A stretch of 64,000 nt of DNA from Malacoraja senta (Eukaryota), in the NCBI GenBank assembly GCA_038087875.1, contig CM075988.1, forward strand, positions 20,462,001 through 20,526,000, in the 5' to 3' direction. The notes under the pieces were generated by a model. It saw nothing but the letters and a program-made list of their open reading frames with translations, was not told the DNA's origin and searched no databases. Position 1 is the stretch's first letter, and every line of letters begins with the position of its first letter. A program made the position numbers and the translations under genes. This document shows positions 1-64,000 of the stretch, piece after piece.

Positions 1-194
1 GAATTCCACAGATTCACCACCCTCTGACTAAATATATTCTTCCTCTCCTCCTTTCTAAAGGTACGTCCTTTCATTCTGTGGCTATGGCCTCTGGTCCTAG
101 ACTCTCCCACCCGTGGAAACTAGTGCTCATTTGTTGTATATCCATAACTGAGAGTGATTGATATTTGTGAATTGAAAGAATTATGGAACAGGAG

Positions 195-661
195 ATCAAG
201 GGCATTACTATAGTGAGAGGGGGAGAACATAATGGAGATGTGTGGGGCGACTTTTTGTACACAGAGGGTGGTGGGGCCCTGGACCACATTGCCAGGGGTG
301 GTGGTGGAGGCAGATATGATAGTGGTGTATGAGGCCTTTATGGGCCTGTCCCACTTAGGCGATTTTTTGGGGCGACTATAGGCGACTGCCGCAAAATTTT
401 CAACATGTTGACATTTTTTCGGCGACAGTGGCAACAATTTTTGCTCTCATAGGTTGTCGTAGCTTGTCGCCAGGTGTCGTAGGTGAATTCCATTAAAACT
501 AGTCCCTGGCAGTCGCCTAAAGAGTCGCCTAAGTGGGACAGGCCGTTTAGATAGGCACATGGAATGGAGGGATGTGGACCACTTGCAGGCAGATGAGATC
601 AGTTCAGCTGGGTATCATGTTTGGTACAAACATTGTTCCTGTGCTGTACTGTTCTATGTTC
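195..661 (+). mobile_element. CR1/HER1-type LINE 3' fragment, interrupted by a MITE
   Basis: Carries FTQRVV-type 3' coding remnant and a CR1-like 3' UTR ending TGTTCTATGTTCT; split at 341-546. Confidence 0.7.
341..546. mobile_element. Non-autonomous PIF/Harbinger-type MITE (~206 bp)
   Basis: TIR GGCCTGTCCCACTTAGGCGA / TCGCCTAAGTGGGACAGGCC; TTA at 338-340 and 547-549 (3-bp TWA TSD). Confidence 0.85.
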
Positions 662-2669
662 TGTGTGTAGAGAATGGGTGAGGCACAGGATCAGGCAAGA
701 TCTTATCAAGTGGCAAAGAAGCTCGTGTTCCTTCTGAATTAAACCCAATGCACTCGTTTGAAAACAAACAAGATAAGACAACATTTAAAACTGTTTGTCT
801 TAACTTTTCCCATCCCCTATTGTGAATGTATCATTGACCCCAAGTGAAATTTGAGAATGAAGGGAAGAAATTGTTGGTTCCATTTTTGATTATTACATAT
901 AAAAAAATAATACTTCCATTCAACATGTCTTCAACAGAATTAAGCATATTCAGTCATACGGTATGGAAACAGGCCCTTTGGCCCAACTTGCCCACGACCA
1001 AAATACCCATCTTAGCCATTTGCCCATATTTGGCCCATACCCATCTAAACCATTCCTATCCATGTATCTGTCCAAATGTCTTTTAAATATTGTATATTTG
1101 CTGCAAACTGTATATATTTTTTTCAAACTATATTTAAATATTTTTAAGTGTTATTTAAAGTTTGCTTATTGTCAAACTCTTTATCTAATTTCCTCAGTCT
1201 ACTAGAGGCAGCTCTCACATTCTGACTTCAGAAGCTGGTTTCATACTCTGTCATAGTACAATCTGCAGCTCCTCAATTACAAGATTAATTAACTCTTTCA
1301 TTGCACAATACCAGTCCTAAGGTGTTCCCTCAGCGGTTCACTCAATGATTCCTCAAGAAACTGAAGTCACAGAAACTGCAGGTAATGGAATGAAAAGCAA
1401 AAAAACGAAGTGTTGGAGGAACTCAACAGGTCAGGCAGCATCTGGGGAGGGAATGGAGAGGCGATGTTTCGGATCGAGACCCTTCTTCAGCTTGAATCAC
1501 GAAAGCACAGTTTAATACATGATCGTTGCAGGAAGGAACTGCAGATGCTGGTTTAAACCAAAGATAGACACAAAAAGCTGGAATAACTCAGTGATAACTC
1601 AGAATAACTCAGGACAGGCCTGCTTAATACATGACCTGACAGTGGAGTCCCATTGTACTAAGAAGCAGAATGGCCAATGCAGGTTTCTGGATAGCTTGAT
1701 ATAAAGGATGTCTGAAATTAATGACACATATGCTTTCTTGGAATTTTGTGCAGAAATGCACGCTCTTTCACTTGATTAGATTTTCCTTGAAACAGAACAT
1801 GTACAAGCTCTGCAGCAGATGAAGATTTGAGCGACCAGCTGGCAGACTGACTTGTTTATTGATGTGGAGATTGCCACAAAGTGGGCTGAGCATTCTTCCG
1901 TGAAATCAGAACATCTTGGGACCAGTCTGCCAGCTTGATCATGGGTTAGAGCAAAGATGTTGCTTAACATTGTCAGATACATCTGTTCTTGGATGTTTGC
2001 TACGCAAGACCTGAATTTATTGAATGTTGACACTGGAAATGTAAACCATCTCATAGTTTCCAGAGTGTGTTAATATTTGATCTTCTTTCAATTAAGTTGA
2101 TGTATTGTGGGATGTTAATTTCAGCACCATCTCTGGCCCACTCTCAGCTTTTCATCATTCACTGCTCTTGCGTTACATCACCAGTGTTTGGGGGATTTAG
2201 CAGGCGTATTTATGTAGTAAGCGTGTACCTATACCAGAATATTAACCTGTGTGTGGTAACCACGAAATGATGCAATATCCTTGTGGCCTCCAAATGCTGC
2301 ACTTGAAGAACATTGAAAACAAGTCTTGCTCAATAGCTTGCAAACTTCCAAATTACAACCTGAAATGTATCCAGAGACTTTGGCTGCAGAATAAATTAGT
2401 TGGTCTTTAGGAGTAATGGTATATATATTTGTGTCTAAATTTGAAAGAGCCACAGTGTTATTGAGCAGAAATTGGGAGAAAGAAAAATCAACTGACCAAA
2501 AAGGGATGGTGTTGGTGTTGGTCTATTATTGTCATGTTTAGTTAGTTCAGTTTAGTTCTGGTGACCCTTCTCTAATGGGACCAATTCACTTGGGAAAAAC
2601 CTATTCACTTGATAATCGCAATGGCTCCCACTCTCTTGATGTGGATACGAAGCTCTGAAGAGCTGACAA

Positions 2670-2967
2670 CTTTAGACTTTAGACATGCAGCAAGGAAGCA
2701 GGCCCTTCGGTCCACCGAGTCCACACTGACCAGCGATCCCCGCACTCTTACACTATCCTGCACACACTAGGAACAGTTTACAATTTCACCAAAGCCAATT
2801 AACCTACAAACCTGTACGTCTTTGGAGAGTGGGAAGAAACCGGAGCGCCCGGTAAAAACCATTGCCGTCACAGGAAGAATGTACAAATTCTGATCCTTGG
2901 TCAGAATCAAACCTGGGTCTCTGGTACTGTAAGGCAGCAACTCCATTACTGCGCCTCCGTGCCACCC
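2670..2967 (-). mobile_element. HE1-like tRNA-derived V-SINE
   Basis: tRNA-like head, V-core GGTTT..TCCCAC and CR1-type tail, on the reverse strand. Confidence 0.85.
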
Positions 2968-3109
2968 CCGTGTATCGAGATACAGTGAAAAACTTTTATT
3001 GTGTGCTACACATTGAAATCATACTGTGGTTGTAGGAAAGTTGCTATTCCTGCACCTGGTGATGTGGGACTTCTGGCTTCCAAACCTCCTGCCTAATCGC
3101 AGCAGTAGG

Positions 3110-3753
3110 AAGTGTTTAAGAAGGAACTTAAACACTTCAGTCTGGAAAATCGAAGGTAGACAAAAGTGCTGGAGAAACTCAGCGGGTGCAGCAGCATCTA
3201 AGGAGCGAAGGAAATAGGCAAAGTTTTGGGCCGAAACCATTCTTCAGACTGATGTAGGGTGGGGGGGGGGGGGGTGGTGGGGGGATGGGGAGAAGAAAGG
3301 GAAAAAAAAGGAAGAGGAGGAGCCCGAGGGCTGAGGGAGAGCTGAGAAGGAGAGGAGACCGCAAGGGCTACCGGAAATTGGTGAATTCAATGTTTATGCC
3401 ACTAGGGTGCAGGCTGCCCAAGCGGAATATGAGGTGCTGTTCCTCCTATTTCCGGTGGTGCTCACTCTGGCCATGGAGGAGGCCCAGGACAGAGAGGTCG
3501 GATTCGGAATGGGAGGGGGAGTTGAAGTGCTGAGCCACAGGGAGGTCAGGTTGGTTAATGCGGACCGAGCGGAGGTGTTCGGCGAAACGATCGCCAAGCC
3601 TACGCTTGGTCTCACCGATGTAGATCTACTGACATCTAGAGCAGCGGATGCAATAGATGAAGTTGGAGGAGATGCAGGTGAACCTCTGTCGCACCTGGAA
3701 CGCCTGCTTGGGTCCTTGAATGGAGTCGAGGGGGGAGGTAAAGCGACAGGTGT
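3110..3753 (-). mobile_element. Penelope-like element 3' portion (GIY-YIG plus terminal unit), inserted in a Rex-Babar fragment
   Basis: GIY-YIG coding relic, pyrimidine-rich 3' UTR and hammerhead-like motif near 3220-3247; Rex-like sequence flanks it at 3020-3110 and 3755-3990. Confidence 0.85.
3368..3753 (-). pseudogene. GIY-YIG endonuclease domain of a Penelope-like element, two premature stops
   Basis: Manual minus-strand translation: QRFTCISSNFIYCIRCSRCQ*IYIGETKRRLGDRFAEHLRSVR...VAQHFNSPSH...RK*EEQHLIFRLGSLHPSGINIEFTNFR*. Confidence 0.9.
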
Positions 3754-4695
3754 GGTAGGAAGCCTGGATGGTGGGAATCCTTGATGATAGATGCCGGCTT
3801 CGTGAGGCAACGCCTCATGTAGATACTTTTGATAGTGGGGAGGGCTGAGCTCACTTGCCCACAGTCCTCTGCATCTTCATCTGTTGCTGTACCAAGGCCA
3901 TGGTGTGACCATTCAGAACACCATTAGTGGTTTGTTACTGTATTTGGTGAAATACTGAACCTCTTTAAACTCCTAGGAAAATCGAGGTGCTGGCACGCTT
4001 ATATAATTATACAAATCATTCTATCAGATCACTGATTTCTGTAGACGAAGCTGGAGACACAAACAAACAACTTTCTCTGTAGAAGAATAAGAAATTATCA
4101 TCGGGACCACCAAGTGAATACTCCAGCATCTGCTCCCATGATTATATTGTGTGTTGGCAGCCTCATTGACCTCTCAACCTAACCCATAGGTCAATATTTT
4201 GACTGAAGCTATTAAGTGAAGAAGGAACATTACAAAAACTGTATCGGTTTTTATTTTAGAAATGTTCCGTACACTGGAAATCCATTCCATCACCCACTGT
4301 GACTTGGTTTTCATTGATACGTCAGAGTGCTTTGCAACTGCATAGTTACTGGGAAACCCTACCCAGGATGTGCCTCCATTAGGAAAGAGTGTTGTAACCA
4401 CAAAACTGTTGGACTTCTCTCTGCTTAACTCCACTTGTAAAATGTATGGAGTATTGAAGACCAGGCACCATTTGTGTGCCAAGATTATGAAATATGTCTG
4501 AGCTAGTTTTGCAATGGGACTTGCGTCATTGTCCATTAATCAGCAAGGGTTGTGTGAAGTCGTCACAGACTGAAAATATGACTTTGATTGTTTTAATACC
4601 AATGCCTCTCTTCCACACAGGAGGGTGAAGTCTTCAGGTACAAACAGGCAGTAGCCGTTTTCAAAAACAGTTTTATACAATTACCCTCAGAATAC

Positions 4696-4993
4696 GGGCG
4701 GCACGGTGGCACAGCGGTAGAGTTGCTGCTTTACAGTGCCAGGGACCCGGGTTTGATTCGAACTACAGAGTTTGTACCACCCCCCGTGAGCTGCCTGGGC
4801 TTTCTCCGGCTGCTCTTTTTTCCTCTCATACTCCAAAGACCTACAAGTTTGTAGGTTAATTGGCATTCGGTAAAAATTGTAACTTGTCCCTAGGGTGTAG
4901 GATAGTGCTCCTGTAGGGGGTGATCACTGGTCGATGGGGACTCAGTGGGACAAAGGGCCTTTTTCCATGCTGTATCTCTAAACCAAACTAAAC
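4696..4993 (+). mobile_element. HE1-like V-SINE, full length
   Basis: GGGCGGCACGGTGGCACAGCGG (A box), GGGTTTGATTC (B box-like), V core and (CTAAA)n tail. Confidence 0.9.
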
Positions 4994-5699
4994 ACAACAT
5001 TGATGGTGAATTGCACGGTGGAATGAGGGAAAGCAAGGCATTTGAAAACAACTCCATTCCACATGTTCCATCATGGGAGGTTTTACATTCAAAGGATATA
5101 ACAAAATTCAATCACTGCAGTCTTTACAAAATACTCATAAAATAGAACAGATTTTGACAGTGCTTTTATTGTAGACCAAAAAGTGTCAGTATCCTTATCA
5201 ATTAATAAGTAAGCTACATTTATCAACAATTTCTTCCCATCAAAATATACAATGTTGGGGACATCCTAACTTGTAATATAAGTGAACTTGAAATCGATAC
5301 AAATAAATGTTCTACTTCATTCACTTATTATTATCCATTAGCTGCGCATGATTAATATGTGCTCAGCTAATGGATAATGTTAAGCGGACGTTATCCATTT
5401 GTGTCAGGTTCGGGGCGTCGGTACGCCTTACTGGCGCATACCATCACTGAGAAAAGAGTGGATTTGGGGTTGGAGACATCCTAGACTGTAGATGCAGGAA
5501 TCCTGAACAAAAGAAATCTGTTGGAGGAACTCAGCGGGTCAGGCATCGTCTGCGGCGGCAAGGGAACAGACAACGATTCAGGTCGGGCCCTTCTTCAGAC
5601 CTTCAATCCCTCCATAGATGTTACCTGATCTGTCGAGTCCCCCCAGCAGTTCAGAGCATGAGTTTGCAGGGGATTTCACTCAGTCAAACACATTGCCAC

Positions 5700-5915
5700 T
5701 CCCACTCGATGCGGGAGAAGAACAAAGAACAGGGAAGAGATAAGACTTTTGCCTTCCATCACAGTGAGGAGGTGTTTGGAGATTCACTGTGATGGATGTT
5801 TGTGTGGAACTGTGTTAATTGTGTGTGTTGTTTATTTTATTGTTATGACTGCAGGGAACGAAATTTCGTTCAAACCTCTGTCTGTTTGAATGACAATAAA
5901 GGCAATTTGTATTTG
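5700..5915 (+). mobile_element. 3' part of a bipartite Rex-Babar-derived non-autonomous element
   Basis: TTGCCTTCCATCACAGTG (LPSITV) with TCCATCACAGTGA..TCACTGTGATGGA hairpin, AATAAA and ATTTGT tail; homologous to 40465-41200. Confidence 0.7.
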
Positions 5916-6826
5916 TCTGAGAGGTGCGGTTGGATGAAAATTGGGAACGGGGTCGGGTGTGGTTTTGTGCACTTTTCTAACAGTCACAAACACTGAATCA
6001 TAACTGCAAAGTCAGCAATGTGCATTTGCTGTGAAGCTTTTTGTAGCCATTTTGTAGTTTTGTTTAATCGATTTATGCAATCTCACATGACCTTGAACAT
6101 GCCCCATTTACACATAAGCGAGAATGTCCAGGAAAAATATTCCATGGAGGACGAGTGTGGAATAGATCGGTGTAAGACTCACCAAGACCCCTCTTTCCAA
6201 TGCTTAAAGCTAAATTTAAAAATAGGATCAGGACTGAGTATTTTCATGGATGTTAATTGGATGCAGAGACTCACAGCTGCAGCAAGAAGCTCATTGAAAT
6301 TCAGCGACACTTTCTGCTGTGCAAAACATTCATGTTGTACCAAACCTTTTGCATCTGTATCTCATATAAGAGAAACAAAGTGCTGCTTTATGTTGCAACC
6401 GGGCTGAAGAAGTCTCCTTCCTTTAAATAAAGGTTAATCTTTCAGAGGAGAAGGCTGAACACGAATGAAACATTCAACAGATTTCATTATCAACCAGTCA
6501 TGTATTCTGGGTTCCCATTTACCATTCTCCCCCTTGTCTGCTGTGCACGTGGCAGCTGGTAAATGTCCGCTTCTCTCCCCATATATTCCGTGTCCTTGCC
6601 TCTTTGCTCTGCCTGTGAAATGGGAATTTCACAACCCTCAGACGTGTAATATCAATACCTCGCTTGTAAAAGCAGGGCCATTTTGACAAAAGAAATGCTC
6701 TTAGTGAACAGCCTGACACAAATGGTGAGCAATCACCTGGAAATGGTGTCACGTCACACCCGCTTTTCAATGAGTCTTGCCCGTGCATCCAACCATAAAT
6801 GTACCATTACTCTACACTGAGAGTAA

Positions 6827-7156
6827 TAGCCCTGTCTCACGGTACGAGTTCATTCCAAGAGCTCTCCCGAGTTTGCCCTGATTCGAACTCGGAGATTTAC
6901 GGTATAGGCCACTCGTCGGTACTCGGGGCTCTCGTGGACATTTTTCAACACGTTGAAAAATCTTCACGAGTCTTCCCGTGCTTACCTGCCATTAGCGAGT
7001 CTTCCCGAGTACCTGCTGTTAACGTTACGAACGCAAAGAGACGTCCCCCGAGCTCCGACATACCCGCTACGTTCATTCTCCGTGCTTAGCACGAGTTTGA
7101 TTTTTTTAAAACTCGGGAGAGCTCTTGGAATGAACTCGTACCGTGGGACAGGGCTT
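6827..7156. mobile_element. Harbinger-type MITE, ~330-bp family
   Basis: Long TIR (CCCTGTCTCACGGTACGAGTTCATTCCAAGAGCTCTCCCGAGTTT); TAA TSD at 6824-6826 and 7157-7159. Confidence 0.9.
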
Positions 7157-7662
7157 TAAGGATAGAGCGTAGAACATGGAACAGTACAGCACAGAACCAG
7201 CCCTTCGGCCCATAATTTGTGCCGAATGTGATGCCAAGTGAAATTGATCTCATTGCCTGTACATGATCAATATCCCTCCATACCCTGCACTTCCATGTTT
7301 CTATCTAAAAGCCTCTTAAACGCCACTATCATATGACTGAAGCTCCCTTCGCTCCCATCGAAGGGAAGAGCCAGACCATCTGCATTGTTGCCAAGTGAGT
7401 CGGCTTGAAGTCACTTCTCCAAGACCCGAGACAAGTCTTCAAGCAGGGCGCAGGGTGATCAGCTTGAGAGATCTGCTGCTAACAGAGATGGCTAGTCTCT
7501 TACCCAGATGTAGATCTTGACAGGACAAACAATGGTATGGCTGATCCCACATTATCTGAACCATTCCCTGGTTTTACTGCTGGCCTTTTGAACTTCCATG
7601 TTAATAGATGCTCACCAGCACCACAATTAGCACGTTCTCATATAAACATGAGCCATCCACCA

Positions 7663-8165
7663 AAACTGAATGGTACGAGCATGTTGCTAGGATTGAGTTA
7701 TAGAGAGGTTGGGCAGGCTAGGACTTTATTCCTTGGAGCACAGGAGGTTTGAGGGGTATTTATTGTTCATAAGTTCATAAATGATAGAGCAGAATTAGGC
7801 CATTCGGCCCATCAGGCTTACTCTGCCATTCAATCATGACTGATCTATCTCTCCTAAACCCGATTCTCCTGCCTTCTCCCCATAGCCCCTGACACCCATA
7901 CTAATCAAGAATCTATCTTATCTCTGCCTTAAAAAAATATCCATTGACTCGGCCTCCACAGCCTTCTGTGGCATTTAATTCCACAGATTCACCACCCTCT
8001 GACTAAAGTCAGTGATCTTATAGCGGTGTATGAAATCACAAGATAAATAGATAGGGTGAATGCGTAGGGTCTTTTACCCATAGTAGGAGATTCAAGAACC
8101 AGAGGAGATAGGTTTAAGATGAGAGGGGAAAGATTTAATGAAGTTGGGGGGCAACTTTTTCACAG
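7663..8165 (+). mobile_element. Old CR1 ORF2 fragment with a nested minus-strand CR1 3' tail (~7770-8007)
   Basis: RMLLGLSYRE-like and RGDRFK-like CR1 remnants flanking an inverted CR1 3' UTR. Confidence 0.65.
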
Positions 8166-8825
8166 TGGTTTCAACTATTCAATTGTTTCTTTATTATCAC
8201 CTGTACCAAGGTAGAGTGAAATACGTGTTTTGCATACAGCTAGCCAAGACTATCACCGCACATAAGCTCCCATCACCTGGTTAGTACAGAATTACAGAAC
8301 AGCCCACTGAGACTTCTGTGGACCTAATGCCATAGTGACGTGTGCATGGGACATGAATTCCATCTCTTAACCAAAGTTTACTTTATAATGTGCCTAATAA
8401 CATAGAGATGATTACAAAGAACTGAATTCGTTTTTACGATGTTAACATTCTAGCACAGAAAACAATGACTGGGATCATAAACCTTGTTCAATATGTTTAT
8501 AGGAAGTTATGATTTATAAAGCCTCTTTAAATATGCTTTTCATTTCTCCCTTTCAACGCCCTCTTTTCTAAGGTTCAGATCTGGATAAATGTTTATGCCT
8601 GGCACATTAATTAAGATTAATAAGATTATACTGCTTCTGACACATTGTGCATTTGTCATAATATTTTCATGAACCTGGTGTCTTCTGATGCCTGGGCTTA
8701 CATGATAAAAGAGAGAGGACAGTTTGAAAATCATATTATTCATCTGGTTGGACACAGTTTCAACACGAAAACCATTTTATATTTGCAAGAATAAATTTGA
8801 CTTGGATTTTTAAGTGTCGGAATAA

Positions 8826-9026
8826 AGGATTGTCCCACTTGGGCGTCATTTGCGCGTCACGCAGATGGCGCGCGAAGATTTTGTACATCCTAAAATCCTG
8901 GGGCGCCGCGCACGACCGCGCATCACTGCCCTATGTCATCACGCACCATGCGCGCGTAATGCGTCGTGACGCATAAATGATGTCGCGTAAATTACGCGCA
9001 AATGACGCCCAAGTGGGACAGGCCCT
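8826..9026. mobile_element. CpG-rich Harbinger-type MITE (~200 bp) inserted in a Penelope terminal unit
   Basis: TIR TGTCCCACTTGGGCGTCATTTGCGCGT; TAA on both sides; host GGAATAA|CTCAGC resumes after it. Confidence 0.85.
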
Positions 9027-9174
9027 TAACTCAGCAAGTCAGGCAGCATCTCTGGAGAAAAAGGATGGATGCATTTTGGGTTGGGAAATTTCCTCAGATT
9101 GAAAGTAGAGGGGAGGGAACTGGAGGTGGGAAAATGCCAGAACAAAATCAGAGCTGGGAACAGATGAACAAGAG

Positions 9175-9253
9175 GCAAGAGTGTTTTATTATCATATGTC
9201 CCAGATAGAACAATGTGTGTATGTATACACATACTCAACAAGTACACACACAC

Positions 9254-9309
<56 letters not shown>

Positions 9310-9660
9310 CGGACACACGCACACACGCACACGCACACATAAAAAACAAACAATAGTACTGCAATAATAAGAATAGTAGTCTATGTAGTTCAGAGCTTAA
9401 TTTGAGTTTGTATTGTTTAATAGCCTGTTGGCTGTAGGGAAGCAGCTGTTCCTGAACCTGTATTCTGTACCTTATTCCTGATGGCAGGAGTGAAATGAGT
9501 GTGTGGGCCAGGGTGGTGTCGGTTTCTGATGATGTTGGCTGCTTTTTTGAGGCAGCGACTCTGGTAAATCCCTTCGATGGTGGGGAGGTCAGAGCCGATG
9601 ATGACTGGGCAGTGTTCACAACTTTTGCAGTCTTTTTCGCTCCTGGGCGTTTTACGTTGG
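9175..9660 (-). mobile_element. Rex-Babar LINE 3' fragment containing a (CA)n microsatellite
   Basis: HTLISLLPSGIRYR motif of the Rex1/Babar C-terminus. Confidence 0.7.
9244..9338. repeat. (CA)n microsatellite
   Basis: Directly visible. Confidence 0.95.
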
Positions 9661-9964
9661 AGCCGGATACTACACTATGGGCTGGTTGCCCAGTATTACT
9701 GACTATGAATATATTGTATTTTTTATTATTGTATTTTGGTTTATACATTATTACGTTATGGACCTGTTAAGCTACAGCAAGTAAGAATGTCATTGTTCCA
9801 TTGTTGCTACCTATGACTCTTGAATGGCTGGGATTTAAAAAAATTAATTGTACATGGTTCAAGGCCAGAACTTTCATACTCTCTCCCATTGAGTGATAGA
9901 AAATAGGTACAAGAGAGGCCATTTGGGCCTTCGAGTGGAGTGAAGTTAAGTTGAATGACATCGC

Positions 9965-10135
9965 TCTCAACCTTGGTGCACTATTTGACTCTGAGGAGCT
10001 TTACACTTCATCTCCATACCCTCACCAACACATCACCTCAGTAACCTTGCCTGACCCCATCACTGCCTTAACTCATTGCAGGTGAACCTCTTCTCCATGC
10101 TTGCTACTTCCCAGATGAACCATTCTAACATTGCT
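9965..10135 (+). mobile_element. Degenerate L2-clade LINE RT C-terminal fragment
   Basis: Frameshifted remnants resembling LGVLFD..L.F..HI and TSRLDYSN motifs. Confidence 0.45.
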
Positions 10136-10659
10136 CGAACAGCAAAATCACTGATAAATGAGATTTGCTTTGCAGGGCCATGACCTTTACATCGAACAGG
10201 ACTGCACAGAAACAGGCCTTCGACCCACATTGTCCGTAGCGAACATGAAGCCAAGTTAAACTAATCTCAGAAGATAGACAGAAAATGCTGGAATATTGGA
10301 AGTTGGAAGGAAACTGGAACACCCAGAGAAAACCCACACGGTCCACAGAGAGAACGTCTGCCAAAAAAATGTTGGCAGATTTGTAGGTTAATTGGCTTCA
10401 GTAAATTCCCCCTAGCCTGTAGGATAGAACTAGTGTATGAGTTGGGCGCAGACTCCATGGGTTGAATAGCCTGTTTCCATGCTGTATCTCTAAACTAAAC
10501 TAACTAAACTAAACTAAACTGCATGAGTCATCCTCTCAGGTAAAGTGGTGCTGGCACATCCTAAAGAGTACGAGCGGGAAGGGAAAGAGGGTATAAAAGG
10601 GAATTGAAGGACTCCAGGGATGGCCGAGTAATAGGTAAAGGAATGGAAAGGGAGAAGGG

Positions 10660-11250
10660 TAAACTTGGAAGGTGGGAGATAATTGGGAGAAATGGAGATG
10701 GAACTCAAGTGGAATTGAGGGTGCTGTTCCTCAAGTTTATGTGGTGTCTTATTTCCGGTAATGGAGGAGGTCAACTGCGGAACAGGCGGAGGATGATGGC
10801 TGACCATAGTGGAGCATCACAACGGCTGGGAAGCGGATGAAGGCTGCAGCAGAAAAGGGTCTCAGGTCATTTTCTTGGACTCCATGCCACTGGATCCTGA
10901 CCCAGATCTGTCAAGGACCGCGGGGGTGGCTGTCTGTGCACCAGTCTCCCCATGTTAAACAAAGTCATGCACAGGCGTCCTCCATATGGGGAATGGCACC
11001 CTGGAGACACCCATGGTCAGCCACGACCGAAGGGGGCCTAAGAAGGAGGAGGTCCAGGACACAAATGTCGGTCTGGAAATGGGAAGAGGAGTGAAAATGG
11101 TTGGCAATCGGGAGTTCCAGTAGGGCGAGGCAGACCAAGTGCAAGTGTTTCGGTGAAACAGTCATGTAGTTTTGTCTGCCAAAGTAATGGAGGCCACATT
11201 GGGAGCACAGAATGTAATGGAGAATGCAACGGTTAGCTGAGTTCAACTGG
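10660..11250 (-). mobile_element. Degenerate Penelope-like GIY-YIG fragment
   Basis: CSQCGLHY...PIANHF.SSSH..TD.CVL and HKLEEQH remnants, homologous to 3368-3753. Confidence 0.75.
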
Positions 11251-12403
11251 CAAGTTTATTGATTGCAGCCGATGCACCTCTCATCCTATGTGTCGGGGCT
11301 TTGGGATGTCAGGGATACCACAGAAGAAACCTCATTCTTTGCCTTTGCCCTTGCCCATAAACTTCCCTGATGTTATTGAAGCAGACTGAGCAAATACTCA
11401 CAAAATGAGGCCCGTTACGAATCATTAAGCTGCTTTTTATCAACCACGGCAAATTATACTCACTTAGCTAAAGTTCGCCTTCCTTCCTTTCCGCCTAACC
11501 GTGGGAAAAGAACAATAAACAGCAAGGCTGGGCGCCATCCATGAACTGACTCTTGGGTTTCTCCTTTACTGTCAAATTATTTTCTAACTGCAAATAAGTG
11601 AGTGGCTGCCTGCATTCAGAGCCTGCAAAGCAAGGCCACTGACTGTATCCTCTCAGCTGGTGGGAGAGGGCTGAGCCCCCACCACTGCAGGTGGAGGTCT
11701 GTTTCTGCGGGTCTCACAGCAGTCCTGGCAGCTCAGTGCAAGCTCAGCATCAATTTCGGCAGGGCAGCCCCCATGGTTCGCTCCTTCTGCTGGTCACAAT
11801 CTAGAAACAAGGAACTGCAGATGCTGGTTAATACACAAAAGGTACACACAAAAGTGCTGGAGTAACGCTGGAGCATATGGATAGCTGATGTTTTGGGTCT
11901 TCAGAACTATCCTGTCCCACTGGTGAACCAGAGAATCCACAGTCCAGCACTGCCAATGTTAAAAGAGTCTCAGCAGCAGATAAGGGTCGCTTAAGGTCCA
12001 GGGAAGAAACAGGAGTGGAAAGCATATCCTTCAGTTTAGGTTTATTATTATTGCATGTACTGAGGTATGGTGAAAAGCTTTCCTTTGCATGCTATCAAAT
12101 CAGATAACACATGAATACAAACAAGTGAAACTCAAGTACAAGAGGTATGATGAACTACAAGGATACCTAGAAACAAAGAACTCCATTTGCTAGTGGACAC
12201 AAAGTGCTGGAGTAACTCAACAGGTCAGGCAGAATCTCTGGAGGACATGGGCAGGTGAAATTTTGGGTTGAGACCCTTCTTCAAACTGTTAGTAGGGGAG
12301 AGAAGAAACCTGGAACAGGGGAGCTTTCTACTTCCACCAACCCAGCTCCCTCTCCCCCAATCTGTCTGATGAAGGGTCTTGACCCAAAACGTCAGCTATC
12401 CAT

Positions 12404-12735
12404 GTTTAGTTTAGTTTTGTTTAGTGTAGTTAAGTTTAGAGGTACAGCATGGTAACAGGCCATTCGGCCCACCGAGTCGCGTCAATCAGCGATCCACGCA
12501 CACTAACATTATCCTACACACACTAGGGACAGTTTACAATAATACCAAGCTAATTAACCTACAAACCCCTGTATGTCTTTGGAGTGTGGGAGGAAACTGG
12601 GAGATCCCGGAGAAAACCCACATAGGTCTCGGGGGAGAACATACAAACTATGTACAGTCAAGCACCCATAGTCAGGATCGAACCCGGGTCTCTGGCGCTG
12701 TAAGGCAGTAACTCTACCGCTGCACCATCGTGCCA
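12404..12735 (-). mobile_element. HE1-like V-SINE inserted in a Penelope terminal unit
   Basis: Complete SINE; host CTATCCATGTT...CCAGAGATGCTGCC resumes after it. Confidence 0.9.
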
Positions 12736-13089
12736 CTGTTCACCAGAGATGCTGCCTGCCCTGCTGAGTTACTCCAGCATTTTGTTTCTATCTTCTCCAG
12801 AGATGCTCCCTGACCTGTTGAGTTATTCCAGCACTTTATGTCCTATTTTTTTATAACGATGCCTACTTTTCCCTCGCTTTGAGCCTTGGTGCGCAGAAAG
12901 GAAATGTTTCTCATAATATTTTCCTGGTATTGCAGGATACAATTGATGCTGACTCCAAACTCACAACACTCCCCCCTCCCTCTTCCAGGGCAAACCCTTC
13001 CATTTAATCTCTGTAACAGTCCCGCACTCATCATCTTCACTACCTTACTTCCCTCAGAAGCAAAACTTTTTTAGTCTTGTGAAAACTAG

Positions 13090-13307
13090 CGAAGTTTTGC
13101 TGGCAGCCAGGGAGGTGTTGACGTTTCCCCGGGTAATTTAATCCCAACACCCAAAGCAGTAATTATCTGTCATTGATCGCATTTGTCATGCACAGCGGCA
13201 GCCCTGTTTTGTATATCACACCAATGACTACACTTCAAAACTTCTTCATTGGTTGTAAAATGCTGCGGGACGTCCTCAGGTCAAGGGGAAATACAGGCTT
13301 TCTTTTC
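13090..13307 (+). mobile_element. Ancient Deu-domain SINE (SacSINE1/AmnSINE1-like) 3' part
   Basis: TGACTACACTTCAAAA.TTCTTCATTGGTTGTAAA..GGGACGTCCT.AGGTC matches the Deu domain plus L2-type tail as I recall it. Confidence 0.7.
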
Positions 13308-16300
13308 TGGTTAGATCATCTAAAAGATCACAATGGAAATTTTTAAAGAAATTGTTCGGAAGCGAAAGGACTTCATGTTTGTATTTCCCTTTTAGCCTTT
13401 AGCACCAAGGTGAATCCCCCATGTATTCCCATCACTCCTCTCCTCATTTACTTTCTCCTGTCCTTCACCTTACCACCTTCCCCCTTGTTCTTCCCATGTC
13501 TCTCTTCTTTCTCTCAAACTTAAGTCTCGTTTCGGCGTCACTCTTCCCACTGTCAACAATGGTCATTGACTGAGACGTCAACTCTGATTCTTTCTTCGCA
13601 GATGCTGCCTGACCCCCCTGATCAATTTGACCACTCTATGTTTCATTTTTAATGAAGCTTTTATGACGACGCTGGACTGAAATTTGAAGTGATAAACAGG
13701 ACTCCACATCCATGGATGCCAGTGAGAGAGAAAGCAGTTTCCTACATTGGCTTTTATTGCAAGAGATTCAAGAGTAATCATTGTCATAAGTACTGACAAT
13801 GTTTCAATTAAATTCTGACTTGCAGTACCCAACAGGTCCATAAATGCAATAGATAATATAATAATAAAAATTATAATTAATTAATGACCATGATTCTAGG
13901 TAGCCATAATTGTGTAAAACAGTGGTATAGGACTTTTGGATAGGCATATGATATGCAGGTAATGGAGGGATATGGATTATATGCAGGTAGATAAGAGGTG
14001 GTCTTGACATGATGTTTGGCACAGGCATTGTGAACCGAAGGGCCTGTTCTTGTGCTGTACTGTTGTATATTCTAACTGGTCCATAATGCAACCAATGACA
14101 GTCCATAGAAGTTCAAGGTTGCTGAGGTTAGTGTTATGCAGTATTCAAGATTTGCCTGTTGGTTGTTGGGAAGAAGCAACAACCGTAGTTGAGATGGAAA
14201 GCACAAACGATCCCATAAAATGCGAAAAGATAAAGGAAATAGTCGAAAAGGGATTCATTTCGAGTTTTGGCGGTCAACGCGCTGTTTGGAAAACTCTTTG
14301 CTTGGTTTCCAAGGTAACATGCATCCAGTTGTCCCCATGGTGACGGGTTACAGAATGAAGTAATGAATGAATCTAGAATGAAGCAGTGAATCTTTTGGCC
14401 CAGTGATTTCAAGTACCGAAAAAATTAAGGATCAGAGCTAAGGAATCTCATTTCCGAGATTCACCAATTATGAGAGAATATTTTGTTGTTTTTTTAGGCC
14501 GATTACAATAGAAATTTATTGAAACAATATTCCATTTTAAAGTGACAGCGAGTTTGATGTGCAACTGAAGCACATTGCAGAAACATCAGCTGTCAGTAGT
14601 GAGGAGCGAGTGTATTGGGAGGCTCTTAAAGCGGATCAGATATCTGCAGCCTTGGCGTTGAAATGCTTCAGGCACAGCGACCACATGGAGGTGGAGAGAT
14701 GCTGAGTCATGGCTTCCACATGCGAGGTTCTGCTCTTCCTGTAGATCCACCTCAGGATCCAGCAGAGTGGCTCCAGAATGATTCCATTACTTCACACGGA
14801 GCCTTCAATCGTTGGCATTGTGCCAGCGCAAAGCATTTCACCGGCCGTTAGCTGGAGCAGCAAGGCTGATTTCAGCCTGAATGAATGAAGCGCCCTCCCC
14901 AAGCACTAATGAAGTGTTGGGAAGGAGTTATTTTGACATCAGGTTGATGAACAGTAGCTCCTCTTTTCACGAGGTTCATTACAGCTTTCCAAACCTAAAT
15001 AAATTAAATAATTTCAGATCATGACTCTTCTACCACTGACTCCTAATGATAGCTTTCAGTCACACTGAATTCCATTCACTCAACACTCACCAATATACTT
15101 GGGAAAAGATTTGATTTTAAAGTTCTCAACTTAATTTGTAAATCACTCCATGCACTGATCCACTGATTAAAAGCTATATTTTCAATTTTTAGTGTATAAT
15201 TCTTTATTATTTTAATAATATGTTTAGCGGTGACGTTATATTTTTTATACAGAAGGGGGGTACATTGATGGAAAAAAATTGTTGAGAAATGTAGCTTAAA
15301 TTTGAATGGATGGACATACTGACACCTTATACTCTACAAAAGCACAGGTACTGGTGCTGATTGTCAATGCAACGTGCTATCATCTGACTTCAATGGCTAT
15401 TCACTGTTGACATCTTTGGCTTGTATTAAACATCATTTCTGAATCCTGACTTGTTGATAACATTACTCGTCACCTGGAAAGAAACACTTCATGGTTTATT
15501 TTTCGATTCTTGGCAGCAAAATGGAACCCAATTAGTAGAAGATCCGAATCAAAACATTCTGAGCTGAGAACTGACCTTTGTCAGACACAAAGGCAGCATC
15601 TGTGGAGAACACGGACCAATGACGTTTCGGGACCCTTCTTCAGACTGATTGTGCTGAGGGAATAAAGCTGGAAGAGAGATGGTGGCAGGACAACCATGGC
15701 TGGCGAGTGATAGGTGGATGCAGCTAAGGGTGATGTTCGGCAGATGGTGAGACAAAGGTCAGAGGTGAAAAGGCAAAATGTGTGAGATACGGATAGAAGG
15801 GGTAAAAATTGTGAAGCCAGAGAAAGGGATAGATGTGGAAGGAAATGGGGAGAGGGGGAAAAGGAGGTTAAAATGCCTTCAGTCTGAAGAAGGGTTTCAA
15901 CCGAAAATGTCACTTACCCATGTTCTACCGAGGTGCTGCCTGAGCCACTGAGTTCCTCCAGCACTTTATAAAACAGGAATTCCTTATTCCTTATGGGTCC
16001 CTGCAGTTCCTTCTGGCTCCTTGCAGTTCTTTGAGCCTCCAATCGACCTTTGTGGATTGACATACTTGATGTGACTATGTGATAGTTCCTTGCTGTTTTA
16101 GCACAACTCTATGTACCATTTTTTAATTAGTTTACATCAGTAAAAATATCAGGCAGGAGACATTAACCTATGGCTTAGTTTAGTGAAAGTCAATACTGAG
16201 CTAAGGCATGAAATGAGTAATTTAAGCTTAAATTTTAATCAATTCGGAAAAAATGTCAGTTAAACTAAACAGTAAAACAGTAACTCACTCAATTAGTATT

Positions 16301-16406
16301 CAAGCTGGCTTAAAAATAAATCGAATTGTTCAAGCTTATTTTTTCTTAATGGCATAGCCTTGGGAGTCATTATAATACCTCGTGGAGTTATTTGATGAGA
16401 TGACAA

Positions 16407-16712
16407 ATTTAGTTTAGAGATACAGTGCAGAAACGGGCCCCTTGGCCCCACCGAACCCGCGCCAGCCAGCGATCGTCGTACACTAGCGCTATCCTACACA
16501 CTCGGGACAATTGACTATTTTTACAGATGCCAATTAATCTACAAACCGGTCGCCTTTGGAGTGTGGGAGGAAAACCGGAGCACCCGGAGAAAAGTCACAC
16601 AGTCACAGGGGGAACGTACAAAAAACTGTACTGACAGCACCCGTAGTCAGGATCAAACCCGGATCTATGATGCTGTGAGGCAGCAGCTCCACCGTTGCAA
16701 ACTGTGCAACCC
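16407..16712 (-). mobile_element. HE1-like V-SINE
   Basis: Same consensus as 4696-4993, reversed. Confidence 0.85.
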
Positions 16713-16987
16713 CTGGCATTGCTGAGAGACATTGCTGAGAGGCAAGAGTAGGAGGATGATTCAATGTTTAGTATTCCTCTGTGTTCATCTTTCAAGAATC
16801 AAGGCTTTAATTGTCATATGTACTGACAATCGAACGATGAAATCTTACTTGCTGCACCATAACAGTTCCGTAAAAAGCATTAACACACAGATATATATTG
16901 ATAATATAAATTGCCTTGTCATCATGGTCGGCATGTAGTGGGTCTCAGTGGGTTCTTGTGTTGTGCTGTTCTATGTTCCAATAATAG

Positions 16988-17527
16988 GAACATAGAAACA
17001 TAGAAACATAGAAAAATAGGTGCAGGAGTAGGCCATTCGGCCCTTCGAGCCTGCACCGTTCAATATGATCATGGCTGATCATCCAACTCAGTATCCTGTA
17101 CCTGCTTTCTCTTCCATACCCCCCTGATCCCTTTAGCCACAAGGGCCACATCTAACTCCCTCTTAAATATAGCCAATGAACTGGCCTCAACTACCTTCTG
17201 TGTTCCAGAGATTTCCAGAGATTCACCACTCTCTGTGTGAAAAATGTTTTTCTCATCTCGGTCCTAAAGGATTTCCCCTTAATCCTTAAACTGTGACCCC
17301 TTGTCCCTGGACTTCCCCAACATCGGGAACAATCTTCCTTCATCTAGCCTGTCCAACCCCTTAAGAATGTTGTAAGTTTCTATAAGATCCCCCCTCAATC
17401 TTCTAAATTCTAGCGAGTACAAGCCGAGTCTATCCAGTCTTTCTTCATATGAAAGTCCTGACATCCCAGGAATCAATCTGGTGAACCTTCTCTGTACTCC
17501 CTCTATGGCAAGAATGTCTTTCATCAG
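16988..17527 (-). mobile_element. Young CR1 LINE, 5'-truncated; same family as 53546-57388
   Basis: KDILAIEGVQRRFTRLIPGMSGLSYEERLDRLGLYSLEFRR; (GAAACATA)n tail. Confidence 0.95.
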
Positions 17528-18119
17528 AAAATCAATAGAGTAATAACCTTAACACTAGTTCAAAAACTAGTTCAAAATAATCAAAGACAGTCCATTGAAG
17601 TTCATAGTTGCTGAAGAAAATGTTGTCTAACACAAGACCAAAGTTTTTATTTCAGTGAAGATGTTTTTAAATGCAAAGATGCAAAATCAGCTTACGGTTT
17701 ATATTCCGTACCAGGCCTTTGTTCATTTTAGTTTAGTTTAGTTTAGAGATATAGTGCGGAAACAGGCCCTTCGGCCCACCGGGACAGCGCCGACCAGCGA
17801 TCCCCACACATTAACACCCATGTTGGCTTCTGTAGTTGCTTGCAATAGCAGGTATCGTTGATTGGAAAGAATCATTTAATGATTTTGCAGCCTCTTTCTG
17901 CTGGACTAATTGGATGGTTTTCTGTGGTATGAAGATCAGCCATCAATTTCCTTTAACAACCAAGTTGACTGTGTTCATCAAATTACCAGATACGTTGGGA
18001 TGGATTTTACATTTGATTTCCCTTGGGCCCAGCAATGCATACATGCCCATTTCCACCATTATCCTCGGGAATCATTACCTTGAGTTTTGATGGATTTAGC
18101 TATAACACCATCGCAGTTT

Positions 18120-19060
18120 TGTTTATTGTTATTTGCACAAATAAGGTGATGTATGGGTACAAATGAAAATTTTACTTGCGGAAGCATCACAGGCATAGAG
18201 ACTCAGAGAAATATGCAAAGACATAAATTATACATAAATTCTGCAGGACAGTGAAAAGCAAGAGAAAACCAGACATTAATGCAAAACACACAATTAGAAA
18301 CTGATCCATGGTAGTGCAAAAGGCAGTCTGTAGTCTTCTGTTGTCGAGACAGGATTAGGGTTGTGTGGATTGGTTCAAGACCTAACGGTTGTGGCTGTTC
18401 CTGAACCTGGTGATGTGGGACTTCAGGGTTCCGTATCTCTTGCCTGATGGTAGTAGTGAGAAGAGAGCATGGTGGTGGGGTGGATTGATGCTGCCTTTTT
18501 GAGGCAGCGCCTCACGTAGATGCAGTTGATGGTGGGGTGGATGATGGACCAGGCTGAGTCCACCACTCGCTGCAGCCACTTGTATTCCTGTGTGGTGAAA
18601 TTGCCATATCAGTCCAAGGTGCAGCCACTAATGGGGCTGTCCCACTGTACGAGTTCATTCAAGAGTTCTCCCGAGTTTTGCCCTGATTCAAGCTCGGAGA
18701 TTTACGGTAATGGCCGCTCGGAGGTACTCGGGGCTCTCGTGGACATTTTTCAACATGTTGAAAAATCTTCACGAGTCTTCACGAGCTTACCGCGTTTCCC
18801 GAGTACCTGCCGTTAGCGTTACGAGTCGCTAAGAGACGTCCCGAGCTCCGTCGTACCCGGTACGTACATTCTACGTGCTTCCACGAGTTTGATTTTTTTT
18901 TTAAAACTCTGGAGAGCTCTTGAATGAGTTCGTACAGTGGGACAGGGCCATTAGGATACTTTCTACAGTTCATCTGAAGAAGTTTTTTTGGGAATATTTG
19001 GTGCCGAATCTCTTTAAACGGTGAAGAAAGAAAAGATATTGATGCCCTGACTTCATGAGT
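18120..19060 (-). mobile_element. Rex-Babar LINE 3' fragment interrupted by a MITE
   Basis: HALFSLLPSGKRYGTLKSHITRFRNS motif. Confidence 0.75.
18632..18950. mobile_element. Harbinger-type MITE, ~330-bp family
   Basis: TIR CTGTCCCACTGTACGA; flanked by TAA / TTA; body homologous to 6827-7156. Confidence 0.9.
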
Positions 19061-21064
19061 GTTTGCTTCACTTACACTGCTGAGTTACACCAGGATTTGC
19101 AAACATTCCCAGTCCAGTACAAAAGAATTGAAACACTAAGAACTGAAACACTACGGACACATTCCCCTTCCCTCCATCCTACTCATTTCCATTTCTCTTA
19201 GGCAATATGACAAGAGATCTGAGATGGGTAGAATGCAAGGACTTTCCCCAGTGTCTGCCCTCAGATGTAACACATTCCGGCTGGTAACAGTAGGAAGCTT
19301 TGGTAGCTATGGGCCAAGTGGCGTTTAGTGGATCCGTGGCAGAGGAAGAGAGGAGTCAAAAGGAGCAATGAGCAACAGCCTGGCAGGGAATATAAATTGT
19401 AAGCAGATTTTGAGAAACATCTTTGCATTTAAAACATCATCACGATTATAACAAATTAGATTGCATGTCTGGCAAGCACATAGTCTAGCATAAAACAAAC
19501 TGCTGGAGGAACTCAGCAGGTCAGGCAGCATCTGGGGAGGGAAATGGACAGACAATGATTCGGGTCAGGTCTTAAGAAGGGTTAGAGTCATAGTGTCATA
19601 GAGTCATGCAGCCTGGAAACAGCCACAACTTGCCTATACCAAGCAACATGCCCCATTGACAGTAATCCCACCTGCCTACATATCCCTCTATACCTATCCT
19701 ATCCATGTACCTGTTTAAGCATTTCTTAAATGTTGCAATAGTATCTGCCTCAACAACCTCCTCCAGCAGCTCATTCTGTACATCCACCACACTTTGTGTA
19801 AAAAATTTACCCCTCAGTTTCCTATTAAATATTTCCCCCTTAACATTAAATCTATGTTCTGTTCCAAAACATTGTCCATCTTTTTCCCCAACCACAGTTG
19901 CAGCCTGACCTGTTGAGTTCCTCCAACAGTCTGTTTAATGCTCCAGATTCCAGTATCCACATTCTCTTGTCTACACAGACTAGCATGCTCCCTCAAGTAT
20001 AAAAGCTCTTTGTAACACTCAATGATAATGCTGTACATATTGTAAAATGTACGTTGCTGCTATCTTTATTCCATTATAATTCATTTTGAGATGGTCAGCA
20101 TTTAAGCATCATTCTGCGCTTTAAGCAACACTAACGAATTTGTATTTTGCGAGAAGAATGCCAAATCTGAAGAAAGATTCAAACGGCAGATTACTGTGCA
20201 ATTCAATTAGGCATTTGTAGTGATTTGATCAGTGTCGTGGATGGGGAGGAAATGTTGACATTTGGGCATAAATGGCTGGTGGCAGAGGGCTGAATATTGA
20301 GAAGCTTTGTGTCTGAGCAGGGAGATGGTTGCCTGGGCTGAGCCCAATAACTGGTCCACATTCCACAGCGTTCCAGAGACTGGGAAACATGGAACTGCCA
20401 GCATAGGATAATGAGTGAACATACGCTATACATAGACGCAAAATGCTGGAGAAACTCAGCGAGACAGGCAGCATCTCTGGAGGGAAGGAATGGGTGATAT
20501 TTTGGGTCGAGACCCTTCTTCAGACTGCTATACAATCCAAGTCTAGCTCTATGCAAAGTGCAATGTCACTTCTGCAGTCGAATGAACAGTGTAAGTTGTC
20601 AAACATTGTATAAATATTCATTGATTTTGATATGGTGACGTTAAACTTATTTAAAATTATAGTAAAATTAGTGTACGTTTTCCAACATCTCATATTTCGC
20701 TTGGGGAACTTACAACCCTTATGGTATGAGTATTGATTTCTCTAACTTCAAGTAACCCTCTCTCTCCGTTCCTCCCCCACCCCTTATCGTCATACTAGTT
20801 TCACTGTCGTCCTGCTGTTCCACTGTTCGTATTACCCGTTATCACCTTCCCCATATCCAACAATGGACCATTGTGGGCTCCACCTTTCCATGATCATCGT
20901 TGCTGGCTATGGTCTGTCTATTTGCATATATTTCATCAATTTGTTCCATGTACCTTTACATATCTCTCAGTTCCCTCTCCCCTGAGGGTCTCGACCCAAA
21001 ATGTCACCTATTCCTTTACTCCAGAGATGCTGCCTGACCTGCTGAGTTGCTAAATATCTAAATA

Positions 21065-22000
21065 ACATAGACCCAGTACAACACAGGAACAGGCCCTTCA
21101 GCTCACGATGTTCGTGCCGAATGTGATGCCAAGTTAAACTAATCTCCTCCAGTCTGCACGTGATCTATATCCCTCCACTACCTGCATATCCACATGCTGA
21201 TCTAAAGGCTTTTTAAATACCAATATCATCTCTGCCACCACCACCCTTGGCAGTATGTTCCAGGCACCCACCATTCTCAGTGTAAAAAAATCTTGCCCCG
21301 CATATCTCCTTAAACTTTGCATTTCTCATGTAAAACTATACCCTCTAGTATTTGATATTTCCACCCTAGGAAACAGGTTCTTACTGTCTACTCTACCCTT
21401 TGCTCTCATAGTGTTATATACTTCTAAGTTTAGGTATAGATTTAGGTTTAGGTTTATTATCGTCACGTGTACCGAGATACATTGTTTTACATGTTACAGA
21501 CAATAGGCAATAGGTGCAGGAGTAGACCATTGGGCCCTTCGAGCCAGCACCGCCATTCAACGTGATCATGGCTGATCATCCACAATCCAAACAGATCAGG
21601 TGTACCATATATAGTTACAATCAGTTCTAACTCAAATACAATAGATGGAGCAAAGTGAAGATGCAAAGTGTAGAATATAGTTCTCAGCATTGTAACGTAT
21701 CCGTTTCGTAGACAAAGTCCAATGTCCTTTATTAGGTTTCCCTGTAACCTCTGGCATTCCAGAGAAAATAATCCATGTCTGTCCAAATTCTCCTTATGGT
21801 TAATTCTGATGCAGATAGAATTCTAATAAACATCTTCTGCACCCTCCTCAAAGCCTTTACATCCTTCCTGTAATGGCGGTGACCCACAAAGTACTGATGT
21901 TTTTTTTGCATCTGCAACATGACTTCCTGATTCTTATACTCAATGGGCTAACCATTGACTGCAAGTATGCCACATATCTTCTTTACCACTCTATCTATTT
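21065..22000 (-). mobile_element. Old CR1 3' region with nested Rex-type and CR1-tail insertions
   Basis: FFTLRMVGAWN and RKDVKAL.RVQK remnants; interrupted at ~21426-21730. Confidence 0.7.
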
Positions 22001-22309
22001 GTTTAGTTTAGTTTAGTGATACAGCGTGGAAACAGGCCCTTTGACCCACTGGGTCCCACGCCGACTAGCGATCCCCGCACATTAACACTATACCCACTAG
22101 GGACATTTTTTTTACATTTAGCAAGCCAATTAACCAACAAATCTGTATGTCTTTGGAGTGTGGGAAGAAACCGAAGATCTCGGAGAAAACCCACGCAGGT
22201 CACGGGGAGAACGTACAAACTCCGTACAGACAGCACCCATAGTCGGGATCGAACTCGGGTCTCCGGCACTGCATTCACTGTAAGGCAGCAACTCTACCGC
22301 TGGGGCCAC
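22001..22309 (-). mobile_element. HE1-like V-SINE
   Basis: Complete head, core and (CTAAA)n tail. Confidence 0.9.
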
Positions 22310-22599
22310 TGAACGGCTGTACCACCATGTGTTTGCTACTTTTATGCACCCCAGGAGGTAGACAAAAGTGCTGGAGAAACTCAGCGGGTGCAGCAGCATC
22401 TATGGAGCGAAGGAAATAGGCAACGTTTCGGGCCAAAAACCCTTCTTCAGACTCCTCCAGCACTTTTGTCTACCTTCGATTTTCCAGCATCTGCAGTTCC
22501 TTCTTAAACTCTTATGCACCCCAGGATCCTGCTGTGCATCTATACTGTTAATCCCAACCTGAAGACTCCAAATATTTTTTTACCACTGAGGTGAGACTC

Positions 22600-23090
22600 A
22601 CCACTCCATAATTTAGTGGATTATCCCTGTTTCCCTTCTTAAAGAAAGGGCCAACATTAGCTACTGTGCCGTCCTCTGGGACCTTGCTTGTGGCTAAAGA
22701 AGACACAAACATTTTGTCAAGGCCGCATCAATCTCCTCTCCTGCCCCGTCTATATCCCAACACAGATTCCACCAGGCCCTGGGGACATCCATCTTAATGG
22801 TTTTCAAGAGCCCCAACATCACCTTCTTCTTGATCTCAAAATGCCCTAACATTAACACTACACTGATCTCACTGTCCTCCAATTCCTTCTCCTTGGTGAA
22901 TACTGATGCAAAGTCCTCATCTTTTATCTCGCCAATATCCTCTGATTCCAAGCAAAAATTCCCTTCTTTACCCTACCCCCCTCCCTAGTTAGTCTCTTGT
23001 TTTTAACGTACTTGTAAAAAGCCTTGGGACTCGCTTTAATCCTACTTGCCAGAGACCCTCCTAATTCCCTGCTTGAGTTCTTTCCTGCAA
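22600..23090 (-). mobile_element. CR1 ORF2 internal fragment (pre-RT region)
   Basis: FASVFTKEK...LLKTIK remnants, homologous to YFGSVFTKED of the 53-57 kb copy. Confidence 0.7.
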
Positions 23091-23404
23091 CATTTTGTCT
23101 GAAAACAGTTTTTTTTTATCTTTCATGCTTAAATGCAACTTTGGCAGACACTGAATTTTGACTTTCTTGGATTACAGACACGTGCATATCTTGATTAATA
23201 GATTCAGGGACAAATGGAAGCAAGGCAGTTTATGAGGAGGTGCAGGTTGTTGAACAACTACACAGCTGTTTTCATAAACAGTTACTGCGTGAGCTTTCTT
23301 GGAGATCAGTGGAGCTGAACTGAGCCGGTTCAAGAGTAGGGAAGGTTTAATTATCATATGTACAACAATAAAACAATTCAATTCTTACATGCAACAATCA
23401 ATAC

Positions 23405-23743
23405 AATAGTAAGATTAAACGAGAACTTACCAGTTTGAAGTTTGATCTGTATTTTATGAGGAGTTACGATGAGGGATTACGTGAAGACCCCGTTCAGCAC
23501 GCATGCGCGACATTCTTCAAAGCAGCGGTGTGGAATCACAGGAAACACAATAATTGAAATAAACATAGTAAAGAAAAGGAGAACTGAGATACCTGTTGAT
23601 CTATATATTTGAGGGTGGGGAGCGGAGGGCACGTAATCCCTCATCGTAACTCCTCATAAAATACAGATCAAACTTCAAACTGGTAAGTTCTCGTTTAATC
23701 TTACTATTTTACTTCGGAGTCACGTGAGTGACTACGTGAAGAC
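23405..23743. repeat. DIRS right terminal sequence and internal complementary region (ICR)
   Basis: Perfect 79-bp inverted repeat 23405-23483 / 23630-23708, checked base by base; 23709-23743 is the putative left-end half of the ICR. Confidence 0.9.
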
Positions 23744-23899
23744 TTCAAAGCTCTGTGATTTCAAACCGTGTAACAGTTCATACTTCACTCGCTGCCGAAG
23801 TCATTCAAGGGAGGAAGTATGTTATCGTAATCAACCATAATCTGTTTGTAAACAATAATGGTATCTATTAAACAATAACAAAAGACAAAATGCTCCCCC

Positions 23900-24760
23900 G
23901 GGCTTAAATCAGTATCTACTCCAGCAGCTCCCAGTGCCTGCTTGAGCCATCTCGAGATGGTTTGGCTCGACACCCAACCATGAGGTTTCTTGTGGCTGAC
24001 CCATAAGGCTTTTTTTATTTATTTATTTATTTATTTATTTATATATTTTTAATTTTTTTTTCCTTCTCCCTCGAGAATCTCTTGTTGTGTTGATGTAAGT
24101 GAATAAGTGAGTCATGACACACAACCGTAGGTCAGGTGGGTATGCCCGGAAATCCATAACTAGGACTCAAGTTCCTGGCTTGCTCTGCTTTAGCAGCTCC
24201 TGAATGGTGAATGAGACCTGGTCTGGTGTTATAACCATGTTGTCCAGTCGCAGTAAGTGGAGGGGACTGGACTCTATGTGCTGAGACTAGTGGCATCAGC
24301 ATGACCGTTTTGCAGGGTTAGCTTTTCCAGGGGTGAGAGACCTGGCTGGGGACCATCCCCTTAGGTATGTCAGGACCACACTGACATCCCAGATTTGTGT
24401 ATACCTAGGTCTAAGAGGGTTGGAGTTGACGATACTCCTCATGAGTTTGATCACCAGCGGGTGAGACCCTATGGCCTGTTGTCCTGGCACCTGTTTTAAG
24501 TAGGCTGACAGCGCACGTCTGGCAGTATTGATGGCGCTGTAGCTCAATCCTTCATTATGGTGAAGGCCCCCCAGGAACTCCAGTACATTGGTTATGGTTG
24601 CAGATGAGTACGTTGTCCCAGTAGTCGAGCAGTATCTTTCCCACTTCCTGATGCTCGATAGGTATTGTTTCCTGGTGGACATACGGTGTCATCATGTTGA
24701 TGGTCCTGTCAGACAATCCCAGTCCCAGCAGTGGTCTTTTGATAATCTGCAACCCAGTAG
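23900..24760 (-). pseudogene. DIRS tyrosine recombinase, frameshifted, C-terminal catalytic segment missing
   Basis: STRKQY..W..YC..GLSYSAINTARRALS..HPLV..PRYTQIWDVSVVL and SSQTISRWLKQAL..AGVDT. Confidence 0.85.
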
Positions 24761-24789
24761 GTTAATTTTGGCATGGCATGGATGACTTA

Positions 24790-25110
24790 TGCCTGATACA
24801 GGGTGCGTCAATAGGTCTGGGCTACTGGGAAAGGTCATAGGAGTTTCGATGACCATGTCGAGGACCACTGGGAATCATGGCTGTGTAGGCCAGTTGGTAC
24901 TATCAAAATACCTGAAGCAGAGTCCATCTGTATTTTGCGTAGTACCCTACAGATTAAGGCAGAAGGGGAAAAAGCATAGAAGAAATCTGTCCCCCAGTTC
25001 AGCGCGAATGCATCTATCGCTGCTGCCTCAGGGTGTGGTTCCCAAGGGACATACATTGGTACGTGGTGATTTAGTCTGGATGCAAAGAGATCGATATCTG
25101 GTGTGCCATA
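24790..25110 (-). pseudogene. DIRS N6-adenine-methyltransferase-like domain
   Basis: PDIDLFASRLN (DLFA within 25081-25101), YVPWEP.P.A.A.DAF..NW, FYAFSP. Confidence 0.8.
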
Positions 25111-25139
25111 TTGGTTTGTAATTTTAGCAAAGCTCTAGG

Positions 25140-26632
25140 ATTTAACATTGAATTTTATCATTGTGTTTATCATTGAATTTGCATGACCTGGCACTGTATT
25201 TAGCTTACCTGGTAGGTAAGTTGCTGATAGCCAAATATGTCTATCGACCCACCATTACCAGATTGTGTTGACCCAATTGTCACATGATATCGATTTTATT
25301 CCGGCCATATGGTTAATATAGGCCACCACCGTGATATTATCAATTTGTAAATGAGCATGCAAGTTGTGCATATTCCTAGAATATGCTTTAAAACCATAAA
25401 ACGCACCCAACATTTCCAAATAATTTATGCCCAGTGTTTGTAGTAAAGACGAGTCTAGGTTAGTCCATCTACCACCTGTGCTGGATATGGTATTAGTTGC
25501 TCCCCAGCCTTGAGCACTGGCATCTGTTTGTATAGTTAACGTTGGGTTATTGATGATGATAGGGCTGGAACTATGCCAAATGTGCTATATCCACCATTGT
25601 AACTCTGATATTGCTTCAATGGGTAGTTTCATGGATCTGTCAAAGTGACCTGCATGTCGTTTCAACGCCTGTACTTTTGCCCTTTGTAGGTGCTGATAGT
25701 GCAGGAGTCCAAATTGTGTAGCTGAAAATGCTGCTACCATTTTGCCAATTACTCTTGCCACTTGTGGGATGGTTGGTCGATTGCTTACCATTAAATTGTT
25801 GCACATCTGTGCCAATTCTGCTGCTTTACCTTTTGGCAACGTTACAGACATGTGGATTGAGTTAATTGAATCCCAGATAGTCCATAGTTGTGGATGGCGT
25901 CAACTTAGATTTATCTGGATGTATGACAAACCCAGGGTTTCAAACAATTATTTGGTAGCTAATAGAGCTGATTTAGCCAACTCCATGGTTTTGCCAACTA
26001 TTAGGATATCATCAAGATACGCCATGACAATATGTCTCTGTTTCGCTAATGTTGCCAAGGCTGGTTTTAATATCTTGGTAAATAGTCTAAGGCTGATGTC
26101 AACCCATTAGGCAATACTTTATACTGCCATAGTTGCCCCATCCAGCTAAATTTTCAGGTATCTGCGATGACCCTTGTGAATGGGTACTGAATAGTAGGCA
26201 TCTTTTAAATCAATGCTTGCCATAAAGTATCCTTTGGAAATCAGTTGTTTAGCAGTTACAAATGTTTCCATTTTGAAATGTACATACTTAACAAAGGTAT
26301 TTAGTGAGGTTAAGTCAATGATGATGCGACATCCACCATCTTTTTTACTTTTGGTAAATATATTTGAGACAAATTCCAAAGGATCATGTTTGGATTTCTC
26401 AATGACACCCTTTGTAAGTAACCTCACCAGTTCTGCTTGAGCCTCTAGTTCTCTTTGACTGAGAGGGTAAAGACCCTTTGGGTACGTGCTGAACTGGTGG
26501 CATGTTTTCTTGAATGAACTCTATTTTGTATCCCCGAATACTGTTAAGTATATAACTATCATTCGTGAGACACCTCCTGTTAGTACAGTTCCCCATTTAC
26601 ATGCTGGTAGGAACCAGACCCACCTACCTCCA
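25140..26632 (-). pseudogene. DIRS reverse transcriptase / RNase H, frameshifted
   Basis: FVSNIF...KKDGGCRIIIDL..LN...HFKMET, SIDLKDAYYSVPI, YLDD at 26008-26019, QTDASAQGWG at ~25500-25530. Confidence 0.92.
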
Positions 26633-26708
26633 TAGTTATGGTAGTGTTCCTTTTCTCATATTGGGTGTAGTTTCACCGACGTGTAGCGGGAGCGCCTGTA
26701 CTCCCGGT

Positions 26709-27567
26709 CGTCGCTGTTGCACATAAAGTGCAAGTGAAATGAATTTGCCAGCAGTGGTACAATGAAAAAGAACACACAAAAACACAATAATCCACCACAA
26801 CATTCATCACTGTGGTGGAAGGCACAAAATTTGGCAGTCCTCCTCCATTTCCCCCCATGGTCGGGACCTCAACCCTCCACAGCCGCCGTTGCGGGCATCC
26901 AGATGAGTGAAAGTCCAGGTAAGACCGCGGCTTCAGGTTGGTGTAGGCCGCAGGCCGGCGGTCGAAGATTTAAAGTTCCCGCCGTGCCGCAGCCAGAAGC
27001 ACCGCAGACTGCAGGGCCAGCAGTTGAAGCTCCCCCCCATGGGTCCCCGGCGAGGGACACCGCTCCTGATGCTAAGTCGCCGCCGCGCCCGCGGTAGAAG
27101 TAGGCTGAGGGCCGGCGGTGGTGGCTTCTTCTTCTCCCGGGTCCCTAACGAGGGATCCCAGGCTGCGGACGCCGCGCCAGCTGGAGCTCTGCAGACCGCG
27201 GCTTCAGGCTGCCGTGGGCCAGCGAAACGGTGCGCTCCCCTCCGGCGAGCCCTGGCGAGGGCTCGCCCGCTCCCCACCGAGAGTCCATGCTGCGCCCACG
27301 GCTGAAGCCCCGGGCACATCTCCGGGAAAGGCCGCACCGATCCTTGCTGTTAGGCCACGGGGGAGGCAACATGGAAAAAGTCGCCTCTCCATGGAGGAGG
27401 CGACCGAAGCGGTTTCCCCCTTACCCCCCCACACCATCCCTCACACAAGACACACAAAGAAACATTAAAAACATACATTAAAACACACAAAAAAACAAAA
27501 AAAAGTAGAAAAAAACAGACACGCTGCTGACAGGGCTGCCGGCTTGCAGCGCCCCCACCGACCACTT
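26709..27567 (-). mobile_element. GC-rich bipartite Rex-Babar-derived non-autonomous element
   Basis: GC-rich 5' part and TCCACCACA..TGTGGTGGA hairpin next to GGAAGGCA; same architecture as 40465-41200. Confidence 0.65.
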
Positions 27568-27619
27568 ATGCTACAGCTTAACAAGCAATAACAACAAATA
27601 AATACATAACAATCAACAT

Positions 27620-27893
27620 TCCTTACAGCACCAGGGACCCGGGAGCGGACCTGACCACGAGTGCTTGTTTGTGCGGAGTTTGTACGTTCTCCCTGTGACC
27701 CGCGTGGGTTTTCTCCGGGTGCTCCGGTTTTCTCCCACACTCCAAAGATGTACAAGTTTGTAGGTTAATTGACTTGGTGTAATCGTAAATTGTCCCTAGT
27801 GTGTGTAGGATGGTGTTAGTGTGTGGGGATCGCTGATCGCCAGGACTTGGTGAGCCGAAGGGCTTGTTTCCACGCCAAATTAAACTAAACTAA
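27620..27893 (+). mobile_element. HE1-like V-SINE, 5'-truncated
   Basis: V core and (CTAAA)n tail. Confidence 0.85.
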
Positions 27894-29039
27894 AATACAA
27901 TAAATTAATAACAACAACACTAGGTAACCATAATGGTGCGAAACCAAAGTCCGTCGTGCAACTAAAGACGAGATCCATGGAAGACTGAAGTTGCTGACGT
28001 TAGTGTTGCGTAGAGAACAGAAGCTTATGATTGTTGGGAAGAAGTTGTTCGTCAACCTGGAGATCATGGTTTTCAGGCTCCTGCACCTTCTTCCTGGTTG
28101 GGGGAGCAAGATGGTGTGGGTCTTTGATGATAATGGCTGCTTTTTTGATTTACTGGGAACTTAGAATCCTATTTGAATTTAGTTAGCAGTCAAGACAGAT
28201 TCCTTTGGTTAGAATTTCCACATTTTTAAATCAAAAACATGGAAATTCACATTTAAACCCAATGTTAGAACCTGCCAATTACTGGAGAGATTTGGGAGCT
28301 TAGCATAAATTCCCCCGTGATCACATGGATGGCAGGGGAATTTTTGTTTATGTCTAAGATGGTAATTTATTCTTATGCACACCCCAAAGACATGTTTTAT
28401 TAATGCCCACACATTGTGTTTGGGCTTCAGAATTTTATATTTATTACAGGAAGCAATTTTCAAAAGCCTAGTTCAACTTGCATCCATTACTGTACCGTTA
28501 GTACACATTACATTTGCGGAGGAATTCCACGTCCCTTTACTGCTGTCTTTTTAATGGCACAACTGCACCAAACTAACTCCAACATGATCATCAGTGCTAC
28601 GGGACAGGGGCTACCTCAGTTATTCACAAATAGATAGGATTTTTTACAACTAAAGATGTAAAACAACATTGAGATGCACAATGAAGATAGAAGGAACTAT
28701 AGATGCCGGCTCAGTGGGCATCACCTCTGGAAGACATAGTTTGGTGACACTTTGGGTCAGTAGAAGGGTCACAACCCAATGTTTGGTCTATCCATGTTCA
28801 TCAATAAACTGTATCCATAGCCAACAACCTATCCATGTATCCATAGCCAACAACCTATCCATGTTCCGCAGAGATGCTGCCTGACCCGCTGAGTTACTCC
28901 AGCACATTGTGTCTTTTATTGAGATTCAGAACTTCTGCAAGGAAGGAAATATCTTCTGCTGACACAATATTGCTCCCAAGCTCAGAGCAAAGTCCAGCCA
29001 GTGTAATACTTTGAATTCTGGTCACAGTTTCAATTCAAT

Positions 29040-29354
29040 CTAGTTAGTTTAGAGTTTAGAGATGCAGCACGGAAACAGGCCCTTCAGCCCACCAAGTCCG
29101 CGCTGACCAGCGATCTTCACACATTAACACTATCCTACACACACTAGGGACAATTCAATTTCTATCAGGCCCATTAACCTGCAAACCTGTACATCTTTGG
29201 AGTGTGGGAGGAAACTGAAGTTCTTGGAGAAAATCCACGCAGGGAAAACGTACAAACTCCGTACAGACAGCACCCGTCTGTACGGATCGAACCCGGGTCT
29301 CTGACGCTGTAAGCGCTGTAAGGCAACAACGTTACCGCTGCGCTACCGTGCCGC
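29040..29354 (-). mobile_element. HE1-like V-SINE
   Basis: Full consensus match, reversed. Confidence 0.9.
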
Positions 29355-29399
29355 ACCTGGTGATTTTGGTTATGGAATAAAGGCTGATCGGGATGTTGG

Positions 29400-29522
29400 A
29401 GAAGCTATTCCTTCAAAACGGTGGCGTGGGATCTCTGTGTCCACCTCGGGAGCAGGCGTGCCTTCAGTCTCATGCCGAGACCAGCGATGTGCATCTCTCT
29501 CTCCGCACAGTGGGGCAGTGTA
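29400..29522 (-). mobile_element. Deu-domain SINE relic
   Basis: CTTCAAAA.GGTGGCGTGGGATCTCTGTGTCCACCT matches the reverse complement of the Deu core. Confidence 0.55.
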
Positions 29523-29952
29523 GAGTACAATTACAGGGTACGCCTTGCACTTAAAACCAGCGTGAAATAAATGACAAACAGTGGAGCAAAAATAAGTATG
29601 ATGGAGTTTGTAGCGATTTATTTCATTGGAGCGATTGAATATTCTCCAAAAAATACATGTGAAACAAAGCAGCAATAAATGTCAGGAGACCAGCAACAAA
29701 ACAGACTCTTGTGTCGATTTAGCTAAAATGTATTTATTGTAGAATTGCTATATTGCCTGCACTCTTAGCACTGCTTTGGACATTAGAACTCTTTGGGACA
29801 CTCAGCAGGAAAGGAAACCAAATCATGACTTTTCTGTTGATCTTGAAACATTCACATCAGTTTTAAATTATGGATATTAAACAATTTCATAAATAACACT
29901 TATGTGTACGTAAGTAACTGGGTTAATTAAATTAGGAAAGTAATATTTTGGA

Positions 29953-30258
29953 ACCTATAGAGTAGAGCCACTGCCTCACAGAACCAGATTTCCAGGTTCG
30001 ATCCTGACCTTGGGTGCTGTCTGTGTGGAGTTTGCACATTCTCCCTGTGACCATGTGGGCTCCCCATGGCTGCTCTGGTTTCCTCGCACATCCCAATGAC
30101 GTATGGGGTTGTGTGTAAATTGTCCCTAGTGTGAATGGAGTGGATGTGAAAGTGGGATAAGAGAGAACTGGTGTGAAGGGGTGATCGATGGTTGGCGTTG
30201 ACACGGTAGGCTGATAGGTCTGTTTTCATTCTGTATCATTGCAATCAATCAATCAATC
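29953..30258 (+). mobile_element. HE1-like V-SINE, older variant with (CAAT)n tail
   Basis: GGTTCGATCC B box and V core. Confidence 0.8.
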
Positions 30259-32081
30259 ATAGAATAGGAAAGAGATGAGCTCACTGAAGGAGACAAGCTG
30301 TCTTTATTTGCAGAGTGTCATACATCTGAATGAATGACTGTGTTGATGTAATCTGTAGGAGTTTTGGAGTCTGCAGTGAGATGGAAGTTTCAAAGACAAG
30401 GGAGTGACTTCAGACAGCGAGACAGCTTTAATTGTGTGAGCGTGGGTCTTACTACTCACTGTACACAATCGGCCTACTTATAACTGGGCCTGAACTGTAA
30501 CTTTTGACTACAAATTGCCTTGTGTCTGACAATGACTGAATATGGTAAGGCTGTCAAATAGAATGACACAGACCAACGCTACAAACTTTAGAACGCAGAG
30601 TAACTGATAGAAGGAATTGATGTCAAGGCTCTGATCCAACATAAAGGTTCACATAATGCCCCATTTAATGGTGACTATTTTCAGCATTTTCTGGTTGATA
30701 CTAAAGACTCGGCACTTAATTTTGCAAAACGTTCCAAGATTTTTCACAGGAGTGCTGTCGAACGAAAAGTAGACACTAGGGCAGATATTTAAATGCTTGT
30801 TATGGAATAATATGCTGAATACTTCTTTCCTTCTGGCTCCAATGAAGGGTTTCAGATTTGAAACATTAATTTATTGGTTTTTGAATTGAATCTCTTCATC
30901 CACATTTGGAAACTTTTGGCTTGGAATGAATTTAACATGAGTTGGCGAGGATTCTGTCTGTAATTGCAATAGGCAGAGATACATGTATTTGGCAGAGGTC
31001 CACCATTTCATTAGCAATATATGTAAAAGCAAAATTAAGAGAAACATATTGATTGGAAGTCATTCACTCGTGCATTATTTCTACTTGTTTGGTACGTCAC
31101 TGCTACAAAATTATTCCTGGAATGTCACTCAGGGTTTATATAAAAGCCATTCCATAACCATGGGAAGCTCATTAAAGTGTTGTGGCGCCTAGCTTATTTC
31201 AGAATGGCATTGACCGTTTAGTTGCGGAGCATAGCTTTTTAAATCACAACTATTTATTCCAATACCCATCAAATATTACACAATTCATAAATCTTCCCAT
31301 GAAACTTTAAAAGCAAGGCTTTTACTGGAGCCAGTAACATAATAATTTTGAAATATAAACTTTGGGAACTACAAAGGAAGAAATATGATATTGTTGCAAA
31401 TATCTTGTGCCTATTTCATATTGATTTTTAAAGCATTGCGATTGTTTCTTTAGAATTAATCACGCTCCAAACTCTCTTAGTTCTCTTTACATCAGTTTGA
31501 GAAATGTTGATTCTCCGAAATGAATTTTTCTTGGCTCAATTGGAAAACCACAAAGAGGTTTATAGGAGAATTTCCCCAATCTGCTTCAGAACTCCGTACA
31601 AGCTAATTCTTGAATCCTTTAAACTCAATAGAAGTTGCTTCCTCTGTTTATTTGGAGATTAGTGTGAACCTAATAGAATATTGTCTTCACAGCCTTGATT
31701 CAAGACTCTCAAGACTTTGAACATTTTTGTTACTTTAATTCAGTACATGTCAAAGTACATGTTTTATTCTAGGTAAGATTTCACTGGCGTTTTCTCACCA
31801 AATACATTCATCTTCCAATAAGTCATTGTGTATGCCCCATCCAATGAAATAATTATATCTTACAGCATTTTTCACAGCTCCATCCATCCATCCATCAGTG
31901 AAAAACTCCCTCACCTGTATCCACGTGCCAGGCCTGTCCTACCGCCACCTCCGTTCTCAGCTTTCTCCGCCCTCCCTTCCCTGATTACAATCAGTCTGAA
32001 CAAGTGTCCCAATCCGAAATGTCTTCCAGCGATCCTGTCTGATTCGCTGAGTTACTCCTGCACACAGTGTTCTTTTAAAGA

Positions 32082-32112
32082 ATTATATTGATGAGACAAG
32101 TTTTACACACAT

Positions 32113-32178
<66 letters not shown>

Positions 32179-32279
32179 CTTGTGTGTGTAATTCCCATTA
32201 TGTATATGTGTGTGTAAAACTTGTCTCATCAATATAATATATATATATATATATGTAGCACATATACATAATGGGAATT
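32082..32279. repeat. (TA)n/(TG)n microsatellites with interlocking inverted repeats
   Basis: 30-bp IR 32082-32111 / 32209-32238; 21-bp IR 32190-32210 / 32259-32279. Confidence 0.9.
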
Positions 32280-33671
32280 TTCCAGAGTTGCACCTGTATA
32301 ATACATAGCTTAAACAAAGGACACTCATATATAATTGCATTCATCATTGTGTTATATTATTGACACAGAAAGAAAACATTGAACCGAATAGTTATAGAGT
32401 TGCACAGCTCTAAAACAAACACTTTGACACCAACTCATCCATGAGGATCAAGATGCCCCATCTAAGCTAGTCCCAACTACAAGTCCTGGCAAGTGGATAT
32501 CCACGCATTTGTGCAAATGTCTTTTAAATGTTGTTGTAGTAGTAATACCTGCCAGAACTACTTCCTCTGTCAGCTCATTCAATACACCCTCTCAGTGAAA
32601 AAGTTGAGCCTCAGGTTCCTATTAATTTGTAATAAGATTTATTCCTGTAAATCTTTCTCCTCTCACCTTAAACCAATGCCCTTTAGTTCTTGTTTCACCT
32701 ATCATGCACAAAAGACCCTATCAAATCCCCTCTTGATTTTATACACCTCTATACGATCATCCCACAGCCTCCAATGCTCCAAGGAATAAAATTCTAGCCT
32801 ACCCAATCTCTTCCTCTAGGTCTGGGCCTGGAGTCCTGGTACTGGGTCCTTGACGGAGTTTAGTGTATCCTTGAACTTCCTCTCCCCCTTCTTCAACTCA
32901 CCCTATCAAAGAGTTATTCTTATCTTACTCACGTGTTTACATTGCTTTCACTAACGTTCATCACTGTTAATTCCCTCAACTCCACGTGACAGTCCATTCA
33001 GGACTCTTTTGGTAAAGATGTTCTTCTGAATGTAGAAACAAAGAACTGCAGATACAGGTTAATACACAGAAGTGATGTAGTAACATCAGCAGGTCAGGCA
33101 CATTTCTGGAGAACATGTACAGGTAACGTTTCGTGTCAAGACCCTTTTTCAGGCTGATTGTGGGAGTGGGGTTGGGGGGGGGAGAGAAAAAAGCTGATAG
33201 AGGCAGGACAAAGTGTGGCAGGTAATAGGTTGTCACAGGTGAGGGAGGTTCAATGATAGGCAGATGGTTGGAACACAGGTCAGAGATTAAAACAGCAGAA
33301 GGTGTGAGACAGGACTTCATGTTGTATTCATTGAACTTATATGGAACATGGAAGATAAAACCATACAGCACAGGAACAGGTCCATCTGCTGACAATGTCT
33401 GTGCCAAACATGATGTCAAGATCAACTAATCTCATCTCCTGCATCTTCATTTTTGAATTCCCTGCAGATTTTGAATCATATTTGTCATTGTTTTACACAG
33501 AAAAGATCTCTACCCTCTGCCGTTATAAACTTTGACGTTATTTCATTCTATTAAATATTTTTTTGTTTAACTTTCTCCACTGCCTTGGCATCATTTGCTA
33601 ACGGAGAGATTGGAGATGGACAAAATAATCCAAGATTTGCCCAGCTTGATTTCTCTTTTCCATTTATTTCA

Positions 33672-34056
33672 ATAGACAATAGACAATAGGTGCAGGAGTA
33701 AGCCATTCAGCCCTTCGAGCCATTCAATGTGATCATGGCTGATCATCCACAATCAGTACCCCGTTCCTGCCTTCTCCCCATATCCCCTGACTCCGCTATC
33801 TTTAAGAGCCCTACCAACTCTCTCTTGAAAGTATCCAGAGAACCGGCCTCCACCGCCCTGAGGCATTGAATTCCACCGACTCACAACTCTCTGTGTGAAA
33901 AAGTGTTTCCTCATCTCCGTTCTAAATGTCTTACCCCTTATTCTTAAACTGTGGCCCCTGGTTCTGGACTCCCCCAACATCGGGAACATGTTTCCTGTCC
34001 AAATCCTTAATAATCTTATATGTTTCAATAAGATCCCCTCTAAATTCCTTCTAAAT
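33672..34056 (-). mobile_element. CR1 3' fragment
   Basis: GESRTRGHSLRIRG..FRTEMRKHFFTQRVV...GYGEKAGTGY; (AGACAAT)n tail. Confidence 0.9.
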
Positions 34057-34729
34057 TCCCCATGCATGTCTTTCTGCTCTGCAATTTGCAACTCCTACAC
34101 TCTTTTGTTGATGTTCTCCACTCTGACTGCTTCTACTCGCCCATTGAGCAGATAACTCTGATGCAACTTCTCTCCATGGTCATCCGGCTTTTACCCGATC
34201 AGAGATATGCCCACTCCATTCCCGAAGTAGTTTAAGGAGCTATTTTTCTCTCCTTTCCAGTTCAGTGAAGGATCTTCCACCCGAGATATTAACTCTGTTT
34301 CTCTTCCCACACATGTGGGCTGGCCTGCTGAGTATTTGCAGCATTTCGTCATTACACGAGTAAAGTGCTGATGAGCATCTGGACTGCTCTCCCACCTGCA
34401 CCTGAGAAAGATCCTCAATGCTCGTTCCTTTTGTGAGTTCTGTAGCTCAAACTTTAACAGATCCTCGTTTATAACGCAAAATACCAAGTGCCGGAGGGTT
34501 GAGCAGCATTCATGGAGGGAAATGGACAAATAACATTTTGGCTTGGGACCCTTTATCAAACATTTGCAGTCTGAAGAAGGGGGAGGAACAGAAAGCTCAA
34601 CTATTCCATGTGACAGTCCATTCAGCTTTCTTTTGGTAAAGACTGTCTTCCAAATGTCTGCTCAGATTTACAGGGCTTTATCTTATATTCATTGCTCTTA
34701 CATAGAACACAGAACAATTTAGACTAAGT

Positions 34730-35008
34730 GTGTGGGAAGGAACTGCAGATGCTGGTTTAAACCGAAGATAGACACAAATTGCTGGAGTAATCAGGCAGCA
34801 TCTCTGAAGAGAACGAATGGGTGACGTTTCGGGTCGAGACCCTTCATCTGAGAAAGCACCATACTGTACATCATGTGTTCATAGCTACTGAATATGGCTA
34901 TCACTATGGCTATGAGAAGGGTCTCGACCTGAAATGTCTCCCATTCCTTCTCTCCAGAGATGCTGCCTGACCTGCTGAGTTACTCCAGCTTTTTGTGTAT
35001 ATCTTCAA
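34730..35008. mobile_element. Two Penelope terminal units in inverted (foldback) arrangement
   Basis: Unit 34730-34850 and its reverse complement at 34913-35008. Confidence 0.8.
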
Positions 35009-35354
35009 TACAGACTAAGGACAGGCCCATTGGCCCACATTGTCTGTGCCGAACATGATGTCAAGGTAAACCACTCTCAACTTCCTATGCCTTAATTTTT
35101 GAATTCCCTGCAGATTTTCCATCATATCTTTCATTGTTTTCCACACAGAAAAGAGCTCTAGTCTCTGCTTTTATAGCTTCTTACCTGCTATATCATTATT
35201 TTAAATATTTTTTGTTTAACCATGGCCACCATGGATGCTGTCTGACCCGCTGAGTTCCTCCAGCATTTTGTTTTCTGCTCAGCTGTCCAACACCTGCAGT
35301 AATTTACATTTCTTCATTTATAAACCTTTCGACATGAGATTCCAGTAAGTACTC

Positions 35355-35566
35355 AGATGGTGCTGTCTCTATGGAGTTTGCACCTTCTCCCTGTGACCTC
35401 ATGGGTTTTTGTCCAGGTGCTCCTGTTTCCTCTCACATCCCAAAGACGTGCAGGTTTGTAGGTTAATTGGCTTCTCTCAATTGGCATAGTACTAGTGTAC
35501 GGGTGATCGCTGGTTGGCGCGGACTCAGTGGGCCGAAGGTCCTGTTTCCACGCTGTATCTCTAAAC
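35355..35566 (+). mobile_element. HE1-like SINE, 5'-truncated
   Basis: V core and tail. Confidence 0.8.
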
Positions 35567-38051
35567 CGTAAACATGATGTGCTAATGTTTGCCCTGAACA
35601 CACATGTTGCTGCAGATCCACCAAGATCTGATCTGACCTGATGCATTTCCCCACTGCAACACCCAGAAACAGTGCATTTCACTCGTGCAGCAAATCTACC
35701 CTCACATCACCAAATAACCTAAAGGTAGACACAAACTGGTGGAGTAACTCTCTGGAGAGAAGGAATAGGTGACGTTTCGAGTCGAGACCCTTCTTCAGAC
35801 CACAGTACCTCCATAGCGATATCAAAAAACTGAATAAAGAACTTCAGATAAAGGACTTATATTGTCGCTTGGAGGAATTGAAAATATAATGATTCAGTCG
35901 CTTCACCCAGTGTGGTGAGTGTGATCTGGACTTAGGATCAAGGTGATAAACCTTGAGCTGTGCCATCAGTGATCGAGCAGAAAAAGATTGTTTTGGTCAT
36001 GATCGATGGCCACCTGGAATCCCAGAGATAATTAGACTCCAGGGCAATTTTCTCTTAAGTGTAAAACATTGAAATTACCATCTGATAAAGTTGGACATGT
36101 CAAGGCTGAAGTGCAATGCTAAGTGAGAAGGATCGTGAGTGTATTAAATTACCCATGCACAATGTAATCCCTTTAAGTAACTCCTGAGGAATCAGATTGA
36201 TTGATTGCGGCTCAATTGCTCGCAGTTTGTTTGCTGATTGATTAGTCCCACTCATTCTCTAGTCCTGGCAGCAGCTGAGTTGGGCTCTGGTGCATTGAAT
36301 GAAATTCCCCTTGGGCCTTACACCAAGTGTGTGGTAGAACAGCACATGTGGATTCTGCTGTTTCCAAATCTTTGTTCGGCTGCATTTAATGGAGAGGAAT
36401 GTTGGAATTGGAGCAGAGTACAGAGGTGTTTGTATCCTGTTTATAGATATTGATGTGGAGCGATTGTAGTTAAATTGTTAGATTACTAACCAGAGACCTG
36501 GACTATTATGCATAGAGCAAAGTGCTGGAGGAACTCGGAGGATTTGCCTCTGAGTTCCTCGAGAAAAAAACAATCAGAATTTATCCAACCTCTGTTTATG
36601 GCTATTACCATCTAATCCACGCAGCCATGTGGTCTAAACAAGGGTCCTAACCCAAAATGCCTCTATGCATTCCCTCCACAGATGTTGCCTGGCCAGTTGA
36701 GTTCCTCCAGTAGTTTATTTATGCTCAGCATTCTGGTAAATCTCTTCAACACTCTATGCAAAGTTGCAGTGAGTTGTGGATGTTGCCCAGTTCATCAATC
36801 AAAACCAGTCTCCCACCCAATCGACTCATTTTTGCACCATGCTGCCTTGGGAAAGCAGCCAACATAATCAAGGACCTTTTCCACTTCAATTGTTCCCTCT
36901 TCTGTGAACAGAAGGTACAAAAGCTTGAAATCACATACCACCAGATTCAGGAACAACAAGTTCCCCGCTGTTTAAACTACTGAACCATAAGTTAGGTATA
37001 GACTCGATCTACCAACCTATCTCAGTGTGGTCCTGCCACTTTCCCTGTAACTGTAAGGTAGGCAAAAATGCTGGAGAAACTCAGCAGGTGAGGCAGCATC
37101 TATGGACCAAAGGAAATAGGCAACGTTTCGGGCCGAAACCCGTCTTCAGACTGTAACTGTAATGTTGCTATGCTGCTGCCCCATATCCTGCGCTTTACTG
37201 TTCCCCTACTTGTACTTGTGTAAGGTTTGATTGTAATCATATGTAGTATGACTTGACTGAATAAAATGCAAACAAGGTTTTCCACTATCTCAGTACGCCT
37301 GATCAGTACAATAGAACAAAACCATGTCTGAAACAACTTTCTTGTAATGGGGCAACTTAAACTCCACACAACTGGCTTTTTAAAATATTCAGTGGAAATT
37401 ATGTGAACATGGACCCTGTTTGGCCCAGTGTGCTTGGGGTGTGTTGGCACACTTCTGCAAGTGCTGGCAGATTTACATTTCCATGCACAGCCTGTGTCTG
37501 CAGATTTGCAAGGCACAGAATAGTCAGGGGATGGTGAGTCCCAGGAACAAGCACGGATTGGGAAGAAAGTGAGAGCAGTGGAAAAATGAAGAAGAAAGAA
37601 ATTAATGGAGAGGAAAAGTGCATCACAAATACCCAGTGAGGAGATTTAGCAAGGAACTGAGAAGGGAAACTCGGAAAGACGCAAAATGCTGGAGTAACTC
37701 AGTGGGTCAGACAGCATCCCTGGAGAACATCTTAGGTGATGTTTCAAGTCGGGTCTCTTCTTCAGACTTCTGATCAGGCTGAAGAAATGTCCTGACCTGA
37801 AACGTCACCTGTCCATGGATGCTGCTTGACTTGCGGAGTTACACCAGCATCTGCATTCCTTGTTTCTACAAGGATAAAGGGAAGATGCATGGAACTAAAG
37901 CTTTGACTAATAACCTTTGACAATTATATTTTATGTTGGCTGAGTGAGATCAAACTGAATCTATTTAATTTCCCTTTATTCTTTCTAGGTGTCTGTGTAG
38001 ACTGTGGAATGTCAGGGTATAGAATAAACCCTGAATATGATCCATTCATAT

Positions 38052-38468
38052 AGAATGGGTCGACTGGGCTTATATTCACTGGAATTTAGAAGGATGATAG
38101 GGGATCTTAAAGAAACATAAAATTCTTAAGGGATGGGACAGGCTAGATGCAGGATAAATGTCCCCGAAGTTGGGGGAGTCCAGAACTGGGGGGTCACAGT
38201 TGCAGAATAAGGGGTGGGCCATTTAGATCTGAGATGAGGACAAACTTTTCACCCAGAGAGTTGTGAATCTGTGGAATTCTCTGCCACAGAAGGTAGTGGA
38301 GGCCAACTCACTGGATGTTTTCAAGAGAGAGTTAAACAGAGCAAACAGAATCAAGGGATATGGGGAAAAGGCAGGAATGAGGTACTAATTTTGAATGATC
38401 AGCCATGATCATATTGAAGGGCCGACTGGCCTACTCCTGCACCTATTTTTTATGTTTCTATGTTTCTA
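38052..38468 (+). mobile_element. CR1 3' fragment
   Basis: GRLGLYSLEFRR...FTQRVVNLWNSLPQKVVEA; TATGTTTC tail. Confidence 0.9.
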
Positions 38469-39472
38469 AACCGTACAATGATCAGGAAACACAAGCCATT
38501 ACTACTAGAGTTAGTTAGAATTGAAATCACACAAGGACATTTGAACCATGGTTCTTCTATGTATAAATGTAAGAGACTCTTAAATTTTCCTGATCCATTA
38601 CAATGTTGGTTGGTTAGAAATTTGCTATGAATGTGATGTTAAGTGGTCTTCCTTTCTTGTAGTAAATCTCTATTATCCCATGTTTTGCCCAGAATTGCCC
38701 AATGTGTTACTAAGAATTACTCTCGGTTTTGGCCTTTCCCCTGCAGTCTGGTGAGTGCGTAAACATTAATGACCCTCTATATGCTTTATTGAATTATAAT
38801 ATCTAACCCCATCGCGCTTCAGATAGCTTGATGAGTGTTTAAACTTCTGAATATGCTCTAACCAATTTACCAACAATGTTTCATTTACCCGGGTGATGAC
38901 TGCTTTATGGAGTGTGAATATATTGCTTATCCTTCCCCAAACTTGCTGGTCATACATTCACCGTGCCTCTGCTTAATGTTCGGCATTACGACTCAGTTTG
39001 CCACTGTCAGACTTTGGACCAGAATGAAAGCAAGAAAAAGCTGAAGGGGAATGTTAGAAAAGTCAGTGAAAGAGGGAGAATGTAAGGAATATGGGTGCAT
39101 TGATGAATCAGACTTATTTTGACCATAAGACATAGGAGCAGAATTAAGCCATTCAGCTATGCTAGTGGTTTTTAAGAGGCTTTTAGATGGGGATATGGAA
39201 ATGCAGGGAATAGAGGGATATGGATCATGTGCAGGTAGATGAGATCAGACTAACTTGACATCATGTTCAGCACAAACATTGTGGTCCGAAGGGCCCGTTC
39301 CTGTGCTGTACTGTTCTATGTTCTACATATCGCTTGGCAGGGCAAGCTTGAGGGGCCTTGTGGCCTATTCCAGCTCCTACTGTATTTCCTTGTTTTATTG
39401 TTAATGGAGCACATTTAAGCATTGCACATACAGATAGGACTGGCGTGCGTCAGCTAAAAATCAAGAGCCTAA

Positions 39473-39770
39473 GGGGCGTCATGGTGGCGCAGCGGTAGAC
39501 TTGCTGCCTTACAGCGTCAGAGACCCGGTTTCGATCCTGACTACGAGTGCTATCTGTACGTAGTTTGTACGTTCTCCCTGTGACCAGGTGGATTTTCCCC
39601 GGGGTGCTTTGGTTTCCTCCCACACTCCAAACATGTACAGGTTTGTAGGTTAATTGGCTTTGGTAAATTGTAAATTGCCCCTAGTATATCGGATGGTGCT
39701 AGTGTACGGGGATCGCTGGTCGGCGCGGACTCAGTGGGCCAAAGGGCTTGTTTCCGTGCTGTATCTCTAA
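39473..39770 (+). mobile_element. HE1-like V-SINE, full length
   Basis: A and B boxes, V core, tail. Confidence 0.9.
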
Positions 39771-40464
39771 GCTTATTACCAAAAAACAGATTAAAAATTG
39801 CAATTTTCTTTTGTTGCTTTTTTTTCCCCTCAAGGAAATGCTGTAAACAATTAATCATGAGAATGTGGCTGTTCGCCCCACAGCCTACACAATGTACACT
39901 CAGACAGGGCCTAACTGTTTCATCATACACAAACGTTGTTTACTCAAATATAATTAGACCCTTAAAATAATATTTTCCCTTCTGATTTTACCCAAATCTT
40001 TGACCAAACTCTTTTGCCAGTAAGCAACATTTAACTACTAGTTCTCCTGTTTTGATTTTCATAGTCGTAGTCATAGAATGATACAGTGTGGAAACAGGCC
40101 CTTCAGCCCAACTTGCCCACACTGGCCAACATGTCCCAGCTATCCTAGTTCCACCTGCCTGTGTTTGGCCCATATCCCTCCAAACCTTTCCTATCCATGT
40201 ACCTGTCTAATTGTTTCTTAAACATTGGGATAGTTCCTGCCTCAACTATCTCCTCAAGCAGCTTGTTCCATACACCCACCAACCTTTGTGTGAAAAAAAA
40301 TTCCTATTAAATCTTTTCCCCTTCACCTTGAACCCATGCCCTCTGTGTCTCAATTCACCTATTCCGGGCATGAGATCTTGTCAAAATGTTTACCCTACAA
40401 GTCATTTGACAGGGTCTTACAGCTTGGAAACATGCTCATCGGCCCACATTGCCCACAATACAAA

Positions 40465-41200
40465 CAATACAATATACAATACCGTTTATTGTCATTTGAA
40501 CCTCAAACGAAATTTGGTTTCTGCAGTCATACAACAAGAAAAAAAACCCAAGACACACAATTAACACAATTAACACAAACATCCATCACAGTGAATCTCC
40601 TCCTCATTGTGATGGAAGGCAAAGTCATTGTCTCTCCCCTGTTTTCCCATTCTTCTCCCGATGTTAAAGCCCCCAGTGGGCGATGGCAAGTCCCGCGGCT
40701 GTTAGGGCCACGCCGGGCGATGTAAGGCCCCGCTCCGGGTCGTTTTCAACCCCGCAATTCGGGTGGGAGAAGTTGCCGTTGCAGGAGCTCCGAAAGGCGG
40801 TCTCCCACCAGGGACCCTCGAGCTCCCGATGTCACCGTCCACCGGGCCTGCGGCTGGAGCCTCCGAAGCTCCGAAGTCAGGTCGCAGCCGCGCGCCACCA
40901 CAGCTCTCCACGCTCCGAAGCCGGCTAGCTCCACGATGGTGAGTCCGCAGGCTCCGCGACTGGAGCCCCCATGTCGTTCCGGTTGGAGGCCGCTCCATGG
41001 TGCTAAGCCCCAACGACAATGGAGTCGGGTCCCTCATACAGGGAAGAGATAAAAAAGTTTCCCCAACCCCCCCCCCCACACACATATACACAGCTAAAAA
41101 CAATATATAAACTACAACCAAACTATACACTCAACAGGACAAAACATTTTAAAAAGACAGACGGACTGCAGTAGCCGCTGCCGCGAGGCGCCGCCATCTT
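40465..41200 (-). mobile_element. Apparently complete bipartite Rex-Babar-derived non-autonomous element
   Basis: Minus strand starts AAGATGGCGGCGCC; GC-rich body, LPSIT-coding hairpin junction at ~40582-40621, AATAAA and (ATTGT)n tail. Confidence 0.7.
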
Positions 41201-42888
41201 ACCTTTATCGCCGACCAAGTTGACATTCTGGGCTAGTCCCATTTGCCTCCATCTTGTCCATAGCCCTCTAAAGCCTTCCTATCCACATATCTGTCCATCA
41301 TAATTGTATCCATTTCGATAGCTTCCTCTGGCAGCTCAATGCAGATACGGACTACCCTCTGAGTGAAAGGGCTGACACTGAGGTCCCTCTTAAGTTTCTC
41401 CCCTCTCACCTGAAGCGTAGTTTTAGAATCCTCTACCCTACTCTTCTCCTTCCTGGCTCTGATCACCGGTGGCCCGCTGGAAATATCTCATGATTTTGTA
41501 CCTGCTAATCAGTGGCTGATTGACACATTATGGCCAGATCATCAGGCAGATTGATGAATATTGAGTCATTAAAATCAAAATAATAAAACAAACAATTGAA
41601 GAATCTTCTTCAAAGATGGGTGGTCCCTGCAGTACTTGCAGACGTAAACCCAGCACTCCAGGGACTACAATGGTTAACAACAAAAAGACCTATCTGGTAT
41701 CTGTCTGATTTGTCCAAGATTATTCCGAGTACATTGAAAAATGCCTATGCATTTGCTTCACACAAATAAAGACTGAAAATATGGAGTTGGTTGGAGTTCA
41801 GCCAATCAATGTTCAATAGTGCTTTATTGTCTGGTATGAAGTGCAAATGCACAGTGAAATTTGATTCTGACAAACACTCCACTAGAGTATTGCCATACAA
41901 TCCCCGATTAGCGATTGTACAGAAATAATCCGAGCCCTCATGCAAGAGGTGGCATGTTTTGGCCAACAAGATTGGATGAATCTCCAAAATGTGCACTTCT
42001 CCTGGCCAAACACTGGTTCCTGCCAGAAAATCTACGATAAAAACATTTTGGGCTAAAATACAGTCCTGCTGTCTATTAGTGATGTTGTGGGCCTCCTATG
42101 TTGAGGAGAGGCTGCCCAATGGAACTTGTTTATGATAGAGAAAGATGCTGCATTTAAACCAGAATGGTGAATTAATATGCATTATATGAATTTATTAAAC
42201 TGCAACCCAACTAAAATGTGTGGCTCAATAAAATAACATTGTATTTATCACAAGGTACACAAAAATGCTGGAGAAACTCAGCGGGTGCAGCAGCATCTAG
42301 GGAGCGAAGGAAATAGGCAACGTTTCGGGCCGAAACCCTTCTTCAGAATTTATCACATTCTGTCAACTATAAGTTTTAGAGTGTTACCTGGATTTGACAA
42401 TCTAACATTTACAAATGTCATCAATATACAGGACCAGGCTCTCTCTTCAGTTTTGTTTTCTCTTTCCCTCCCTCTCTTCCTCTCTCTCTTTCTCTCTCAG
42501 TCTCTCCTTCTTTCGCTCAGTCCGTCGTTCTCTCTCTTGCGCTCATCCACAAATATATACATGTCCAAACATGCGTGCATGCAAACACACAAGTACATAC
42601 GTATGCACATACACATTCAGGTTCTACAGGGCCTCTCCCATGCACACAAACACAAAACATGCATGCAAACATACAGACACACAAACTGGTTCACACATTG
42701 AGTTGTCCATTCCACCTGCGATCTGCCGTTCTAGTAATGACAACCCGAGGGCATCAGTTATTAGTTTTCTCTTTCCATCATGGTCTTTGGTTTTGTAGCC
42801 TGTAGGAATGATTGTAACTTCAGACCCCCAGGCACAAAGATATCACTGTGTAGGAAGGAACTGCAGATGCTGGTTTAAACTGAAGATA

Positions 42889-43150
42889 ATTTCTTCAGTT
42901 TAAACCATTTCTTTTTCTTTCCTCTGCACTGCTTTGGTAGCTTAGGGGTCTTTTTCTTGTTCTTTTGTCTCTTCATTTTTTCTTTTCTTCTTTCCATGTT
43001 TTCCTTTTTTTTCCTTCTTTTTAAAAAAAAAAAATTATTTAGGTTATAAGGTTAAAAATGAAGCCAAAATAAAGATTCTATTAAATCTAAAAAAAAAGAA
43101 GAAATATTTTAAAAAAGAAAAAAAAAGAAGATAATTAAAAAAAATAATAA
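42889..43150 (+). mobile_element. L1-type 3' end (T-rich UTR plus A-rich tail) with 13-bp TSD
   Basis: TSD TAAACTGAAGATA at 42876-42888 and 43151-43163, TT/AAA target, AATAAA and A-rich tail. Confidence 0.65.
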
Positions 43151-45890
43151 TAAACTGAAGATAGACACAAAATGCTGGAGTAACTCAGCAGGATAGGCCG
43201 TCTCTGGAGAGAAGGAACGAATGATGATTTGGGTCGAGACCCTTCTTCAGACTTACCTGATATCACTGATACACAGATATATCTGATGACACAGATATCA
43301 CTGGCAGACTGAGAATATAGTGGCCAGACCTACCGCGGTTTGGCAAAGCGGTTGTGTGTATCATTATCCCAGGACATTCCACAAAACAAGCGATAACAGA
43401 ATAAAGGATCTCTGGAATTTTCTCCATAAGACTAGGAATTATTTTGTAATTTCCTTTTCCCATACAGAAGAGAAATTGGCATCTTGCAAGTAATCTTCCA
43501 AAGCAAATAAGCCATTTGACTCCATGTATAAATGACAGACTTCATCCCCATAAAACACCAAAGATGTCCAATTAATATCTTGCCTCTTCCAATGTCAAGG
43601 AAAAATAGATTAATTTCTTCCAATGATTATGACCGTACCTTGATAAGGTTTAAAGACCTTGCATTGCAAATGTGTTCTGAATTACCTAATGAGATATTTA
43701 TTTGTGTGAAAGAATGCAACATTGTCTAGACAACAGATCGACACTGTAGTTCACTTTATCGGCTGTGTTTTGGTGATGGTAACTCAATCTGGTCTCCGTC
43801 GAACCAAGTCTCCATGTTCAGGGTACGCTTGTCTTAGCCCAAGTCAAACATCACATTAACACTTTTCAAAGGTTTATTGACAGATATCCGGTTCCCTTGG
43901 TGTACACGGGCTCTGAGTGCCACACTCTCTGTGTGATGCTCCATCAACGGTTCCACGCGTTACGTGTTGTTTTAGTCTTGCAATGAAGTACAGGTAGAAT
44001 ATGTAAAATATGCGTCTTTGGTCGCGCCTTACATCCGTCTTCCATAAGTGTTAGAATAGAATACTTAGAATAATTTAAACGCCAGCCTCTGCAGCATCAA
44101 AGACATGTTGATGTCAGTGTCAACACTCGAATCCTTTGCTCTGCTTGGCAGGAAGAGGAAGATGGACTGGGTGGGCCTCTGCGAGAGGACACAACTCCTC
44201 CTCTTCCAGAATGTTGGCTCAAATCAAGTTGGGAATGATGGATGACAATTCCCCTCCTTTCATCGAAGTAAGAACTTGGAATGCAGCACGGGGGGGGGTG
44301 AGGTTAGTGTTGAGTCGGTGAAAGGATGCAAACTATTGCTAAGTGGGTGCTGTGCTAACATGTTTGATGCTCTGGCTGACGTGTCCCCAACATGTGACCT
44401 GATCCGGAGGGTTTGAAGCAGGGCCCTGTAGGTTTAACGCTCAGGCACAGGTTAGAACTAATCTACAGAGAATAATGTATGTCGGCTCCCTCCCCACCCA
44501 GTTCCACTCGGGGAGTGGCGTGCAGGAGGACTCAACGCTGCAGGAGTTTCCAGGGTGACTCTGAGACCCAGGGGAGGGCTCCTGGAGCTGTTGCTGAGAA
44601 CAAGGTGGAGGAGTTCCAGAGTCACATGGTCATGGAGCTTTGCAGTCATAAGGTCATCAGCGATAGGACCAGAATTAGGCCATGCGGCCCATCAAGTCTG
44701 CTCTGCCATTCAATAATGGCTGATCTATCTCTCCCTCCTAACCCCATTCCCCTGCCTTCTCCCCATAACCCCTGACACTCATAATAATCAAGGATCTATC
44801 TATCTCTGCCTTAAAAATATCCAATGACTTGACCACAGTATGGAAACAGGCATTTTAGCCCACCTTATCCATGCCAACCAAGTCAGCATATTGGGCTAAT
44901 CCCATATGTCCCATAGCCCGCTAAACTCTTCCCATCCTTCCAAATGTACAAATGTCTTTTAAAAGTTGTAATTGTATCTGCCTCAACTACCTCCTCTGAC
45001 AGCTTGATCCAGATCCAGATCTAGAATCCTAAAATAGATTTGGGAATATTCAAATCTTTTATGAATGACTACACGTCTGCAGTTTCTATGCTATGAGAAA
45101 TAAGGTAAAGTGGGGATATACTGGTTTTCTGGAGGAAGGACTTAGTTGGAAGTTGGGCATAGAATTAAAAATGGAAGCCAGCAGCTCCATGGACATGCTG
45201 TTTAACATGATGCCTCATTAAACTGATCTATCTTTACGATCCATTTTCCTCTATTCTCTGCACTTATTGTGCCTATCAAAAAGGCTCTTAAATGCCATTA
45301 TCGTGGCTAAGTGATCTAATTCTGCTCCTATGTCTTATGGTTTAATGGTTATTAAATAAGTTTGGTTTATCTAATCTCTGATCAATATATCCATATTTCT
45401 TACATTCTCAATATACCCATATTCCTTACAATACACCTCCATGTGCCTATCTAAAATCCTCTTAAACACCATTGCCGCATCTGCATTCACCACTACCACT
45501 TGCAATGCATTCTAGACCCCCACCACTCTGTGTGTGAACAAATTTGTTTTCTGCACATCTCCATTAGACATCCCCCTTCTCACCTTACACCTATGCCTTC
45601 TAGTATTGGACATTTCCACCTTGGGAATGTTCTGACTATCCACTCAATCTCTGCCTCATAATTTTATATACTTCTATCAAGGAGTTTAGTGACTGTGTAT
45701 CAAATGCTGCCTGCATTAGATGGTATTAGCTATAAGCAGAGGTTGATCAGAGTTGAATTGTTTTCCCTGGAGTAGCAGAGGTCAAGGGAAGACCTGTTAT
45801 AAGCATATAAAATTGAGAGAGGCTTAGATAGGGTAGACAGTCAGAACCTTTTTCCCAGGGTGGAAATGTCAAAGATTAGAGGGTTTACTC

Positions 45891-46199
45891 TAGTTTAGTT
45901 TAGAGATATAGCACGGAAACAGGCCCTTCAGCCCACCCTGACCCCGCCTACCAGCGATCTCCGCACATTAACACATACTAGGGACAATTTATACATACCA
46001 AGTCTACAAACCCAAGCCAATTAACTTACAAACCTGTACGTCTTTGGAGTGTGAGAGGAAACCGAAGATCTCGTAGAAAACCCATACGGTCACGGGAGAA
46101 CGCGCAAACTCCGTACAGACAGCACCCGTAGTCGGGATCAAACCTGCGTCTCTGGTGTTGCACGCACTGTAGGGCATCAACTTTACTGCTGTGCCACCC
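45891..46199 (-). mobile_element. HE1-like V-SINE inserted in a plus-strand CR1 3' fragment (~45680-46470)
   Basis: CR1 text AAGATTAGAGGG...AAGGTGAGAGG resumes across the SINE. Confidence 0.85.
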
Positions 46200-48024
46200 T
46201 GCTTGAAGGTGAGAGGAGCAGAGATTAAAGGAGATGTGTTGGGTGCTTGTTTACACCGAGTGTGTTATGGGTGCTTGGAAGGTGCTGTCGGGGGTGGTGG
46301 TGGAGGTAGATACTACAGTGTCATTCAAGATGCTTTTGGATAGGCACATGGATATGCAAGGAATGGGGGATATGGATCACATGCAGGGGTAGTTTAGCTT
46401 AGCATTATGTTCAGCACAGACATTGTGGGCGAAGGGGCCTATACGTGTGAGGTGCTGTCGTATGTTCAATATTCTTACTGAGTTTAAGAAAACCTGTGCT
46501 GCTGAATGAAAGCGCTATTGAGCCTTGTGTTTCCTTTACCTGTTGCCGAGTTGTTGCTTTGAGTAACTGGGTTGCGAGCTGTTTGTGGCGGAATGATTGA
46601 ACCCGCAAATTGCCAGAGTGGATCGCAGAGTTGTTCCTGCTGTTACACTTCACTGCTGCGGTGCGAAGTCCAGATTTGATTGTTGGCAATGCTACACAGA
46701 CAGACCCCCCGAGTCACTGCACAGTTAACCAGCGAGGGTGACCTTACTAAGGTGTACACAATCATGAGGGGCAAGGATAAAATGACTGGGGTAGAGGATT
46801 CTAAAACTAGAGGGCTTAAGCTAAAGATGAGAGTGCAGAGATTTAAGAGGGACCTCCAAGACAAGCCTTTTCACTCAGAGTAGTCTATATCTGGAATGCA
46901 CTGCCAGAGGAAGCAATGGAAGCAGATACAATTACAACTTTTCAAAAACCATCAGACAGATATATGGATATAAAAAGTTTACAGGGTTATGTGGGCGGCA
47001 TAGTGGCGCAGTTGGTAAAGCTGCTGCCACAGCACCAGAGAACCAGATACGATCCTGACCTCGGGTGGTATCTGTGTGGAGTTTGCATGCTCTCCCTGTG
47101 ACCGCGTGGGTTTCCTCCGGGTGCTCCGGTTTCCCCTCGCATCCCAAAGGCGTGCGGGTTTGTGGGTTAAGCAGGTGCACAAAAAAAGGCACAAAGTACT
47201 GGAGTAACACAGCGGGTAAGCGAGAACCTGGATAGGTGATGTTTTGGGTCAGGAAGTCTGAAGAATGGTCCTGATCTGAAACAGCACCAATCCGTGTTTT
47301 CCAGAGATTTTTCCTGATGCTCAAAGTTACTCCTAAACCTTCAGTGTTTGACTTATCCTGGAGGAGATATATTGATTCCTACCTTGTGAGGCAATATAAA
47401 GAGACCTTTACCTTGAGGTAAATATAAATGAAAGGGGCATAATGCGAGCACTGGTTTAAAATGTTCCATTCCTCATTATTTCATTGAGCACCAAATGAAT
47501 CCTTCTGTTTTAAGAAAACATTGCATTTCCTGCATGTCTGAAGCAAGTTCAGTGCGCAGGAACAGCTCCATGCACTGACATTAGCTGGACCTCTGCTGCA
47601 ATGGAAACACTCTGGTGTATTTGTCTTGACAGCAACCAGAACTTTACGTAATTTTGCTGCTCGCTTATTAAAACAGCGCAGAAGTAATAGTCCAGATTTT
47701 TAATAACCTTAACAAATCTGAGAAAAATATCTCACCAGTGAAATATGCTGGTGTACAATGAAGCCTCTGTGATTTCCCAAGTTGCCAGCTGTTGTTCTAA
47801 GACCTCCTTTATCCTGCGTTTAAGCAAGTACCAGAAGGTTTGACCTTGCGTCACAGGGTTTCTCATCAATGTAGTTGTCCTTCAGCTGGGCAGGTGGGTG
47901 TTACTGGTCTGTTCTTGACATTGGGCCAGCATTTGTCCTTTCAGTCAACGGTTTTCTATTGCATGGTGTATGATGGATTGGATTTATACCACACCGAGGA
48001 TGGATCACAGCTACATAGACTGCA

Positions 48025-48455
48025 GCAGCACGGTGGCGCAGTGGTAGAGCTGCTGCCTCGCAGTGCCAGAAACCCAGTTCAATCCAGACTACAGTTGCTG
48101 TCTGTATGGGGTGTGCATATTCTCCCCGTGACCGCGTGGGTTTTCTCCGGGTGCTCCGGCTTCCTCCGACATTTCAAAGACACGCAGATTTGTAGGTTAA
48201 TAAGCTTCTCTAAATTGCCCTTAGTGTGTAGGATGCGAATCTGGGAATACAAAGAACTAGTATATGGGTAGGAAGGAACTGCAGATGCTGGTTTATACCG
48301 AAGATAGGCACAACATGCTGGAGTAACTCAGCAGGTCAGGCAGCATCTCTGGAGAAAAGGAATAGGTGACATTTGGGGTTGGAACCCTTCTCCTTTGGTT
48401 GGCATGGACCCCTGGGCCAAAGGGCTGTATCACTAATACTACACCTAAAACTAAC
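48025..48455 (+). mobile_element. HE1-like SINE interrupted by a Penelope terminal unit (~48270-48390)
   Basis: SINE tail TTGGTTGGCATGGAC resumes after the insert. Confidence 0.8.
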
Positions 48456-49206
48456 ACACAGAACAGGTTAGCACAGGATGTTTATAAAATTATGAGAAGC
48501 CTGAATCTGGGGGACAGTCAACCTTTTTTTCCAGGGTCATAGATTTAAGGTGAGAGAGGCAAAGATTAAAGTTTAAAGTGAAGGGCAAGTTTTTCACACA
48601 GACGTGTAGGTTTAGGGATATTATCGTCACATATACAGAGATACAGTGAAAACACTTTGTGTTGCATGTTACCCAATAAAATTAAATCATGTATACAATC
48701 ATGTAAAGGGGTGCCTGGAACACACGGCCAAGGCTGGTGGTGAAGGCAGATACAATGGTAGCATCCACGAAGCTTTTAGATAGACACAAGAACATGCAGG
48801 GAATGGAGGGATATTGATCACGTGTAGGCAGAGGAGGTTAGTATAACTTGGCGTCAGGTTCGGCATGGCCATTATGGGCTGAAGGACCTGGTCCTGTGCT
48901 GAACTGTTCTATGTTCTACTTAAGACGCCCCCAACTAAGAAATAGGTTATTTTTTGGTAATCGGGAGCAATTTGAACAAATATTAGAGCTGCCTTTCTCA
49001 GGACAAATCAAAGACAGACTGGGTTATCCTCCACATCTAGTTAGGCCAGCAAAAGTTAATTACTAGACTGAGGAAGTAGAAACAAGGAAGAGGACAAAGT
49101 GTTGGAGTAACTCAGTGGGCCAGCTAGTATATCTGGCGATGATGGATATGTGACGTTTTGGTTTGGGACCCTTCTTCAGACTCACTACTAGACGGAGTCT
49201 GAATTA

Positions 49207-49492
49207 TGGCCCTGTCCCACTGTACGAGTTCATTCAAGAGCTCTCCCGAGTTTAAAAAAAAAATCAAACTCGTGGTAAGCACGTAGAATGAACGTAGCGG
49301 GTACGTCGGAGCTTGGGGACGTCTCTTAGCGGCTCGTAACGCTAACGGCAGGTACTCGGGAAACGCGGTAAGCTCGGGAAGACTCGTGAAGAATGTCCAC
49401 GAGAGCCCCGAGTACCTGCGAGCGGCCATTACCGTAAATCTCCAAGTTCGAATCAGGGTAAACTCGGGAGAACTCTTGGAATGAACTCGTAC
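49207..49492. mobile_element. Harbinger-type MITE, ~330-bp family, opposite orientation, one TIR clipped
   Basis: TTA then TGGCCCTGTCCCACTGTACGAG; right end stops at GAACTCGTAC. Confidence 0.85.
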
Positions 49493-49832
49493 GGATGCTC
49501 TCAATCTTACAATGGTTTGGCTGTGACTTGGTGATAGGACCTTCACCTCTGAGTCCCAAAATCTGAGCTGATTTGCTAATGTAGGCACTGAGGGTGCACG
49601 CCAATGTCAGAACATAGAACTTGGAACAGTACAGCACTAGAACAGCCCCTTTGGCCCACAATGTCTGTGCTGAACATGATGCCAAGAATGTTACTATAAT
49701 ATCTGCGGCCACCACCACTCCCGGCACTTGTTCCAGACACTCGCCACTCTAGGTGTAATTTCCTTTAGACTTTGCCCTTTTCTTTTGAGATGTTAAACAG
49801 TTGTCACATCTTTCTCTGCATTTACTATTCAA

Positions 49833-50160
49833 TGGTTGATTGATTGAATGTTACAGCATGGAAACGAGTCCTTCGGCCCACCGAGTCCATGCTGACCATC
49901 GATCATCCGTACACCAATTCAAAGTTATCCCACTTTCTCATCCGCTCTCCACACACTAAGGGCTATTTACAGAGGCCCAATCAACCTTCAAACCCGCACG
50001 TCTTTGGGATGTGGGAGGAAACCGGAGCACCTGGACGAATCCCATGCAGTCACAGGGAGAACATGCAAACTCCACACAGACAGCACCTGAGGTCAGGATT
50101 GAACCCAGGCCTCTAACACTGGGAGGCAGCAGCTTTACCAGCTACGCTTCTGTGCTGACC
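49833..50160 (-). mobile_element. HE1-like V-SINE, (CAAT)n-tail variant
   Basis: Reverse match to 29953-30258. Confidence 0.8.
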
Positions 50161-50174
50161 CAACAAGGATCACA

Positions 50175-50420
50175 CTATGTAAAGAAATGCTAGGGCCTTC
50201 TCCCAGGTGACTAAGCCAATATCCTTCTAAAGTTAACTTTACTAAACATTGGTGATCACATGACTACCTGAGGGAGTTTATTATGCACAGTCTGGCTGCC
50301 ATATTTCCTGTATTATAACAATCAATACATTTTTAAATGGCCTTATTAACTGTGAAGTGCTCTGGGATGAACTGAGATGATGAAAAACACTTTATAAATT
50401 CATGTTTTTAACATTCTTTC
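50175..50420 (+). mobile_element. Highly degenerate Deu-domain SINE relic
   Basis: TGGCTGCCATATTTCCT..ATTATAACA..CTGTGAAGTGCTCTGGGATG..TATAAAT resembles the Deu 3' half and tail. Confidence 0.5.
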
Positions 50421-50975
50421 TCTTTGATCATAATTGCTACTTGGACAGATGAAACATTTGCTCTGATGGATCTTTGACTCTTTCCCACCAATTTCTGTAA
50501 CAGTTTTGACATTGAGGAAATTAGCAGAACATCTGATATGAAATGGACTGTTCAACATTTTACAGCAGCTAATAAAAGATTAATGCCACAGTTGTTCCAG
50601 AAAATGCCGAAACAAGAAACATTATTTTGAATCTCACATACCAGCACACTGTATAGAATATGCTTTCATTTGGGTTTGAATGTTAACTAATGCAAGGTTT
50701 ATAGGTTGTGCTGGAGAATTGCAGAGAAATCATCCATTAAAATTCTCAGTGACACAAAAATAATTGCAGATGCTGGAATCTTGTGCAAGATACAAAGTAC
50801 TGGAGGAACTCAGCAAGTCAGACAGCATCTGTGTAGAGAATGGACAGACAACGTTTAGGGTTGGGACCCTTCTTCAGACTGATTGTAGAAGAGGGGGAGA
50901 AAGCTGGAAATGTGAGGTGGGCAATTAACGGCTGAAATGAATGGAGATGAATTTTTGAAGTGGACCAGAGCACAG

Positions 50976-51298
50976 TAGTTTAGTTTAGTTCAGAGTGGAA
51001 GAGTATAGCATGGAAACAGGCCCTTTGGCCCACCGGGTCCGTGCCGACCAGCGATCCCTCCACATTAACACTCTCCTACACGCACTAAGGACAAATTTTA
51101 CATTTACCAAGCCAATCAACCTACAAACCTGGAGTGTGGGAGGAAACCGAAGATCTCGGAGAAAACACACGCAGGTCACGGGGAGAAGGTACAAACTCCG
51201 TACAGACGGCACCCGTAGTCGGGATCGAACCCGGGTCTCTGGCGCTGCATTCGCTGTAAAGCAGCAACTCTACCACGGCTCCTCCGTGACCGCCGTGC
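50976..51298 (-). mobile_element. HE1-like V-SINE
   Basis: Full consensus, reversed. Confidence 0.9.
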
Positions 51299-52476
51299 TG
51301 GTATCTTGGTCACAGGTATCACTCGAGTACTATTGTGGTTAAACCGTTGGATTATTACCCGGAGACCTGTATTTTGAGCAAAAAACAAAGTGTTGGGAGT
51401 AGTCAGTGGGTGAGGCAGCTTCTGAATGGATGAGGTTTTGGGTCGGGACCCTTCTTCAGAATGAGTGGTGGGGATAATGTTGGAAAAGGCAATGCCCGGC
51501 TAGTGATAGGTGGGTACAGGTGAGGGGGTTGATTGGCAAAGGGGTGGAGTAAGTGATGAAGGATGGAGGTGAAAAAGAGACAAAATGGGGTCAGAGAATA
51601 AGAACAGAAACTGAGTGAAATTTGTGGAATTCATTGCCACGGACACCTGTGAAGGCCAAGCCAATGGATATTTTTAAGGCAGAGATTGACAGATTCTTGA
51701 TTAGGACGGGTGTCTGGAGTTATGGGGAGAAGGCAGGAGAATGGGATTGAGAGATCAGATAGATCAGCCATGATTGAATTGCGGAGTAGACTTGATGGGC
51801 TGAATGGCCTAATTCTGCTCCTAGAAATGAACCTGAAATATAAAGCCGGATGAAGGTTTGTGGGTGGAAGGTGATGAGGAGGGGAAAGTGGGGGTATATA
51901 AAGGAAAATGGGAGTCTCAGGGATGGGAGATGAGTGTACAGAGGAGAATAAAGGATCAGGGTGACTGGCTGAAGGTGGCAGATGGCGGGAGAAGTAGGTG
52001 CGCATGGGGATGAGGGTGGGCAAAGGCCAGAGAGAGAGAGAGGGCACGGTGGTAGTACTTGTAATCATGGCATCCAGTGTTCATATTGTTAAGTTATAAG
52101 CTACCCAGGTGGAATACGAGTGCCCCATTTCCCTATTTTAGATACGCAGCATATTCATGAGGAATAATTGGGGCCGCACAGTGGGGCGGTGGTGGAGTTG
52201 CTGCCTTACTGCACCAGAGTCCCAGGTTTGATCCTGACTATGGGTGCTGCCTGTATGGAGTTTGCAGGTTCTCCCTGTGATCAGATGCTCTGGTTTCCTC
52301 CCACATTCCAAAGATGTGCAGGTTTGAAGGTTAATTGGCTTCATTAAATTGCCCCTAATATGTAGGATATAATAATGGGATAACATAGAGTAGTGTGTGG
52401 GATGATCATTGGTAGGAGCAGACTCGGTGGACTCCAGTATACGGGTGATCATTGGTCGGCTCAGATCAGTTGTGCT

Positions 52477-52621
52477 TCTTCTTCTTCTTGCGTATGGCTT
52501 GCACAGCCTAAAGTTGTAGGACGACTTGTTCTATTTGATCTTACTCGATTGTGCAAGCTGGGTTGATTGCATTCGTCGAAACATTCGTCGAAACCGCGTG
52601 AAGGTTGCAATCTCCCACCCC
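52477..52621 (-). mobile_element. ~145-bp non-autonomous Vingi/Ingi-like retroelement
   Basis: Minus strand starts GGGGTGGG and ends CATACGC(AAG)n; GTTGTGCT duplicated at 52469-52476 and 52627-52634. Confidence 0.65.
52565..52621 (-). ncRNA. HDV-like self-cleaving ribozyme fold, defective in this copy
   Basis: P2 GAUUGCA/UGCAAUC, P3 ACC/GGU, 7-nt L3 UUCACGC, J4/2 CGAA; the P1 3' strand position is occupied by a 12-bp tandem duplication. Confidence 0.6.
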
Positions 52622-53009
52622 AACCTGTTGTGCTGAAGCGCCTGTTTCCACAATGTTTCTGTGAACTAAACTAAACGGGACCCGCCTGCCGACGCACGGT
52701 TACTCAGTGCATCTTCAGGGGCTGATGTGTTCCGTCTAGGAGGCTTCTCTGTGGCTGCAGCTTGTTGCTGGAACCCTGCTGACCTGGTGATTCAGGTCGG
52801 CGACGTGGGTGGGTCACATCCATTTTCATCCACTCCTCTCTCAGAGGGACCAGGATCTACAAAGAAGCATCTGAAGTGTTGGGAACCCCACCTCAGTCAT
52901 TCCCAACCCCAGATGCATTTCCAGCTGTGTACAATGAATAGGATGGGAGGAAGTTCAGATTTAAGGTGTAAACTCATTGTGGCTTTGCAGGTGGAAGTGT
53001 TGAACTCTG

Positions 53010-53337
53010 GACACTCACACTTCTCCACTCTCCCATCAGGCAAGTGGTACAGAAGTGTGAAATTCAGGGTCAGTTTCTTCCCTGCTGTTATTGGGCAACT
53101 GAATCATCTTATTGCCAACCGGAGCACGGTCCTGACCAACCTCATTGGAGACCCTTGGATTATCTTTAATTGGACGTTACTGGACCTTACCTTGCACTAT
53201 ACATTGTCCCCTTATCGTGTATCTGTATACTGTGAACGACCTGATTGTAATCATGATCATGTATAGGTTTTCCGCTGACTGGATCTCACGCAACGAAAAC
53301 CCTTTTTGCTGTACTTCGGTACATGTGACAATAAACT
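53010..53337 (+). mobile_element. Rex-Babar LINE 3' fragment
   Basis: GHSHFSTLPSGKWYRS...SFFPAVIGQLN; GACAATAAAC tail. Confidence 0.75.
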
Positions 53338-53638
53338 AAGTACACGGAACAGAGGCCCATGGAGATCATGACAAAAAGTCCACGGGAGAAAGAGTCCAAC
53401 ACTTACGTCTAAACTTATGTCCTCTATCCCCTACTCTGGGTATTGTGCATTCCCCTATCTATTCCCCTCATGATTTTATATACTTCTACAAGATCATACC
53501 TCAGCCTCCTGTGCTCCAAGGAATAGAGCCTGCTCAACCTCTCCTTACATAGATACATAGAAAATAGGTGCAGGAGTAGGCCATTCGGCCCTTCGAGCCT
53601 GCACCGCCATTCAATATGATCATGGCTGATCATCCAAC

Positions 53639-56600
53639 TCAGTATCCCGTACCTGCCTTCTCTCCATACCCCCTGATCCCTTTAGCCACAAGGGCCACAT
53701 CTAACTCCCTCTTAAATATAGCCAATGAACTGGCGTCAACTACCCTCTGTGGCAGAGAGTTCCAGAGATTCACCACTCTCTGTGTGAAAAAGTTTTTCCT
53801 CATCTCGGTCTTAAAGGATTTCCCCCTTATCCTTAAGCTGTGACCCTTGTCCTGGACTTCCCCAACATCGGGAACAATCTTCCTGCATCTAGCCTGTCCA
53901 ACCCCATAAGAATTTTGTACGTTTCTATAAGATCCCCTCTCAATCTCCTAAATTCTAGCGAGTATAAGCCAAGTCTATCCAGTCTTTCTTCATATGAAAG
54001 TCCTGACATCCCAGGAATCAGTCTGGTGAACCTTCTCTGCACTCCCTCTATGGCTATAATGTCCTTCCTCAGATTTGGAGACCAAAACTGTACGCAATAC
54101 TCCAGGTGTGGTCTCACCAAGACCCTGTACAACTGCAGTAGAACCTCCCTGCTCCTATACTCAAATCCTCTTGCTATGAAGGCCAACATACCATTCGCTT
54201 TCTTCACTGCCTGCTGCACCTGCATGCCTACTTTCAATGACTGGTGTACCATGACACCCAGGTCTCGCTGCATCTCCCCATTTCCTAATCGGCCACCATT
54301 TAGATAATAGTCTGCCTTCCCGTTTTTGCTACCAAAGTGGATAACCTCACATTTATCCACATTATACTGCATCTGCCAAACATTTGCCCACTCACCCAGC
54401 CTATCCAAGTCACCTTGCAGTCTCCTAGCATCCTCCTCACAGCTAACACTGCCCCCCAGCTTAGTGTCATCCGCAAACTTGGAGATGTTGCTTTCAATTC
54501 CCTCGTCCAGATCATTAATATAAATTGTAAATAGCTGGGGTCCCAGCACTGAGCCTTGCGGTACCCCACTAGTCACTGCCTGCCATTGTGAAAAGGACCC
54601 GTTTACTCCTACTCTTTGCTTCCTGTTTGCCAGCCAGTTCTCTATCCACATCAATACTGAACCCCCAATACCGTGTGATTTAAGTTTGTATCCTAATCTC
54701 TTATGTGGTACCTTGTCGAAAGCCTTCTGAAAGTCCAGATACAACACATCCACTGGTTCTCCCCTATCCACTCTACTAGTTACATCCTCGAAAAATTCTA
54801 TAAGATTCGTCAGACACGATTTACCTTTCGTAAATCCATGCTGACTTTGTCCAATGATTTCACCACTTTCCAAATGTGCTGCTATCCCATCTTTAATAAC
54901 TGACTCTAGCAGTTTCCCCACTACCGATGTTAGACTAACTGGTCTGTAATTCCCCATTTTCTCTCTCCCTCCCTTCTTAAAAAGTGGGGTTACGTTTGCT
55001 ACCCTCCAATCCTCAGGAACTACTCCAGAATCTAAAGAGTTTTGAAAAGTTATCACTAATGCATCCACTATTTCTGGAGCTACTTCCTTAAGTACTCTGG
55101 GATGCAGCCTATCTGGCCCTGGTGATTTATCGGCCTTTAATCCATTCAATTTACCCAACACCACTTCCCGACTAACCTGGATTTCACTCAGTTCCTCCAT
55201 CTCCTTTGACCCGCAGCCCCCTGCTATTTCCGGCAGATTATTTATGTCTTCCTTAGTGAAGACGGAACCAAAGTAGTTATTCAATTGGTCTGCCATATCT
55301 TGTTCCCCATGATCAATTCACCTGTTTCTGACTGCAAGGGACCTACATTTGATTTAACTAATCTCTTTCTCTTCACATATCTATAAAAACTTTTGCAGTC
55401 AGTTTTTATGTTCCCTGCCAGTTTCCTTTCATAATCTATTTTCCCTTTCCTAATTAAGCCCTTTGTCCTCCTCTGCTGGTCTCTGAATTTCTCCCAGTCC
55501 TCTGGTATGCTGCTTTTTCTGGCTAATTTGTACGCATCATCTTTTGCTTTGATACTATCCCTGATTTCCCTTGTTATCCACGGATGCACTACCTTCCTTG
55601 ATTTATTCTTTTGCCAAACTGGGATGAACAATTTTTGTAGTTCATCCATGCAGTCTTTAAATGCCTTCCATTGCATATCCACCGTCAACCCTTTTAGAAC
55701 TAATTGCCAGTCAATCTTGGCCAATTCACGTCTCATACCCTCAAAGTTACCTTTCTTTAAGTTCAGAACCGTTGTTTCTGAATTAACAATGTCACTCTCC
55801 ATCCTAATGAAGAACTCAACCATATTATGATCACTCTTGCCCAAGGGGGCACGCACAACAAGTCTGCTAACTAACCCTTCCTCATTACTCAATACCCAGT
55901 CTAGAATAGCCTGCTCTCTCGTTGGTTCCTCTACATGTTGGTTTAGATAACTATCCCTCATACATTCCAAGAAATCCTCTTCCTCAGCACCCCTGCCAAT
56001 TTGATTCACCCAATCTATATGTAGATTGAAGTCACCCATTATAACTGTTTTGCCTTTGTTGCACGCATTTCTAATTTCCTGTTTGATGCCATCCCCAACT
56101 TCACTACTACTGCTAGGTGGCCTGTACACAACACCCACCAGCGTTTTCTGCCCCTTAGTGTTTCGCAGCTCTACCCATACCGATTCCACATCCTCCAAGC
56201 TAATGTCCTTCCTTTCCACTGCGTTAATCTCCTCTCTAACCAGCAACGCTACCCCACCTCCTTTTCCTTTCTCTCTATCCCTCCTGAATATTGAATATCC
56301 CTGGATGTTCAGCTCCCAGCCTTGGTCACCTTGGAGCCATGTCTCCGTGATCCCAACTATATCATAATCATTAATTGCTATCTGCACGTTCAACTCATCC
56401 ACCTTATTACGAATGCTCCTTGCATTGAGACACAAAGCCTTCAGGCTTGTTTTTACAACGCTCTTACCCCTTATACAATTATGTTGAAAAGTGGCTCTTT
56501 TTGATTTTTGCCCTGGATTTGTCTGCCTGCCACTTTTACCTTTCACCTTGCTACCTATTGCTTCCGCCCGCATTTTACACCCCTCTGTTTCTCTGCTCAC
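53639..56600 (-). CDS. CR1 ORF2 (AP endonuclease plus reverse transcriptase), two 1-nt frameshifts (~55300, ~53845); start position uncertain
   Basis: LNARSIRNK, GITETWL, MGDFN, SDHN, NYRPVSLTS, QHGF, YLDFQKAFDKV, GVPQGSVLGP, KFADDTKL; TGA at 53639-53641 after correction. Confidence 0.93.
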
Positions 56601-56752
56601 CCATTTAAGAACCCCACCACCTCTTATTCTCTGTTTATTATTGTTTTCTTCTTTCCCCCCTACATGTTGGGTCTGAGTGCTTTCCTTCTCTGCCTCCTGC
56701 CTCACACACTGTCTAATAGCATTCTCTATTTGAGTCCCTCCCCCCAACCATT

Positions 56753-57388
56753 CTAGTTTAAAGTCTCCCCAGTAGACTTTGCAGATCTCCCCGCCAGGAT
56801 ATCGGTCCCCCTCAGGTTCAAGTGCAACCCATCCTTTTTGTACAGGTCGAACCTTCCACAAAAGAAGTCCCAATGATCCAGAAATTTGAATCCCTGCCTT
56901 CTGCACCAGTCCTTCAGCCACGCATTTATCCTCCACCTCGCTCCATTCCTACTCTCACTGTCGCGTGGTACAGGCAGTAATCCCGAGATTGTTACCTTTG
57001 CTGTCCTTCTCTTTAACTCCCCTCCTAACTCCCTAAATTCTCCTTTCAGGACCTCTTCTCTTTTTTTACCTATGTCATTGGTACCTATATGTATCACGAC
57101 CTCGGGCTCCTCTCCCTGCCCTTTCAGGATGTCTTGGACACGTTGAGACACATCACAGACCCTGGCACCAGGGAGGCAAACTACCATCCGGCTCTCCCGA
57201 CTGCGTCCACATAATCGCCTGTCTGACCCCCTAACTATAGAGTCCCCTATTAATATTGCCCTCCTCTTCTTTTCCTTACCCTTCTGAGCAACAGGACCGG
57301 TCTCTATACCGGAGGCCCGGCCGCTGTCGCTACCCCCAGGTAGGCTGTCCACCCCAACAGTGCTCAAACAGGAGTACTTATTGTCAAG
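56753..57388 (-). CDS. CR1 ORF1, SGNH/GDSL esterase domain (5'-partial)
   Basis: IGDSIVRG, CLPGA, HIGTND and DGLHL esterase blocks. Confidence 0.92.
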   Translation of the reverse strand, partial: LDNKYSCLSTVGVDSLPGGSDSGRASGIETGPVAQKGKEKKRRAILIGDSIVRGSDRRLCGRSRESRMVVCLPGARVCDVSQRVQDILKGQGEEPEVVIHIGTNDIGKKREEVLKGEFRELGGELKRRTAKVTISGLLPVPRDSESRNGARWRINAWLKDWCRRQGFKFLDHWDFFCGRFDLYKKDGLHLNLRGTDILAGRSAKSTGETLN

Positions 57389-57456
57389 GTAGCTCAGGCC
57401 CTCGATTCCTGGCACCATCCTTGTAGCTCAGGCCCTCGATTCCTGGCAGCATCCTT
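57389..57456. repeat. 34-bp tandem duplication at the CR1 5' junction
   Basis: GTAGCTCAGGCCCTCGATTCCTGGCA(C/G)CATCCTT twice. Confidence 0.9.
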
Positions 57457-59007
57457 GTAAAAAAATATTGGGAACCTTTACCCTTTAACATGCATAGTTC
57501 ATTGAGACACTGACACATGTATGTCCACGAGCGTTGGTCTGAATTACCTAAATGTTGTTGGAAACTCCGATGCGGTGAGATTGGATAAGTTTGGGTTCTT
57601 CAGCAGATGTTTCCTGACCCGCTGAGTTCCTCCAGCACTTTGTGTTTTGCTACATTATGTGACGTCATCTTCCGTACAATACAGTGCCCTTTCTGAAGGG
57701 TTATCTCGGATAGAGCTTTAAAGCTTTAGGAGGTGAGGTCAGCTGGCAGTGTGAAGGTTTTTTAGCAGAGTTGAGACCAGTCAACCAGACGGTGACCTGT
57801 AGAATTTCCGCAGCACTCCTTTCTTTCTTTACATGGTTTAATGTTCAATGCTACAGGTTTACTGTCCCGAGTTACTCAGACCAGGGAACAAACTGCAAAA
57901 TTGTTTATATACAACCGTCATCCGGCTTACCCAGTTTTTAAGTTTGAAATGTATTTTTTGTGTAGCATATCCTCTCTGAGAATGGACACAGAACTTTTTG
58001 GTACTACAAGGTTGATGATTAACAATCCGTCTAGTTTAGTGGTCTGACTACGTAATTGTCTCCTGTTCAGGGTCAATGACGGGTGGACAATAAACGTGAC
58101 AGATTCTCTGACGTGCACATCTTGTAAACTAATAAATGGATATTAGAATAGGTTAAAAAGGCCCACGTTAAATGCTGGGGATATCTTGGTACCTCTTGGT
58201 CATTGTTCTTTTATTTTAGCATATGCAAATACTGAAGTCCCTCTACTGCTTCACTACCTCACACTGCAAATGGTAGTTACATGGAATAATTTTTTTAATT
58301 CTTAAGAGTCAAGTGTTTAATTTCACATGTACTGACAAAGGAATCATGGACAAGGGAACAGGTAATATATTATAAACAAAATACAATAAATTAGTAACTG
58401 TGACACTAGATAACCGTGACAGTGCAAAGAGAGAAGTCTGTTGTGCAACGAAAGATGCAGTCCAAAGAAGGTCAGAGGTGCTGAGGTTAGTGTGTAAGAG
58501 TGAACTGCAGATGCTGGTTTAAATCGAAGGTAGACACAAAATGCTGGAGTAACTCAGCGGGTGAGGCAATATTTCTGGAGAGAAGGACTGGGCCTTCTCT
58601 CCAGAGATGCTACCTCACCAGCTGATTTACTCCAGCATTTTGTGTCTACCTTTGCTGAGTTTAGCTGGGTTGTTGTAGGCTGGGTTGTGGTTAGCGTTGT
58701 GCAGTGTTTAAGAACCTGATGGTCGCTGGGTGGATGCTGGAGGTCCCAGATTTCAGGTTCCTGTATCGCCTTCTTATGAGATGAGAGCATGGCGAGGGTG
58801 GTCGGGGTCTTTGGTGATATTTGCTGCCTGTTTGAGGCAGTGCTTCCCATAGATCCCCTTAATGGTGTGGAGGTCAGTACCCGTGTGGTACCCGAGTTGT
58901 CTACCACTCTCTGCAGCCTGCTTTGTTCCTGGGCGGTTGAGTTACCGAACTAGGCAGTTCAGCACAAAAATAGCGTACAGATAAGTTTGAAACTGTGCAT
59001 AAAGTAA

Positions 59008-59337
59008 AACCCCTGTCCCACGGTACGAGTTCATTCCAAGAGCTCGCCCGAGTTTGCCCTGATTCGAACTTGGAGATTTACGGTAATGGCCACTCGTCGG
59101 TACTCGGGGCTCTCGTGGACATTTTTCAACATGTTGAAAAATCTTCACGCGTCTTCCCGTGCTTACCTGCCATTAGCGAGTCTTCCCGAGTACCTGCCCT
59201 TCACGTTATGAGCTGGTAAGAGACGTCCCCGAGCTCCGACGTACCCGCTACGTTCATTCTCTGTGCTTGCCATGAGTTTGATTTTTTTTAAACTCGGGAG
59301 AGCTCTTGGAATGAACTCGTACCGTGGGACAGGGCTA
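59008..59337. mobile_element. Harbinger-type MITE, ~330-bp family
   Basis: Closely matches 6827-7156; TWA flanks. Confidence 0.9.
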
Positions 59338-60107
59338 TTAAAGAACAAAAGAAGCTTGTACCCATCACATTTTAGAAACTGATATACAAAACTGAAAGTC
59401 AGCAGCCCACAGCAGTAATTTACAATCAGTGGGTTACATGCAGCTTTTGCTACATGTGTGATTAGCAGCTCTGTGTCTCATCTAAATAATAATACTTAGA
59501 GGGACTGTGACGTGGTTGCTAAGGAAGTAAAGCTTTTCAAAGCTTCTAAGTTAATAAAGATGCCATTAAAGTGGAAAGAGTACAGAGAAGATTTATGAGG
59601 ATGTTGCCAGGATTTGAGAGCCTGAGCTATAGGGAGTGATTGGGCTGGCTAGAACTTTGATCCTTGGATTGCAGGATGATCTTATAGAGAGGTGTAGAAG
59701 ATTGTGAGGGGGTAGATAGGGTGAATGCACAGTCTTATTCTCAGGGTAGTATTCTGCACGAACTCCAAATCCCCTGATTATTTAATATTGAAAATCCCAT
59801 AAAGTCATAAATCTTTACAACATAAAAAGTATCCTTCAGCTCACCTTGTCCATGTCGACCAATTTTCATACTAGGTCAGTCCCATTTAGTCCCAAGGTTC
59901 TGACTGTCTACCCTATCTACGTCTCTCATAATTTCATATATACTTATATCGGGTCTCTCCACAACCTCCGGCATTCTAGACATAACAATCCAAGTCTGTT
60001 TAACCTCTCCCTATAGCTAATAATCCCTAATCCAGCACAGAATCTTGTCCTAATTCTAGTCCAAAACCAACACTGCTTTCAGAAAGAGAATTCCTGTTGC
60101 CCTTGGT

Positions 60108-60210
60108 ACACAAAAAGGCTGGAGAAACTCAGCGGGTGCAGCAGCATCTATGGAGCGAAGGAAATAGGCAACGTTTCGGGCTGAAACCCTTCTTCAGACC
60201 CTTCTTCTTC
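60108..60210 (-). mobile_element. Short Penelope terminal unit with hammerhead-like motif and 17-bp TSD
   Basis: TTCCTGTTGCCCTTGGT at 60091-60107 and 60211-60227. Confidence 0.85.
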
Positions 60211-61092
60211 TTCCTGTTGCCCTTGGTTATCTTTGATTGATGTCGTGAATTGATGTTATCATTAATCTTGCTGGATTACTCCCTTTCAAAGTGTTTGCTC
60301 ACTAATTTATCATGGAACCACCTCAGGCTATGAGTGTCAAACAAACCATTGGTCAATGCAAGGGTTAATACAGTCCACCTCGCTCACAACATTGGACCAG
60401 TGATGTCATGCTCTGCAGTCACTTAATAGTTTTATTAGATTTTATTGGCATGTTCGCCATATCTCAGACAGAAAACGGGCCTGGAGCCACGAGACAGGGG
60501 AAATAGAACGGTATGGGCCCACGTAAACACTGATGTTATTTTACTTGGAAGCTACACACCTGTACATGTTGGTGAAAAGGAAGAGAAGACAAGAAAATTG
60601 TTCAAGGGAGCTCAGGCAATGGTTCAAATCAACACCATACAAAGCAATAAATCAATCTTGTCAAGGTTACCGATGAACCCAGACTGGGTTGAGAGTGGTT
60701 CCCTGCCTATAGACGCTCTTGAATATATTCATAATTTCACATGGACACCACTGTGATGGAATACTTCTGCAAATGACGCATTTTAGGTTCCAGAGTTTGT
60801 ACTCCATTTCCCAGCACTGCCAATGCAAGTTTCAGCCACCATACTCCCTACTGATGACGTAATGCATTTGGACAGCGCGTGTCGATGCAAGGAACTGCAG
60901 ATGCTGGAATCTTGAGCAAAATACGCAGTGCTGGGTAAATCAACGGATCAGGCGCCATCTGTGGAGGGAATGGACAGACAATGTTTCAGTCCTGGACCCT
61001 TTGTCAGACTGAAGCCATTAGTCTGAAGAAGTGTCATAACCAGAAACAACGTCTGTCCATTCATCTCCACAAATATTACCTGACCCGTCGAG

Positions 61093-61264
61093 TTACATAG
61101 AAACATAGAAACATAGAAATTAGGTGCAGGAGTAAGCCATTCGGCCCTTCGAGCCTGCACCGCCATTCAATATGATCATGGCTGATCATCCAACTCAGTA
61201 TCCCGTACCTGCCTTCTCTCCATACCCTCTGATCCCTTTAGCCACAAGGGCCACATCTAACTCC
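61093..61264 (-). mobile_element. Young CR1 3' tip, same family as 53546-57388
   Basis: ELDVALVAKGIRGYGEKAGTGY plus (GAAACATA)n. Confidence 0.92.
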
Positions 61265-62499
61265 AGCATTTTGTCTTCTGGACAGATGTATGGATAGGAA
61301 GGGTTTAAAGGAAGATGGGTAAAATTCAGGCATATGCAGCTAGCCCAGAATGGTAACTTGGTCAGCTTAGACAATTTGGTCCATAAGAACAATTTCCATG
61401 CGGTGAATCTCTACAACTCTAATGACCGCATGATGCAGGATGGTGTGGCTCCTCTTCGTCCCTCTCTCTTTTGTACCTGTCCACCATCTCTCTGCTGTTA
61501 CACCATTTGGAGGAGAAAACGCTAAAAAGAACTTGAAGATAGTTATAGAGTCATAGAATATTACAGCGTGAAAACAGGCCCTACCGCCCAACTTGCCCAC
61601 AATGGCCAACATGTCTCATCTATTCTAGTCCCACCTGCTTGTGTTTGCCCCATATCCCTCTAAACCTGTCCTATCCATGTACCTATCTAAATGTTTCTTA
61701 AATGCTGCTATAGTACCTGTCTCGACCACCTCTTCTGGCAGCTTGTTCCATACACCCACCACCCTTTGTGTGGAAAAAATACCCCTCAGGTTCCTAAAAT
61801 AAAATGTTGTTAAAGTAAAATGCTACTCAGTCAATACCTGGATTGATAAAATCTGTTTGCCAAACTTAATGTCACCTGAAATAATGCCATTTTCTTAATG
61901 CATCAGAGTCTGTAATGTGTTGATATTTGCTGACCTTCTACATCAGCTCAGTTTTTCTATTTCGCTCCCTCATGCTAAATAGCCCTGGGATAATCTCATG
62001 GGACTATTCTCACTGAAGGATCACATTTTGCTTGGTAATTTTTAACATATGGCGTTGCACCCCCTCAGAGAGGCAATTGCTCTTTACAGGGTCAATGCCA
62101 TTTCTTGGTTCTCCCATGAAGTGCTATTATCAAGTGTTATTATATTTTGATGTCACTCCAATCCATTGGAATCATCAATTATTTAAGATAACTGGTTTTG
62201 ACCTTTCACCAGTTCTAAACCTACGGACTCCAAGTTCGGAGTTTGTGCCAGTATAATTTTAGCCCGTGGTGAATCGATGAAGACATGATTATGCAAGATC
62301 AGATCAGCATAGAGTGGAACGTGTTATGGTTGTGTTGCAGATATTCCCTTTGTGAAGGGAAATGTGGTGGGATACTCCCAGTGCAGAGCATTTGAATGCC
62401 TGATCCACTCACTCTGCAGAAGTGTTAGCTGTGATTTGATTGCTATACTCAGCAGGAAATCCATTAATTCCAATTGTACTCCTGGGGCACGAGCAGAAG

Positions 62500-63010
62500 A
62501 GTCTAGGCTCATAGCTTCAGTGCTTTAATGAGGGAGTACTACGCTGTACAGGAGCCTGAAAACCGTGACCACTCCGTTCAAGAACAGCTTCTTCCCAGCA
62601 ACTATCAGACTCTTAAACATTGCGCAATACCAAACTGAGCCACGAGTCCAAGTTTGCGTTTATTGTCACTTAACCAACTAAAGTACAGTGACATTTGTTA
62701 AAGTCCTTCTATGGACTTGTGGCTGCACTACAGAGTTCAGTTTTATATTATTGTTACCTAGTATTATGATTATTGTATTGTTGATTATTACATATATTTC
62801 CCTGTGTTATTACGTTTACAGCTTGTAAAGACGTAGCAGGTAAGAATGTCATTGTTCCGCTGTTGGTACAATTACAATGAAAGACTCTTGACTGCTGGAG
62901 ATGTGATGTGAGATGTTAAGCAGAGCACCTTCTGCTCTCTCAGGTGGATGTAAACGATCTTAGGGCACAACCTGAGGAAGGGCTTGTGAACTGCCACTGG
63001 AGTTCAGTTA
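62500..63010 (+). mobile_element. Deu-domain SINE relic split by a Rex-Babar 3' fragment (~62548-62893)
   Basis: TGAGGGAGTACTACGCTG before and GAGATGTTAA..CTCTCAGGTGGATGTAAA.GATC after the insert. Confidence 0.6.
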
Positions 63011-63234
63011 CCATAATCAACAGATGTATTCATTTTTTAATAAGCTATTATATTACAAAATGACTGTGGAAGTTTTGATGGTCGATTGTCAGCATGGACT
63101 CTGGGATGAATGGCCCGTTTACATTCTGTATCACTTAAACTAAAACTTTCTCTGTGGAAACAGCAACTTAGCATTGGACTTCCAATGGTTGTGAATGCTG
63201 CAAAAGGAATGCAAATTGATTTTTTTTTTCAATG

Positions 63235-64000
63235 AATTGTAATTAATTTGTAATTAATTTATTAGCCAAGTATGTAAACATACAAGGAATTTGATTTGCC
63301 AACAGTCATACAAAAAGCAACAAGATGTATAACCACATAAAAATTAAACATAGACTTAAACAGCCACCACAATGGCATGTGCGAATCCCCAGGGCGCACA
63401 GCATAAGCGGAGACCCACAGCCGTCAGTTCAATGTCCGAGCCACACAATCGCCCCTTCACCGTGATGTGACCAGAGTTGTACTGACCGCTGTCACTCTGC
63501 AGTCCCTGTCAGCCCAAACAGTCAGAAAGCCGTCCACACGCGCACTACACTCATGGAGATATGTCCCTGTAAAACACCGAGATCACTGCACTCACGGCAC
63601 TCCCTCCGAGTCCTCTCCAGTGCAGGCAGCACGTCCATCTTGTTTTTTCGGCGACCTCACATTCCCCACTGTGATGGAAGGCAAGTAACTTATACCTTCT
63701 TTCCCCCTTTTCTCCCGCAGTCGGGGCGGTCGAAACTTCCGCATTCTGGGATTGAATCTCCCGCAGTTGGCGATCGAAGCTCCTGCATCGGGGCGATAAA
63801 AGCTCCCGCGATCGGGGCGCTCGAAGTTCCTGCGGTTGGAGCTCCCGCAGTCGATCACTAACAAAAGGACCGCCTGCTCCACGATGTTAAAGCTGCAGTG
63901 CAGACGGACATACGATGGAAAAGTCGCACCTCCGTTGAGGAAAGAGATTAAAAAGATTTCCCCCAACCCCCCCTCCCCCACCTCCACCCCCACATAATAC
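63235..64000 (-). mobile_element. Internally deleted Rex-Babar derivative retaining the endonuclease N-terminus (runs off the window)
   Basis: YLPSITVGNVRSP / NKMDVL..ERTRRECRECS / VDGFLTVWADRDC / NSGHITVKGRLCGSDIELTAVGLR, then directly the 3' UTR and (AATT)n-like tail. Confidence 0.8.

What the first reader, a model, noticed from the sequence alone, without database searches (positions are those of the whole stretch)
52477..52621. 145-bp mini-retroelement with an HDV-like ribozyme at its 5' end, disabled by a 12-bp duplication
Seen: the minus strand reads GGGGUGG-GA-GAUUGCA-ACC-UUCACGC-GGU-[UUCGACGAAUG]-UUUCGA-CGAA-UGCAAUC. It continues with a 9-bp stem (52497-52505 / 52550-52558) and an (AAG)n tail, with an 8-bp flanking duplication. 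Known: this order (P1, P2, P3/L3, P1', P4, J4/2 with catalytic C, P2') is the HDV double pseudoknot, used at the 5' ends of R2 and Ingi/L1Tc-type non-LTR elements. Seen: the P1 3' strand is absent and CATTCGTCGAAA is tandemly doubled (52570-52593). Inference: a SINE-like family with no tRNA head, made only of ribozyme plus a Vingi-like 3' recognition end. It would cut itself out of host transcripts instead of using a Pol III promoter. This copy is probably dead.
Basis: partly seen in the sequence, partly recalled or inferred. Interest (0 to 1): 0.78.

Follow-up and report, generated by a model that had tools for sequence, protein, structure and literature searches.

The report
Ribozyme-headed mini-copy of a Vingi retrotransposon
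This is one broken copy of a 129-base jumping element, present over 5,000 times in this animal genome, that joins the two ends of a longer, likely Vingi-type retrotransposon and starts with a very small RNA fold predicted to cut itself out of longer transcripts.

Summary
Window 52475-52621 (-) is a damaged copy of a 129-nt + (AAG)n family (5,082 matches to a family-specific motif). Intact copies carry the missing P1 strand and fit an HDV-like double pseudoknot of only 54 nt, with no P4 helix. I found the parent: a Vingi-like APE-RT LINE without RNase H, sharing about the first 80 and last 35 nt. So this is a bipartite internally deleted LINE (SIDE/NARTc type), a known kind, not a new SINE class. 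Two other Vingi-like families start with the same fold in different letters (11 of 18 pairs compensated, all paired). The window copy lost P1' through a 9-nt deletion; the 12-nt duplication is a second lesion. Self-cleavage and the absence of an internal promoter are untested. Apparently new in what I could read: HDV-like heads on Vingi, a P4-less ribozyme in a vertebrate-type retroelement, and LINE copies whose extreme 5' end is inserted inverted (6 of 36 Vingi-B loci; 12 of 17 independent Vingi-A heads), which suggests the ribozyme end is held at the insertion site.

The parts
52475..52621 (-). Whole insertion: damaged copy of the 129-nt bipartite Vingi-like element plus (AAG)5 tail
52565..52621 (-). 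HDV-like ribozyme region (54 nt in intact copies, 57 here), broken in this copy
   Evidence: descriptor finds intact copies but nothing in the window; covariation
52615..52621 (-). P1 5' strand; G1 at 52621 is the predicted cleavage site and the family's 5' end
   Evidence: 48 of 56 middle-anchored copies start at nt 1-2
52606..52612 (-). P2 5' strand
52593..52605 (-). P3 / L3 / P3' with U20, C22, G25
52582..52593 (-). Extra copy of the 12-mer standing where the 9 deleted nt (P1' and the P1.1 G) should be
52572..52575 (-). J4/2 with the predicted catalytic C (52575)
   Evidence: C invariant across three families
52565..52571 (-). P2 3' strand
52538..52564 (-). Rest of the LINE-derived 5' UTR (family nt 55 to about 81), with the 5' arm of the stem (52550-52558)
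   Evidence: matches LINE 5' end in L184, L214, L220, L224
52524..52537 (-). Junction found only in the short element (local duplication plus short fold-back arm)
   Evidence: origin inferred
52490..52523 (-). LINE 3' end: last codons, stop and 3' UTR, with the 3' arm of the stem (52497-52505)
   Evidence: same 3' end in the Vingi-B loci
52475..52489 (-). (AAG)5 tail
52469..52476 (.). Target-site duplication, 3' copy (8 bp exact)
52627..52634 (.). Target-site duplication, 5' copy
52169..52680 (+). Older abundant repeat into whose 3' part the element inserted in opposite orientation; likeness to elasmobranch HE1-type tRNA SINEs is recalled, not tested
   Evidence: hits in 121 of 344 sequences searched and 14 window hits, longest non-self hits 67-73% identical

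Best explanation
It is a dead copy of a 129-nt non-autonomous retroelement made of the two ends of a likely Vingi-type LINE, whose first 54 nt form an HDV-like fold predicted to self-cleave just before G1. Shown: shared ends with the LINE, no ORF, over 5,000 dispersed copies, 5' ends at G1, target-site duplications, (AAG)n tail, and conservation of the fold across three LINE families by compensatory changes. Inferred: a read-through or internally started transcript is trimmed by the ribozyme to a unit-length RNA; the LINE's APE-RT protein binds the two ends in trans, nicks DNA and reverse transcribes from the AAG tail. Inferred: the 5' region also docks on the protein, which would explain why internal deletions keep it, why LINE heads appear inverted at truncation points, and why 5'-only copies exist. 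The window copy likely arose by two template slips at nt 36-38 (P1'/P1.1 junction) during one round of reverse transcription.
For: Family size and ends. Partner LINE: the 3' end is shared in the loci (29 of 30 directly, one interrupted); same head on near-full-length L214 ahead of an APE reading frame and on the 1.6-kb deletion derivative L184 with an 11-bp duplication. RT but no RNase H by Pfam; the closest full-length relatives are about 1,000-1,050 aa APE+RT proteins. Fold: my descriptor hits only heads of this family and of Vingi-A and -C in 2.45 Mb of loci, 0 in the window, 0 in 3.05 Mb of Markov control; 18 of 18 pairs formed in all 7 rows, 11 with changes on both sides including P1.1 C-G to U-A, slid controls 36-48% paired. 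The only Rfam hit on an intact copy is an HDV family over exactly nt 1-54. The three subfamily-defining changes in the ribozyme (nt 8, 32, 45) all keep the fold. The P1 deletion occurs at only 9 exact-pattern loci, spread over subfamilies, so no ribozyme-less master is evident.
Against: No cleavage data. The Rfam score is weak (14.4 bits, gathering 44, E 1.5) and Rfam gave no ribozyme hit on L184, L330, L342. The covariation rests on three lineages (7 rows chosen among intact heads). P4 is reduced to 5 nt, so activity is not guaranteed. Nested folding gives z = -1.5 and +0.4 for intact copies (it cannot model pseudoknots). 5' ends at G1 would also result from an internal promoter starting at +1. 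Four of the 9 P1-less loci share one subfamily background; that subfamily is large (831), but a minor P1-less source is not excluded. 'Vingi' rests on architecture and recalled motifs, with no labelled reference tree. The sampled Vingi-B copies look older (mostly 84-92% pairwise) than the youngest short copies (3.4% mean difference in a set selected by likeness), so the last driver may be another family.
Confidence: 0.75

Rival explanations
1. Dual head as in L1Tc Pr77: the 5' region is mainly an internal Pol II promoter and protein-binding site, and the ribozyme is a back-up, so the element does not depend on host transcripts.
For: Pr77 precedent in the sister clade (PMC3383444 abstract; PMC4035085 passages). 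Over 5,000 dispersed copies in several subfamilies fit autonomous transcription. Kojima 2018 expects Pol II transcription of bipartite LINEs.
Against: No promoter evidence was obtained. The three heads conserve pairing rather than sequence. This rival changes the RNA source, not the element's identity.
Confidence: 0.3
2. The fold is kept only as a structure (nuclease shield or protein dock) and no longer cleaves in this family because P4 is gone.
For: Only 5 nt replace P4, against 36-40 nt in Vingi-A and -C. Inverted and 5'-only copies point to a binding role.
Against: Catalytic C, U20, G25, G1-U36 and P1.1 are all retained (71 of 94 copies starting at G1 have the full set; one of the four sets was selected for an intact core). 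P4-less HDV-like ribozymes cleave in vitro (10.1101/2023.06.13.544163, passages).
Confidence: 0.15
3. A classical Pol III SINE with a degenerate tRNA-derived head.
For: A loose B-box-like word near nt 37-43 (by eye).
Against: ARAGORN finds nothing in 3 loci or the window; no A box within one mismatch, and B-box matches only with a mismatch at nt 51 and 77-79; the head is the LINE's own 5' UTR.
Confidence: 0.03
4. An RTE-derived bipartite element.
For: One RTE family has an AAG tail; another shares 19 of 21 nt with the P2/P3 part of the head.
Against: Neither RTE 3' end matches the element, while Vingi-B matches both ends at about 90-100%.
Confidence: 0.02

Closest known systems
R2 SIDEs (Eickbush and Eickbush 2012, PMC3414825; abstract read)
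   Same: 5' HDV-like ribozyme joined to the LINE 3' end by internal deletion, moved in trans.
   Different: R2 is an rDNA-specific element and SIDEs are rare; this one is dispersed, APE-type, 129 nt and exceeds 5,000 copies.
NARTc and RIME of the L1Tc/ingi clade (PMC4035085 passages, PMC3383444 abstract)
   Same: Sister clade; non-autonomous truncated partner sharing a 5' HDV-like ribozyme that cleaves 5' of +1.
   Different: Trypanosome elements whose parent has RNase H and a 77-nt promoter-ribozyme; here 54 nt without P4, no RNase H found, animal genome.
Non-autonomous Vingi derivatives, e.g. of Vingi-1_EE (second-hand via Kojima 2018, PMC5786205; the 2011 paper was not held)
   Same: Internal-deletion derivatives of Vingi keeping both ends.
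   Different: [quoted passage not shown]
Minimal HDV-like and theta ribozymes (10.1101/2023.06.13.544163, passages); CPEB3 ribozyme (PMC4836649, passages)
   Same: P4-less double pseudoknot; G1-U36, U20-G25 and catalytic C with the same core numbering as CPEB3.
   Different: That paper found its theta motif almost only in phages and none in the eukaryote genomes it searched; here the fold heads a multicopy animal retroelement.
L1 5' inversion by twin priming (PMC4245944, passages)
   Same: Inverted 5' segment plus truncated 3' segment inside one target-site duplication.
   Different: Reported almost only for L1 in that study. Here the inverted piece is the extreme 5' end (mostly 60-260 nt), usually with 1-2.5 kb missing between the pieces.

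Membership tests
HDV-like ribozyme | 7-bp P1 starting with G1, G1-U wobble | tested here: met
   Intact copies and three LINE heads; NOT met in the window copy
HDV-like ribozyme | P2 and 3-bp P3 nested as a double pseudoknot, with compensatory changes | tested here: met
   P2 5 of 7, P1 4 of 7, P3 1 of 3 pairs changed on both sides
HDV-like ribozyme | P1.1 pair and U20, G25 in L3 | tested here: met
   C22-G37 versus U22-A37; U20 and G25 invariant
HDV-like ribozyme | Catalytic C in J4/2 (C-N-R-A) | tested here: met
HDV-like ribozyme | P4 helix (absent in the minimal class) | tested here: not met
   5 nt only in this family, 36-40 nt in Vingi-A and -C; places it with the minimal class
HDV-like ribozyme | Rfam gathering score | tested here: not met
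   14.4 bits against 44, RF02682; none
HDV-like ribozyme | Mg2+-dependent self-cleavage 5' of G1 | not testable with these tools
   bench test
Bipartite non-autonomous LINE (SIDE type) | 5' end and 3' end of one autonomous LINE, interior deleted, no ORF | tested here: met
Bipartite non-autonomous LINE (SIDE type) | Independent insertions with tail and target-site duplication | tested here: met
   88 of 109 unique copies; 5,082 motif matches
Vingi clade (partner LINE) | Compact single-ORF APE-RT element lacking RNase H (definition from PMC13708176 passages) | tested here: met
   about 3 kb; APE by tblastn and translation, RT by Pfam, no RNase H hit; copies are broken, so a single ORF is inferred
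Vingi clade (partner LINE) | RT phylogeny with named Vingi references | not testable with these tools
   no labelled reference among the 120 listed hits
Pol III SINE (tRNA/7SL/5S/snRNA head) | Small-RNA-derived head with A and B boxes | tested here: not met
RTE-derived bipartite element | 3' end shared with an RTE LINE | tested here: not met

The most novel reading that the evidence does not exclude
Vingi LINEs as a clade begin with an HDV-like ribozyme whose cleaved 5' end is held by the element's protein at the second nick. That one property yields unit-length RNA, a hallmark 'inverted head' on truncated copies, 5'-only insertions, and extremely successful two-ended parasites. This family would be the smallest such unit, with the first P4-less self-cleaving HDV ribozyme amplified thousands of times in a vertebrate-type genome.
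Probability: 0.45. Interest if true: 0.72.

Novelty: new variant of a known kind. Interest (0 to 1): 0.52.

Why it matters
It addresses a question left open by Kojima 2018: why only RTE, Ingi, Vingi and R2 spawn two-ended non-autonomous elements. Vingi was the one of the four without a listed ribozyme. It offers a natural 54-nt ribozyme with thousands of variants, and a minimal 129-nt template that outlines what a Vingi protein needs. Vingi-1 is being developed as a gene-insertion tool with 5' and 3' UTR-flanked templates (PMC13708176, passages), so a 5' ribozyme and a tendency to insert the 5' end inverted are directly testable product-quality questions. The window copy itself is only a dead insertion.

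Tried and rejected
Rfam on the window copy: no ribozyme hit. Negated-letter patterns to find the LINE directly returned only subfamilies and truncated copies; the partner turned up by chance beside an RTE locus. RTE as parent: rejected. Vingi-A and Vingi-C as parent: rejected (different ends). Long-range 5'-3' UTR pairing in the LINEs: complementary words exist by eye in all three families, but the test is weak (best window near the ribozyme end in the top 2.9% for A and 2.4% for C, 27% and 48% for two decayed B copies; shuffle p 0.07-0.20), so it is a lead only. A ribozyme-less master subfamily: not supported. Expression: no RNA holder listed and only contigs available; 5' ends could not be read. 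Inverted heads in Vingi-C: none shared among 25 truncated loci; one ordinary internal inversion (L277/L332). Kojima 2011 and Ruminski 2011 were not held; Repbase, Dfam and patents could not be searched; no supplements were opened. Earlier scan findings: none. One search ranked papers by fish terms and is uninformative. I did not identify the organism; 'cartilaginous-fish-like' is recalled from the flanking repeat.

Full report
Observation. Rfam sees nothing relevant in this copy. The genome G000 (1.94 Gb) holds a large family: 40 scored of 1,149 candidates, the 39 non-self hits at 90-92% identity; 847 exact matches to the intact 45-nt core; 831 to a second subfamily's motif; 800 to a pattern that mainly catches older subfamilies; and 5,082 to a motif spanning the junction found only in the short element. 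Controls were 0 in each pattern search. Haplotype duplicates on unplaced contigs inflate these counts somewhat, and exact matching deflates them.

Anatomy of the family. Copies are 129 nt plus (AAG)n. Of 109 unique copies (120 examined minus one self copy and 10 duplicates), 88 have a target-site duplication of 7 bp or more, mostly 10-15 bp. In the two sets anchored on the middle, and so unbiased for the 5' end, 48 of 56 start at nt 1-2, 5 at nt 3-10 and 3 further in. Contigs from four runs of four coded organisms and four studies show the same boundaries with unrelated flanks (4 of 24 listed runs laid). ARAGORN finds no tRNA, and there is no A box.

The ribozyme. Intact copies give P1 (7 bp, G1-U36), a 2-nt J1/2, P2 (7 bp), P3 (3 bp), a 7-nt L3 with U20 and G25, a single P1.1 pair C22-G37, five unpaired or barely paired nt in place of P4, and J4/2 with C44. 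A descriptor I wrote found this fold only at heads of this family and at the 5' ends of two other Vingi-like LINEs (A, 85 nt; C, 89 nt) in 2.45 Mb of loci; it found none in the window and none in 3.05 Mb of Markov control. The A and C heads were located by position first. On a 7-row alignment all 126 cells pair and 11 of 18 pairs change on both sides, including P1.1; slid controls pair 36-48%. This is three lineages, so it is strong but small evidence. The only Rfam hit on an intact copy is HDV-F-prausnitzii over exactly nt 1-54, at a weak 14.4 bits, E 1.5; three LINE loci gave no ribozyme hit. G1-U36, U20-G25 and the catalytic C match the CPEB3/HDV core (PMC4836649, passages). P4-less HDV-like ribozymes are known to cleave and were reported almost only from phages (10.1101/2023.06.13.544163, passages). 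Cleavage here is inferred, not shown.

The parent LINE. Searching RTE loci gave no shared 3' end, but a neighbouring fragment did. Its family, Vingi-B, ends in the element's last 33-36 nt plus AAG in the 30 loci fetched (one interrupted). L214 carries the same head ahead of an APE frame and the same tail 2.8 kb away; L184 is a 1.6-kb internal-deletion form with both ends inside an 11-bp duplication. The short element equals LINE nt 1 to about 81, about 15 junction nt, and the LINE's last codons and 3' UTR. Pfam finds RT and no RNase H in Vingi-B pieces, and APE plus RT in Vingi-A. The nearest full-length relatives are about 1,000-1,050 aa APE+RT proteins; of 120 listed hits one, at 33% identity, has RNase H. 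A compact single-ORF APE element without RNase H is the Vingi description in PMC13708176 (passages). The name is otherwise recalled from motifs, with no labelled tree.

The window copy. Against an intact copy it lacks 9 nt between two GT dinucleotides (P1' and the P1.1 G) and has a 12-nt tandem duplication next to the gap. The same deletion junction matches at 9 loci genome-wide. One is the window, one (L236) has a similar slip-duplication with other endpoints, and four belong to the 831-member subfamily. Both slips map to nt 36-38, so I infer reverse-transcriptase stalling at the pseudoknot; DNA replication slippage is the alternative. Both arms of the 9-bp stem are changed in matching fashion in this copy (G63T, C120A).

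Unexpected signature. Of 36 unique Vingi-B loci (40 listed, 3 duplicates dropped, 1 not fetched), 6 carry the extreme 5' end inverted at the truncation point and 2 carry it directly; two of the six run into LINE-only sequence, the other four could derive from short-element RNA. For Vingi-A, 30 of 84 head matches were examined. Eleven of 16 chromosomal loci are inverted; 13 further loci share one inverted junction (one amplified event); one is a duplicate. That gives 12 inverted against 5 direct. Inverted pieces mostly run from nt 1-7 to nt 165-260, and flanking duplications are visible in several. Two direct heads are 5'-only insertions of about 190 and 240 nt with 13-bp duplications and no LINE 3' end. 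None of 25 truncated Vingi-C loci showed a shared inverted head. Twin-priming inversions were seen almost only with L1 in PMC4245944 (passages). In R2 a 5' RNA motif binds the protein subunit that makes the second cut (PMC6895275, passages). I infer a similar 5' docking for Vingi. A 5'-3' UTR base-pairing bridge is possible but tested weak.

Comparison and novelty. Ribozyme-plus-tail elements are known: R2 SIDEs (PMC3414825, abstract), NARTc and RIME (PMC4035085, passages; PMC3383444, abstract), reviewed in PMC6765202 (passages). Kojima 2018 (PMC5786205; first fifth, passages and section 23 read) lists Vingi among clades with bipartite derivatives but not among clades with ribozymes. Searches for Vingi with ribozyme (6 papers), Vingi alone (38), Vingi with inversion (4), twin priming terms, minimal HDV-like (11) and ribozyme with Leucoraja (0) showed no report of these points in listings or in the passages read. 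Kojima 2011, Ruminski 2011, Repbase, Dfam, patents and supplements were not seen and could hold them. PMC5753468 (passages) added nothing.

Verdict. A real feature and a new variant of a known kind. Identity as a bipartite Vingi-like derivative about 0.93; the fold about 0.9; cleavage by intact copies about 0.8; dependence on host transcripts about 0.5. Interest 0.52.

Noticed in passing
L210, L218, L219, L220, L222, L224 (Vingi-B); L239, L241, L243-L245, L247, L248, L250-L252, L254, L255-L268 except L264 (Vingi-A): 5'-truncated LINE copies carry an inverted copy of the element's extreme 5' end, usually with 1-2.5 kb missing between the pieces.
   Followed up: partly
L246 and L249: 5'-only Vingi-A insertions (about 240 and 190 nt from G1) with 13-bp target-site duplications; one ends in a short poly(A), one at an internal GAAG.
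   Followed up: partly
L342:4135-4219 (-) and L330:3296-3384 (-): Heads of Vingi-A and Vingi-C fit full HDV-like ribozymes with a P4 region; not detected by Rfam.
   Followed up: yes
L130, L131, L134, L136 5' ends; L126: RTE 5' ends share a P2/P3/L3-like word with this head but did not pass my descriptor; possibly a related ribozyme with a different layout.
   Followed up: no
L255-L268 (unplaced contigs): One inverted-head Vingi-A insertion appears amplified many times, probably as part of a larger repeated unit.
   Followed up: no
window 52497-52505 / 52550-52558: Both stem arms differ from other copies in a compensating way (G63T, C120A) in this dead copy; chance or quasi-palindrome correction.
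   Followed up: no
window 53833-57427 (-): Nearly intact LINE with a GDSL-esterase ORF1, APE and RT frames; CR1/L2-type by recall.
   Followed up: no
3' ends of Vingi-A, -B, -C: All three end in a similar short CAT-x-CG motif plus an AAG-type tail, so cross-mobilisation of the short element by a younger family is possible.
   Followed up: no
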